This document shows positions 1-64,000 of a DNA stretch of 64,000 bases, piece by piece. Made by a program: the position numbers and the translations under genes. Within the stretch, counting starts at the first letter, position 1. Every line of letters starts with the position of its first letter. Source of the stretch: Mobula hypostoma (Eukaryota); assembly GCF_963921235.1 (NCBI RefSeq), contig NC_086097.1, positions 86,058,001-86,122,000 of the forward strand, read 5' to 3'. The notes below the pieces were generated by a model. That model saw only the letters and a program-made list of their open reading frames with translations, had not been told where the DNA came from and ran no database searches.

Positions 1-630
1 ACGACCCCAACAGACCCTATCCTTGTTGCTGCACTACCATTCTTGTGCATGAGTTACAAGGTTGTGGGTTCAAGCTTCATCTACAAAGTACAATCACCTC
101 ATTGACTTCATTAACAGTCCAGGGATGTAGAGGGTCAACCAGTTACCAATGGTAGAATACTGTAGCAACCTGCCTTGTGAAGCAAAGACCATGAAGAAGG
201 ATCTTCTTTTGACACTTTTGTGTTCAGGCGGAGGGTATTGGAAACTTATACTTCAGCATATCCACTGAAAGTGCCACCCTAGGTATTCACAGGTTTTCAT
301 GGATCCTGCTTTTCAGCTCTAACTCTTTGTAAATCCTATGAGCTCCCATGCTCAGCAGGAGGCACTCGATGCCCGTAAAGGGTCCAATTTTGATGTTATA
401 CAATGAGCAACTGGGAGAGCAGGTTGAATCTGAATTTGTAAGTTATCAGTTGCTTAACTCAGTACTATTCAATGCTGGTTTAAGGCGGATTACTCAGCCC
501 TAATTTCACAATACATAGCCACACAAGAAACTCACATACGACCCCCAAAGTCATGCTGCTTTGTCAGTTAATTTGTTAGTGTAGATTACCCTGAATGTAG
601 GTGGGTGACAGGACTATTGTATCAGGGTAT

Positions 631-800
631 AGATTAGAGATTAGATTATCTTTATTTGTCACATGTACATCAAAACATACAGTGAAATACGTTGCGTGTG
701 CAGTTTCGGGCTCTTATGCCTCCTCCTTGATGATAGTAATGAGAAGAGGGTGTGTCTTGGATGATGAAAGTAACTCATGATATATGCTGCCTCTTGATAT
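631..800 (-). mobile_element. Rex1/Babar LINE 3' fragment
   Basis: Minus-strand peptide HHPRHTLFSLLSSRRRHKS resembles the Rex1 C-terminal HPGHxLFSLLPSGRRYRS motif, next to a reverse AATAAA and microsatellite-like tail. Confidence 0.6.
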
Positions 801-1185
801 AGGTGATGGGTGTGACAGAGACAATGGGTTACAGGGAACTGCGGGGAATTGGATTGATTTGAGAGTAGACAGCAATTCAGTGGGCCAAATAGCCTCTGGT
901 ATTGTAGAAAAACATGAAAATACAAATATAAAAAAGTAACGTGTTTCTAATTCCCAATGGGGTTTCATTCACTGTTTATCTCTATAACCACTTATAGTCC
1001 CTTAACTCGTGAGATTTCTGCACTTACCCAAATCTCCCTCGCTGTGAGAACACTAATTTATTTGATCCTTCATTGCTGTCTGTGTCTCCAGCTGGCAAGG
1101 CACCAAACTCTGAATTTCTTGCCCTTAACCTCTCTGCCTCACCACCTGTCTCCCCTTTTAAGATGTTTGTTCAAGCATTTCCCTT

Positions 1186-1645
1186 GAATCAGAACCGGAA
1201 TCTTCATTTATTATCACTATCACATGCTGTGTACTTTGTTGTTTTGCAGCAGCAAGGACAACAAAAAATTGCTGTAAATTACAATATGAAATAGGAAAAC
1301 ATAAACTGTGCGAAAATTGAGGTAGTGTTCATGGTCTGTGAGAAATCTGATAGTGGAGGGGGAGCAACTGTTCCTAAAACATGTAGACTGTGCTTTCTGG
1401 CTCTTGCACCTCCTCCCTGGTGGTAGCAAAGAGAAGAGGGCATGGCCTGGGTGGTGAGGGACTTTAATGAAGGATGACACCCTGTCGAGGCATATTGAAG
1501 ATGTCCTTGGTGGTGGGGAGGCTAGGCCCATAATGGAACTGGCTGAGTTTACAACCCTCTGCAGATTTTTCTGATCCTGTGCATTGGTGCCTCCTTATCC
1601 TAGACAGTGATTCAACCAGTCAGAATTCTCTCCACAGTGCATCTG
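1186..1645 (-). mobile_element. Rex1/Babar LINE 3' fragment
   Basis: ORF 1220..1531 encodes PHHPGHALFSLLPPGRRCKSQKAQSTCFRNSCSPSTIRFL (Rex1 ORF end). A (GATTCT)-like tail lies at 1186-1202 in reverse. Confidence 0.75.
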
Positions 1646-1927
1646 TTCAACCTTTTGCGTTCTATTAAAATATAAAGTACTCTTTTTATTTTGGTATACT
1701 GGCTTATTACTCATTCTATTTTAAATATGTACGTGGCACATAGAAGAATCAACTGAAAAAAAAATTCACCGACCAACAGTGTTGAATAATCACTGTTTCA
1801 GGACACCTTGCAGACTGTATTTTTCCCAGATCTGTATTCTTCTGACTGCTTTCTGTTGCCACATATCGTGCACACAGAGCTTAACTAGAATTGATTCCCT
1901 GTACTATCGCTGATTATCCATTGCTAT

Positions 1928-2420
1928 TATAAGAACATAAAATGAAGCAGGAATCATTCCCTGAAGTCTGCTGTGCAACTCAACAAGATCATGGCTAATC
2001 TTTTACATTAACTCTATCTTTTGTCCTATACCTTATTCCTTGATTCCTCTAATACACAGAAATCTATCAGTCTCATTTTCAAAGGAATCAATGACTAAAC
2101 CTCCAAATCCCTCCTGATAGAGAATTGCAATGAATCACAATTTTATGAGTGAAGAAAGTTCTTTCATTAAAGTAAGAAATGGGTAAACCTTAATTTTAAG
2201 ACTAAGAAACCAAGTTTTAGGCTCCTCACCCAGGGGGAGATATTGTCCAGTATCTATCCTATGAAGATTTCCAACATAGCACAAAAACAGGCCCTTCAGC
2301 CCAACTAGTCTATACTGACTAAGATGTCTCATACAAGTTAGTCCCATTTACCAGTGTTTGGCCCATAATCTTCTGCACCTTCTCTGTCCCTGTACCTGTC
2401 CAACTGTAATTCTTCAAAAC
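1928..2420 (-). mobile_element. Old CR1 3'-end fragments
   Basis: Reverse CR1 tails (ataagaacata; catagcacaaaaacaggcccttcagccc) similar to other CR1 3' ends in the window. Confidence 0.55.
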
Positions 2421-2515
2421 ACTGAATAAAGGGCTCACCTACTTAATTTCCCTTCTTAATTTCTTCTCATATGACAGACCAATCATTCCAGATTGGTGAG
2501 AATCTGGTTAATCTT

Positions 2516-2780
2516 GGGCAGCACGGTAGCCTAGTGGTTAGCACAACGCTTTACAGTATAGGCGGCCTGGGTTCATTTTCTGCCACTGCCTGTCAGGAGT
2601 TTGTACGTTCTCCCCATGACCGTGTGGGTCTCCTCTGGGTGTGACGGTGTCCTCCCACAGTCCAGAGAAAATTTGTCATTGTAAATTTTCCAGTAATTAG
2701 GCTAGGATTTAATCAGGGGATTGCTGGGTGGTGTGGAAGGAAGGGCTAGAAGGGCCTTTTCTGTGCTGTATCTCAGTAAA
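2516..2780 (+). mobile_element. tRNA-derived V-SINE (HE1-like)
   Basis: tRNA-like head (ggtagcctagtggttagc, box A; gggttca, box B-like), V-domain gtttgtacgttctcccc...cctcccacagtcca, and a CR1-like tail agggccttttctgtgctgtat. Confidence 0.8.
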
Positions 2781-3357
2781 AGTTTAAAAAAAAATTACAA
2801 AATTTGCTGCATTCATTCTGGAGCAGGAGTATCCATTCTTCTGATAAGGAGGCCAAAAGTGTACACACTACTCCAGCATGGTCTTACCAAGGGTCTATAA
2901 TTGTAATAAGATGTTTACATTATACTCAAACTCTTTGGCCTTCTTCCTTTAAATTCGAAATTAATTTTTGTTTCTTATTCCATCCTTATTCTTTAGTTTT
3001 AATAACTTGAAATAACATTCAAAGAAGGCCTAGGAGAGGCAGTGTGTGCTAATATGACCCAACTCTAAGAACATAATACACAGCCCTCTGCTGTATGAAA
3101 TCTAATCACAGGATGGCCTGATCAAAGTAGATGCAAAACGTTTAAGAGAAATTTGTGTTGCTTTGATTGGCATCAGCAATAAGCAAAGTGTGCAGGAAAC
3201 TCCGGCACAATATCTCCTGAAGAGCTCTGTCCGTTTGCTCCTCTGAATGGCAACAAGATTAGAAGTTGAGGGCAGACCACGCTCTGTTGATATGGTCGAG
3301 AATGAGAGTTAGCCTGCCAGCATGGTGCCTGGAATAGGGGAAATCTTTGGTCACTGA

Positions 3358-3498
<141 letters not shown>

Positions 3499-5399
3499 TA
3501 AATGGATCCATTCCTCCAGGATTATGAACAGACAATTGGAGTGCTGACTGGAGGGCTAGATTTCAGCATAAAACCTTGTTCTGTGGATTGGAAGCTTGCC
3601 TGCGCAACACTGACTCTGGTTCCTCAGCTGAAGAACTGCAGCATTGCAGAACGTACCAAGTTCAGCAGCTTTGTGGAATTGGGAGTGGACTGGACAAAAG
3701 CCCAGGCTGTGATGTCATTACAAGGCCTTAGGCAAGATTGGTTAAGACTTTTTTTTTACCTGCCTTGCTTGTCACAGAAGGTAAAACACTGAGAAAGCTC
3801 TTTTGATAACAGGAATTGGCAAATATTTATTGAAAACATGAAAGGCAGTGCAGTATCATTCAATAAGAATGGGGAAATAAGTGCTTTTGCAATGACATCA
3901 CAACAATTCCATAAAATGGTCAACTCCAAATATCCTGACTAAAAACTGGGCAAGCGAGGCCATCTTAAAACAATAGGTTTTGTAGAAATAATACAAAACG
4001 TTTGTGCATTCTTGTACATTTGCACTGTCATTTAACCTTTTCTCGTTAAAGGTTTGGGATGGAGGGAAGAGCTGAGAGTGACTATTTATTAATCTAGGTC
4101 TTGTTTAAAATAATACACAAGAATTATTATATTAAAATTTAAAAACGCTGTATAGACAGTAAGAGAAAACAAGTATCTACTATTATCAATTTTGATATTT
4201 GTGCTTTAAATTAAAAGGTATAACTTTTCCTGAAGTGGAATTAGATGTGATGTGACACGAACATTAAGTATGCTCAGTGGAATGGTTAAAACAAAGTGGA
4301 TGTGGAACACAATTGTTTGCAGAACTGAAGAACCATGAATTAACATCATTGTGCTTGTCTCAAGTTCCTCTGCCAAATACTTTAGTGAGAACCATTAGGG
4401 AAAAAAAGTGCATTTGGAAGCTAGAGAAATGAGAGAGAGAAAGGAAGGAAGAGAGAGAAGGCTGCCAAAAAAAGTCAAGATTTTATATATTTAACTCATA
4501 AACTTTAGTTTTTACATCAGTAGACCCCATCAGTTGCAGCACACAAATTCAAACAAGTAGTTCTAACACGACAGGTCTTAGAAATGTTAAATCCATTGCC
4601 TAAGTTAACCAACGGTCACACATTCATTAATGTTATTGGCTTTGAGCTATTTAATGATTTATGGGAAACTCTCTCCACAGTCCATCAGGCCCACTGCAAA
4701 TGAATGCAAAATGACCTCATCATCTAAATGCAAGTGTTCCTAATGCTGCACATCAATTTGCCAAGAACTTGGAAAAGAATTCAGCTTTTCACAGTTACGT
4801 TATCAGGAGTGAACCATGATGTTAATATGGCATAAGAACCAGAAGTCCTGGTATTGCATGGTGAAGGTAATGCAACAGTTGCTGGGTGTTTACACTGTTT
4901 TCTCTTCTACTTTATGATTGCACATATTTTGATATCAATGGTACGATAAGTATGTTGTTAAAGGAAGATACAAGATGCAAAATAATTACAGCACAACATT
5001 TGCTCTATTAGCCTTTGGTTAATCAGTCCCTTTATAATCTGAGTATTAATAGTTGTGTTTAGACAGTGCAGTAATCACTATGGTGGTTTAGGGGAGTGTA
5101 CTATAAAATATATTTCAAACAAAATGTACTGAATATACCAATAGATGGTCACATTTATGTCAGGAGTTAAGCTGTGTGCTCTTATAACTAAGGAGACATT
5201 ACTTTTATACAAATCTGAAGATGAAAATGTAGTCTTCAAAACTTGTCATTTCCAACTTCTCAGTTCATAATTAGTAAGTTATAATTCTCTCCCAATTACT
5301 TTACCATTTCAAGAGGGTCTTATTACTGGCTGAAAATAAAGCACTTTAACATAATTCCTCAGTCACATCTCAAAGCTCTGAATGTGTTTCAGCTAATAA

Positions 5400-5670
5400 T
5401 GTAGAGTTACGCAGTGCAACAATGGGTGCTTCAGCCAACCACATCCATACAGACCTTTCCGTCCATCTACACTGATCCCATTGGTCTGCATTGGGACCAT
5501 ATCCTCCTGTGCCTTGCCTGTTTAAATGTCAGCTAAACAACTCTTAAACATAGTTAAACATCTAAATTCATCATCTCCTTCTGGCAGTGTGTTCCAGATA
5601 ACACCAATTGTCTGTTTAAAAAAAAAACCTTTACAATTCCTCCTTCATATCTTAAACCCATACCCTAAAA
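5400..5670 (-). mobile_element. Old CR1 3' fragment
   Basis: Degenerate reverse CR1 3' UTR and ORF2 end. Confidence 0.5.
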
Positions 5671-6344
5671 TAAAGCTATAGTGCACTGCAACTCAGAAAC
5701 AGACCCCTGGGTCTGTTTAGGCTGTGCTAAACTGCTATTTTCACTTGTCCTATTGACCTGCATATGGACCATAGCCCTCCATCCCCTTCCCATCCACATA
5801 CTTATCCAAATTTCTCTTAACCATTTCAATCAAATATGGGGAGCAGGTTATGACTATCTACACTATTTGTATCTTTCAATCTTCTATTCTTACATACTGT
5901 ACCTCTACCACAATTTCAATTGCATTTATCTAGGCAAATGTAATAGCCTCATAATATGCTTCCACAAGCAGCAGTATGAGGACTGAATACTTAATCTGGA
6001 AATTTGATGATGAGAAATTATTCCGTGCAAGAGCATCAGGCGCTTCATTCATCTGAATCAGTGGGTGAGATGGATAGGTTATTTATTTGAGGTCTCCTCC
6101 GAAGTATAAACAACCAAGAGTGCTGCTATCATTTGATCATTTGTACTGTTTGTTCATCAAAGGGCAATCCTTGACCCCACAGCTACCAAAATGTTTAAAA
6201 GTGCTGGACCATAACTGAGTGGATAGACACTTTCTGCTTTGATGGTGGAAAGTAGCTCAGGAAGGTCACAATGCAACCATTTCAAAATTGAATGTAGAAA
6301 GGTCTGTTTTTACAGACCAAGTTATTTTGCTTCCATTTTTGATT

Positions 6345-6608
6345 ATAGAAACATAGAAAGGCTACAGCACAATACAGGCCCTTCGGCCCACAATGCTGTG
6401 CCGAACATGTACTGACTTGAGAAATTACTTAGGGTTACCCATAGTCCTCTATTTTTCTAAGCTCCATGTACCTATCTAGGAGTCTCTTAAAAGACCCCAT
6501 CGTATCCGCATCCACCACCGTTGCCAGCAGCCACGCACTCACCACTCTCTGCATAAAAAAACTTACCCCTGACGTCTCCTCTGTACCTACTTCCAAGCAC
6601 CTTTAAAC
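6345..6608 (-). mobile_element. CR1 3' end (TTTCTATG-tail subfamily)
   Basis: atagaaacatagaaa tail. Closely similar to 19422-19695. Confidence 0.85.
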
Positions 6609-7341
6609 AAGAGGTGGTGACTCTCAGTTGGTCAGGTTGAGGAGAATACTGATTTCTCATTACGAATTTATCGGTGACCATTTCATACACATACTTCATC
6701 CTAGGGGTGTATTAATATTATCTGAATGCTTTTGATTTTATGTAGAACTCCTTAATTAGTATGTTCTTGAGGAAAAAGCTGGTATTGATCACTCTATCAG
6801 TGTTAGTGATTTGTTAACAAAACAATGTGAAGCTTAGGGTTGGGTTGATCTTTTTCTAATCCTTTACTTAATTCAGTTCACTTTTAAATATTGAACCTGA
6901 TGTAAATTTTTTTTTCCACTAGCATCAATTAGTACTTATCCATTGTGTGTTCATGGTTCTGAGGTGCACATTTTAAGAAGATCCTGAGTTCACCTGTCAG
7001 TCTGTGTTGAGTTAATCAATTTGCACTCAAGAGGCAACTGGGAATGAATGAGACTACAAATGTGTGAGATTTCTGTTTCTCACTAGTAGGTAAGCTTTGA
7101 AGAAATGCAGTCGTGTGGACGAGAACTGGATCAGTCTCAGCTCTATGACTCGCCACACTGCAAATGGCCTAAAGAGACAACCGTGAGGAAAGGACATTAT
7201 GATCTATATTCTCTTTCTAGCTCTGGGCACGGAAGCCAATTGCAGCATACACTTTGTTTTGCTGATATAAGCAAACTCTGCACAGACCCAGAATTGAATC
7301 TGTAAAGCTTTCATGGTGGCTCAGACTTAGACAATCATTAT

Positions 7342-7410
7342 CAGAGGTTCCACAGATCCCTCGGTTAATGGTAGGGGTCCATGGTATAAAAAAAACATTG
7401 GGAACTCCTG
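7342..7410. mobile_element. Possible hAT/Charlie-type MITE remnant
   Basis: Ends cagaggttcc...ggaactcctg form an imperfect TIR of CAGGGGTTCCCAA type. No 8-bp TSD is visible. Confidence 0.4.
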
Positions 7411-7599
7411 CACTGGACAAACTCAATTGTCAAATAATCAAAAACAAAAAATAACTTGCTTATTCCAACATAGGTGGCCTTTCAGCCCACTTTCATCCAC
7501 GTTGGTTCTCACCACTGCAGTCCAGTAAATCCTGTTCTCCTGTTTAATTTCCTGTAGCCCTGCAACCCCCCTTTGATTCTTTGCCATTTCTGCACATGT

Positions 7600-7769
7600 T
7601 TACATTTACCAGTGAATCTATAAGCACGTTTGGGATGCAGGAGTGAAATCATGTGGCCATGGGGTGAGGGGGGAACTCACAACACCTATACTGCACGTAA
7701 GGTCTGGATCAAATCCAGGTCTCTGGATTTGTCAGCCAGCAGCACTAACTGCTGCACCGCCTTGCCACC
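7600..7769 (-). mobile_element. Degenerate V-SINE
   Basis: The reverse strand begins ggtggcaaggcggtgcagcagttagtgctgct (tRNA-like head), followed by an eroded V-domain. Confidence 0.5.
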
Positions 7770-8494
7770 TAACTTAACAAGCGTTAAATGAAAACAAATA
7801 AAATCAATTGAGGAAAGTTGTGATTCCAGAAATCAAAGGGGCACTCTCGTATGGCCCATGCTCCACTGATGCTCACCTGGTCATGTGCTATTGTTAGGAG
7901 CTTGGTTGCCAAGGATGGAGGTACATTGAATGGTGATAGTAATTATGAATGTACAACCTTAATTTGATCTGGATTTCTTCAAGAGTTGTCATGCAGTCTG
8001 CTTCTGGGTGTGATAGTTGCCTACGGTGAACTGATTTGAAGGGTGTACTGCTACCACCAGTCTGTTTTCTCTAGTGCTACTGCAGCTACCTTAGTGTGCT
8101 GCCAATCAAGTCTTATTGTTTCATCTAGAAGGAGGGAGGATTTCATTTGTGTCACGTGAATTACATCATAACAACACATCTCAGCTATTGTTCTTAACAG
8201 AAGAACTTTGACTTTACTGAAGTGTTTTAAAATTCCTTTATATTTATGTTTAAAAAGCCTTAAATTCAATGAATTTGCTCTCAAAAAGGAGCAGACAGCA
8301 CGGATAAAACGTGCAAGATTTGGGAGAGATTGGCAGGTTTGTCTCAAATATTAAAGGTGAGATGATAAATATCGAAATATTAATATGTAAATCCACTTGA
8401 TGAAATGCACCGACTGGAGCAGATTAATTTAAGCAATTTACAGTAAGTGGAAGGTTTTTATACATTCAATTAGTTTTTAGCCTTTGCTGGGGAC

Positions 8495-8744
8495 CGTTAT
8501 GTTTTGTAACTCCAGAAACTAATTGAAAGAAAACCATAAAAGCCGGGACATTTGCCACCTTAGTTTTTCTTTCCTTCTCTTTGAGTGAGGTGCTCACTTA
8601 TGATGTGGTGCCGTAATGATATATGCCATTCACATACTTCTTACATATAACCTTAATGAATTACATACACAAACGTAGAATTCTTAATCAAACAATGTAT
8701 TTATAATGTTACTCAAATATTATTGAAATATTAAATTCACTACA
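8495..8744 (-). repeat. 3' LTR of the Mag-like element
   Basis: (C)GTTAT...CTACA ends, directly adjoined by ctcctccctgctt (reverse AAGCAGGGAGGAG polypurine tract). Confidence 0.6.
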
Positions 8745-9582
8745 CTCCTCCCTGCTTAGCTATAAATGGCAACTCAATATAGAATGCTTCTTTGCATCTC
8801 AACTCAAAATATGTAATATATTGTTCTCTCATCATTATATAATATATACGCAAACAGTATGCTATATAATACAACTACTATACTGTAATAGATATTCACA
8901 GCATAGTAAATATTAATTTGTCCTATTCAAGTGTGAAGATTTAATTGCTGTGGAGAATTTCTTGCTTTGTGCAATAACGTCTTTCCTGATGGGTGGGGGT
9001 GGGGGGGGGGATTGCAGTGGTCACTCTGTTTGGCAGGTGAGACTTGTGGCTGTGAAACAATCTCAGTTTCCAGGGCCGCCTCTGTGGCGATCACAGGAGT
9101 TAACTCTGGGACTGTAGGAAGTAGTTCTTTCCTCTCTTAAGAATTGACTCTGCTCTCCTCAACTGGTCAATGTGTCGTCTCCACTCTGTAAGAGAGTGGT
9201 CTAGTTCTGGTCATTAATCTTTCCAAGTACCCACTTTTGATCATCTGTAGTCCATCACCAGGACTACTTGTCCAGGAGTGAAACATTGAACCTGCTTGTT
9301 TGAGGAACCCTCAATTTGTCTCAGCTGCTTGTCCTACATATTCATTCTGAGATTGGATTTGAGGAGATCCAAGCGTGACTGCAAGGGAGGACCCAGGAAC
9401 AGCATAGCTGTTGAGTTGTTTGTTGTGGAGTGTGCTGCATTGTGATATGCAGGGAGGAAATCAGCAAGCTTCTGATTCAGTGTAAGTGTTCTGCTGACAC
9501 TGTTCTCAGCAAGTCCTTTAGAACCTGGACAAACCTTTCTGCTAAACCATTTGTAGCTGGGTGGTACAGTGCAGATGTTATA

Positions 9583-10895
9583 TCAAGTCAAGTTTATTGT
9601 CATTTAACTATGTATACACATGTATACTGTCAACAAGCCGAAGTTTCTCTGAACCAGGGTGTAAAGCACAGTCGTACACATAACACACATAAAACACACA
9701 ATAACTTAGGAAAGTAAAAATAAAATCTACAGATGAATTACACATAAATTAACCAAGTGCGTAAATTAAATATTGTAATATACAGAACAGATTAACTGGT
9801 GATACTTCAAATGTGATATGACAGGGACTTCAAAAGCCTAATGGTCTGAGGGAAGAAATTGTTTCCCATCCTGACCATTTTTGTTTCTATCCTGCCTGAT
9901 GGTAGAAAGTCAAAGAGGATGCTGGATGGATGGGTGGGTTCCTTGAGAATACAAAGGGCTCTCATTAAATGTCCCCAATGGATGGTAGGGAGACCCTTAT
10001 GATTCTCTCTGCAGTTCTCACAGTCTTTTGTAAGGACTGCCAGTCCAATGTTCTGCTGCTCCTATAGCAGATGGAGATGTAGCTTGTTAGGACACTATCA
10101 ATGGTACTCCTATAAAATTCAGTTAGAATAGTGGTGGTGGGGGGGAGTCTTGCTTGCCTTAATCTCCTTAGTAAGTGGAGGCACTGCTGTGCCTTCTTGT
10201 TCAGAGAGGTGATATTAAGGGCTAGGTGAGGTCATCTGTGATGAGAACTCCCAGAAACTTGGTGGATTTAACTCTCTCTCCAGAAGAGCCATGTATTCGC
10301 AGAGGGGGATTGTTCATCTGCACCAACCCAAAGTCCACAATGATTTCTTTGGTCTTCTTCATGTTCAGACTTAGGTTATTCTTCTCATATCAGTCCACCA
10401 GCTGCTCCATTTTCTCTCTGTACTCTGACTCATCGTCATTGTTGATGTGGTCAACCACTGTTGTGCCATCTGCAAACTTGATGATATGGTCTGAGATGAA
10501 ACCCGCGACGCGACACAGTCACATGTCAGCAGTGTGAACAGCAGCGGCTGAGCACACAGCCCTAGGGAGTGCCAGCTCTGAGCATAGTGGGACTAGAGAC
10601 ATTGCCGCACACACAGACTGACTGTGGCCTTTCTGTTAAGAAGTCCAGGATCTAATTGTAGAAGGAGGTATTGAGACCCAATGAGGAAAGTTTTCCCACC
10701 AGTTTCTAGGGTATAATGGAGTTAAAAGCCAAACCGAAGTCTACAAAGAGCAGCCTGACATATGAGACTCCATTTTCCAGGTAGGACAGGACAGAGTGGA
10801 GGGCTGAGGCTCTTTCATCGTTAATGGATTGATTCAAGTGATAAGCAAACTGGAATGGGTCCAATGTAGCTGGATGTGAGGCATTAATGTGCTCC
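9583..10895 (-). mobile_element. 5'-truncated Rex1/Babar LINE nested in the Gypsy integrase
   Basis: Reverse tail tcaagtcaagtttattgtc. RT remnants on the minus strand (KFADGTTVVD; KEIIVDFG). Confidence 0.8.
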
Positions 10896-13231
10896 GTGTC
10901 ACTGACTAAATGTTCTAGAATGCCAGTCCTTGAGAAGAGGCTTCACAACACATCAACAGCGTGTGAGGCTGCAGTGGAGGCTATTGGGAACACTGCTGGC
11001 CATTTTGTAGCTGCATCCACTATTACCAAGAAATTTGTGTCCATGAATGGTCCGGCAAAATCCACGTGAATCCTCTGCCAGGCCAATGAATGCCATTACC
11101 AGGGATGGAGAGGTGCTGCTCTTGGGGTCTTTTGGATGTGTTGGCATCCTGAACAGTGCATGGCAAGCTGTTCAATCTGTTGATCTATCCCAGGCCACCA
11201 GACAAAGCTTCGAGCCAACACCTTCATTTTGTCCACACCTAGATGACCAGCACGTAGCTCCTCCAACACATTAGCTTTTATCTGGGATGGTATAGCAACT
11301 TTCAATCTCCATCTATGGCAACCCCTTCAAGGGCAAAATCATCCCGGCACTGGTAAAAATAGGGGAACTGGAATTTCTGCTGCACATTCCAGCTATTTTG
11401 GGTTGCTATGTAGACCTGAGACTGTGTGGGGTCTTTTCTGCTTTCCTTAGGGATCATCTCTGCTGTAATAGGAAGCATTTCTTGGCATTAGGGAGAATAT
11501 GTCAAGAGGAGTGTCCTCTTTTGTAAAGTTTTCAGGTATTTCCTTTTCCGAGGGTAAACATGACAATCCATCAGCATATCTATGATTGGTTGTCCTCTTG
11601 AATTCAATCTAGTAATTGTTTCCTCTAGAGATCAGCGTCCATTTCTGCCCTCGTGTCACTGCTGTTAGTGGAAAATCCTGCTGTGGATTGAAAGTGAACA
11701 CTAGTGGTTGATGATCAGTAATGAGGGTAAACCCCCTCCCGTATTTTACACCCCAGACCAGACTCAAGGTTTCTCTGTCAATCTGTGCATAATTAATCTC
11801 TGCAGCAGTAAGGGAACGTGATGCAAAGGCTCCGGGGCGCTCACTTCCATCACTCATAACATGTGACATGACTGTACCAATACCATAAGGCGAGGCCTCA
11901 CAGGCAAGCTTCCCTGATCTGTAGTAATGAGCTCGAGGGGAGGAGCACAGTAGCCAGGCTTGGCAGGAACCTGTTATAGTAATTGATAAATCCTAAATAG
12001 GACCACAATTGTGACACGTCCGCTTGCCTTGGGGCATCTACCATTGCTTGAATGTTCTCAGCACACTGGTGTAATCCCTGTGCGTCAATAATCTGATGAC
12101 AGTAAGTGATGCTAGATTTAAATAATTCATCCCAACAGTAAGTCGGCTATAGCAATAAAGCCCTTTTTGAGTTTATATGGTGAGAAACACTTTTGACTGT
12201 TCTTCCATCTCCATTTTAGGTAGACTTTAGCTAAGCCACTTTGCTGAAGTATTTCCCTCCAGAACGGTTTGCAGAGATATTATATATCCTGGGCAGAGGA
12301 TATTGATCTACTTTAAGTATTGGGTTGATGGTGAACTTAAAATCAGCAGAGATCCTAATAGACCCATTCTTCTTGGCTGCTGGAACAACTGACATTGCCC
12401 ATGGGCTCCACTCAACTTGGAAAGAATTCTTACAGCCTTCATGAGATTTAGCTCACTGGCTACTTTATTACGGATGTTATAAGGAACCGGACAGGCTTCA
12501 TAAAATTTGCTGTGGCATTTTCATTTAATACCAGTTTACCCCTGATATGCTTGCGTTTTCCAGTGCCATCCTTGAGCACTGCTGTGGCATCATCCAGTAG
12601 CTTTCTTAATTCACTTTCAGTTGGCACTATTACAGGGGATGTGGCATGCAAATGGCAGATGGATCTCCAATCAAGTCATAGTTGTCTCAGCCACTCAAAG
12701 CCCCACAATACTGACCTTCCCACGTTTTACCACATACAAGATTTTGATTACTGTGTAGAAAGTTACAAATGTAATTCCCCAGAAATTATCTTCTCTCCAG
12801 TTTAAGTTCTTAGCGGGATATTTACAGCCTTCAGTTTAGTCTATTTGAAATGCCCATCACACTCATTTTGTTGAATGACTGAAATAGCCAAGGCAATGTC
12901 CAATACCATTTTAATTAATTTGCCATTCACTTCTGGTGTAAGCCATATTGCTTGTCTACTTTTAGTTTTCACATTTAAATCTCAAGGCTACATAGTCCTG
13001 TGTCATTATTATCATTATCATATTTTTCACACACAGCATGCAGATTAGTGTTGCTTTTGAAACTGTAACTTTTTAGCTTTTCCTCTTCCCTGTGCAGTCT
13101 ATTTTTTTTTCCTGCCTGGTATGCTCTCTGTATGTGTCCTACTTTGTTACACTTTCTGCAAGTTTTGCCTTTAAATATGCATTGGTCTGGTGTATGTGAG
13201 CCCCTGCCACAATGATAACACAAGCTGTTTA

Positions 13232-13967
13232 TGTCATGGTCCAGTCTGTGAAATCCGCATTCCGGTTCACAGTCCGGTTCATCGATCCTTATTCCGGGTT
13301 TTCCTGTTTTCCCTTGTTCCATTGGGTGCCTTAACTGGGGCACCTGATCCTCATTTTGGGTTGGCACACAAATACCTCTGCAAACCAAGGATTCCCTGCT
13401 GGACTGTTCCCTTCCCCTCCCCATCCGGATCACCGACAGTTACCTCGGCAAGTATCCTCGGCGGTCATCCTGGCCCTGCGTCCTAGAAAGCATCCGGCTC
13501 TGTGTCCAAGGAAGGGTCCCGGCCCTACGTCCTAGAAAGGGTCCCGGCCCTGCGCTCCAAGAAGGATTCCCGGCTCCGTACCCAAGGGCCTAACCGAGCT
13601 GAGTCCAAGAGCCAATTCCTGTGCTGGAGTTTCCTCATTCTGTGCTGGAGTTCCTCACCCAGCCAGGAAGCTCCTCGCCCAGCCCTGTGCTGGAAATTCT
13701 TCATCCAGTCCAGGCGTTCCCTCATCTAGACCAGGAGTTCCCTCGTCCAGTCCAAGCCACATCCAAGAACCTCGTCTAGTCCAAGCCATGTCCAAGAACT
13801 TTGTCTAGTCCGAGCCTCGTTCAAGAGTCCAGGGCCTGTGTCCATGTCCAGCGTCGTTTTTTCCTGACTCCCCTTGCTTTCTTGATAATCCTTGTCCTGT
13901 TCCTAGTACTTCAGTGTCTGTGTCCTGCATTTGGGTCTGCTCCAACAGTCTATAAACTGCTATAACA
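13232..13967. mobile_element. Solo LTR inserted into Gypsy gag
   Basis: TGTCATG...TATAACA ends flanked by a near-perfect 5-bp TSD, GTTTA/GTTTC. GC-rich with internal short tandem repeats (cctagaaag, tccaag units). Confidence 0.7.
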
Positions 13968-14827
13968 GTTTCGACATTGCAATTTTGTTCACAATCACTT
14001 TCATTCCTGACTGCAACTCAACTGTGTCTCTGTCTGCTTTTTCTATCAATACAGCTATTTCAACTGCTCTTTTAAATGTAAGTTGTGCTTCAGTTAGGGG
14101 CCGTTTTTGAATGCTGTCTTGTAAGGTTCTATAAACTAAATGAACTCTCACTGCATCATTAAGCCCATCACTGAACTGACAATGCTTGGACAATTTCTTC
14201 AATTCAGCTATCTGAGCTGAAATGGACTCCCTTCCTTTTGATTCTGCTCATGGAACCTAAAGTGTTTGTTTCCAGTTCTAAATATTCCTGCATTATGTTC
14301 ACAATACCAGTAAAGATAATTTTGGCTGGTTTAGTTGGAGCTGTTAAACTTCTAAGCAAACTATGGTTTTCTGCCCATTGTACTCAGCAACACTGGCATT
14401 CGTTTTCCATCAGCTATTTCACTTGCTGCAAAATACTGCACAATTTGTTCAATGTACATCATCCTGTTGTCTATTGTGCAACTGAACACGTGTATCATCC
14501 CAATGTAGTCAGCCATTTTTGCTCTTTATTTACTTATTATTATAATCACCAAGTACTCACTATTTATGAACCAATGGCTTATTTCTGTCTTTTATTTAAC
14601 TTAAATGTTTCTCTCCTCTTCCAAAGAAAAGCATGCTGTTCTTTTTTTAACTTGAACTTTTCTTTTCCCTTCAGAAGAAAAACATGGTGCACTTTGTTTT
14701 AAAACTATACCTTCTCACTATCCCCTCTAATCCAATAAACAAAATGATTACTAGCAATGAAAACAGCCTTGCAGGTTTCAAGGTTATAGTTTGTAGTCAG
14801 CTATTACCAGACAATAAGGAATTAGGA

Positions 14828-15088
14828 AAACAGGCCATGCTCTCTTCTTGCTGCTGCTTTCAGGAAGAAGGTACAGGAGCCTCAGGACCCACACCATCAT
14901 GTTCAGGAACAGTTATTACCCTCAACCATCTGATTCTTGAACTAAAGTGGATAATTGCACACAACCTCACTCGCCCCATCACTGATCTGTTCCCATAACC
15001 TAAGGACTCACTTTGAAGGACTCCTCATTTCACACTCTTGATATTTATTGCTTATTTACTTATTTTTTTTTGTTTTGTATTTACATTG
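14828..15088 (+). mobile_element. Rex1/Babar 3' fragment
   Basis: GHALFLLLLSGRRYRSLRTHTIMFRNSYYP-like coding remnant followed by a 3' UTR. Confidence 0.65.
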
Positions 15089-15955
15089 GGAATGTGAAAC
15101 CTATATTATAATGGAAATAGTTGTGGAGAGCTGGAAATTCAGGAAGGAATAGCATTGTGTTTGGATACTGGTGACTTCATTCAACCTGCAAACTGCAAAT
15201 AGAAAATTACTTCAGTCACCATCGATTCTAAATGAAAATGATAAGTAATCTCATTTCAAGGCACATTTGTCTGGGTTCTGTTTGAAATCTGCTCCCATAG
15301 GCCAGACTACAATCCCACTGCACAGTCCTCTCCTCTACAGAGTTGTGTTGTTACACAGTTGTTCATCAAAGCAGAATACTTATTTTAAGATGGCACTACA
15401 TTAGAATATACAAACTAAAAGCAGATGGGAAATGCAGCTGCATGTAATACATATGCGACCTGCAGCCATTAGTCAATGAAGTAGAGAAGACAAAGGAGGG
15501 AAAAAATGTGCAAGATTAACTGAACTAGAATCTCTCAGCTTTCTGTCTCTCTCTTGCAGCAGCCATTTGCCAGTAAATTCATTTAATCAGGGTGATCAAG
15601 TACATTTTTAATATAATAAAGGAGAAACATTGCTGTTGCGTCAGTATGTTTTTATGCATTTTTACATAGCTGTTTGTTCTGTTTCAGAGCTTGTGTTTTT
15701 GCATTTTCTTTGAGTTATTTCGTTGTTTCACATGGCAGGATTTTCTTTTGAAATACAACAATACCAACAAAAGGGATACATCTGCATTTAACAGTGTGTC
15801 ATGCATTGTGTGTAACTCTGAACGCAGCTGGCAAGATGATAAAAACAGGAAATTCAACCAGACTTATTGGGGATTATGGAACAAACAGGAAACAAAGACT
15901 CCAGGGTAAAAATCTAAGCACACATTTGATTCTGCAATTGCACAGGAATTTTCTC

Positions 15956-16765
15956 ATGTTCAAAAGTACATTTAACATCAGAGAAATGTATACAATATAC
16001 ATCCTGAAATGCTTTTTCTTCATAACCATCTACGAAAACAGAGGAGTGCCCCCAAAGAATGAATGACAGTAAAATGATAGAGCCCCAAAGTTCCCTCCAG
16101 CTTCCCTCCCTCCCGCGTGTAAGCGGCAGCAAGCAACAAACTCCCCTCCCCCCACCGGCAACCAAAAGCAATGGCATCCGACACCGAGCACTCAAGCGTG
16201 AGCAAAGCGACAGTAAAAACACAGACTTGCAGTTACCCCAAAGACTACTCGTTCACCCAGTATTCGATATACCACAGGTTCTCTCTCTCCCTATTAAGGG
16301 AGAAAGAGATGTCTTCGTTTCACAGAGAGCAGGGAGACATAACAAACAACCTGCTGGTTTATGATGTTAAAAGTCCATTGCATCGCATTTTTCTGAGCTC
16401 TGTGCCCAAAGATCTCAGGTTTCTGGGCACACAGACAGAGATCTTCCATCTCCAATGATACACCGATCTCCTGCAGAGGTACCGACCTCTGACACCCCCC
16501 TCCCCCCATCTCCAGGGCCACGAAATCTCAGTCCTCCGAAGGCGAACAAAACTCTTAGACCAAGCCCTTGGCGTGTGGAACAACGGCCATTTGTGAAACC
16601 CCGAGTGCGGGTCTCATTCCCGCAAAGAACCGTAGTCAGTGTGTAACTCCAGGTCAGGGTCTTCAAAAGAACCCTGAAGGGGTAAAATCGATATATTAAA
16701 GATGGCAATCGAGCTGTTTCCAAAGATGCAAGGAAAGGAGTCGCCATCAATCCTCCTAAGCTCCT
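15956..16765 (-). mobile_element. Non-coding retroposon with Rex1-like 3' tail
   Basis: Reverse tail ttcaaaagtacatttaacatc, GC-rich body without RT motifs, 5' end near ggagtcgccatc. Confidence 0.55.
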
Positions 16766-17094
16766 ACAAATGTAAATACAAATGATTAGTAAAAGAGAAT
16801 GCACTTGACCCCAATAAAATATCCTTTTCCAAAAATTATTGCAGTCACGATCTATTCCTCTGTCTATAAACCAAATAAAACCAGAAGTCATGGTCGACCC
16901 CTGGGCCCAACTATAAGGCCAGAAGGTTATGCATGTAGGAATCAGTAACAAATTGAGTTAATTTCTTTTCAGAGTTTCTTTTTCTTTCTGTCAAACCTTA
17001 GATCATCACTTGAGCAGAATTATGTGGAATATAGAAAGTGAAATTTAATGTACAAGATATGCCGGTGTTTAGAGATGATAAAAACAAAAGGAAA

Positions 17095-17445
17095 TTTAAA
17101 GTTCAAGATAAATTTATTATCAAAGAAAGTATACCTCACTATATACTACCCTGACATTCACTTTCTTACAAGCATTCACAGAACAAAGAAATACAAAACA
17201 ATTAATGAAAAGTTACTCACAAAGACTAACAATGTGCAAAAGAAGCAAACTGTGTAAATACAAAAAAGACAAATAATTGTAATAATAGTAAATCAATAGT
17301 ACTGAGCACATGAGTTGTAGAATCTTGGAAGTAAGTGCATAGCTTGTGGAATCAGTTCAGTGTTGAGATGAGTGAAGTTATCCACACCAGTGAAGGAACT
17401 TGATGATTAAAGGGTAAAAGTGGTTCCTGAATCTGCTGATGTGGA
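17095..17445 (-). mobile_element. Rex1-like 3' fragment
   Basis: Reverse tail aagttcaagataaatttattatcaaag and a remnant of the FRNxFYP motif. Confidence 0.55.
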
Positions 17446-17669
17446 TGAATAGAAGCACTATTTGAGATAAATCAAGCTAAAGAAGTGTAAAACACTATAC
17501 GTTTCTCTGAAAGTCCCCGTCATGGTGTTAATATCATCAAGCTGAGGCAAAATGTGGTATGTATTACTTAAAGGGCAATGAAATATACTCAAATTAAGAA
17601 CAGATATTTTCCACATTTTTAAAGCATAGTTATATTTGTATAATATGAACTCCACCGGCTGACTTTCAA

Positions 17670-17792
17670 ATCTCTTACTAGCTCTTCTTTCAGTTAGTCC
17701 TGACGAAGGGTCTCGGCCCAAAACGTTGACTGTACCTCTTCCCAGAGATGCTGCCTGGCCTGCTGTGTTCACCAGCAACTTTGATGTGTGTT
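17670..17792 (+). mobile_element. Penelope-derived short repeat with minimal hammerhead motif (mutated)
   Basis: agtc-CTGACGA-agggtctcggccc-aAAACGTt-gact at 17696-17731, followed by gatgctgcctggcctgctg. Confidence 0.7.
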
Positions 17793-18577
17793 AGCTGATA
17801 AATGGGTAATGATGATCCAAGAGCAGAAATTCCTTACAGGGCTAATATTATCACATCAAATTTCATGCACTACTCTCCAAATTCACCCTTTGCTGCTTCT
17901 AGTTGCATCTACAATAAAAGATTTTGACTCGGGAAGCAAAATAAATTTTGGATTTTATATGTTCATTGTATATTTATGTATTTGCATCCATGGTTGGTGT
18001 TGATTAAGAATGTTTCTGGCATGTTAATGAATGCAAAGAAATAACACAGACTATACATCATGCTATAAAGATTAATTCCGATAAGAGGCACACTCAAAGC
18101 CTTTCCCTGTTGTATTCAGGTAGATTGGCTCGGGAATATTGGCAGAAATACACACAATATGCAGTTTGGCTTGAAATGAGTAGTAACACTTCTGCAATAT
18201 TACCATAAACAGAAGCTACAACATATTAAATGCCTGCCTGTGACTTCAGTATTGGCAGAATATACTACTATCAGAATGATTTAGAAAAGAAACTTGTTGA
18301 AACAACCAAGTACAAACCCATGTTCAACCTTAATCATAATGCTGTGACACTATGTCCATCTACTAGGTTTGCAACAGCCTCATAAAGCCAATATCCACAA
18401 GGTAACTTAACAATGCTGGTATATGGCTCACTCATTAAAACTCGTTGTGAGTCAAGATAATAAGCCTCACAATGCAATAACATGAACAGGGCTCTGCCAG
18501 TCATTCATCAACTGGGGGCAAAGACAGCACAACAGCAGAAGACTGTAAATACTGGCAAATTCATTAATCAAATTTAG

Positions 18578-19362
18578 AAATTCAAAGTACATTTATTATC
18601 AAAGTATGTATACGTTACACAGCCTTGATTTGTCTCCTAACAGGCAGCCACAAAACAAGAAACCCAAAAGAACCCATTGAAAAAAAGATGGACAACACCC
18701 AATGTGGGGGGTGGGGTGGGGGGGGGGGAGACTTCAGATACGTGGCCTGAAGCAGCTGGAGTAGGCCCCGAGCCTCAGCTTCAGTTCAGCACATAGCAGA
18801 GTAAACATTGCAGAGCCGTGAGCAGAACTAGCCCGATACTCGTATCTGGTCCTGACACCCTGCCCTTACAATACATCTGGCCCGGTGTTTAAATCACTCA
18901 AACATCGGGTCATTCCTTACTCAAAGACCCATGTCCTCTTGCTTCAATATGCTCTGGGTCAGGATCCTGCCGCCATGTTTCAGCCTGTACCTGACCTTTC
19001 CAAATCGACCTGGCGCTTAGATTGATCGAACCTTGCTGTTGGTTTAGGTGGAAGGGCCCCGGATCTGCTTCTCCTCCTTTACTCCAACTTTCCACCACTC
19101 ATTTCATCCTGACTCCATCTCGAACATGCCTTGACCTTGCTTGACTTCTCCTCGAACATGACTCAACCTCTCCCAGACTTCGCCTCGTACCCGCACAATT
19201 CGGCTCTCAACTCAGCCTCACCTTCACTTGCCTCTCCATCATTTGCGGTGATCATTTATCATAATTTTTTTAAATGGAGAAAGTATTATTAATAAAGTAT
19301 TTAGTTGTATTTCTTATTTTGGGAACTGCCAGCAAGCTGTTGCTCAGCAGTATCAACTTCAA
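18578..19362 (-). mobile_element. Non-coding retroposon with Rex1-like tail
   Basis: Reverse tail ttcaaagtacatttattatcaaagta, the same tail type as at 15956 and 17095. No RT motifs. Confidence 0.5.
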
Positions 19363-22300
19363 CCATCTTCATCTGAGATATTTAACTTTTTCTCTTCACA
19401 GATTCTTGCTGATCAGCATTTTAGAAACATAAAAACATAGAAAATCCACAGCACAATACAGGCCCTTTGGCCCACAAAGCTGTACCAAACATGTTGTTAC
19501 CTTAGAAATTACCTAGGGATACCCAGAACCCTCTATTTTCCTAAGCTCCGTGTACCTGCCCAGGAGTCTCTTAAAAAACCCTCTCATATCTGCCACTGCC
19601 ACCGTCGTCGGCAGCCCATTCCAAGCACTCACCACTCTCTGCGTAAAAAATTACCCCTGACATCTCCTCTGTATCTACTTCCAAGCATCTTAAACTGTGC
19701 CCTCTTGTGCTAGCAAATTCAGCCCTGGGAAAAAGCCTCAGACTATCTACATGGTCAATGCCTCTCATCATCTTATACACCTCTATCAGGTCACCTCTCA
19801 TCCTCCGTCGCTCCGAGTTCACTCAACCTATTCTCATAAGGCATGCTCCCCAATCCAGGCAACATCCTTGTAAATCTCCTCTGCACCCTTTCTATGGTTT
19901 CCATGTGCTTCCTATGGTGAGGGGACCAGAACTGAGCACAGTACTCCAAGTGGGGTCTAACCTGGGTTTTATGTAGCTGCAACATTACCTCTCGGCTCCT
20001 AAACTCATTTGAAGAAGGCCAATGCACCGTATGCTTTCTTAACCACAGAGTCAACCCGTACAGCAGCTTTGAGTGTCCTATGGACTCAGACCCCAAGATC
20101 CCCCTGATCCTCCACACTGCCAAGAGTCTTACCATTCATACTATATTCTGTCATCATATTTGACTTACCAAAATGAACCACCTCACACTTATTTGGGTTG
20201 AACTCCATCTGCCACTTCTTAGTGCGGTTTTGTATCCTATCAATGTCTTGCTGTAACCTCTGACAGCCATCCACACCATACAGAACACCTCCAACCTTTG
20301 CGTCATCAGCAAATTTACTAACTCATCCCTCCACTTCTTCATCCAGGTCATTTATAAAAGTCACGAAGAGTAGGGGTCCCAGAGCAGATCCCTGAGGCAT
20401 ACCACTGGTGACCAACCTCCATGCAGAATATGAGCCGTCTACAACCACTTTTTGCCTTCTGTGGGCAAGCCAGTTCTGGATCGACAAAACAATGTCCCCT
20501 TGGATCCCATGCCTCCTTACTTTCTCAATAAGCCTTGTATGGGATACCTTATCAAATGCCTTGCTGAAATCCATGTACACTACATCTACTGCTCTACCTT
20601 CATCAATGCGTTTAGTCTCATCCTCAAAAAATTCAATCAGGCTCATAAGGCACAACCTGCCTTTCACAAAACCATGCTGATTATTCCTAATCATATTATG
20701 CCTCTCCAAATGTTCATAAATCCTGCCTCTCAGGATCTTCTCCATCAACTTACCAACCACTGAAGTAAGGCTACTGGTCTATGATTTCCAGGGCTACTCT
20801 ACTCCCTTTCTTGAATAATGGAACAACATCTGCAACCCGCCAATCCTCCGGAACCTCTCCTGTCCCCATTGATGATGCAAAGATCATCACCAGAGGCTCA
20901 GCAATCTTCTCTCTCGCCTTCCACAGTAGCCAGAGGTACACCCCGTCCGGCCCTGGTGATTTATCCAACTTGATGTTTTCCAAGAACTCCAACACATCCT
21001 CTTTCTTAATATCTACATGCTCAAGCTTTTCAGTCCGCTGTAAGACATCCCTAGAATCACCAAGATCCTTTTCCATAGTGAATACCGAAGCAAGGTATTC
21101 ATTAACTACCTCTGCTATCTCCTACAGTTGCATACGCACTTTTCCACTGTCACATTTGATTGGTCCTATCCTCTCACATCTTATCCTTTTGCTCTTCACA
21201 TATTGCAGAATGCCTTGAGGTTTTCCTTAATACTGTTTGTTCGCTAAGGCCTTCTCATAGCCCCTCCTGGCTCTCCTAATTTCTTTCTTAAGCTCCTTCC
21301 TGCTAGCCTTATAATCTTCTAGATCTCTATCATTACCTTATTTTTTGAACCTTTTGTAAACTCTTCTTTTCTTCTTGACTAGATTTATAACAGCCTTTGT
21401 ACACCACGGTTCCTGTACCCTACCATCCTTTCCCTGTCTCATTGGAACGTAGCTATGCAGAACTCCACACAAATAGCCCCTGAATATTTGCGACATTTCT
21501 TCCGTACATTTCCCTGAGAACATCTTTTCCGAATATATGCTTCCAAGTTCCTGCCTGATAGCCTCATATTTCCCCTTACTCCAATTAAACGCTTGTCTGT
21601 TCCTATCTCTCTCCAATGCTATGGTAAAGGAGATAGAATTGTGATCACTATCTCCAAAATGCTCTCCCACTGAGAGATCTGACACCTGACCAGGTTCATT
21701 TTCCAATACCACATCAAATACAGCCTCTCCTCTTGCAGGCTTATCTACATATCGTGTCAAGAAATCCTCTTGAATACACTTAACAACTCCACCCCATCTA
21801 AACCCCTCACTCTAGGGACATGCTAATCGATATTTGGGAAATCAAAATCTCCCACCACGACAACCCTGTTATTATTACACCTTTTCAGGATCTGTCTCCC
21901 TATCTGCTCCCGATGTCCCTGTTACTATTGGATGATCTTTAAAAAACACCCTGTAGAGTTGTTGACCCCTTCCTGTTCCTAACTTCCACCCACAGAGACT
22001 CCGTAGACAATCCCTCCATGTCTTCCTCCTTTTCTGCAGCCGTGACACTATCTCTGATCAACAGTGCCGTGCCCACAACTCTTTTGCCTCCTTCCCTGTT
22101 CTTTCTGAAACATATAAAGCTTGACACTCAAAGTAACCATTCCTGCCCCTGAGCCATCCAAGTCTCTGTAATGACCACAACATCATAGCTCTAAGTACTG
22201 ATTCACGCTCTAAGCTCATACTCCTTGCATTAAAATAGACACATCTCAAACCATCAGTCTGATCGTCTCATCTCTATCACTTGCCTAACGTTCCTCTCGC

Positions 22301-22381
22301 ATTATCTCCAAGCTTTCCCTATTTGCGAGCCAACTGCCTCTTCCTCTGTCTCTTCAATTTGGTTACCGCCCCCCACCAACC

Positions 22382-23308
22382 CTAGTTTAAACTCTCCCCA
22401 ATAGCCTTAGCAAACCTCCCCGCCAAGATATTGGTACCACTGGGATTCAAGTGCAACCCGTCCTTTTTGTACATGTCACTCCTGCCCCCAAAGAGGTCCC
22501 AATCATCCAGAACTCTGAATCTCTGCCCCCTGCTCCAATCCCTCAGCCACACATTTATCCTCCACCTCATTCTATTCCTATATTCACTGTCACGTGGCAC
22601 AGTCAGTAATCCCGAGATGACTACCTTTGTGGCCCTGTTTCTCAATTTCCTTCCTAACTCCCTGTAGTCTGCTTTCAGGACCTCCTCCCTTTTCCTGCCT
22701 ATGTCGTTGGTACCAATACGTACCACGACCTCTGGCTGTTCTCCTTCCCACTTCAGGATGTTGTGGACGCGATCAGCAACATCCCGGACCCTAGCACCTG
22801 GGCGGCAAACTACCATCCCTGTTTCTTTCCTGCACCCACAGAATCGCCTGTCTGACCTCCTAACTATAGAGTCCCCTATCACTGCTGCCATCCTCTTCCT
22901 TTTCCTACACTTCTGAGCCACAGGGCTAGATTCCGTGCCAGATGCGTGAACACTGTTGCTTCCCGCAGGTAGGCAGTCCCCCCCAGCAGTATTTAAGCAG
23001 GAGTACTTGTCAAGGGGTACTGCCACAGGGGTGCTCTCTAGCCTCTGACTCCTGCCCTTCTCTCTCCTGACTGTTACCCACTTGTCTGTCTCCCGAGGCC
23101 CTGGTGTGACTACCTGCCTATAGCTCCTCTCTATCACCTCCTCACTTTCCTTGACCAGACAAAGGTCATCGAGCTGTATCTCCTGTTCCCTAACATGGTC
23201 TCTAAGGAGCTGCAGCTCGACACACCTGGCACAGATGTGGCCATCCGGGAGGCTGGGAGTCTCCCAGACTCCCCACATCTGACACCGAGCACAGAACATC
23301 GGTCTCAT
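22382..23308 (-). CDS. CR1 ORF1p: Cys finger, coiled coil and SGNH/GDSL esterase-like domain
   Basis: Open 308-aa ORF with CARC...CARC, GDSIVR, IGTNDIG and DGLHLN motifs. Confidence 0.85.
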   Translation of the reverse strand: MRPMFCARCQMWGVWETPSLPDGHICARCVELQLLRDHVREQEIQLDDLCLVKESEEVIERSYRQVVTPGPRETDKWVTVRREKGRSQRLESTPVAVPLDKYSCLNTAGGDCLPAGSNSVHASGTESSPVAQKCRKRKRMAAVIGDSIVRRSDRRFCGCRKETGMVVCRPGARVRDVADRVHNILKWEGEQPEVVVRIGTNDIGRKREEVLKADYRELGRKLRNRATKVVISGLLTVPRDSEYRNRMRWRINVWLRDWSRGQRFRVLDDWDLFGGRSDMYKKDGLHLNPSGTNILAGRFAKAIGESLN

Positions 23309-23389
23309 ACTTGAGCCAATGCCTTCCTACTCTGTCTCCCTCTACTCCATTGCCCGCTCCTCCACTTCAATGCCTGCTCTACAAATCTG

Positions 23390-23566
23390 TCTCCTTTTAA
23401 ACTCTTCTCACTGTTCTCACTGGCTGACACCCATGCGCTTGCGCAGTCATGTCCCGATCAAACCACTGAAGAAATAACCATCTCCCTTTAAATTCTTCTC
23501 ACTGTGTGACTGGCTGACATCCACACACTTGTGCAGTCGTGCCTTGATCAAAACGCTGAAGAAATA
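23390..23566 (-). promoter_or_regulatory. Two ~91-bp tandem units at the CR1 5' end (putative promoter monomers)
   Basis: 23390-23476 and 23481-23566 are diverged direct repeats. Unit 1 has tgcgcttgcgca (NRF1-like), and both contain TTTAAA. Confidence 0.5.
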
Positions 23567-24059
23567 TTTTGTTTTATTTTAATATACACTTCACGTTCTT
23601 TAATATGGAATACAGTTCGTCGGTGATCCAGACACATCTATGTGAGCAAGAATCCAGTAGGAATCCAAATCTATGGGTATGACTTCAGAAAATAGTTCTC
23701 CCAACAATTTAAAGACATTAGGAGCAAGTTCATTGGTCATAGGGATATGAATCTTTGGAATATTTTACTCTTGAGAGCTGCAGAGGACAGGTAATTCAAT
23801 ACATTCAAAGTCGATACAGATTTTTGCACTGAAGGGGAGTCAAGAGTTGTGGTGATCAGGCAGAAAATTGCAGGCAAGGTGAAGATCAGGTCAGCTATGA
23901 TCTTATTGAAGATGGGATGAGTTTTAGAAGCTAGATGGCTCACTTCCACTTTTATTTTCTAATTTTTCTTGACAAAAGATAAGGAAGGTTGAGAACGCTA
24001 GAGATAGGTTAAGTTGGGTTTCTTTGTTTGTTCAATATTTTATAAGGCTAATGAGTTTA

Positions 24060-27000
24060 GGAAACATTGGCTTTTGTGGAGTATTGAGGCCCTCGTTAAG
24101 AAGAAGAAGGAGGTTCCTAGCAGGTATAGGCAGCAAGGAACAAATGAGGCACTTGTGGAGTATAAGAAATACAAGAGAACACTTGAGGAAATTCAAGAGG
24201 GTTAAAAGAAGGCAAGAGGTTGCTCTGACAGACAAGGTGAAGCAGAATCCTAAGGGTTTCTACAGATATATAAAGAGCCTATAGGTAGCAGGGGATAAAA
24301 TTGGTCTATTTGAGGATCAGCATAGTTATATATGCATGGAGCTGAAAGAGATGTGGATGATCTTAAATGGATTTTTTGCATCTGTATTTACTCAGAACTG
24401 AGGCAAAAGAGTAATGAGGTCATGTATCTGGATTGCAGAGAAGGAGGTGTTTGCTGTCCTGAGGCAAATTAGTATGGATAAGTCCCCAGGGCCTGACAAT
24501 ATGTTCCCTCAGATCTTAGTGGAAGGCTAGTGCAGGAATTGCAATGTCCCTTGAAATTTTTGCACTAGCCTTAACCATGGGTGAGGTGCTCGAGTACTGA
24601 AGGATGGCTAATGTTGTTCCATTGTTCAAGAAATTCTCTAAGAATAAATCAGGAAATTAGAGACTGGTAACCTGGCATTAGTACTGGGTAAATAATTGGA
24701 AGGTATTCTAAGCGATATATAAGTATTTAGGTAGACAACACCTGATTCGGGGTATCCAACATGGTTTTGTAGGTCATGTCTAACCAATCTTATAGAGCTT
24801 TTCAGGTCGGCTACCAGGAAAGTTGATGAAGGAAAGGCAGTGGATGTTGTCTACATGGACTTCAACAAAGCATTTGACAAAATCCTGCATGGAAAGCTGG
24901 TCAAGAAGGTTCAACTCACTTGGCATTCAGTGTGAAGTAATAAATTGAATTCAACAACAGCTTAGCAGGAGAAACCAAAGAGTGGTAGTAGATGGTTGCC
25001 TCTCTGACTGAAGGCCTGTGATTACCAGTATTCTGCAGGGAGCAGTGATGGGCCTGTTGTTGTTTGTCATCTGTATCAAAAATTTGGATGATAATGTGGT
25101 AAAATGGATCAGCAGACACCAAGATTGGTTGTGTAGTGGAGAGTGAGGAAGGTTATCAAAACTTGCAGCAGGGTCTGGAGCAGATGGAAAAATTGGATGA
25201 AAAATGGCAGATGGAATTTAATGCAGAAAAGTGTGAGGTGTTCCATTTTGGGAGGAAATCACAGGGTAGGATATACTTAATCAATTGAAGGTGGCTTTAC
25301 AGATACATAGGGTTGTAAAGAGAGCTTTTGGCACATTGGCCTTCATTAATCAAAAGGATTGAGTATAGGAGTTGGGATTTCAGTTTGAAGTAGTATAAGA
25401 CATTGGTAATGCCAAATCTGGAGTACTGTCTGCAGTTTGGTCACCTACCTACAGCTAAGGTATCAATAAGATTGAAAGAGTGTAAGAGAAAATTTACAAG
25501 GATGTTTCCAGGAATTGAGGACCTGAGTTGTAGGGAAAGGTTGAATAGGTTAAGACTTTATTCCTTGGAGCTTAGAGAATTAGGGGAGATTTGATGGAGA
25601 TATACAAAATTAGAAGGGGTACAGATGCGGTAATTGCAAGCAGGATTTTTCTTTCTCTTCTTTTTCCAATATTTTTATTAAATTTCACATACACAAATAC
25701 AGAATTCATAAGGATACTTACTATAAATCAAAATAAGGTAGCACAAAATGCACTATATATAAATCACACTGATACAATCACAGAATCCCATATTCATGAT
25801 TAATCAAATAAAATAAATTGAATAATGAAATACAATAATATGGTTAATTATATTATATAAAAAGATCTACACCCACTACCAAGACAAAGCTGGTTGGTAA
25901 AAAACAAAAGAAAAATAAAGAGTACTTTACCATATAATATTTTATAATAATAGCCCAGATCTATATTTTAATAACAATAACAATTCAAAGATTTTCAAAA
26001 TAGTTCAGAAAGGGTCCCCATAGCGTTTGAAAATCTTGATTAGAATCAGAAATCGAACAACGAATCTTCTCTAAATTTAAACATGACATAACATCGCATA
26101 ACCATTGAGCATGTATGTGGGGGGGGGGGCAACCTCCTTCCATTTAAGCAAGATCGTCGTCCTAGCCATAAGAGAAATAAAAGCCAGTACCCGTATATGA
26201 GAAGGCTCCAAAATTATAGCTCTTTCCTCAACAATGCCAAGTAAGGCAGTCAAAGGATTGGGCTTAGAATTACCTTTTAAAAAGTACAGAAAAAGTTTGG
26301 AGTACATCTTTCCAGTATTTTTCAAGGCTCCAACATGACCAAAACATATGAATTAATGAAGCCTCTCCATTATTACATCAGTCACAATAAGGCGATATAT
26401 CTGCAAAAAAATGAGAGAGCTTGTCTTTAGACATATGAGCCTTATGTACCACTTTAAATTGTAGGAGAGAATGACGAGCACATAATGATAAAGAATTAAC
26501 TGTTTTGAAAATAGCCCTCCAGGTCTCATCAGATAATGAAGTCTGTAAATCCTTTTCCCAATCTTGTTTAATTTTGTCTAAAGGAGACATTCTCAGTCCC
26601 AACAACAGACCATAAATATAAGATATTGAGCCATTATCAAAAGGTTTCAAATTAAAAATTACATCTATTATGTTCTTATCCGGGCTGGTAGGAAATATAT
26701 GTAGTTTAGATCTTTAAAAATCTCTAATCTGTAGATATTGAAAAAAGTGGGTATTTGGTAGGTTATATTTCACTGAGAGCTGCTCTAAAGGAGAAAAAAA
26801 CCCTCCAACAAACAAATCCTCAAATCGTTTAATGCCTAATCTATCCCATTCTCTTAAAAACAGATCAGTCATAGATAGTTTTTAAAAAAATAGAAAAAAT
26901 AGGACTAGAAAGGGAAAATCTCAATAAACTGAAATGTTTTCTAAACTGTAGCCAGATCCTCAAACTGTGTTTAACCACCAAACTGTGAGTTAATTTATTT

Positions 27001-30000
27001 AAAGATAAAGGAAGAGAGGAATCAAGAAGAGAAATAATAGGAAAGTTCGTAACAGGGTTGGCTTCCAAAAAGACCCGTATTGGACAACCCTCACAATTAA
27101 TATAATACAACTAGAACATAAGATTTTGTATGATAATTGCCTAATAATATAACCTAAAATTGGGTAGAGCAAGACCTCCATTCTTTTTAATTTTTTATTG
27201 GTGGGCTTTATTTAATCGGGTGTTTCTGTTCTTCCATAATAGGAAGAAAGAATCGAATCTAAAGAATCAAAAGAAGAGTTTGGAATAAAAACAGGTACGG
27301 CTTGAAAAAGGTATATAAATTTAGGTAAAATATTCATTTTATAGAATTAATTCGACCAATCAACGATAAAGAGAGAGGCGACCAATTAGAAAGTGTCTTT
27401 TTCACATAATTCATTAAGGTTAGAAATTTTTCTTTGATTAGATCTTTTTAATTCTTAGTGATTGTTACAGCAAATTATGCAAATTGTTTTCTTACAATTT
27501 CAAAAGGTAGGTTAATATCTGTTGGTATCAAATTATTTAAAGGAAACAATTCACTCTTATGTAAATACAATTTATATCCTGAAAACTGACTAAAATTAGT
27601 CAGTAAAAGAAACATAGAGGGTAAAGAAGTTGTTACATTAGATATAAAAAGCAATAGGTCATCAGCATAAAGTGAGATTTTATAAATAGTACCTTTCCTT
27701 AAGATACCGATGATATCTTTAGACTCTTGAAAGACAATTGCTAAAGGTTCTAATACCAAATCAGAAAGCAAAGGGCTCAACGGACATCCTTGTCTGGTTC
27801 CACGTTGGAGTTTAATTGGTTTAGAATTCTGAAAGTTAGTAAGGACCCGAGCGGACTGAGATAAGTAATTTAATCCAATGAATAAAATTGGGCCCAAAGT
27901 TAAAATTTTCTACAGCTTTAAGTAGGTAATTCCATTCAACTCGGTCAAAAGCCTTCTCACATCCAGAGAAATCACACATTCCGACATTTCCTTGGATGGA
28001 GAATGCATAACATTTTAACAATCGCCATATATTAAAATGGGAATATCGATTTTTAATAAATCCTGTCTGATCATCAGATATTATAGAAGGTATAATATTT
28101 TTGAGTCTATGGGCCAAAACTTTAGATAAGATCTTAGCATCAGCATTGAGTAAAGAGATTGGTCTATATGAACAGCATTCAGTGAGATTCTTATTCTTTT
28201 TAAGGATAAGCGAAAGGGAAGCTTCATAAAAAGACTGTGGCAACCTACCCACCTTGAAGGAATCAGTAAGGGTGGAACATAAATAAGGTATTAGCAATGA
28301 AGAAAAAGCCTTATAAAATTCTCCACAGAATCCGTCAGGTCCTGGAGATTTCCCAGAGTACAATGAACGTATAACCTCAGTGATTTCCTCCTGAGAAATA
28401 GGTTGATCCAATTGCTTTCGATTATCAACCGAAAGTCCAGGAATATTTAATTGGTCTAAAAATTGTTCATTGCAGTATTATCTTTAACAAAATCAGAACT
28501 ATACAATTTAGAATAAAATTCTCAAAAATTGTCATTTATTTCAAAATGGTCAGTCATCATGTCAATATTGGTTTTGCAAATTTCTTTAATTTGCCGTTTA
28601 GCTATAAAGGTCTTCAACTGATTAGCCAACAGTTTACCAGTTCTTTCTCCATGTATATAGAATTGGCTTCTATCTTTTAAAAGTTGGCTTTCAATTGGAT
28701 ACGTTATAAGAAGATCATATTTAGTTTTAATTTCAATACATCTTTTTTATAGTTCAGGGTCTGGTGCCAAAGTATATTTCTGGTCTAATTGTTTTAATTG
28801 ATTAAGTAAATCATTTCTCTCTTTATTATCTTTTTTCTTAATATATGCAGTATAGGAGATAATTCATCCTCTAATATATGCCTTAAAAGCACCCCAAATG
28901 ATAAGACTAGAAGTCTCTTACAATGCATTTTCTTCAAAAAAAAGAGTAATTTGATTCTCCATAAATTTTAGAAAGCCCTTATCAGATAACAGAGTTAAAT
29001 TAAAATGTCAGGATCTGTTCATATGAGTGAAATCAGGAAGATTTAAAGATGGTCGAAGAATGGTCGAATACAGCTATTTCTTTATATTCAATGGATCAAA
29101 CTAATGGAATCATTTGACTATCAATAAAAAAAAGTCAATCCTGGTATAGGAATGATGAACATGAGTGAAGAATGAATACTCCCTTTCTGCTGGGTGAAAA
29201 AAAACTCCAGACATCAACAATATCACATTTCGTTAGAAAGGATTGAATAAATAAAGCTGATTTATTAGGTGTGGCTGATTTAAGAGGAGAACAATCTAAT
29301 ACTGGGTCTAGACAACAATTAAAATCTCCTCCCATCACTAAAGAATAAAGACTCAAATCTGGCAAGAATGAAAAGAATGCTCAAAAAATCCTGGGTCATC
29401 CACATTGGGGGTGTACACATTAGCAAATACTATTAATTTATTATCTAATTTCCCTGACATAATGACAAATTGCCCATTAGGGTCAGAGACAACTTTATGT
29501 TGAACAAAAGAAATTGTATTGTGTATAAAAATCAAAACACCTCGAGATTTTTCTCTGAATGAAGAATGGAATTGTGGACCCCTCCACGGACTAAAATGGC
29601 ATGTGTTGTCACAACTACGTATATGCATTTCTTGTAGAAAAATAATGGGGGCCCTTATCTTTTTAATATAAGCAAAAATCTTATTCCGTCTCACAGGATG
29701 ATTTAACCCTTTCACATTAAAACTAAGTAAATTAATATTTTGATCCATTTTAAATACTAATTAACAGAAGAATTAAAGGATCTGATCATAAATTATTAGA
29801 ACCAGAGAATGAACCATAAAATAAGGTATTCAAATAGAAAATTTGAATGGTAGCCCAATCCAGCTTCCAGAGAAAAAAGAAAAGAGAAACCCCATTCTCC
29901 TCCCTCTCCCAAAGCCAAAAAGCTAGCCAAAGAACAGTTGGCATGCTAAACCATAAAGATAACCCTCCCAAAGAAATCGTGCTGGCAATACTCCAATCAT

Positions 30001-31435
30001 TCAAGGTTACTATGTTCCTACCAAGACAAAACAGACAAAAAAAAACTTAGATCAGAAATCCAAAACATAAGCGGATTCGTTTTAACAATTTCAAAAAGAA
30101 TATGTATAGAAAAATCTCAAAAAAAGAATAAAGTAGTAAAAAATATCAAAATACAAGATATATAAATGGTCAAAACGTAACTTTATTAAAACCTTATTCT
30201 ATCCAACATTAAAAAGGTAATTGCTCTTCTAAGAGATATAACGCAATTAATCTTCTGCTTTCAAAAACTTATGTGCGCGTTCAACCGATCCCAGCCATTT
30301 CTGCACACCATTTTTCCAAATGATCCTCAGACATGCGGGGAAGCAAAGGGAGGGCTTACACCCTTTGTTATAAAGTAGCGACATGACCTCTTTATACTTA
30401 GCACATTCAGCCATAACCTCCGGTATATAATCTTCCACGAATCTTATCATCTTCCCGTTGTAATCGATCATTCCTACTCAACGGGTATGACGGATTAAAA
30501 ACTTGTTAGTAGGAAATTCAAGAAAGCATAAAATAACTGACCTAGGTCACTCTCCCAACACCGGTGGGCACTGTCCAACTTAGGCACAGATGGCAATAAA
30601 TCAGGGAATAACTGCTTCAGAAAGCTTGCAAAGAACTCTGTGGGGTGGGCACCTTCAATTGATTCTTCAAGACCCGGAATACGTAGATTGTTCCTCCTGT
30701 TTCTGCCTTCCAGGCTGGTAATCTTCTTTGTTAATTTTTCATTAGATAATGATAATTTTTTGCTGAGCTTACTCATGTCTCCTAAGTCAGCTTCCAGTAT
30801 CGACAAAGTTTCTTTATTCTCCTTAATTCGCTTTTCATGTTCGATTAGAGTTTGTTGAATAGTGTCCAATTTGACATTAAGATGTTGAAATTCCTCAGAG
30901 AGTTCTGTCTTTGTTTTTTAAGGAAATCTCCAATTGATTCCAAAGTGGTTGGAGAATCATCTTCTTTTTCTTTTGCAGAGACTTTAGTCTTTCTCATAGA
31001 CATAATAGAGCAATATTGAGATTTATAATAAGGTTTCAAAAAACTGGTAGGAAACAAAAAGATAGATAAGGTAGGAACAAGGTCAAAAAGATGTTACCCC
31101 ATTGGCTGCCAGCAGGGCTCTTCGATGGATTTTTCCCCTGAGGTTGGATGAGTCTAGAACTAGAAGTCAAATATGAAAGGTGAAATATTTAAGGGGAACC
31201 TGAGGAGGAACTTCTTCACTCAGAGGGTTGAGCAAGTGTGGAACAAGCTTCCAGTGGAATTGGTGGATGCAAGTTCAATTTCAACATTTAAGGAAATTTG
31301 AAAGGAAATAGATGGGAAGTGGATGGAGGACTATGGTCCAGGCGTGGGTTGGGACTAGGAGGAATAACAGTTCAGCAAGGAATATGTTGGCCAAAGGGCC
31401 TGTTTTTTGCACTGTACTGTTCTATTACTCTATAA
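24060..31435 (+). mobile_element. Decayed CR1 split by an L1 insertion (24060-25651 and 31127-31435)
   Basis: ORF2 remnants (NPKGFYRY, DFNKAFDK, PNLEYCLQF) continue after the L1 and end in a ctgtactgttctattactctata tail. Confidence 0.85.
25652..31126 (-). mobile_element. Full-length decayed L1-clade LINE
   Basis: ORF1 remnants (LEGRNRRNNLRIPGL) and ORF2 from ATG 29748 (LLSFNVKGLN, GGDFN, KSPGPDGF, YRPISLLN, QGCPLSPLL, LYADD). Reverse AATAAA at 25674-25679, degenerate poly(A), and a 9-bp TSD GGATTTTTC at 25643-25651 and 31127-31135. Confidence 0.9.
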
Positions 31436-31654
31436 ATTTCCACTCAAATTTCCAGCTCATACTAATCAAAAGATGACAAAGCTGTTTATTCATGTGTACA
31501 TTCATGGTAAAGTGGGCACCTTCCAAATTCAATCATTTGTCTGTCCTAGACTGGCAACTTTTTCACACACAACTCTTGCATCTTTTAGAACATCAGGCAA
31601 TTTAGCAAATCATTCACTGACTTATCCCAAGTTAAACCAAAAAGACCTAGGCAG

Positions 31655-32092
31655 TGGACAATGGTAGTACAGTTAGGTAAGGAGTCGCTTTCACCGATAA
31701 AAGCTTCTATTGTGTGTTGATTAAAACAACGAGGAAGATTGAAACACCAAGGAGAATGCGGAATGCGGAATGAAGAGGGTGATAGCTCTGCGATCAGATT
31801 CAGGAGAGCCTGCTGCTGTCCCCAAAGAATATTACCCAGGTTTTCTGCATTTTGGATATGGACTTGGACTATAGACTCTTTTTCAATCTTAGAGATTTTA
31901 ATATTCTGTGTTTTTAGTCTGATCTTCCTTTTTTTGTGTGTGGGGAGGGGGGATTTGCGGGGATGTGCCTGTTCCGTTTTGTTCATTTTTTTTGTGGGGA
32001 GGGGGCAATTTGGGAGTTGATGATCGTGTTGCCTTTCTTTTCTTTCTTGGTTTCATGTCTATCAGGAGAAGAAGAATTTCAGAGTTGGATAC
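31655..32092 (+). mobile_element. Non-coding retroposon with Rex1-like tail
   Basis: The 3' part (agaagaagaatttcagagttg) resembles the reverse complement of the 15956-16030 tail region. Confidence 0.45.
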
Positions 32093-32249
32093 TTCGACCA
32101 CAAATGAACCTTTGAAATTTATTGGGCTCTGACCTTTTAGGGCATAGTCCCATTGTCATGGATAATGCTGAAATTCCAAAAGGCATCACATTCTTTCCAG
32201 AGTTGAAGATGCTTCATCTGCTCTAACTGTGCTGGTGGCCCTAGGACCA

Positions 32250-32686
32250 ATAGGGATTTTGGGTCCTGGGTTCTAGATTAAATGGTGTTTGTGTGACTAG
32301 TGAAGTGGGATTGCTGCTGTTCAAGAGCCGAAGAGGCTTCAGTGATCAGAGGGACAAGTGATGCACTTGTTGGCCAAGGCATTGGGCAGTGGGTTAGATT
32401 AAGTGATTGGATTTCCAAGCGGGGGGAAAAACTTACTGTTGATTTGTACAGTTGTGATGGGACTGTCAGTGTAGGGATGGAGGAGTAATAAAGATTTAAA
32501 GGTGGGATATTATTAAATGATGTGTGGGTCAAACTCGGGGGGGGGCAGGGGCGAATAAAGCTCTGGGAACAAATGGGGAACGGGTGGGGTTAGGATCTTT
32601 TCCTTTCAAGGTTGGGGATTCTATACAATTGTGATTAGAAAAGCTTATCTATTATCAGAAACCCTCCTAGCATAACATTAATAAAG
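32250..32686 (+). mobile_element. Possible old L1/Tx1 3' fragment
   Basis: ORF2-end-like remnant, G-rich 3' UTR, AATAAA near 32680. Confidence 0.35.
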
Positions 32687-33440
32687 ATTTTAGATTTAGA
32701 ATTTTATTTCTTGCATCCATGAGAGAATAAAAATCTTTATGTTGCACCACTGTCGCTATGTACAAGCAATAAGGAAGGGAAGTGTGGAAGGATATTGTAC
32801 ACATAATTGTTCTGTCTACATGTACATACCATCAGTTAGAATGTACAGTCAGATATGCAATCGGATCAATGTGTATTGATAAATCTGATGACCTGGTGAA
32901 GGAGGCTCCGTAATCCATGATCAACGACTTGGTTTTTTCAACATTGTTGTTTTCTTGGCACCACTGTCAGGGTGTTGACTTCTCCTCTGTAGGCTGTCTC
33001 ATCATCATTGGAAATAAAACCTATCAATGTCATGTTATCTGCAAATTTGATCAGCAGATTCGAGCTGTGCATGGCAACACAGTTGTGGGTGTATAGGGAG
33101 TAGAGGAGGGTCTCAGGCCCTGTGGGGGGCTCTTGTGTTGAGGGTCAGAGGGGCAGAGGTGAGGGTGCCTATCCTTACCACTTGCCGGCGATCTGACAGG
33201 AAGTCCACGATCCAGCTGACAAGGTGGGGGTGAAGGCCGGGGTCTCTGAGCTTCTTGGCGAGACTGAGGGGATTAATGGTGTTGAATGCTGAACTGTAGT
33301 CCAAGACCAGCATTCTCACATAAGCATTCCTCTTCTCCAGGTGAGTGAGGACGGGCTCTACTGCTGTGGCTATGGCATCGTCTGCTGATCAGTTGTGTCA
33401 GGAGGAGAATTATAGGGGATCCATTGTGGGTGGTAGCATG
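32686..33440 (-). mobile_element. Rex1/Babar RT fragment
   Basis: RMLVLDYSSAFNTI, WIVDFLSDRRQVVR, TLNTRAP and KFADNM motifs. Confidence 0.8.
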
Positions 33441-35189
33441 TATGTTAAAGTATGGTTGTGTCAGGAGTAACCACCGACTGTCAATCACCTTTCCTGGAAC
33501 AGCTGTGTCCCATAATGAAAGTTTCATCCAACTAAATGTAATTGAAGAATACTAATCATAAAATATTAAAACAGGAGTGGAATTATTGCTCAGATTTCCA
33601 GAACGGCATTAAATGCCATTAAAAAGAAACTTCTGCTACTACAACTTTGTCATTCCCTAATTCATTTTGGAACCACTTGGACGGTGGAAAACAACAATTT
33701 CTTGACCAAAGATTCTAAACTTCATCTCTGTCACCTGAATGAATTGTAGATTGAAAACACACACAAGCAGAAATCCAGCAGATTATAGAATTTGAAATTG
33801 AAACCCAGCCTAATAATCAGAGAACTACATAAAGTATTCAAAAGCAAGGTCACCAGACCATAGTAATGTCAAAATCAATTGTTAGACAGCATAGGTTACT
33901 GACTAGTAATGTGGGTTGACTTCCATTTGCAGTCTTTCATTAGTTATTACTGCAATTTCTAAAGGATAGCTAAATTTAGGTCAGAAGATTGTGCAGACAT
34001 CTGTATGTATTAAGAGTTAAATTCTTATAGAGTTATTGCTACGTAAGGTTTGCAGGGTTTCTCCAGCCCTCATTGTGCAGAACACAAAGATCTTCAACCT
34101 TCGTTTAAAACTGGAGTAATTCAAATGGTTCTTCTTTGGAGTCAGCTATTTTGGTTTTGAAGATGTGTTTTCACCTTTTATCACTGTGTACAATTGAAAG
34201 CACAGAAACTAACTATTCAGATGATTTGACCTATGTTATTAATTAAATCCCTCTTGACCTTTCTCCCACTCTCTGTACTTCATTCTTTCTTCTTTAAGTA
34301 ATTACCTTGTTCTTAAATACATCTTCACTACTTAGGTCAACCTCTACAATAACAAGTTCCACACCTCGTGACACAGTTTTTAAAAAAAATTCCTTGCTGA
34401 ATTAATCAGTCACCATCTCATATTCATAATATCCATGTTAACTCAGGTACAAAGGTGTCTGATACAAGCTTAGGGTTCTACTTAGACCTCCATTAGCAGT
34501 GGAGCGTGCTTCAAGAGATTGCTGATCGGACTAGGCAGAACATTCCTTGTGTGACTTTCAGAAAGAAGCACTGATCTTGCATCCCAAGGGACATTTGTTC
34601 TGCAGAAACACTGGGCCACTGAACCATTGCAATATGACCTTCAGGGTAACACAGAAGGAAACAGGTAAGTGAAAATACAGTGTTAACTAGTGAGAAACTG
34701 ATACCTTCCAGAGTTAACAGAAAATAACTTGAAATTTGAATTGGACCTTACTGATCAGGGGTGCTGACGCTCAACCGTTGGGGAGTGTGCTCATTCACTT
34801 CTTCAATTCACAGAGTAGCTTACAAAGCAAAATGCCCAGATCTGGGTACTTCTGCCCAAAGTTAATGGGAAGATTGTGACCTCAATATCTCTGCCTGCAG
34901 GATAACAACTCATAAAAGGGGCAGCCCACAGTGCAAATGAACAATTGCTGAAATGTTAGCAGAGCAGCAAAAAAAAGACAATGATTAAAATATAGCTTTT
35001 TGATGCTTAGTGTCTGCTAGAGAAATTCTAATATTATTGGAGGGTCTTGGAATTGGCTTCTGCAGAAACTTCTACGAAATATCTCACCCATTAAAACAAA
35101 CAATTCATCATGCCCATCCCCTGAACAGACTGCATCTTATTTATACCCCTCTGGCTTTAAATAAACAGGTAAGATTCCTGATTTATTAC

Positions 35190-35610
35190 TGAAATGGCAG
35201 ATTTGACATTTGAGGAAAGATTGAGCAGACAGAAGCTAGGCCCTTGAGTTTGAAAGAATGAGAGGTGATCTGATTGAAGCAGACAAAATTCTTCTAGGGC
35301 TTGACAGGTGTGATACAGAGTTAGCGGTATTGACTGTACTTGTCTTTAACCAGGTGATACCATCCCAGTCAAATGGCTGGAATTGCAGGACAGACATAAG
35401 AAGAAATATCTTCACCCGGAGTGTCCAAGAGAGTGAGAGAAGCTCCGAATACTGAGAATATTCAAGGCAAATAATGATAAGTCTTTCCAAATTTAGGGAA
35501 TCAGTATTAGAGCAGAAAACTAATGCAATATTAAAAGATCTGCCATATTCTTATTGAATGGTGGGACAGCTACAAGACTGATGGCCTATTCTGACTCTAT
35601 TTCCTATGCA
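35190..35610 (+). mobile_element. Old CR1 3' fragment
   Basis: MRGDLIEADKILLGLDR...RRNIFTRSV and a CR1 3' UTR ending cctattctgactctatttcctatg. Confidence 0.7.
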
Positions 35611-36801
35611 ATCTGACTTTTCCCACGCAGCTCAAGGGCAGTTGGTGAGTTATTATTACTAAACACTTGGTATGTTGAAAGATTAATTTGTATATACAAA
35701 CAGTAAACATCAGAAATTACTAATACTCAATAAATCAACTTTTCTTTCAAAGATTTGCATGTTTGGGATTGTATTAAACAGACTGAACAGTTCTACTTTT
35801 CCTTCAGACGCTAAAGACTAATAGAGGGAAAAATTAATAGTTCAAATTTCAAGTCTAAATTATAGGAATCTGCCACGTTTTCTGCAGTCACAAACAGTTT
35901 TCAATGTTAGAGAGTTAAATAATTTATGTTAAATTATTAACAAAATAAGTTAATTGGAGTTTCTCTTTAAAAAATGGTTTGTATAGATGGCGGGAACCTT
36001 TACCAATACTCAGTATATGTAATCATCAATAATAACACCAGAAAACTTTGGGAACACCCAGTAGATCAGGTGGCATCAATGGAAAGAAAAGTAAAGCTAC
36101 ATTTTAGGTTTTAGATCAAAGACCTTTTGGCAATTATCCTCAAATTGGAAATGCTCGCATCTGTATTTGAGTTCCTTAACTGGAATTATATCCAAGAAGC
36201 AAAGACACCCGTTCATCATAAAAGTAAAGTTCTTGGATGGGGAAGATCAAATTGCTGGCAAGAAACACAATATACTGTGATACTTGATGCAAGGGGGAAA
36301 ATGTTTCCCTTAGGAGTTCCCAAAAAGTTGACCAACCTGACACATGGGGGCTTTCTTCCAGCCAGCTCTACAACCTTCACAGTGTCATCGAGTCATAAAG
36401 TCATAAATGAGTCAAGACAAGTACAGCTCAGAAAGGGGCTATTAAGCCCATCTAAACCTTGCCAGATCCACTTAACTTGCCCACTCCCACCGACCTGCAC
36501 CAGGATCATAGCCCTCCATACCCCTAGCATCCATGGACCCTTAAATCATTGAAATCAAGCTTGCATGCGCCACTTTAGCCAGCAGCTCATTCCACACTCT
36601 CATGACCCTCTGAGTGAAGAAGTTTCCCCTCATGTTCCCTTTAAATTTGTCGCATTTCACCCTTAACTCATGACCTCTGGTTGCAGTCCCACCTAACACC
36701 AGTGGAAAAAGCCTGCTTGCATTACTCTATCTATACCTCTCATAATTTTGTATACCTCCCTCCATCAAATATCCTCTTAATCTTTTACATATTCCAATGA
36801 A

Positions 36802-39800
36802 GAAACAGAAAAGGAACCTGGAGGAAGCCTCAGTGGCTGCGCCTATGGCACAGAAGGGTAGGAAACTGAAGAGGATGGCAGCAGTAATAGGGGACTCCGT
36901 AGTTAGGGGGGACAGATAGGCAATTAGATTATGTGGACACTTAGTCTTTGTTTATTGTCATTTAGAAATGCATGCATTAAAAAAATGATACAACATTCCT
37001 CCAGAATGATATCACAGGAAAACACAGGACAAACCAAGACTAAAACTGACAAAACCACATAATTATAACATATAGTTACAACAGTGCAAAGCAATACCAT
37101 AACTTGATAAAGAGCAGACCATGGGCACAGTAAAACAAGTCTCAAAGTCCCGATAGACTCATCATCCCATGCAGGCGGCAAAAGGGAGAAACTCTCCCCG
37201 CCATGAACCTCCAAGCGCTGCCAACTCGCCGATGCAGCACCATTGGAAGCACCCGCCCGCAGCGGACTCTGAGTCCATCCGAAAACTTTGAGCCTCCAAC
37301 CAGCCCCTCCGACACAGCCTCTCCGAGCACCGTCCTCTGCCGAGCAATTCTGTGGATGAGAAAAAGAAACGCGGATGCTAGTTTGCCCCCCAGGTGACAG
37401 GGACCGCGATATTTCTGAACATGTCCACAATATTCTGAAAAGGGAGGGTGAGCAACCAGAAGTCGTGGCACATATTGGTACCAACGACACAGGTAGAGAA
37501 AGGGAAGAGGTCCTGAAAACAGAATACAATGAGTCAGGAAGGAAGTTGAGAAGCAGGACGTCAAGGATAGTAATCTTGGGATTGCTGCCTGTGCCAGGCA
37601 ACAGTGAAGATAGGAATAGAATGAGGCTGCAGATAAACACGTGGCTGAAGAATTGGAGCAGGAGGCAAGGATTCAGATTTCTGTATCATTGGGACCTCAG
37701 CTGGGCCAGGTGTGACCTGTACGAAAGGGACGGATTGCACTTAAGTCCAAGGGGATTGGGAAAAACAGGTTGGTGTCAGATTGCAAGAGAGGGAATTTGC
37801 TGAATGCCTATGAGATGGCTTTTTAGAATAGCTTGTACTTGAGCCTACCTAGGGAAAGGTTATCTGAAACTGGGTTTTGTATTATAATAACCCAGATTTT
37901 GTTAGGGATCTTAAGGTAAAGGAACCCTTAGGAGACAGTGATCATAATATGATTGAACTCATATTGCAGTTTGGGAGGGAGAAGCATAAGTCAGATGTAT
38001 CAGTATCAGAATGGAATAAAGGTAGTTACAGAGGTATGAGAGAGGAGCTTGCCCAGCTGCATTGGAGGGGGATACTGGTGAGGATGACGGCAGAGCAGAG
38101 GTGGCTGTAGTTTCTGGGAATAGTTCACAAGACGCAGGATAAAGATGTCCCACAGAAAAAGAAGTTCTCAAATGGCAGGAGTAGGCAACTGTGCTGGCAA
38201 GGGAAGTTAAGGACTGCATAAAAGCCAAGGAAAGGACATATAATACAGCAAAAGTGAGTGGGAAGGTGGGCAATTGGAAAGTTTTAAAAATTCAACAAAA
38301 GGCAACTAAAAAATGGATAAGGAGGGAAAATGAAAATGAGAGTAGACTAGCCAATAATATAAAGCAAGATACTAAAAGTTTTTTCAGTTATATAAAGGGA
38401 GGTGAGAGTTGATATTGGACCACTGGAAAATGATGCTGGTGAGGTAGTAATGGCAGACAAAGAAATGGTGGATGAACTTATTAAGTATCTTGCATCATTC
38501 TTCATTGTGAAAGACACTAGCAGTACTCCAGAGGTTCATGAGAGTTAGGGAGCAGAAGTGAGTGCCATTTATATTACAAAGGAAAAAGTGTTAGGCAAAC
38601 TCAAAGGTCTTTAGGTGGATAGCCAGAAGACTACATCACAGAGTTCTGTGAGAGGCTGCTGAAGAGATAATGGATGTATTGGTCATGATCTTTCAAGAAT
38701 CACTTGATTCTGGCATGGTCCTGGAGGACTGGAAGATTGCAAATGTCACTCCACTCTTTAAGAAGGGAGGAAGGCAAAAGAAAGGAAATTATAGGCCAGT
38801 TAGCCAAAACCTCAGTGACTGGGAAAGTTTTGGAGTCTATCATTAAGAAAAAGGTTTTGGGGTACTTGGAGACCAATGATAAAATAAGTCAAAGCCAGCA
38901 TGGTTTCTGTAAAGGGAAACCTTACCTGACAAACCTGTTAGAGTTCTTTCAAGAAGTACAAGCAGTGTAGACAAAGGAGAGGCAGTGGATGTCATTTACT
39001 TGGATTTTCAGAAGGCATTTAATTAAGTGCCACACATGAGGCTGCTTAACAAGATAAAATCCCATGACATTACAGGAAAGATACTGACATGGATAGAGGA
39101 ATGGCTGACAGGCAGGAGGCAGTGAGTGGGAATAAAGAGGACTTTTTATGATTGGCTGCCAATGACTAGTGGTGCTCCTCAGGAGTCAATATTGGAACCA
39201 CTACTTTTCACAATGTTTATAAATAATTTAAATAATAGAATTGATGGTTTTGTGGCAAAGTTTGCAGATGATACAGAGATAGGTGGAGGGGTAGGTGGTG
39301 CCAAGGAAACAATGCAATACCAGTAGGACTTAGACAAATTGGAAGAATGGGCAACAAGGTGGCAGATGGAATACAGTGTTGGGAAATGTATGATAGTGCA
39401 TTTTGATAAAAGGAACAAAAGTGCAGACTATTATCTAAATGGGGACAGAATTTAAAGAACAGAGGTACAAAGGGACTTAGAAGTCCTCATGAAAGACTTC
39501 CAGAAGGTTAATTTACAGGTTGAGTAAAGAAGGCAAATGCAATGTTGTCATTCATTTCAAAGGTAATAGAATATAAAAACAAGGAGATAACCCTGAGGCT
39601 TCATAAAACTCTGCTCAGGCCGCACTTAGAGTATTGTCAACAGATTTGCGCCCCATATCTCAGAAAGGATGTGTTGTCATTGGTGTGAGTCTGAAGGAGT
39701 TTCACATGGATGATTCCAGGAATGAAGGGGTTAACATATGAGGAGCATTTGGCAGCTTTGGGCCTGTATTCACTGGAGTTTAGAAGAATGTGTGGGGATC

Positions 39801-40180
39801 TTATTGAAACCTACCGAATGTTGAAAGGACTAGATAGGGTGGATGTGGAGAGAATGTTTCCTCTGGTGACGTACCCAGTAACCAGCCTCAAAATTGAGGG
39901 GCGACCATTTGGAACAGAAGTAAGGAGGAATTGTTCTTAGCCAGAGAGTAGTGAATCTGTGGAATGCTCTGCCACAGACAGCTGTGGAGGCCAAGACTAT
40001 GGGTATATTTAAAGTGAAAATTGATAGTTTTCAGATTGGTCAGGGCATCAAAGGTTATGGCAAGAAGGCAGATGTATTATGTTGAGTGAGATCGGGGATC
40101 AACCATGATGGAATGGCGGAGCAAACTCAATAGACTAAATGGTGTAATTCTGTTCCTATATTTTATGGTATGATGGTCTT
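36802..40180 (+). mobile_element. CR1 with partial ORF1 and decayed ORF2
   Basis: Esterase motifs GDSVVR, HIGTNDTG and DGLHL. An internal deletion near 37756 jumps into the endonuclease. KFADD motif and a TATGG-type tail. Confidence 0.85.
36926..37343 (-). mobile_element. 5'-truncated non-coding retroposon inside CR1 ORF1
   Basis: 6-bp TSD GCAATT (36920-36925, 37344-37349). Removing it restores DRQFCG. Reverse AATAAA near 36951. Confidence 0.8.
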
Positions 40181-40328
40181 AAGGAATGAAGTTCTAACCT
40201 ATTCAATCTTTCCTTATAATTCAGGTCCTCCAAACCTGGCAACGTCCTTCTAAATTTTTTTCTGTACTCGCTCAAACTTTTTTCATCTTTCCTGTAAGTA
40301 GGTGACCAAAACTGCACATAATACTCCA

Positions 40329-40454
40329 GAAGGGTCTCGGCCAAAACGTCGACTGCTTACTCTTCTTCATAGACGCTGTCTGCCCTGCTGAGTTCCATTT
40401 CATATGTGTTGCTTTGGATTTCCAGCATCTGCAGATTTTTTTCATGTTGTCAAG
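40329..40454 (+). mobile_element. Penelope-derived short repeat (half hammerhead) inside CR1
   Basis: 8-bp TSD ATACTCCA (40321-40328, 40455-40462). The insert begins gaagggtctcggccaaaacgtcgactg. Confidence 0.8.
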
Positions 40455-42351
40455 ATACTCCAAATTAGGCCTCACCAATGTTATACAACTCCAACATAAC
40501 ATCTCAACTCCTGTACTCAATACATTGATTTATGAGGGCTAATGTGCCAAAAGCTTACTTTATGACCCTATCTACCTGTGATGACACTTTCAATGATACC
40601 TGGACCTGTACTTCCATATTCCTTTGTTCTACCACACTCCTCAGTGCCCTACCCTGGTTGGTCCTACTGAAGTGCAACACCCCACACTTGTCTGCATTAA
40701 ATCCCATCTGCCCATTTTTCCAGCTAGTCCAGATCCCACTGGAAGCTCTGATAGTTTTCCTCGCTGTCCATGGCACCTCCATTCTTGGTGTCATCTGCAA
40801 ATTTGCTGGTCCAGTTAACCACATTATCATCCAGATCATTGATATAGATGACAAACAATAATGGACCCAGCTCTGATCCCTGTGGCACTCCACTATTCAC
40901 AGGCCTCCAGTTAAAGATTTAGCCATCTACTACCAATCTCTGGCTTCTCTCACACTTACAAAGGAGCCCATGTCTAATCCAATTTACTACCTCATCTTGA
41001 ATGGTGAGCGACTGAACCTTGTTGATCAACCTCCCATGTGGGACCTTGTCAAATGCTTTTCTGAAGTCCATGTGTAATACATCCATGGCCTTGCCTTCAT
41101 CAACTTTCCAGTAACTTCCTCGAGAAACTCTATAAGATTAGTTCAACATGACCTACCATGCATGAAACCATGCTGATTATCCATGTTGTTATATATCAAA
41201 TTGTTATATATCCGGTTTTGCAGAATACCTTCCAATAACTTTCCCATTACTGATGTCAGGCTCACCAGCCTATAATTTCCTGGTTTATTTTTCGAGCCTT
41301 TCTTGAAAAGCAGAATAACATTGGCTATCCTCCAATCCTTTGGTACCTCAGCTGTTGTTAAGGACGATTTAAATTTCTCTGCTAGGGTCCCAACAGTTTC
41401 TGCACCTGCCTCCTGCAGGGTCCGAGAGAAAACATTGTCAGACCCTGGGTATTTATCCACCCTAGTTTGCCTCAGGACATCAAGCACCTCCTCCTCTGTA
41501 AGTGCTGAAAAGAAGATAGTTAGCAAGTCAACTGAATCTGTGGAAAGAAGAACAGCTGACACTTCGAGCTTAATAACTCTAGTAGGTGCTGAAATGATGT
41601 ATAACTATTCCTGCCACTGGAATATTATAGTTGTACAAGAGAAGAGCTCGCAAGCCTGCAATTTGAAATCAGTTCAGTAGTTCAAACAACTAAATGGAAA
41701 TCAAGAAACAGATCTCCAAGGGGCAGACATATCAAAGGGCCCTGTTCACAAAATCCACAACACCCCTTCAAGGAAGTGTAGGCTTGAAATTCATTCATGC
41801 GACTCCAAAGCAAGTAATGCATTGGAGTTGAAAATAAATCGGGCAAAACCTGGTGAGGAGTAATTTTGCATGCATTAGCACCCACCAGTAAATTAATTTC
41901 CTCCCTCTCATTCCAACTAGCACTCTTTTTCAGATGTGGCAACGGCCCGAAATGGACTTGAAGGTAGCAAACAGGCCCTCCTCCAGCTCTCATGTGTAGG
42001 GCATAATCCTTTTCCCCGCACATGATCCATTTCACCCCATCCCTACATATACACGCGCCTATTTAAAAGCCTCTTGACACCTCTATCACTGGTTCCTCCA
42101 CCACCCTGGCAGTGTGTTCCAGCCATCTATTTCTCTGTAGATAACCTATTTTGCACATCCCCTTTCAACTTTTCTCCTCTCATGTTAAAACTCTGCCCTG
42201 AAGTATCCAATATTTCTATCCCAGGAAAAATATTCTCAGCTGTCTATCCTATTTATTCTCATCATTTTATAAACTTCTTTCAGGTATCTCAACATCATCT
42301 GCTATTTCAGAAAAAAACAATCCAAGTTTTTCCAACTTCTCTTTATAGTTC

Positions 42352-43765
42352 ATAATACCATATGACCATAAGATATAGGAGCAGAAGTAGGCCATTCGGC
42401 CCATCGAGTCTGCTCCTCCATTCAATCATGGGCTGATCCAATTCTTCCAGTCATTCCCACTCCCCGGCCTTCACCCCATACCCTTTGATGCCCTGGCTAA
42501 TCAAGAACCTATCTATCTCTGCCTTAAATACACCCAATGACTTGGCCTCCACAGCTGGTCGTGGCAACAAATTCCACAGATTTACCACCCTCTGATTAAA
42601 GTAATTTCTCCGCATCTCAGTTCTAAATGGAAGTCCTTCAATCCTGAAGTCATGCCTTCTTGTCCTCGGATCCTCTACCATGGGAAATAACTTTACCATA
42701 TCTAATCTGTTCAGGCCTTTTAACATTCAGAATGTTTCTATGAGATCCCCCCTGCACTCTCCTGAACTCCAGGGAATACAGGCCAAGAGCTGTCAGACAT
42801 TCCTCATATGGTAACCCTTTCATTCCTGGGATCATTCTTGTGAATCTTCTCTGAACCCTCTCCAATGTCAATATATCCTTTCTAAAATAAGGAGCCCAAA
42901 ACTGCACACAATACTCCAAGTGTGGTCTCACGAGTGCCTTATAGAACCTCAACATCACATCCCTGCTTTTATATTCTATATCTCTAAAAATGAATGCCAA
43001 TATTGCATTTGCCTTCTTCACAACCGACTTTACCCAGAGGTTAACCTTTAGGGTATCTTGCACGAGGACTCCCAAGTCCCTTCGCATCTTTGCATTTTGA
43101 CTTCTCTCCTCATCTAAGTAATAGTTTGCCCGTTTATTTCTTCCACCGAAGTGCATGACCATACACTTTCCAACATTGTATTTCATTTGCCACTTCTTTG
43201 CCCCTTCCCCTAAACTATTTAAGTCTCCCTGTTTCCTCAACACCACCTGCTCCTCCACCTATCTTTGTATCATTGGCAAATTTGGCCACAAATCCATTAA
43301 TATCGTAGTCCAAATCATCGTAAAAAGCAACGGTCCCAACACCGACCCCTGTGAACTCCACTGGTAACCGGCAGGCAGCCAGAATAGGATCCCTTTATTC
43401 CCACTCTCTGTTTTCTGCTGACCAGCCAATGCTCCACACATACTGGTAACTTCCCTGTAATTCCATGGGTTCTTATTTTGTTAAGCGGCACCTTGTGAAA
43501 GGCCTCGTGAAAATCCAAGTACAGTACGTCTACTGCATCTCTTTTGTCTACCCTGCTTGTAATTTCCTCAAAGAGTTGCAGTAGATTTGTCAGGCAGGAT
43601 TTTCCTTTCAGGAAACCATGCTGGCTTTGGCATATCTTGTCATGTGCCTCCAGGTACTCTGTAATCTCATCCCTAACAATCAATTCCAACAACTTCCCAA
43701 CCACTGACGTCAGGCTAACAGGTCTATAGTTTCCTTTCTGCTGCCTCCCACCCTTCTTAAATAGC
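42352..43765 (-). mobile_element. Younger 5'-truncated CR1
   Basis: ORFs 42451-43258 and [15 protein letters not shown]; tail cataataccatatgaccataag. Similar to 58823-60166. Confidence 0.88.
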
Positions 43766-44464
43766 AGAAAAAGAAGCACCCTTCTTAAATGCAGGCAACA
43801 CCTTGGTAAACCTCTTCTTTCCAAAGCCTTCACGTCCTTCCTGTAATGGAGTGACCAGAATTGCACACAATACTCGAAGTGTGGTCTAACCAAAATGTCA
43901 TATTGCTACATCATGACTCTCTGATTCTTACACTCCTAGCAATGAAGGCAAGCATGCCAAATGCCATCTTTACCATTCTATCTACTTGCCTTGCCACTTT
44001 TAGGAAGGCATCAACTTAGACTCCAGGTGTCCTTCTGTACATCAATGCTGTTAAGTATTCTACCATTAACTGTATCCTTTCCCCTTGCATTTGACCTCCC
44101 AAAGTGCAAAACTTCATTCTTGTCCCAACTAAACTCCTTCTTCCCTTTCTCTGTATACATCTGTAACTGATCTACATCTGTCTCCTCTGATATCTTTCTT
44201 CTATGTTGGCAACTCCTACAATTTTTGCATTGTGTGCAAATTTACTAACCAAATCTTCTACATTTTCATCCAAGCCATCGATATAATACAAACAACAGAG
44301 GTCACCCAGAACCTGACTGGTCACAAACTTCCAGCCAAAGTAACAATCTTCACTACCATCCTCTGTTTTCTATGGGCAAGCCAATCCTGATTCCAAGCTA
44401 TAAAGTCACCGTGGATCCCTTGTGCCTGAATCTTCGTGATCAACCTGCAATGTTGTTGTTTCGT

Positions 44465-44768
44465 AAGGCATTCACACTTCTAATTGAAGTTTGGCAGATG
44501 CGAGTCTGTCCGTTCAGGAGCCAGGTTTGGGTCACCCTTTTTCAGTTCTTCACCTCTTCTGTCTATCTCCTCCTAGCTTCTTACTTCATTCCACTTCCCT
44601 ACCTTCTTATTCCGGCTTCTGATCCTTCCATTCCATTTTGGATGAAGGGTCTCGGCCTGAAATGTCAACTGTTTATTCCTCTCCATAGATGCTGCCCAAC
44701 CTGCTACGTTTCTCCGTGCTTTTGTGTGTGTTCCTCAAGATTTCCAGTCTCTGCTGAATCACTTGTGC
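44465..44768 (+). mobile_element. Penelope-derived fragment with degenerate hammerhead
   Basis: GATGA-agggtctcggcct-GAAATGTC-aactg at 44641-44671, then the same 3' body as 40329-40454. Confidence 0.65.
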
Positions 44769-46064
44769 CTTTCTAAAGTTTATGTAGATGACAGCCACAG
44801 CCCTCCCTGCATCTATTGCTTGGTGACTTCCTTTAAAAACCTGATCACATTTAAAAGATGTTACCTGCTGCACATAAAGCCATGGTGAACCATGACATTG
44901 CCCCTAAACTATGCTATTTAAATGACCGAATCTATTCGTCTTCATTTGGGATATCTCACAATTTCAATAAAAATCTCATGCACCTGGACTGCCTTGCCTG
45001 TGGAAACGAAATTCAGGGTTTGTCTTTGCTTCCTAGCCCCAGGATCATTCCAGGCCACTGCCACAGCTGACAATGCGCTGCTCAGTGAGTGAGCACAGCA
45101 ACTTCTATACCCAAAGAGAGGAGACTTTGTCTATGCTTCCCTCCCCCCACAGGAGAAGACAGAGCAGGAATCAAGCATTAAACATCCTCAATCAAAGCAT
45201 GTTAAGCTTTCCTGGGATCTTTCTGCCAAAAATATGGCTACTGCATGGAGTTTTTTCATGAGCTGCATGTGCAAAGCACATTCTTCTGTGATACCCCGGG
45301 AGCATTCTTCCACCAACACCTCCATCCCCCTCTTAACGCAATCCTCCATTACAATATCTACTCACTTGCAACACATCCAGGCAGCTGGCCCCTTTGGGAG
45401 CTGATATTAGTTTTCTGCAGGAGAGAAGTTGCAGGAAGGATGCGTAGCCCAAAGGGAACATCTCTGAAAAAAATGGGCTAATGAGGGCAGTTAGTCTTAA
45501 CTCTTTCTCCTTCCGCAGATGCTGCTGACCTTCTGAGTTTTTCCTAACGGCGTAAAGTGAAACACTTCCTGTGCTAGAAGTACACTTTAGAAATAACTCA
45601 GAACCTGTTTATCTTACAGTGTATTTCCAGCACGTTCAGTTTTCTAAATCTAATTTAAGATCTAATTTACCTTTTTTTGCACAATTCTAGATAACTCAGG
45701 CACATCCGCCCTTACAATAAACACTGACTACATAAAAAAATCTATGCTAAGATTTATTATGTTTTCCATTTGCTCGATATGCAAGTTTTAAAATTACTGT
45801 ACAAGAGCATTTCAGGGTTGAAAGACTCTCAATGGATAAGAATAACTAATGTAATATTGCTGTATATTTTAATGTTCTGGCAGCACTGATTTATTACTAT
45901 AAAACAACTGATTCTGCAAAAGAAACTGCTGCTTTGAGAAAAGTCACAGCGCTGGCTGCTTCTCATGGCTTGGAACATTTCTCTGTCATTATTCCCCTCC
46001 CCAATGTCACCAACTCTGGGCTGGAGATTCACCTCAGCTCAATAGCTGCTGTAACACACACCCA

Positions 46065-46687
46065 CAGTACTGTGCAAAAGTCCTAGGCACATGTATATAA
46101 CTGGGGTATCTGACTTTTTATATGGTACTATAGTAATTTTATGCATTGCACTGTAATGCTGAAACAAAAAAAATTATGACATCTGTGAGTGATGATAAAC
46201 CTGATTCTGATATGGGTCTTCACTGTGGACTGAGAGTGGGAAGGGGTCAAGGAGAGGGAAATCATGGTTGGGAAAAGGAGAAGGGAGAGAGGAGGGAGAG
46301 GGAAGCACTAGAGAGACATTCTGTATGATCAATAAACCAATTGTTCAGAATCAAATGACCTTGCCTGGTGTCTCAGGGCTGGGTGTCTCTGCACCTATGC
46401 CACAGAAATGAATCTCAAGGTTACATATGGTAAATATACGTACTTTGATAATTAAGTTTACTTTACTTTTCTTTATCCCCACCTCCCCGGCACTCCTTCT
46501 CTGCCACCTGTCCTACAGCCCTCCAGCAGCACTCCACCCTCGCCACTCCCATCATCCTTTGCTCCCACCAGAGTTACAAACTCGCACTCAACTCGACGTT
46601 GACAACTACAGTACTGTTCAAACGTCCGAGGTACTCTTAATATATATACATAGACACACATGTGCTTAAGACTTTTGCACAGTACTG
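46065..46687. mobile_element. Composite Tc1/mariner-type MITE
   Basis: Long TIRs CAGTACTGTGCAAAAGTCcTAgGCACATGT and ACATGTGCtTAAGACTTTTGCACAGTACTG. The TA target dinucleotides are eroded (CA/TT). Confidence 0.75.
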
Positions 46688-47054
46688 TTGCTCCATCAGC
46701 AAGTACTCCTGTGCTGAACCCAGAGAGAGTCAGGGCAGTAATGAAACCTATGCATCAACCACTCCAGCTAGAAGCTGAATCCAGTCACAGTTTCTGTGAG
46801 TGCAGAATGATTAATCATTCAGCTTTGTGATTTACTAGCTTAGACTATTTTGGGAATATACTCCCTTCAGTTAATATTACAGCAAGTCAACATTGTTTGA
46901 TCATTCCCCACTACACCACAGGCTGCAACGGTTCCTTCCCACACCATTATCTCTCGTCTCAATACCAATACATGCACCAATCATTCTTCCTTATGCCGTA
47001 TCGCAGCAGGGCCCACAATAAGCATAAAGTCACCAGCTCTGCATTGTGCGGCAG

Positions 47055-47330
47055 CAACATACACAAAATGCTGGTCGGGAGGTATATATGGAAAGGAGTA
47101 AATATTTGATGGCTTGGGGTGAGACCCTTCATCACAGCTGGAGAAAAATGAGAAGTCAGAGTATGAAGGTGGGGGGAGTGGAGGAAGAAGTACAAGATGG
47201 TAGGTGATGGGTGAAACCGGGACATGGGGAGGGGATGAAGTAAAGAGCTGGGAAGTTGATTGGTGAAAGAGATAAAGGGATGGAGGAGGGGGAATCTGAT
47301 TGGAGAGGGTAGAAGGCCATGGAATAAAGG
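47055..47330 (-). mobile_element. Penelope-derived fragment
   Basis: Reverse TGATGAagggtctcacccc at ~47116-47134 and a pyrimidine-rich pLTR-like body on the minus strand. Confidence 0.6.
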
Positions 47331-48597
47331 GCTGCATTATATAGCCTTGGTCCCCAGCACCCATACAATAATATGCAGGTCATGTTCAGCTGCTCCCCAT
47401 TACAACACACATCTTGTGCACTCATTTGCATCCACCAGAATTTCTATCCCATGATACGTCATCACCGTGAGGACTAAGTCACAGATAATGAGATCTCCCA
47501 AGAGGTTTCAGAGAATGATGGGACACAAGGTATGATTGGGAAATATGGAAGAGCTGGTGCAGATCCTACTCATTTCAAGAACTTTCACATTTCTAATTTT
47601 TGCTTTTACCTCATGGACTCTTTAGGATGCCAGTCCTCGATTTACATAGTTTTATTTGCTATGGCAGGAAGCAAGCCAACCTCCACACATTCTTTGCTTC
47701 CTCACATTCCATTTTAACTTCCTCAAGCTCACAGTACCCTGCTTGTAATGACCAACCCACAATTTGTTTTGTGCATCTTTCGATATATGCTGAAAGTTAG
47801 TTTATGTTTCTGAGTATTAAAAGAAGTGAAAGTAAAAAAAAAACATACAGATGCCAAAAGTCTGAAATAATCACAGAATTTACAGGTAATGTTCAGCATC
47901 TGTCAAAAGAGAAATTGAGTTAATGTATCAGGCCAAAGAACCTTCACTACAACTGGAAAGTAAAGGAAAGGAAACTAGCAGTACTTAGGGTTGGTTGTTG
48001 GAAGGATTCTGAAATGTTAAGGGCAATAAACGTTTTCATTAGCACAGAAACTAGTCTATTCAAGTTAATTAAATAATGTGCAAATTAGTTATGTAGATCA
48101 TAGTGTGGAACAAAAGAAAGAACATTGAATATAATGGGCTGTTGTTCATATCTCTTGAGGGCCAGAGATAAATAAAAGATCAATTAAATTGAATCAACAT
48201 GTTAAAATATTTCCTCAATTACCCAAACTATCAAACAAAATAACTCTCTAAACTGTAATTTTACCAAATTGTTTCAAGTCATAAGACAGAGTTATTTTAA
48301 TGTGGAACTGCAAATAAAACATCAATTATTTTAATTTGGAAATGAGGCAAATTAACTATTCACTTTATGACTGCAACTGCTAAATATATGGATCAACTGG
48401 CAGAAAAGGTTTTCAATAATCGAGTAGTTCCATTCAAAGCATTGTAACTCATCCCATAATTGAGCTTTAGGGAAATATTTAAGGAAACAGAGGATAAGAT
48501 ATTGGATATCATTGAGAGAATATCATTAAAACATTGTAGCATGCTTGAATATGCTAATTATGGAGGTATAACTTCCAACTCAATATTCAATTGAGAG

Positions 48598-48650
48598 TTA
48601 ACAAATTTCACGACACATGCCGGTGATAATAAACCTGATTCTGATTCTGA
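48598..48650 (+). repeat. Isolated Rex1-type 3' tail
   Basis: acaaatttcacgacacatgccggtgataataaacctgattctgattctga: AATAAA plus (GATTCT)n. Confidence 0.65.
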
Positions 48651-48964
48651 ATTGCCGGGATTTAAAAAGCATGGTGCTCTGTTTGCATTGACAAAAACTG
48701 CTTTGTTGACCAGCACTATTCCAACATCAAGCATCTATTGGCTATTTGTCTGGCAGACTAATAACCTGGGTATGACCTTTAACGTGCTACTCCAACATTG
48801 GATGATTGAAATTACAGCTCACTCAGTTTGCACCAATCATCAAGCACTCATTGCCACATTAATCTTATACTAATCCATTTCTCCCCACATTCCCATTAAT
48901 GTTACTCTCTGCCATTCCCACCCCATCTCCCCAAAACTCATATACTACCACATTTCAACACTCT

Positions 48965-49145
48965 GGGGTCAAGTTGCGTTTGTCATTACCCATACGTCTT
49001 TTTGGAATGTGAGTGGAAATGAGTGTGTCCGGAAGAAACCCACACAATCACAGGGAGCACTTGCAAACTCCATATAGACATCAGAGTTAACCATGGACTG
49101 TGGAGCTGTGAAGAAGCAGTTCTACTAGTTGTGTCGCTGTGCCAC
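48965..49145 (-). mobile_element. Degenerate V-SINE
   Basis: Reverse V-domain ccggaagaaacccacacaatcacagggagcacttgcaaactcc. Confidence 0.6.
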
Positions 49146-49342
49146 AACTGGTGTGCACTTCACACTGGAACACAGTGAGGATAATGACAGTAGATATCTC
49201 TGAAGTACTGGCAGAGAGACGAGGAAGACCTCATGTAAGCAACAGCAGAAAGAAACGATATAATGTGTCAGCCAAGTTCTCAAGTCTGTACGAACTGATC
49301 TCTACAGATACTCTGTACTGACAGGAGTGACTGGGTGAAGTC

Positions 49343-50535
49343 CTAAGGCTTTTGACAAGGTCCCACACAGGAGATTAGTGTGCAAACTTAAAGCACACGG
49401 TATTGGGGGTAAGGTATTGGTGTGGGTGGAGAATTGGTTGGCAGACAGGAAGCAAAGAGTGGGAATAAACGGGACCTTTTCAGAATGGCAGGCGGTGACT
49501 AGTGGGGTACCGCAAGGCTCAGTGCTGGGACCCCAGTTGTTTACAATATATATTAATGACTTGGATGAGGGAATTGAATGCAGCATCTCCAAGTTTGCGG
49601 ATGACACGAAGCTGGGTGGCAGTGTTAGCAGTGAGGAGGATGCTAAGAGGATGCAGGGTGACTTGGATAGGTTGGGTGAGTGGGCAAATTCATGGCAGAT
49701 GCAATTTAATGTGGATAAATGTGAAGTTATCCACTTTGGTGGCAAAAATAGGAAAACAGATTATTATCTGAATGGTGGCCGATTAGGAAAAGGGGAGGTG
49801 CAACGAGACCTGGGTGTCATTATACACCAGTCATTGAAAGTGGGCATGCAGGTACAGCAGGCGGTGAAAAAGGCGAATGGTATGCTGGCATTTATAGAGA
49901 GAGGATTCGAGTACAGGAGCAGGGAGGTACTACTGCAGTTGTACAAGGCCTTGGTGAGACCACACCTGGAGTATTGTGTGCAGTTTTGGTCCCCTAATCT
50001 GAGGAAAGACATCCTTGCCATAGAGGGAGTACAAAGAAGGTTCACCAGATTGATTCCTGGGATGGCAGGACTTTCATATCAAGAAAGACTGGATGAACTG
50101 GGCTTGTACTCGTTGGAATTTAGAAGATTGAGGGGGGATCTGATTGAAACGTATAAAATCCTAAAGGGATTGGACAGGCTAGATGCAGGAAGATTGTTCC
50201 CGATGTTGGGGAAGTCCAGAACGAGGGGCCACAGTTTGAGGATAGAGGGGAAGCCTTTTAGGACCGAGATTAGGAAAAACTTCTTCACACAGAGAGTGGT
50301 GAATCTGTGGAATTCTCTGCCACAGGAAACAGTTGAGGCCAGTTCATTGGCTATATTTAAGAGGGAGTTAGATATGGCCCTTGTGGCTACAGGGGTCAGG
50401 GGGTATGGAGGGAAGGCTGGGGTGGGGTTCTGAGTTGGATGATCAGCCATGATCATAATAAATGGCGGTGCAGGATCGAAGGGCCGAATGGCCTACTCCT
50501 GCACCTATTTTCTATGTTTCTATGTTTCTAAGGCT
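49343..50535 (+). mobile_element. Young 5'-truncated CR1 with TSD
   Basis: Uninterrupted RT C-terminal frame to stop 50433 (VPQGSVLGP, KFADDTK, RPHLEYCVQFWSP), (TTTCTATG)n tail, and CTAAGGCT repeated at 49343-49350 and 50528-50535. Confidence 0.93.
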
Positions 50536-50853
50536 AAATGTCTACCTTTCAAGTTTTCAACAGCAGCCAGCAGAAAATGATACTTTAAATGACAAAGTAA
50601 TGGAGCAACCATTAACAAGCAAAACTTTGCAGTAATCGGATTGGTGATCGACTGCATCTAAAAATGGGACAACAATGCGTATACTAGTACCTGTCACTTG
50701 AAACTTAAAGCCCCAAAAATGGAAGTCAGACCCAGTAAAAATGCCATTAAAATGTTCTCAGCCTGTGCACTAAGTGTAAAAGTGGCTTTTGAATCTGATA
50801 TCTGAAGAAGAATTAATTCCATTCACAAAATCGTGGGTGCTTTTTATTGTCAC
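50513..50853 (+). repeat. 341-bp direct duplication, copy 1
   Basis: Identical by eye to 55808-56148 (offset 5295). Confidence 0.93.
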
Positions 50854-51713
50854 TGTTACGTACCCCGTAACTGGGTTGCCAAACCAGCAGAAATGGATCA
50901 CTCAGTTGGAGTCTGGAGTACTAGAACTAAGAAAGTTTTATTAAAGAAACAAGCAACACAGTAATCGAAAGGATAATAAATGCAACAGTTCAGCGATGAT
51001 AAACACACATGTGCACAGAATTAAGATAACAGCATCAATCAAGCTCTATCGTTGTCTAGGGGTAAATGACCAAATTTCAAAGTGACTCAAAGTTCAGTCC
51101 AGTTTAGTAGTTCAGTTCGCAGTAATCGTTGCCATGGCGATGGACAACGTGGGGGAAGAGAGAGAGGGAACAGGAACAACTGATCATTCAGACACGGCTT
51201 CACTCACAGACCGGCGAGATGGCTCACAAGCAGCTTTTGGGCGGGTCCTTGGTGATGTCACCTGAGGTCACCGACTGTGACCCATCCTCCAGATGCGGTC
51301 GATCCTCTGCAGTGAACCCGGCACCCAGGCAAGGGCGGACACACACCGGGTTCCCGCTGATCGTACCTTTCCACCCTGGCCGTTGTCTGGTACTTCCCAC
51401 CGACTCGTGAGAAGTGTACCGCTTCCAGGGTCTCGTTACCTCGGGTGGTGTGTGTCCTGCCTTAGCAAACCGGTCCCTTTTTATCCCCCTGCTGGGGTAT
51501 CGCCTGTCCATCACTTCAAACAGTTCAGGGTTCAAAGGGGGAGCCGCTCCAGACAGCTCTCTCTCCCACGTCCCTTCATTACACATCTCCAGACGCTGCT
51601 CCATTGTTCCTTATCTCTCCTTCCCCTGAAGGCAGGTGGCAGACCACTTGCTGATGTCACTGATGCTAACCTAGGCCAGCAAACATCTTAATTTTATGTG
51701 TATTCTCGTCACA
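50854..51713 (-). repeat. 3' LTR (860 bp, complete)
   Basis: TGTTACG...CGTCACA inverted ends. Minus-strand AATAAA at 50937-50942. Confidence 0.92.
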
Positions 51714-51730
51714 CTTCCCCCCTTTAAGGA
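51714..51730 (-). other. Polypurine tract
   Basis: cttcccccctttaagga reads AAAGGGGGGAAG on the minus strand, abutting the 3' LTR. Confidence 0.85.
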
Positions 51731-51834
51731 TTTTTACCGGGAGGTAAAAATTACAAACATGAATACATTATTTGATACATACACAAATATACATCTTTAT
51801 CAGCTATTTGGCTAACACAGCGAGTTTGAAGCTG

Positions 51835-52957
51835 TCAACACCTTGACAGACAGTCATCGCATTTTCTGTTCCTTTTACATGGGTTATTAATAATCCCTTA
51901 GACCAGACTCCAACTCAGCAAACTTCATAGTGGCCAAAAACACTGATGAATTGCGACCAATGTAACCTCTCATTTGGTTTTGTCCCGGACCACAATAATA
52001 AGGGTCGTCCCATTCCGACTCAGTTTTCTCTCGCAAGGGCTTAGTAGGAGGGGGACGGGTATTGACCGCAGAGTTATTGCAAAACTTCCTGCAGTACCCC
52101 ACCATCTCCAAGAGCCTTCTGAGGGCCCTCTTGTCTGTCGGGGTTGGGAGGTCAGCGATAGCCTGCACTGTAGCTTGCATCGCTGCCAGCTGCCCCTGTG
52201 TCACCACAATTCCCAGGTAAGTGACCTTCGTGTGGCCGAACTCATTTTTTTCAAGGTTCACTATCAAGCTGGCTTCAGACAGTCGTATTACTTTGCCAAT
52301 ACACACCTCTGTGTTCGTCAGCCCTTTTGTCACTGAATTACTCATTCTATATGGTTGTTGCTCGCTAGATTAGCCTAGTGGAACAAACACCACCCAACGT
52401 CCCAGTTCTTTGCATCGCCTCGGGACAATCAAACACACGTGTGCGAGTCGTTTAGTTACTTCTCCTAAAGAGTCGCTTTGTTCGGGGATTAAGGGAGAGA
52501 CCTTATCAGCAGCGCTGGCCAAAACAATAGCCTTCTCCCATCTGGTCGATACCATACTCATCTTTTCAAAATGGTTTTTTTCTCTTATCAGGGGGACCCT
52601 AGCTTCATTGATTTCCGCGCTAACACCGACTAGGTTTATTAGCATATCAAAAGCCTGTGACCGTCTCAGTTCGCGTCGGCCATAATCAATAACATCCTTC
52701 CTCCGGTGCAGCCAGTAAACCTCTTTCATGATTCGACCAATTGTTCCCTCCAGTACCGCAAAATGTCCACCGGGGGGTACCTTGTGGGCCAGGTTAAAAA
52801 CCTCATCCCCATAACTCTTTTGCACCACCCCCCATTCCTCATCTGCGGGTACGGTACTTGGTCTCCCTTTCTTCCTTAGCACTTCCTCCTCCGCACAATA
52901 GCCTACTAGTTCCCTTGTTAAGTCTGTGTCAGAGAGAGCTGTCTCCGCCCAATCCAT
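51835..52957 (-). pseudogene. pol: Internally deleted pol remnant (INT zinc finger, RT C-terminus, RNase H end)
   Basis: LAHKVPPGGHF...YWLHRRKDV, then VNLEKNEFGHTKVTYLG...LPTPTDKRALRRLLEMVGYCRKF, then HVKGTEN..DCLSR near 51840-51880. No DDE core and no YxDD. Confidence 0.8.
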
Positions 52958-54861
52958 CAGCTCCTCGTCCCGCTCCTGTGCCTGTATAAAGTCCCCCCGG
53001 CTAATGCTAAGTCTGCCTCAGCTCCCTCACTTCCTCTTGTTTCATTTCGTTCCGTCTTTCCACTTTCTATTTCCCCCCCGTACAGGGTGGGCAGAAACGT
53101 TTCAGCTAAATTTATATCAGCCTCTGCAGCTTTCCTCGCCATCCGCCGAGTTACTGCGCAAATGGGATAAACCTGCGAGTCCACGGGCGGGGCCTCCATG
53201 CTGGCAGGCTGACTTGTCAGCCTCACGGCGGGGAACACATTTCCTCCCGCGAGGTCATTTCCGAGCAAGACTTCCACGTCTTTCATCGGTAACTCGGACC
53301 TCACCCCGATCGTGCCTAGTCCAGAGACCAAGTTGCTTTGTAGGTGTATCTGGTGCAAAGGCATGGCTTCAGTCCCTTGTCCAATGCCCTTTATCACACT
53401 GACCTCCCCAGTCTCAGTCTCTGAGCTAAACTCTAATACACTCTTCAGTATTAGTGACTGACACGCTCCCGTGTCTCTCCAGATCCGCACTGGAACTGGT
53501 TTTAACCCCTCCTTCACTGACACCAATCCGGCCGAGATAAACCTCTCGCGTCCTTCCTGGACTTTTTCAGACCTGTCCTTCCCTAGCGGTTCGCTTAACA
53601 GCTCAATACAGCCATTCAACATTGCCGTCTTTCCTTTTCCCGTCTCCTTCTTTGGGGCAAAGCACCTGGACGCAAAGTGTCCGACTTTCCCACAATTATA
53701 ACAGACAACCCCAGGAGACTTCCTACCAGACTGCTCCCGGTCTACCTTATCCTTTTCACTAGTCCCCGGCTTACTTTCTGACTTTTCCGGCGGACTCTCC
53801 CCACCGTCCTGACTACCCTTCTGGTAGCCTTTACTCGGGGAAAACTTCATTTTATGCGTCAACGCATACTCATCCGCTAACTTAGCAGTTGCGGCTAACG
53901 TGGCTGCCTCTTTCTCATCGAGGTAGGGTCTCATACTCTCAGAGACACAACCTTTAAACTGCTCAATCAGGATCAGTTGTAGCAGTCTGTCATAATCCCC
54001 CTCTACCCCCTTCGAGGCGCACCAACGCTCACAATATGTTTGCATCTCACGGGCAAACTCCAAATACGTGCGGTCCCACTGCTTCCTCGCATTCCGGAAC
54101 CTCTGCCGGTATGCCTCCGGGACCAACTCATAAATCCTGAGGATGGCCTCTTTCACCACCTCATACCTCTGGGCATCTTCCGCGGACAAAGCTGAGTAAG
54201 CTTGTTGGGCTTTCCCTTTCAGTACACTCTGAAGTAAGACAACCCACTTATCCCTCGGCCAGTCCTGACTTATAGCCACTTTTTCGAAGTGGAGAAAGTA
54301 CCGATCCACGTCGGTATCGTCAAATGGGGGAACCAGCCTAACCTCCTGGGTCGCCCGGAACCCTCCACCTTGGTTCGGCACGAGCCCCTGCTCGGCCCTT
54401 ATCTTTAACTCCTCCAGCTCAAATTCCCTTTCCCTCTGTTTCCCTCTCTCTTCTCGCTCCCATTGCCTCTCTTTCTTCTCTCTCTCTAACTGTCTGTCCC
54501 TCTCTTTCTCTTCTCTCTCCAACTGTCTTTCTCTCTCTTTCTCTTTCTCCCGCCTTTCTAACTGCTTCTCTTCGTGTTCTAACTGCCGTACCCGGAACTC
54601 GTGCTCGAGTCTCAGTTTTTCAAGCTGTACCTGTACCGCGTCTCCAGCAGGTTTTTCAATAGACACCACCCCCAGCTCACCTTGGGGAAACACACCTTTA
54701 GATACATAGTGCTCTACAATAGCTCTGTGTATCTCCTCTCTCCTCATTGTCGACTTCACCTTAGCAAGATTCAACCGTTTGGCCACAGTTATCAATTCCG
54801 ATTTCCTGGCATCCCCTAATGCCTCCAAGGTCGGCGCCTTTATAAATTCCTCAGCCTCCAT
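52957..54861 (-). CDS. gag: Gag-protease: E/R/K coiled coil, capsid with SCAN-like domain, CCHC knuckle, aspartyl protease
   Basis: Open 634-aa ORF with PEAYRQRFR...LILIEQF...AKLADEY, CYNCGKVGHFASRC, RDTGACQS and LLGND. Confidence 0.9.
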   Translation of the reverse strand: MEAEEFIKAPTLEALGDARKSELITVAKRLNLAKVKSTMRREEIHRAIVEHYVSKGVFPQGELGVVSIEKPAGDAVQVQLEKLRLEHEFRVRQLEHEEKQLERREKEKERERQLEREEKERDRQLEREKKERQWEREERGKQREREFELEELKIRAEQGLVPNQGGGFRATQEVRLVPPFDDTDVDRYFLHFEKVAISQDWPRDKWVVLLQSVLKGKAQQAYSALSAEDAQRYEVVKEAILRIYELVPEAYRQRFRNARKQWDRTYLEFAREMQTYCERWCASKGVEGDYDRLLQLILIEQFKGCVSESMRPYLDEKEAATLAATAKLADEYALTHKMKFSPSKGYQKGSQDGGESPPEKSESKPGTSEKDKVDREQSGRKSPGVVCYNCGKVGHFASRCFAPKKETGKGKTAMLNGCIELLSEPLGKDRSEKVQEGRERFISAGLVSVKEGLKPVPVRIWRDTGACQSLILKSVLEFSSETETGEVSVIKGIGQGTEAMPLHQIHLQSNLVSGLGTIGVRSELPMKDVEVLLGNDLAGGNVFPAVRLTSQPASMEAPPVDSQVYPICAVTRRMARKAAEADINLAETFLPTLYGGEIESGKTERNETRGSEGAEADLALAGGTLYRHRSGTRS

Positions 54862-54937
54862 TTCTGCTGTTTGTCTTTTCTTTCTTTCGGGAATTTTAAC
54901 CCAATCAATTTACTCCGTCCCAAATTTAGCGTTCAAA

Positions 54938-54955
54938 ATCCCGGACGAGCCCCCA
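54938..54955 (-). other. tRNA-Pro primer binding site
   Basis: The minus strand reads TGGGGGCTCGTCCGGGAT, the 18-nt complement of the vertebrate tRNA-Pro 3' end, 4 nt inside the 5' LTR. Confidence 0.92.
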
Positions 54956-54959
54956 CTTA

Positions 54960-55808
54960 TGTTACGTACCCCGTAACTGGGTTGCCAAACCAGCAGAAAT
55001 GGATCACTCAGTTGGAGTCTGGAGTACTAGAACTAAGAAAGTTTTATTAAAGAAACAAGCAACACAGTAATCGAAAGGATAATAAATGCAACAGTTCAGC
55101 GATGATAAACACACATGTGCACAGAATTAAGATAACAGCATCAATCAAGCTCTATCGTTGTCTAGGGGTAAATGACCAAATTTCAAAGTGACTCAAAGTT
55201 CAGTCCAGTTTAGTAGTTCAGTTCGCAGTAATCGTTGCCATGGCGATGGACAACGTGGGGGAAGAGAGAGAGGGAACAGGAACAACTGATCATTCAGACG
55301 CGGCTTCACTCACAGACCGGCGAGGTGGCTCACAAGCAGCTTTTGGGCGGGTCCTTGGTGATGTCACCTGAGGTCACCGACTGTGACCCCTCCTCCAGAT
55401 GCGGTCGATCCTCTGCAGTGAACCCGGCACCCAGGCAAGGGTGGACACACACCGGGTTCCCGCTGATCGTACCTTTCCACCCTGGCCGTTGTCTGGTACT
55501 TCCCACCGACTCGTGAGAAGTGTACCGCTTCCAGGGTCTCGTTACCTCGGGTGGCGTGTGTCCTGCCTTAGCAAACCGGTCCGTTTTTATCCCCCTGCTG
55601 GGGTATCGCCTGTCCATACTTCAAACAGTTCAGGGTTCAAAGGGGGAGCCGCTCCAGACAGCTCTCTCTCCCACGTCCCTTCATTACACATCTCCAGACG
55701 CTGCTCCATTGTTCCTTATCTCTCCTTCCCCTGAGGGCAGGTGGCAGACCACTTGCTGATGTCACTGATGCTAACCTAGGCCAGCAAACATCTTAATTTT
55801 ATGTGTAT
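54960..55808 (-). repeat. 5' LTR, outer 10 nt missing
   Basis: Matches 50854-51703 (7 substitutions, 1 indel) and lacks the terminal tctcgtcaca. Confidence 0.92.
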
Positions 55809-56148
55809 ATGTTTCTATGTTTCTAAGGCTAAATGTCTACCTTTCAAGTTTTCAACAGCAGCCAGCAGAAAATGATACTTTAAATGACAAAGTAATGGAG
55901 CAACCATTAACAAGCAAAACTTTGCAGTAATCGGATTGGTGATCGACTGCATCTAAAAATGGGACAACAATGCGTATACTAGTACCTGTCACTTGAAACT
56001 TAAAGCCCCAAAAATGGAAGTCAGACCCAGTAAAAATGCCATTAAAATGTTCTCAGCCTGTGCACTAAGTGTAAAAGTGGCTTTTGAATCTGATATCTGA
56101 AGAAGAATTAATTCCATTCACAAAATCGTGGGTGCTTTTTATTGTCAC
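55808..56148 (+). repeat. 341-bp direct duplication, copy 2
   Basis: Identical by eye to 50513-50853. Confidence 0.93.
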
Positions 56149-57081
56149 TTAATGATTAACATTGAATTCAACTGTGCTCAGAAAAGTGACCAGATTCAAC
56201 ATCAAGGCCATATTTCCAGAAGGGTGAGTGATTGGTATTTTGTCTGATAAATGGCAATATGAAGGCTCGAATGTGAAAAATTGATCCATTATTCAGGTCC
56301 CCATCCTTGACCAGTAACACCAGGCTAGAAAGTGGAGGTGTGTGGGAGAAAGAGCAGTCTACATTCCCTGGCTGTACAGTCAACTGGCATTTCAGCAAAT
56401 CTGGGGTAGTTGCAATCAAGGTGAACTTGCCTAGTTTTGGCTAAAAATAAATTCAAGGATTTGGACCATTTTGTGTATTTTTTAAGTGGCAACTTTCTGT
56501 GGAAATCACACTTGTCACAAAACAGAGCCTGACATTTCAACCTGCATGATGCTAAGTTCTGTCCCGCTGAAAGAAAATGGAGTCTATCATGTCTTTCACT
56601 TTTAACTTGCAATAAAACAAGGTGCAGTTCTCAGGATGAGTGATCTCATGATTACAAAATGAGGCAGGTTGCACCAGCTACTAAGTCACTGATACATCCA
56701 CAACTGGAGTATAAAGTATGGAATTTGCCTCAATATTCTTCCCAACAGCAATATCCTGGAGGTTACCATTGACAAGAAGTTGAATGAGAACAATCACATA
56801 CATAATGTAACTACAGGGAAAGTGGATACTGGGTATCCTGTGGTGAGCAACTCACCCTCTGATCTCCCAACGCTTTTCCTCCATTTACCAGCCACAAGAA
56901 TGTGATCAGATACTCTCCACTTGCAATTCCAAAAACATCCAAGAAACCAGACATGGAAGAAAGCGGCCTGTTTGATGGGGGTCTGATTTTAAAACCTAAC
57001 ATCCATTCCCTCCATTACCAACACATAGTGACTGTACTATATACCATTTGCAAAGCGCACTGCAGTAGCTTCTACAAACTA

Positions 57082-57207
57082 TTCCAACAGCACCTCATAA
57101 ACCCCAGACCATTCTAACAGCACTTCATAACCCCAGACCATTCTAACAGCAGCTCATAACCCCAGACCATTCTAACAGCAGCTCATAACCCCAGACTATT
57201 CCAGCAG
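57082..57207 (+). repeat. Minisatellite, ~29-bp unit, ~4 copies
   Basis: ttctaacagcagctcataaccccagacca repeated, inside an old LINE-like remnant (~56690-57420). Confidence 0.85.
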
Positions 57208-58822
57208 GAACTGATAAACTCACTGTCCCTAATATCAAAGAGAACAAAGACAGCAACTGTCAAAGAATATCATCTATATATCTGCAGCTCCTCAGCATCC
57301 CTGGGTCTTAATCCTGAAATGCTCTGTCCATTGCACTGCAAAGGCTCAAGAACAGAGCTCGCTACCACATTCTTAAGGGCATTTGGGGATGAGAAATAAA
57401 TGCAGATGCAACCAGTGACAACCCATGCTCCAAAAAAATGAATAAACAAAGAAAAGTGACGTGCCCAGAGTGTAAATTAATTCCTTCAAATTAGCTGTGT
57501 TATGCAATATCTAAAAGCAACAGAACCATGGATAATTGATGTTGCACAGTAGCAGGCACCAAAAAAAAATGCACAAACCTGGCACAGATTCCAATTACCA
57601 AGCAAGCCAATACTCAAATTTATTGAGCTAATTACAAACTTCGTATTTTAGGAAGCATTACTGTTTTTGCTGTCACACCTTTTTTTAAACATGCTCTTGT
57701 TCAGGAAGATAATTCAAACTAATTAATGCTAACCTAGCCACTGAAATAAATGTAAAATAACACTATGTTCCAGCAGACTTCTGCAGTGATTAATGGTGGC
57801 ATTTGATCTAACACAGTTTTCCACAGAGCATTGATAGTCGGTAAGTACAATGAAAGAGTGGAAAGGAAAATGTTGTTATTAGATGGTCTGGTTAGGGTTG
57901 TTTTTCAATATTCTGACTCAGTTACAGTCTTGTCCGCTGTGAGGTAGGCTGAAGCACCCACGTCGGATGGTCATGGTGTGTAAGTTTTTTTGAGTGACAT
58001 CCAAGTCTCATTCACAGCAAAAGATACATCTTCCTGAAGCAGAGCCACCCTTCCTTCAGTGGGAAAGGTGTAGGTTTCTGCAAGTAAAACAAAGTGAGGC
58101 ATTTTATGTTTAATGAAACCAGTAACACATTTCATTGAACTCCAAAACCTACACAACAAAAATGCACTAAAAACCTTTTATGCAATAAAACCATCACATC
58201 AGACCAGCCTCTTAAAGTGAAGCCCTCACTCAATGTTGGTGGTTGTGAATTATGTACATTTCTTTCAATACATTACCCTACACAGGACCTCCAGAGTTCA
58301 CTAAAACCAGAACCGTGAACCCCTCTGGAGCTCAGACCAGCCACCCTGCTCAGTCCAGTGTTCCATGGGTGGAGGAACAGCAGGAGCCTCTGGCTTGTCC
58401 ATAGATGCGTTGACATGCTCGTGGTCATGTTCTGATGCCAGGGGCATGGCAGCTGAATGCACCAAATCTTGGTGGGACGGTTTAAGGCAATCTACTGAAA
58501 TATGTTCAGGTTTACCCCTCTTATCTATGATAAAAGTCTTTTCTTCCCATTCCAAAACACAGAATGGGCCATCGTAAGGGGGCCTAAGGGGATGTTGATA
58601 TGCATCATGGCGGATGAAATCAAACGAGGCAGAATCTAGGTCCATAGGAACCCAAGAGTTCAGTACACCACAATGGGAGGTTGGAACAGGTGAAAAGGAA
58701 TTGAATTTACTGAGAAAGGTAGAATGCTGTTGAGAGGCTAACCAGGTGGTCGTGGCATCAGGAATGATATCACCTGGCACTTGTAATGGCTGCCCATATT
58801 CAAGCTCAGCCACGGACAACTG

Positions 58823-60166
58823 GGTTACAGAGTACCTGGAGGCATATGACAAGATAGGCAGAACTCAGCACGGGTTCCTTAAAGGAAAATCCTGCCTGAC
58901 AAACCTATTATAATTTTTTGAGGAAATTACCAGTAGGTTAGACAAGGGAGATGTAGTGGATGTTGTATATTTGGATTTTCAGAAGGCCTTTGACAAGGTG
59001 CCACACATGAGGCTACTTAACAAGATAAGAGCCCATGGAATTACGGGACAGTTACATACGTGGATAGAGCGTTGGCTGATTGGCAGGAAACAGAGAGTGG
59101 GAATAAAGGGATCCTATTCTGGTTGGCTGCTGGTTACCAGTGGTGTTCCACAGGGGTCCGTGTTGGGGCTGTTCCTTTTTACATTGTACATCAACGATTT
59201 GGATTATGGAATAGATGGCTTTGTGACTAAGTTTGCTGACGATACGAAGATAGGTGGAGGGGCCGGTAGTGCTGAGGAAACAGAGAGTCTGCAGAGAGAC
59301 TTGGATAGATTGGAAGAATGGGCAGAGAAGTGGCAAATGAAGTACAATGTTGGAAAGTATATGGTTATGCACTTTGGCAGAAAAAATAAACGGGCAGACT
59401 ATTATTTAAATGGGGAAAGAATTCAAGGTTCTGAGATGCAACGGGACTTGGGAGTCCTCGTACAGGATACCCTTAAAGTTAACCTCCACGTTGAGTCAGT
59501 AGTGAAGAAGGTGAATGCAATGTTGGCATTCATTTCTAGAGGAATAGAGTATAGGAGCAGGGATGTAATGTTGAGGCTCTATAAGGCACTGGTGAGACCT
59601 CACTTGGAGTACTGTGGGCAGTTTTGGTCTCCTTATTTCAGAAAGAATGTGCTGACGTTGGAGAGGGTACAGAGAAGATTCACTGGAATGATTCCGGGAA
59701 TGAGAGGGTTAACATATGAGGAACGTTTGTCCGCTCTTGGACTGTATTCCTTGGAGTTTAGAAGAATGAGGGGAGACCTCATAGAAACATTTCGAATGTT
59801 GAAAGGCATGGACAGAGTGGATGTGGCAAAGTTGTTTCCCATGATGGGGGAGTCTAGTACGAGAGGGCATGACTTAAGGATTGAAGGGCGCCCATTCAGA
59901 ACAGAAATGCAAAGAAATTTTTTTAGTCAGAAGGTGGTGAATCTATGGAATTTGTTGCCACGGGCAGCAATGGAGGCCAAGTCATTGGGTGTATTTAAGG
60001 CAGAGATTGATAGATATCTGAGTAGCCAGGGCATCAAAGGTTATGGTGAGAAGGCGGGGGAGTGGGACTAAATGGGAGAATGGATCAGCTCATGATAAAA
60101 TGGCGGAGCAGACTCGATGGGCCAAATGGCCAACTTCTGCTCCTTTGTCTTATGGTTTTATGGTCT
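58823..60166 (+). mobile_element. Young 5'-truncated CR1 nested in the Gypsy integrase
   Basis: 371-aa open RT frame 58956..60071. TSD AACTG (58818-58822, 60167-60171); excision restores EDLQLSVAELEYG. Confidence 0.92.
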
Positions 60167-61414
60167 AACTGCAGATCCTCCTTTGGAGCTGTTCTGAGCC
60201 CTAGTAGGACCCCTGAGAGCTGATCATACCAACACTCATCGGTCAGGGAAGGCATCAGAGCAGTGAATCCACTCGTATAGGCCATTGGACCGTGGGTGAT
60301 ATGCCATGGTGTGCTGTATCCTAACATCAAGGTTCTGGGCCATTGCAGCCCAACGGTCTGCAGTGAATTGGGAACCGCGGTCAGAGGAAATATCGGATGG
60401 GGTGTCTAACAGAGCAACACAAGATGAACACTCTAGCCATGTCTGTGGCCGTTGTCAGTGCTAGAGGGACAACCTCTGGCACCCTGGTGGTACAGTCCAC
60501 CACGGTAAAAAGGTGTGTGAAACCGCATGAGGGGGGAAGAGGACAAACAAGGACTACATTGACATGGTCAAACAGTCACTCAGGGACCTCAAAAGAAGCC
60601 AGTGGCACATGAACATGATGGTTAATTTTTGCCCACTGACACTCCACACGAGCTGCGGTCCAATCATGCACATCCTTTCTGAGGCCGTGCCAAACAAACT
60701 TTAGCGCAACCATTTTCCGTGAGGCCTTCCACCCTGGATGCAAGAAGCCATGTATGGAGTCAAAAGCTGTCCATCTCCAGTTTGTGGCAGGTTGGAACAA
60801 AGGTGACTGGTTGAGACATTGCACAGGAGAGAAACCCCACCCTCCCTGAACTTAACATCAGCCTGTGACTGCTGTTCGGAAAGCCTGAGTCCATAGCTTG
60901 GTTGGCTGCTATGCTGGCATAATCAACCCCTATGTTTACGGCCTCAATGGCTGGCTGTAAGAGACAATTGGCCATGGCATTATTTTCCCCCCTGATATGT
61001 TGTGTATCTGTTGAGAACTCGGTGTTGTTGCTGTTAGACCAAGGGTCTGATATTTTGGGCATTGCCTGCACAAAGGGTTTATGGTCAATGAATGCTGTGA
61101 AATGGTGACCCTCTAGAAAAAAATGGAAATGGTGGACAGCCAGGCAGAGAATGAAAGCTCATAGTCAAATGTGCTGTATTTCCTTTTGGGGAGATGGAGC
61201 TGCTGACGGCCACACACCTTCGACCAACTGTTCGTGCACATCACCCACAGCATAATCTGAAGCGTCAGTAGTAATGGCTATGGGTGCATTGGGGAGCGGG
61301 TGTATTAGTCGGGTCACGTTAGAAAGAGCTTGTTTGGTATCATTGAATGCCCTGGTCATGTCCGCTGACCAGTCAAACACTTGATTAGGAGTATTGCCTT
61401 TAATCGCACTATAC

Positions 61415-62862
61415 CGACTGCGGGAACTACAGAGGCATCTCACTACTTTCCATTGCTGGAAAAATCCTCGCCCGCATCTTCCTCAACAGACTGATTCCAA
61501 CAGTGTCAGAAGAGAACCTTCCCGAGTCGCAATGCGGCTTTTGTCCCGAACACAGCACTGTCGACATGATCTTCGCAGTGAGACAGATACAGAAGTGCCT
61601 GGAAGAGAACATGACATAATATTCATTGATCTGACGAAGGCGTTTGACATGGTCAATAGAAACATGCTGTGGATCATCCTTAGAAAGCTTGGCTGCCCAC
61701 AGAAATTCACTACATTCATCCGCCGCTCCACAATGGCATGACAGGAGAAGTGTTCTCAGATGGTTCCCCATCTGAGACTTTCAACATCTCAAATGGCGTG
61801 AAGCAAGGGTGCATTCTACCACCAGTGCTCTTCAACCTCTTCTTCACACAAATGCTGAAGCATGCTGTTAATGACCTAGACCTGAGTACTTACATAAGAA
61901 GTCCCCTAGACGGATTGATGTTTGACCTGAGACGCCTTGCTGCAAAGACCAAAACGTTGAGGAGACTCATCACCGAAGCCCTGTTTGCTGATGACTGTGC
62001 CCTCATGGTCCACCAGGAGAACCACCTGTGAACGATTGTCGACAAGTTCTCTGCAGCCTCAAAGCTGTTCGGCCTGACAATCAGCCTCGGTAAGACAGAA
62101 GTTCTCCTACAACCTGCACCAAACAGTCACTCTCCTCAGCCATGCATCACCATCAACGGCACTGTCCTGAACTCCGTGTCAAAGTTCTGGAGCACAAGGA
62201 CATTCAGCTTTCAACCAAGCTCAGGGTGTACAAGGCTGTGGTCCTCACCTCTCTCCTGTACGGCTGCGAAACCTGGACCCTGTACTGCAGGCACATCAAA
62301 CAGCTGGAGCAGGTTCACATGCGCTCTCTGCGGTCGATCATGAGGATACGATGGCAGGACCGATCACAAATCAGGAAGTCCTTGACAGAGCTAACAGCAC
62401 AAGCACTGAGGCAAGGATCCTCCAGGCCCAGCTACACTGGACTGGCCATGTAATCCGGATGGGTGAAACAAGAATCCCCAGGCAGCTGCTCTACGGTGAG
62501 CTTGGGCATGGCAGTCGCAAACAGGGCCGCCCCAGAAAACGATTCAAAGACAATCTGAAATCGTACATCAAATGGGCAGACCTCCAGCCTCGACAGCTTG
62601 AGGACTCCTCAGCCAACAGGGCTGCGTGGCGCGCCCTGACCAGAAAAGCTGCATCTGACTTTGAGGGTGACCGAAATCAGCGCCTTGCAGCAGCACGAGA
62701 CCGACACCACAAAGCTGTGTGTGCACCTGTTCTAACAACCGCCATTCCATGTCCAACCTGCAACTACACGTGTGCTTCGGCCTTCGGCCTCCAAAGCCAC
62801 ATGCGTATCCACAGATGACTGCACAATGTTTAGTCTTCCTCAGACCCCGAGCGACAACCACC
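61415..62862 (+). mobile_element. 5'-truncated RTE-clade (BovB-like) LINE nested in Gypsy pol
   Basis: DCGNYRGISLLSIAGKILAR, FIDLTKAFD, NGVKQGC, LFADD, LLYGCETW and C-terminal CPTC...GLQSHMRIH. Internal deletion near 62172. Confidence 0.88.
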
Positions 62863-63330
62863 ACAGGGGAGCACAAGTTCACCAGCTCGTGGAATGAAGC
62901 AGTGAGAGAAATTCCTGTCATTTTTTAGCAGTGATGGCCAGTGGAAGATCCATAATAACGGCTACCTTTGATGGGAGAAGTTTCACACCTTCTGTGGCGA
63001 TCCCATGGCCAAGAAAATCAGTGGTTGACAACCCAAGCTGGCAGTTGGCAAATTTAATAATCAACACATGTTGGCTGAAGCACTTGAAAAGTGTGCGGAG
63101 ATGAGATACGTGCTCAGATTTGGATGCACTGGCATCAAGTCTGCCATCCAGGTAAATGAAAAGAAAATCTAAGTCTTTTAATATGGAATCCATCAGCTGT
63201 TGGATAGTCTGTGCTGCATTTTTTCAGTCCAAATGGCATGCGCAGAAACTCAAAAAGGCCATAAGGGGTTATCACAGCTGTTTTGGGAATGTCCTCCAAG
63301 CACAGAGGTACCTGATGGGAGCCCCTAACT

Positions 63331-63430
63331 ACAAACAAGAGAAAATCTGCAGATGCTGGAAATCCCAGCAACACACACAAAATGCTGGAGAACTCACCAG
63401 CCAGGCAGCATCCATGGAGAAGAGTACTGT
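63331..63430 (-). mobile_element. Penelope-derived short repeat nested in Gypsy RT
   Basis: Reverse complement of the 40350-40450 body (aatctgcagatgctggaaat...ggcagcatccatgg), truncated just before the hammerhead. Confidence 0.75.
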
Positions 63431-64000
63431 CTGATTTAGGGATCATCTGAAGGGATGAAGCCCAGGGTCTATTCGACTGGCGTGCAATTCTGAATCTTTC
63501 CATGTTGACAAGCTCAGCTTTTGCGGTCCGGTCAGCACGAACATGCATGGACTGGCGGGCCAGTTGTCGGAATGTGGTGCTCAACCCCATGTTTTGCGAC
63601 TATAGTGGAGAATATGGGCCTGGTGAGGTCTGAGAATCCCTTGACATCCACAAGCCTGCAGTTCGTAAGATTGACTAACAGCATCTGCACTGAGCAGAGG
63701 TCTAACCACCTTAGCTAGGACGAAGTCCCATGTGTAACGTCATCCAATGAAGCAGAGTTTCACCTGCTGTGACCCGCAAGTCTGGACCTTGCTGCCGTTG
63801 GTGGCCTCCAGCGAGGTTTTGTCACTCTTTGCCTTCTCATCAATAGGCAATGCCGGCTGCACACTCACTTGAGCATCCGTGTCACACTGGAAACGTCGCC
63901 CTGAAAGGGTGTCTGTAATGAACAGCAGACAACCCTGGCAGCTGGAACCCACAGTGTTCACAGACCTCTGGTGTCCCAATACACTGGCACTGTTGAAGCT

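What the first reader, a model, noticed from the sequence alone, without database searches (positions are those of the whole stretch)
50513..56148. LTR element with one clipped end and a perfect 341-bp flanking duplication instead of a short TSD
Seen: the left junction is a canonical LTR end (CA on the minus strand at 50854). The right LTR lacks its terminal 10 nt and joins, over a 1-nt overlap, a second exact copy of the 341 bp that precede the element. Established: Gypsy integrases make 4-6 bp TSDs, and retroviral DNA with one unusable end can integrate with one integrase-made junction and one host-repair junction, producing long duplications. Inference: this is a germ-line fossil of one-ended integration. 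The duplication starts inside the (TTTCTATG)n tail of the neighbouring CR1, so the CR1 came first and the tatgt-like similarity between LTR end and tail may have guided repair.
Basis: partly seen in the sequence, partly recalled or inferred. Interest (0 to 1): 0.72.

Follow-up and report, generated by a model that had tools for sequence, protein, structure and literature searches.

The report
One-ended retrotransposon insertion, 341-base duplication
A jumping gene in a ray genome landed cleanly at one end only, and the cell's repair machinery most likely attached the other, clipped end while copying 341 bases of neighbouring DNA; this is a real but already described kind of accident, known from retroviruses.

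Summary
A 4.96-kb minus-strand Gmr1-like Ty3/Gypsy element (SCAN-gag, protease region, integrase piece before RT piece; internally deleted) has a processed U5 end at 50854 and a U3 end lacking 10 nt at 55808. An exact 341-bp host duplication flanks it.

Contigs built from public runs support it. In species A the 341-bp segment is a separate contig at about twice the depth of the downstream flank, with two exits. A related species B has one contiguous empty site with a single copy and neither the element nor the CR1. No listed contig bridges the clipped junction itself, so an artefact is unlikely (about 7%), not excluded.

Best reading (0.68): integrase joined U5; the free, trimmed U3 3' end primed host synthesis in the CR1 tail. 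Strand polarity fits. A guiding microhomology is not shown: 1 nt in register.

The phenomenon and this explanation are already in print for RSV/HIV and for germ-line HERV-K (61-450-bp duplications). My searches found no matching Gypsy example. A clean new member of a known kind.

The parts
49343..49350 (+). 5' copy of the 8-bp target-site duplication of the CR1 (overlaps the CR1's truncated 5' end)
   Evidence: longest exact match between the CR1 5' junction and the post-tail sequence
49351..50527 (+). 5'-truncated young CR1-type LINE with open RT frame and (TTTCTATG)n tail; inserted before the LTR element; absent in species B (inferred)
   Evidence: 364-codon open frame, RVT_1 E 5e-20; B's contig match begins at the TSD and has 718 nt of other sequence upstream. 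The CR1 label rests on tail type and recall.
50513..50853 (+). Copy 1 of the 341-bp host duplication: 15 nt CR1 tail, 8 nt CR1 TSD (50528-50535), 318 nt unique; ends in GTCAC, an RYXRY-type target word
   Evidence: RYXRY from PMC4422553 passages
50854..51713 (-). 3' LTR, full length 860 nt, TG...CA; U5 end joined exactly at the CA (processed end)
   Evidence: TATA-like word near 51484, AATAAA near 50942
51714..51725 (-). Polypurine tract
   Evidence: sequence next to the 3' LTR
51890..52300 (-). Remnant of reverse transcriptase (C-terminal part only)
   Evidence: phmmer to Ty3 RT 4OL8 residues 237-314, E 7e-6; no Pfam hit
52373..53017 (-). Remnant of integrase (H2C2 zinc-binding region); no catalytic-core Pfam hit; lies upstream of the RT remnant, in another frame than gag-pro
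   Evidence: Integrase_H2C2 E 0.003, below the curated cut-off; tblastn with relatives
52957..54861 (-). gag-protease frame with SCAN domain and CCHC knuckle
   Evidence: Pfam SCAN E 1e-12, zf-CCHC E 5e-6; 81-88% identical to the top seven Mobula proteins; protease motif read by eye, no Pfam hit
54938..54959 (-). Primer-binding site, separated from the LTR's CA by 4 nt (tRNA-Pro type by recall)
   Evidence: sequence; tRNA identity recalled, not tested
54960..55808 (-). 5' LTR lacking its first 10 nt (clipped U3 end); last base shared with copy 2
   Evidence: other family copies carry the full end (loose ends in 15, 19, 9 and 10 contigs)
55808..56148 (+). Copy 2 of the 341-bp duplication, identical to copy 1, followed by unique host DNA
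   Evidence: separate contig at 1.7x and 2.2x the downstream depth in species A; single copy in species B

Best explanation
One-ended integration of a non-autonomous Gmr1-like Ty3/Gypsy retrotransposon in the germ line. (1) A helper integrase processed the U5 end and joined its CA-3' to the host minus strand at 50853/50854 (junction shown; enzyme inferred). (2) The U3 end was not joined. Its 3' end, which lies on the window's + strand, lost 10 nt (shown) and primed host DNA synthesis on the same chromosome, a sister or the homologue, 341 bp upstream inside the CR1 tail (inferred). (3) Synthesis ran through the target site and was resolved to the downstream flank, leaving copy 1 - element - copy 2 (product shown; pathway inferred from the RSV/HIV model). 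Order of events: split of species A and B, CR1 insertion, then LTR insertion with duplication. It has no function of its own; it is a repair scar.
For: The U5 junction is exact at CA, without the 4 nt that lie between CA and the PBS. The target word is RYXRY-like (weak, 5% of sites). The second breakpoint lies 10 nt from an LTR end; a random break in the element would fall that near either end about 0.4% of the time. Both LTRs share a variant at 55777 carried by about 1% of family depth, so the clipped end is the element's own. The empty orthologous site has one copy: one 2006-nt contig in X5 and one 2009-nt contig in X8 cover 55823-56889 with 16 differences and 0 gaps. In A the segment is its own contig at depth 17.5 and 29.1, against 10.4 and 13.1 downstream; bin arithmetic gives a second exit over 56120-56149 at 8.9 and 11.7. 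In X3 the contig starts exactly at 55808. The published model gives the same product: one normal junction, a truncated other end, duplications of hundreds of bp (PMC5041404).
Against: No listed contig bridges the clipped junction (32 of 1930 pieces shown). In X4 the segment's contig runs 6 letters further on the non-LTR side instead of breaking at 55808. The LTRs differ at 8 of 849 sites while the duplication differs at 0 of 341: Fisher p 0.11, Poisson P0 0.04, or 0.08 after allowing for CpG. This mildly favours a younger duplication. All 8 LTR differences lie beyond the first 340 nt (P 0.017 if uniform, though that part is CpG-poorer). Microhomology in register is only 1 nt. The family's normal TSD length could not be measured. 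One locus cannot separate repair during integration from repair soon after it.
Confidence: 0.68

Rival explanations
1. Normal two-ended integration with a short TSD, followed (at gap repair or later) by a break next to the U3 end. The break was repaired by a template switch to the empty homologue or sister at the CR1 tail, giving the same product.
For: The duplication is perfect while the LTRs differ by 0.9% (P0 0.04-0.08). Later rearrangement is offered for long HERV-K TSDs in PMC5488345.
Against: It needs the break to fall within 10 nt of an LTR end (about 0.4% by chance). The age difference is not significant (Fisher p 0.11). No contig entering the downstream flank from a full LTR end is listed.
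Confidence: 0.14
2. Assembly artefact: a filled and an empty haplotype were joined, so the clipped junction does not exist in DNA.
For: No bridging contig is listed; the X4 contig does not break at 55808. Equal exit depths and a doubled segment would also arise if one haplotype went from the segment into the LTR and lacked the downstream flank. Runs X1-X4 are one sample, possibly the assembled one.
Against: A simple heterozygous insertion with a short TSD predicts a depth ratio of about 1 and a second entry into the downstream flank. Observed: pooled ratio 1.98 and one 1035-nt downstream contig starting at 56120. The X3 contig starts at exactly the junction base. No N in the window.
Confidence: 0.07
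3. Integrase-independent capture: a replication template switch copied a 2-LTR circle, entering at the 5-nt word GTCAC (the host word left of the element equals part of the U3 terminus) and returning 341 bp upstream.
For: That word occurs at 0.08% of sites. Only about 5 nt of a circle junction would be lost.
Against: It needs a circle junction with both ends processed and one more base lost. The word is ancestral host sequence (no difference in B there) and fits an integrase target signature. It was noticed after the fact.
Confidence: 0.05
4. Uncoupled action of integrase on both ends: a mis-processed U3 end (ending in TA, not CA) was joined at a second site 341 bp away, and the long stagger was filled in.
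For: 1-nt overlap only, no filler bases; the clipped end can be read as ending in TA.
Against: Integrase normally trims 2-4 nt to a CA, not 10 nt past it (established, recalled).
Confidence: 0.04
5. Pseudo-TSD: the 341-bp tandem duplication existed first and the element inserted at its seam.
For: Model proposed for HERV-K in PMC5488345.
Against: Species B has a single copy. It needs insertion exactly at the seam plus an independent 10-nt loss. The copies are identical, so not older than the LTRs.
Confidence: 0.02

Closest known systems
Aberrant one-ended integrations of RSV/ASLV vectors and of HIV-1 under raltegravir/elvitegravir or with weak integrase (PMC5041404; Oh et al. 2006 and Varadarajan et al. 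2013 seen only as cited there)
   Same: One normal integrase junction; other end truncated; host DNA duplicated over hundreds of bp; proposed priming by the free viral 3' end on nearby host DNA.
   Different: Here the element is a Metaviridae-type (Gmr1-like) retrotransposon, not a retrovirus; natural and inherited, not drug- or mutant-induced; in-register microhomology only 1 nt.
Germ-line HERV-K(HML-2) loci with long target-site duplications (PMC5488345: 13-450 bp, 8 loci over 10 bp among 451 putative TSDs; PMC4422153; Mamedov et al. seen only as cited)
   Same: Inherited LTR element flanked by a near-perfect duplication of 61-450 bp; includes truncated proviruses (111 and 450 bp); empty sites known; PMC4422153 already links them to inefficient integration with host polymerases.
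   Different: Different element class and host. Here both LTRs survive, so the clipped end is mapped to 10 nt, and a young CR1 tail dates the order of events.
Gmr1-like Ty3/Gypsy retrotransposons (SCAN-gag; PR-IN-RT order; bioRxiv 10.1101/2025.03.03.638093, PMC4131045)
   Same: SCAN domain in gag; integrase remnant upstream of the RT remnant; LTRs TG...CA with PBS and PPT.
   Different: Internally deleted (no integrase-core or RT-core Pfam hit), so it must be moved in trans; long duplication in place of a short TSD.
Integrase-independent Tf1 insertion (PMC11042837)
   Same: An LTR retrotransposon joined by host repair, with truncation of one end.
   Different: Tf1 events use homology to PBS or PPT at the junction. 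Here no PBS-side letters are retained at U5 and that end is exact.

Membership tests
Gmr1-like Ty3/Gypsy retrotransposon | SCAN domain in gag | tested here: met
   PF02023 E 1e-12
Gmr1-like Ty3/Gypsy retrotransposon | pol order PR-IN-RT with a Ty3-type RT | tested here: met
   H2C2 remnant 52373-53017 precedes the RT remnant 51890-52300 on the minus strand; best PDB match is Ty3 RT; relatives carry SCAN + H2C2 + rve in one frame. The H2C2 hit is below the curated cut-off.
Gmr1-like Ty3/Gypsy retrotransposon | LTRs TG...CA, PBS, PPT | tested here: met
   5' LTR lacks its first 10 nt
Gmr1-like Ty3/Gypsy retrotransposon | Placement in the Gmr1 clade by RT phylogeny | not tested
   RT core absent from this copy; no tree built
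Canonical concerted LTR integration | 4-6-bp TSD and both ends intact | tested here: not met
   341-bp duplication, one end clipped
One-ended (aberrant) integration product | One exact, processed LTR-host junction | tested here: met
   U5 CA at 50854; 4 unprocessed nt absent
One-ended (aberrant) integration product | Other end truncated and joined to nearby host DNA, giving a long duplication absent from the empty site | tested here: met
   (single copy in species B); junction not bridged by a listed contig
One-ended (aberrant) integration product | Short homology at the aberrant junction (usual, not constant, per PMC5041404) | tested here: inconclusive
   1 nt in register; 9 of 12 at offsets 6, 8, 16; better matches elsewhere within 2 kb
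One-ended (aberrant) integration product | Duplication made at the time of integration | not testable with these tools
   0 of 341 against 8 of 849 differences, Fisher p 0.11; needs alleles or de novo insertions

The most novel reading that the evidence does not exclude
This internally deleted Gmr1-like subfamily, moved in trans by a helper integrase that fits its U3 end poorly, integrates one-endedly at a high rate. Its recent expansion in rays would then have seeded many 0.1-several-kb host duplications and deletions that TSD-requiring LTR finders discard, giving a natural, countable germ-line series for how host repair finishes half-integrated retroelement DNA.
Probability: 0.1. Interest if true: 0.6.

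Novelty: new member of a known kind. Interest (0 to 1): 0.3.

Why it matters
It extends a footprint known from retroviruses and HERV-K to a Ty3/Gypsy (Gmr1-like) retrotransposon. The case is unusually well resolved: both LTRs are kept, the clip is mapped to 10 nt, a relative holds the empty site, and the order is dated by a young CR1. Pipelines that demand a 4-6-bp TSD would drop such insertions, and a 341-bp direct repeat allows later clean excision that would mimic an empty allele. One locus does not change the mechanism's standing; only a family-wide count would.

Tried and rejected
No whole genome is held, so other copies of the LTR could not be surveyed for TSD length or clipping. A 22-nt LTR-end pattern gave 0 matches in metagenome contigs. 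The window holds no second copy of this LTR family. An early note that the LTR-LTR difference in the laid part was a family polymorphism was wrong: the difference is at 55735, the family-variable site at 55737 (corrected). So a chimeric origin of the LTRs is not supported. Depth in bin 55810-55849 exceeds the segment's contig in A, but also in B, so it cannot be used to count entries. CR1-driven TPRT of an antisense element RNA was considered because the clipped end abuts a CR1 tail, and set aside: it does not explain an exact processed U5 end. Earlier scan findings: nothing by place, sequence or 8 words; 8 of 19 notes shown for 4 words concern other element types and were not used. PMC2857682, PMC6911290 and PMC7145672 (passages) gave nothing relevant.
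Full report
OBSERVATION. The window holds an exact direct repeat, 50513-50854 = 55808-56149 (342 nt). Between the copies lies a minus-strand LTR element. Its 3' LTR (50854-51713, 860 nt) is complete and bounded TG...CA, with a polypurine tract beside it. Its 5' LTR (54960-55808, 849 nt) lacks the 10 nt equivalent to 51704-51713. The LTRs differ at 8 of 849 positions, 3 of the 7 substitutions being CpG transitions by my reading of the contexts. The window has no N.

WHAT THE ELEMENT IS. The long frame carries SCAN (E 1e-12) and a CCHC knuckle. Next comes an integrase zinc-binding remnant (E 0.003, below the curated cut-off), then an RT remnant whose best solved match is Ty3 RT (E 7e-6). SCAN plus the order PR-IN-RT is the description of Gmr1-like elements in passages of bioRxiv 10.1101/2025.03.03.638093 and, for SCAN, PMC4131045. 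No integrase-core or RT-core Pfam hit was found, so this copy depends on a helper (inference). The top seven relatives are Mobula hypostoma proteins at 81-88% identity. Two of them align across the shortened interior without large gaps, so the deleted form is a shared subfamily and the host is probably a myliobatiform ray (inference). No RT tree was built.

IS IT REAL? No genome is held. Sixteen runs were listed; I laid 4 of them, two of species A (one sample, possibly the assembled one) and two of species B, on 55690-56889. These are contigs built from reads, not reads.

In A the duplicated segment is a contig of its own, 55808-56149, at depth 17.5 (X3) and 29.1 (X4). The contig that leaves it into unique DNA starts at 56120 with depth 10.4 and 13.1: ratios 1.68 and 2.22, pooled 1.98. 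Arithmetic on two depth bins gives the same answer twice for a further contig over 56120-56149, depth 8.8/8.9 and 11.7/11.7. I read it as the exit into the LTR; its letters were not shown. Near-equal exits fit a homozygous or hemizygous locus better than a heterozygous one (rough binomial p 0.03 for heterozygous, treating depth as counts). In X3 the segment's contig begins at exactly 55808, where a second entry is expected.

Against this: none of the 32 pieces listed, of 1930, bridges 55808; no joint was reported; and in X4 the contig runs 6 letters further on the non-LTR side, so that graph kept no branch there. Excess depth just inside the segment cannot be assigned. I put an artefact at about 7%.

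THE EMPTY SITE. In B one contig per run (2006 and 2009 nt) covers 55823-56889 with 16 differences in 1067 letters and no gap, straight across the insertion point. So the ancestral site has one copy and no element, which refutes a pre-existing tandem copy at least for B. B's match begins at 55823, the copy-2 position of the first base of the CR1's 8-bp TSD (49343-49350 = 50528-50535), with 718 other letters upstream. B therefore most likely lacks the CR1 too (inference; those letters were not shown). Copy 2 starts with 15 nt of CR1 tail, so the order is: species split, CR1, then element and duplication. Other family copies carry the full U3 end: loose ends at 55808 in 15, 19, 9 and 10 contigs (contigs, not loci). 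Both LTRs here share a T at 55777 where about 99% of family depth in A reads C, so the clipped end is the element's own.

MECHANISM. Four nucleotides separate the U5 CA from the primer-binding site, and none is present at the left junction: a processed, integrase-type end. The five host bases beside it form an RYXRY word, the signature described for 5-bp-TSD retroviruses in PMC4422553 (passages); this is weak, since 5% of sites fit. The U3 end's free 3' strand is the window's + strand. Trimming it by 10 nt and priming at 50513 extends rightwards through the segment into the downstream flank, which is the observed product. The Discussion of PMC5041404 (read whole; other passages) gives this model: one end inserted by integrase, the other often truncated, primed on nearby DNA by a host polymerase and resolved to give a deletion or a duplication of hundreds to thousands of bp. 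A random later break would fall within 10 nt of an LTR end about 0.4% of the time, which ties the event to a free end or an integration intermediate.

In register the last 12 nt match 3 of 12; 9 of 12 match at offsets 6, 8 and 16 in the tail (chance about 1.5% within 17 registers, post hoc), which would need slippage by a repeat unit. Two better matches (10 of 12) lie elsewhere within 2 kb. The perfect duplication beside 0.9% LTR divergence mildly favours a later date (P0 0.04, or 0.08 with CpG allowed for; Fisher p 0.11). I give one-ended integration 0.68, later rearrangement 0.14, artefact 0.07, circle capture 0.05, uncoupled integrase action 0.04 and pseudo-TSD 0.02.

WHAT IS KNOWN. PMC5488345 (parts 2 and 3 of 4 read) lists 8 HERV-K loci with flanking duplications over 10 bp (13-450 bp) among 451 putative TSDs. 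They include a truncated provirus with 111 bp, and validated empty alleles at two loci. It offers later rearrangement as an alternative. PMC4422153 (passages) attributes such loci, among them a 3'-truncated provirus with 450 bp, to inefficient integration and cites the RSV work and host polymerases. So 'germ-line fossil of one-ended integration' is already in print for endogenous retroviruses. For LTR retrotransposons, PMC8090852 (passages) reports unexplained somatic TSDs with medians of 23-26 bp in three Drosophila families, and PMC11042837 (passages) describes integrase-independent Tf1 insertion. Searches showed no Gypsy or Gmr1 case with a clipped end and a duplication of hundreds of bp. 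The library lacks most subscription journals, and I saw only listings for most hits, so this is no proof of absence. I opened no supplements; those of PMC5488345 may record LTR-end clipping at its loci. Mamedov et al., Oh et al. 2006 and Varadarajan et al. 2013 I saw only as citations. The normal TSD length of Gmr1 elements was neither found nor measured.

VERDICT. Real with about 90% confidence, well resolved, and best read as a one-ended integration scar. It is a new member of a known kind; interest 0.3. It would rise to about 0.6 if a family survey showed that this helper-dependent subfamily does it often (probability about 0.1).

Noticed in passing
window 49343-50535: Young 5'-truncated CR1-type LINE with an 8-bp TSD that overlaps its 5' end (microhomology-type junction) and a 364-codon open frame; apparently absent from the related species B, so a usable presence/absence marker.
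   Followed up: partly
window 51890-53017: The shortened integrase/RT interior aligns without large gaps to Mobula hypostoma proteins P0003 and P0005, pointing to a shared non-autonomous Gmr1-like subfamily.
   Followed up: partly
window 55690-55809 (table 2): Summed contig depth over the LTR is about 15-30 times higher in species A than in B, against 2.5 times for the unique flank; suggests a recent expansion in A (depth is not copy number).
   Followed up: no
window 50854-51193 against 51194-51703: All 8 LTR-LTR differences lie beyond the first 340 nt (P 0.017 if uniform); partly explained by lower CpG content; gene conversion not excluded.
   Followed up: partly
window 50849-50853: The five host bases left of the element equal five bases of the LTR's U3 terminus (0.08% of sites); chance, target preference or circle capture.
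   Followed up: partly
window 58301-61158 and 10898-11302: Older, degraded Gypsy-type remnants on the minus strand (RNase H-like and integrase-like pieces); the one near 58-61 kb appears interrupted by a CR1 at about 58825-60164.
   Followed up: no
window 57081-57219: 29-bp minisatellite, about 4 copies, 93% matches.
   Followed up: no
window 56730-56809: Short piece of a multi-copy repeat with loose ends at about 56785 in both species.
   Followed up: no
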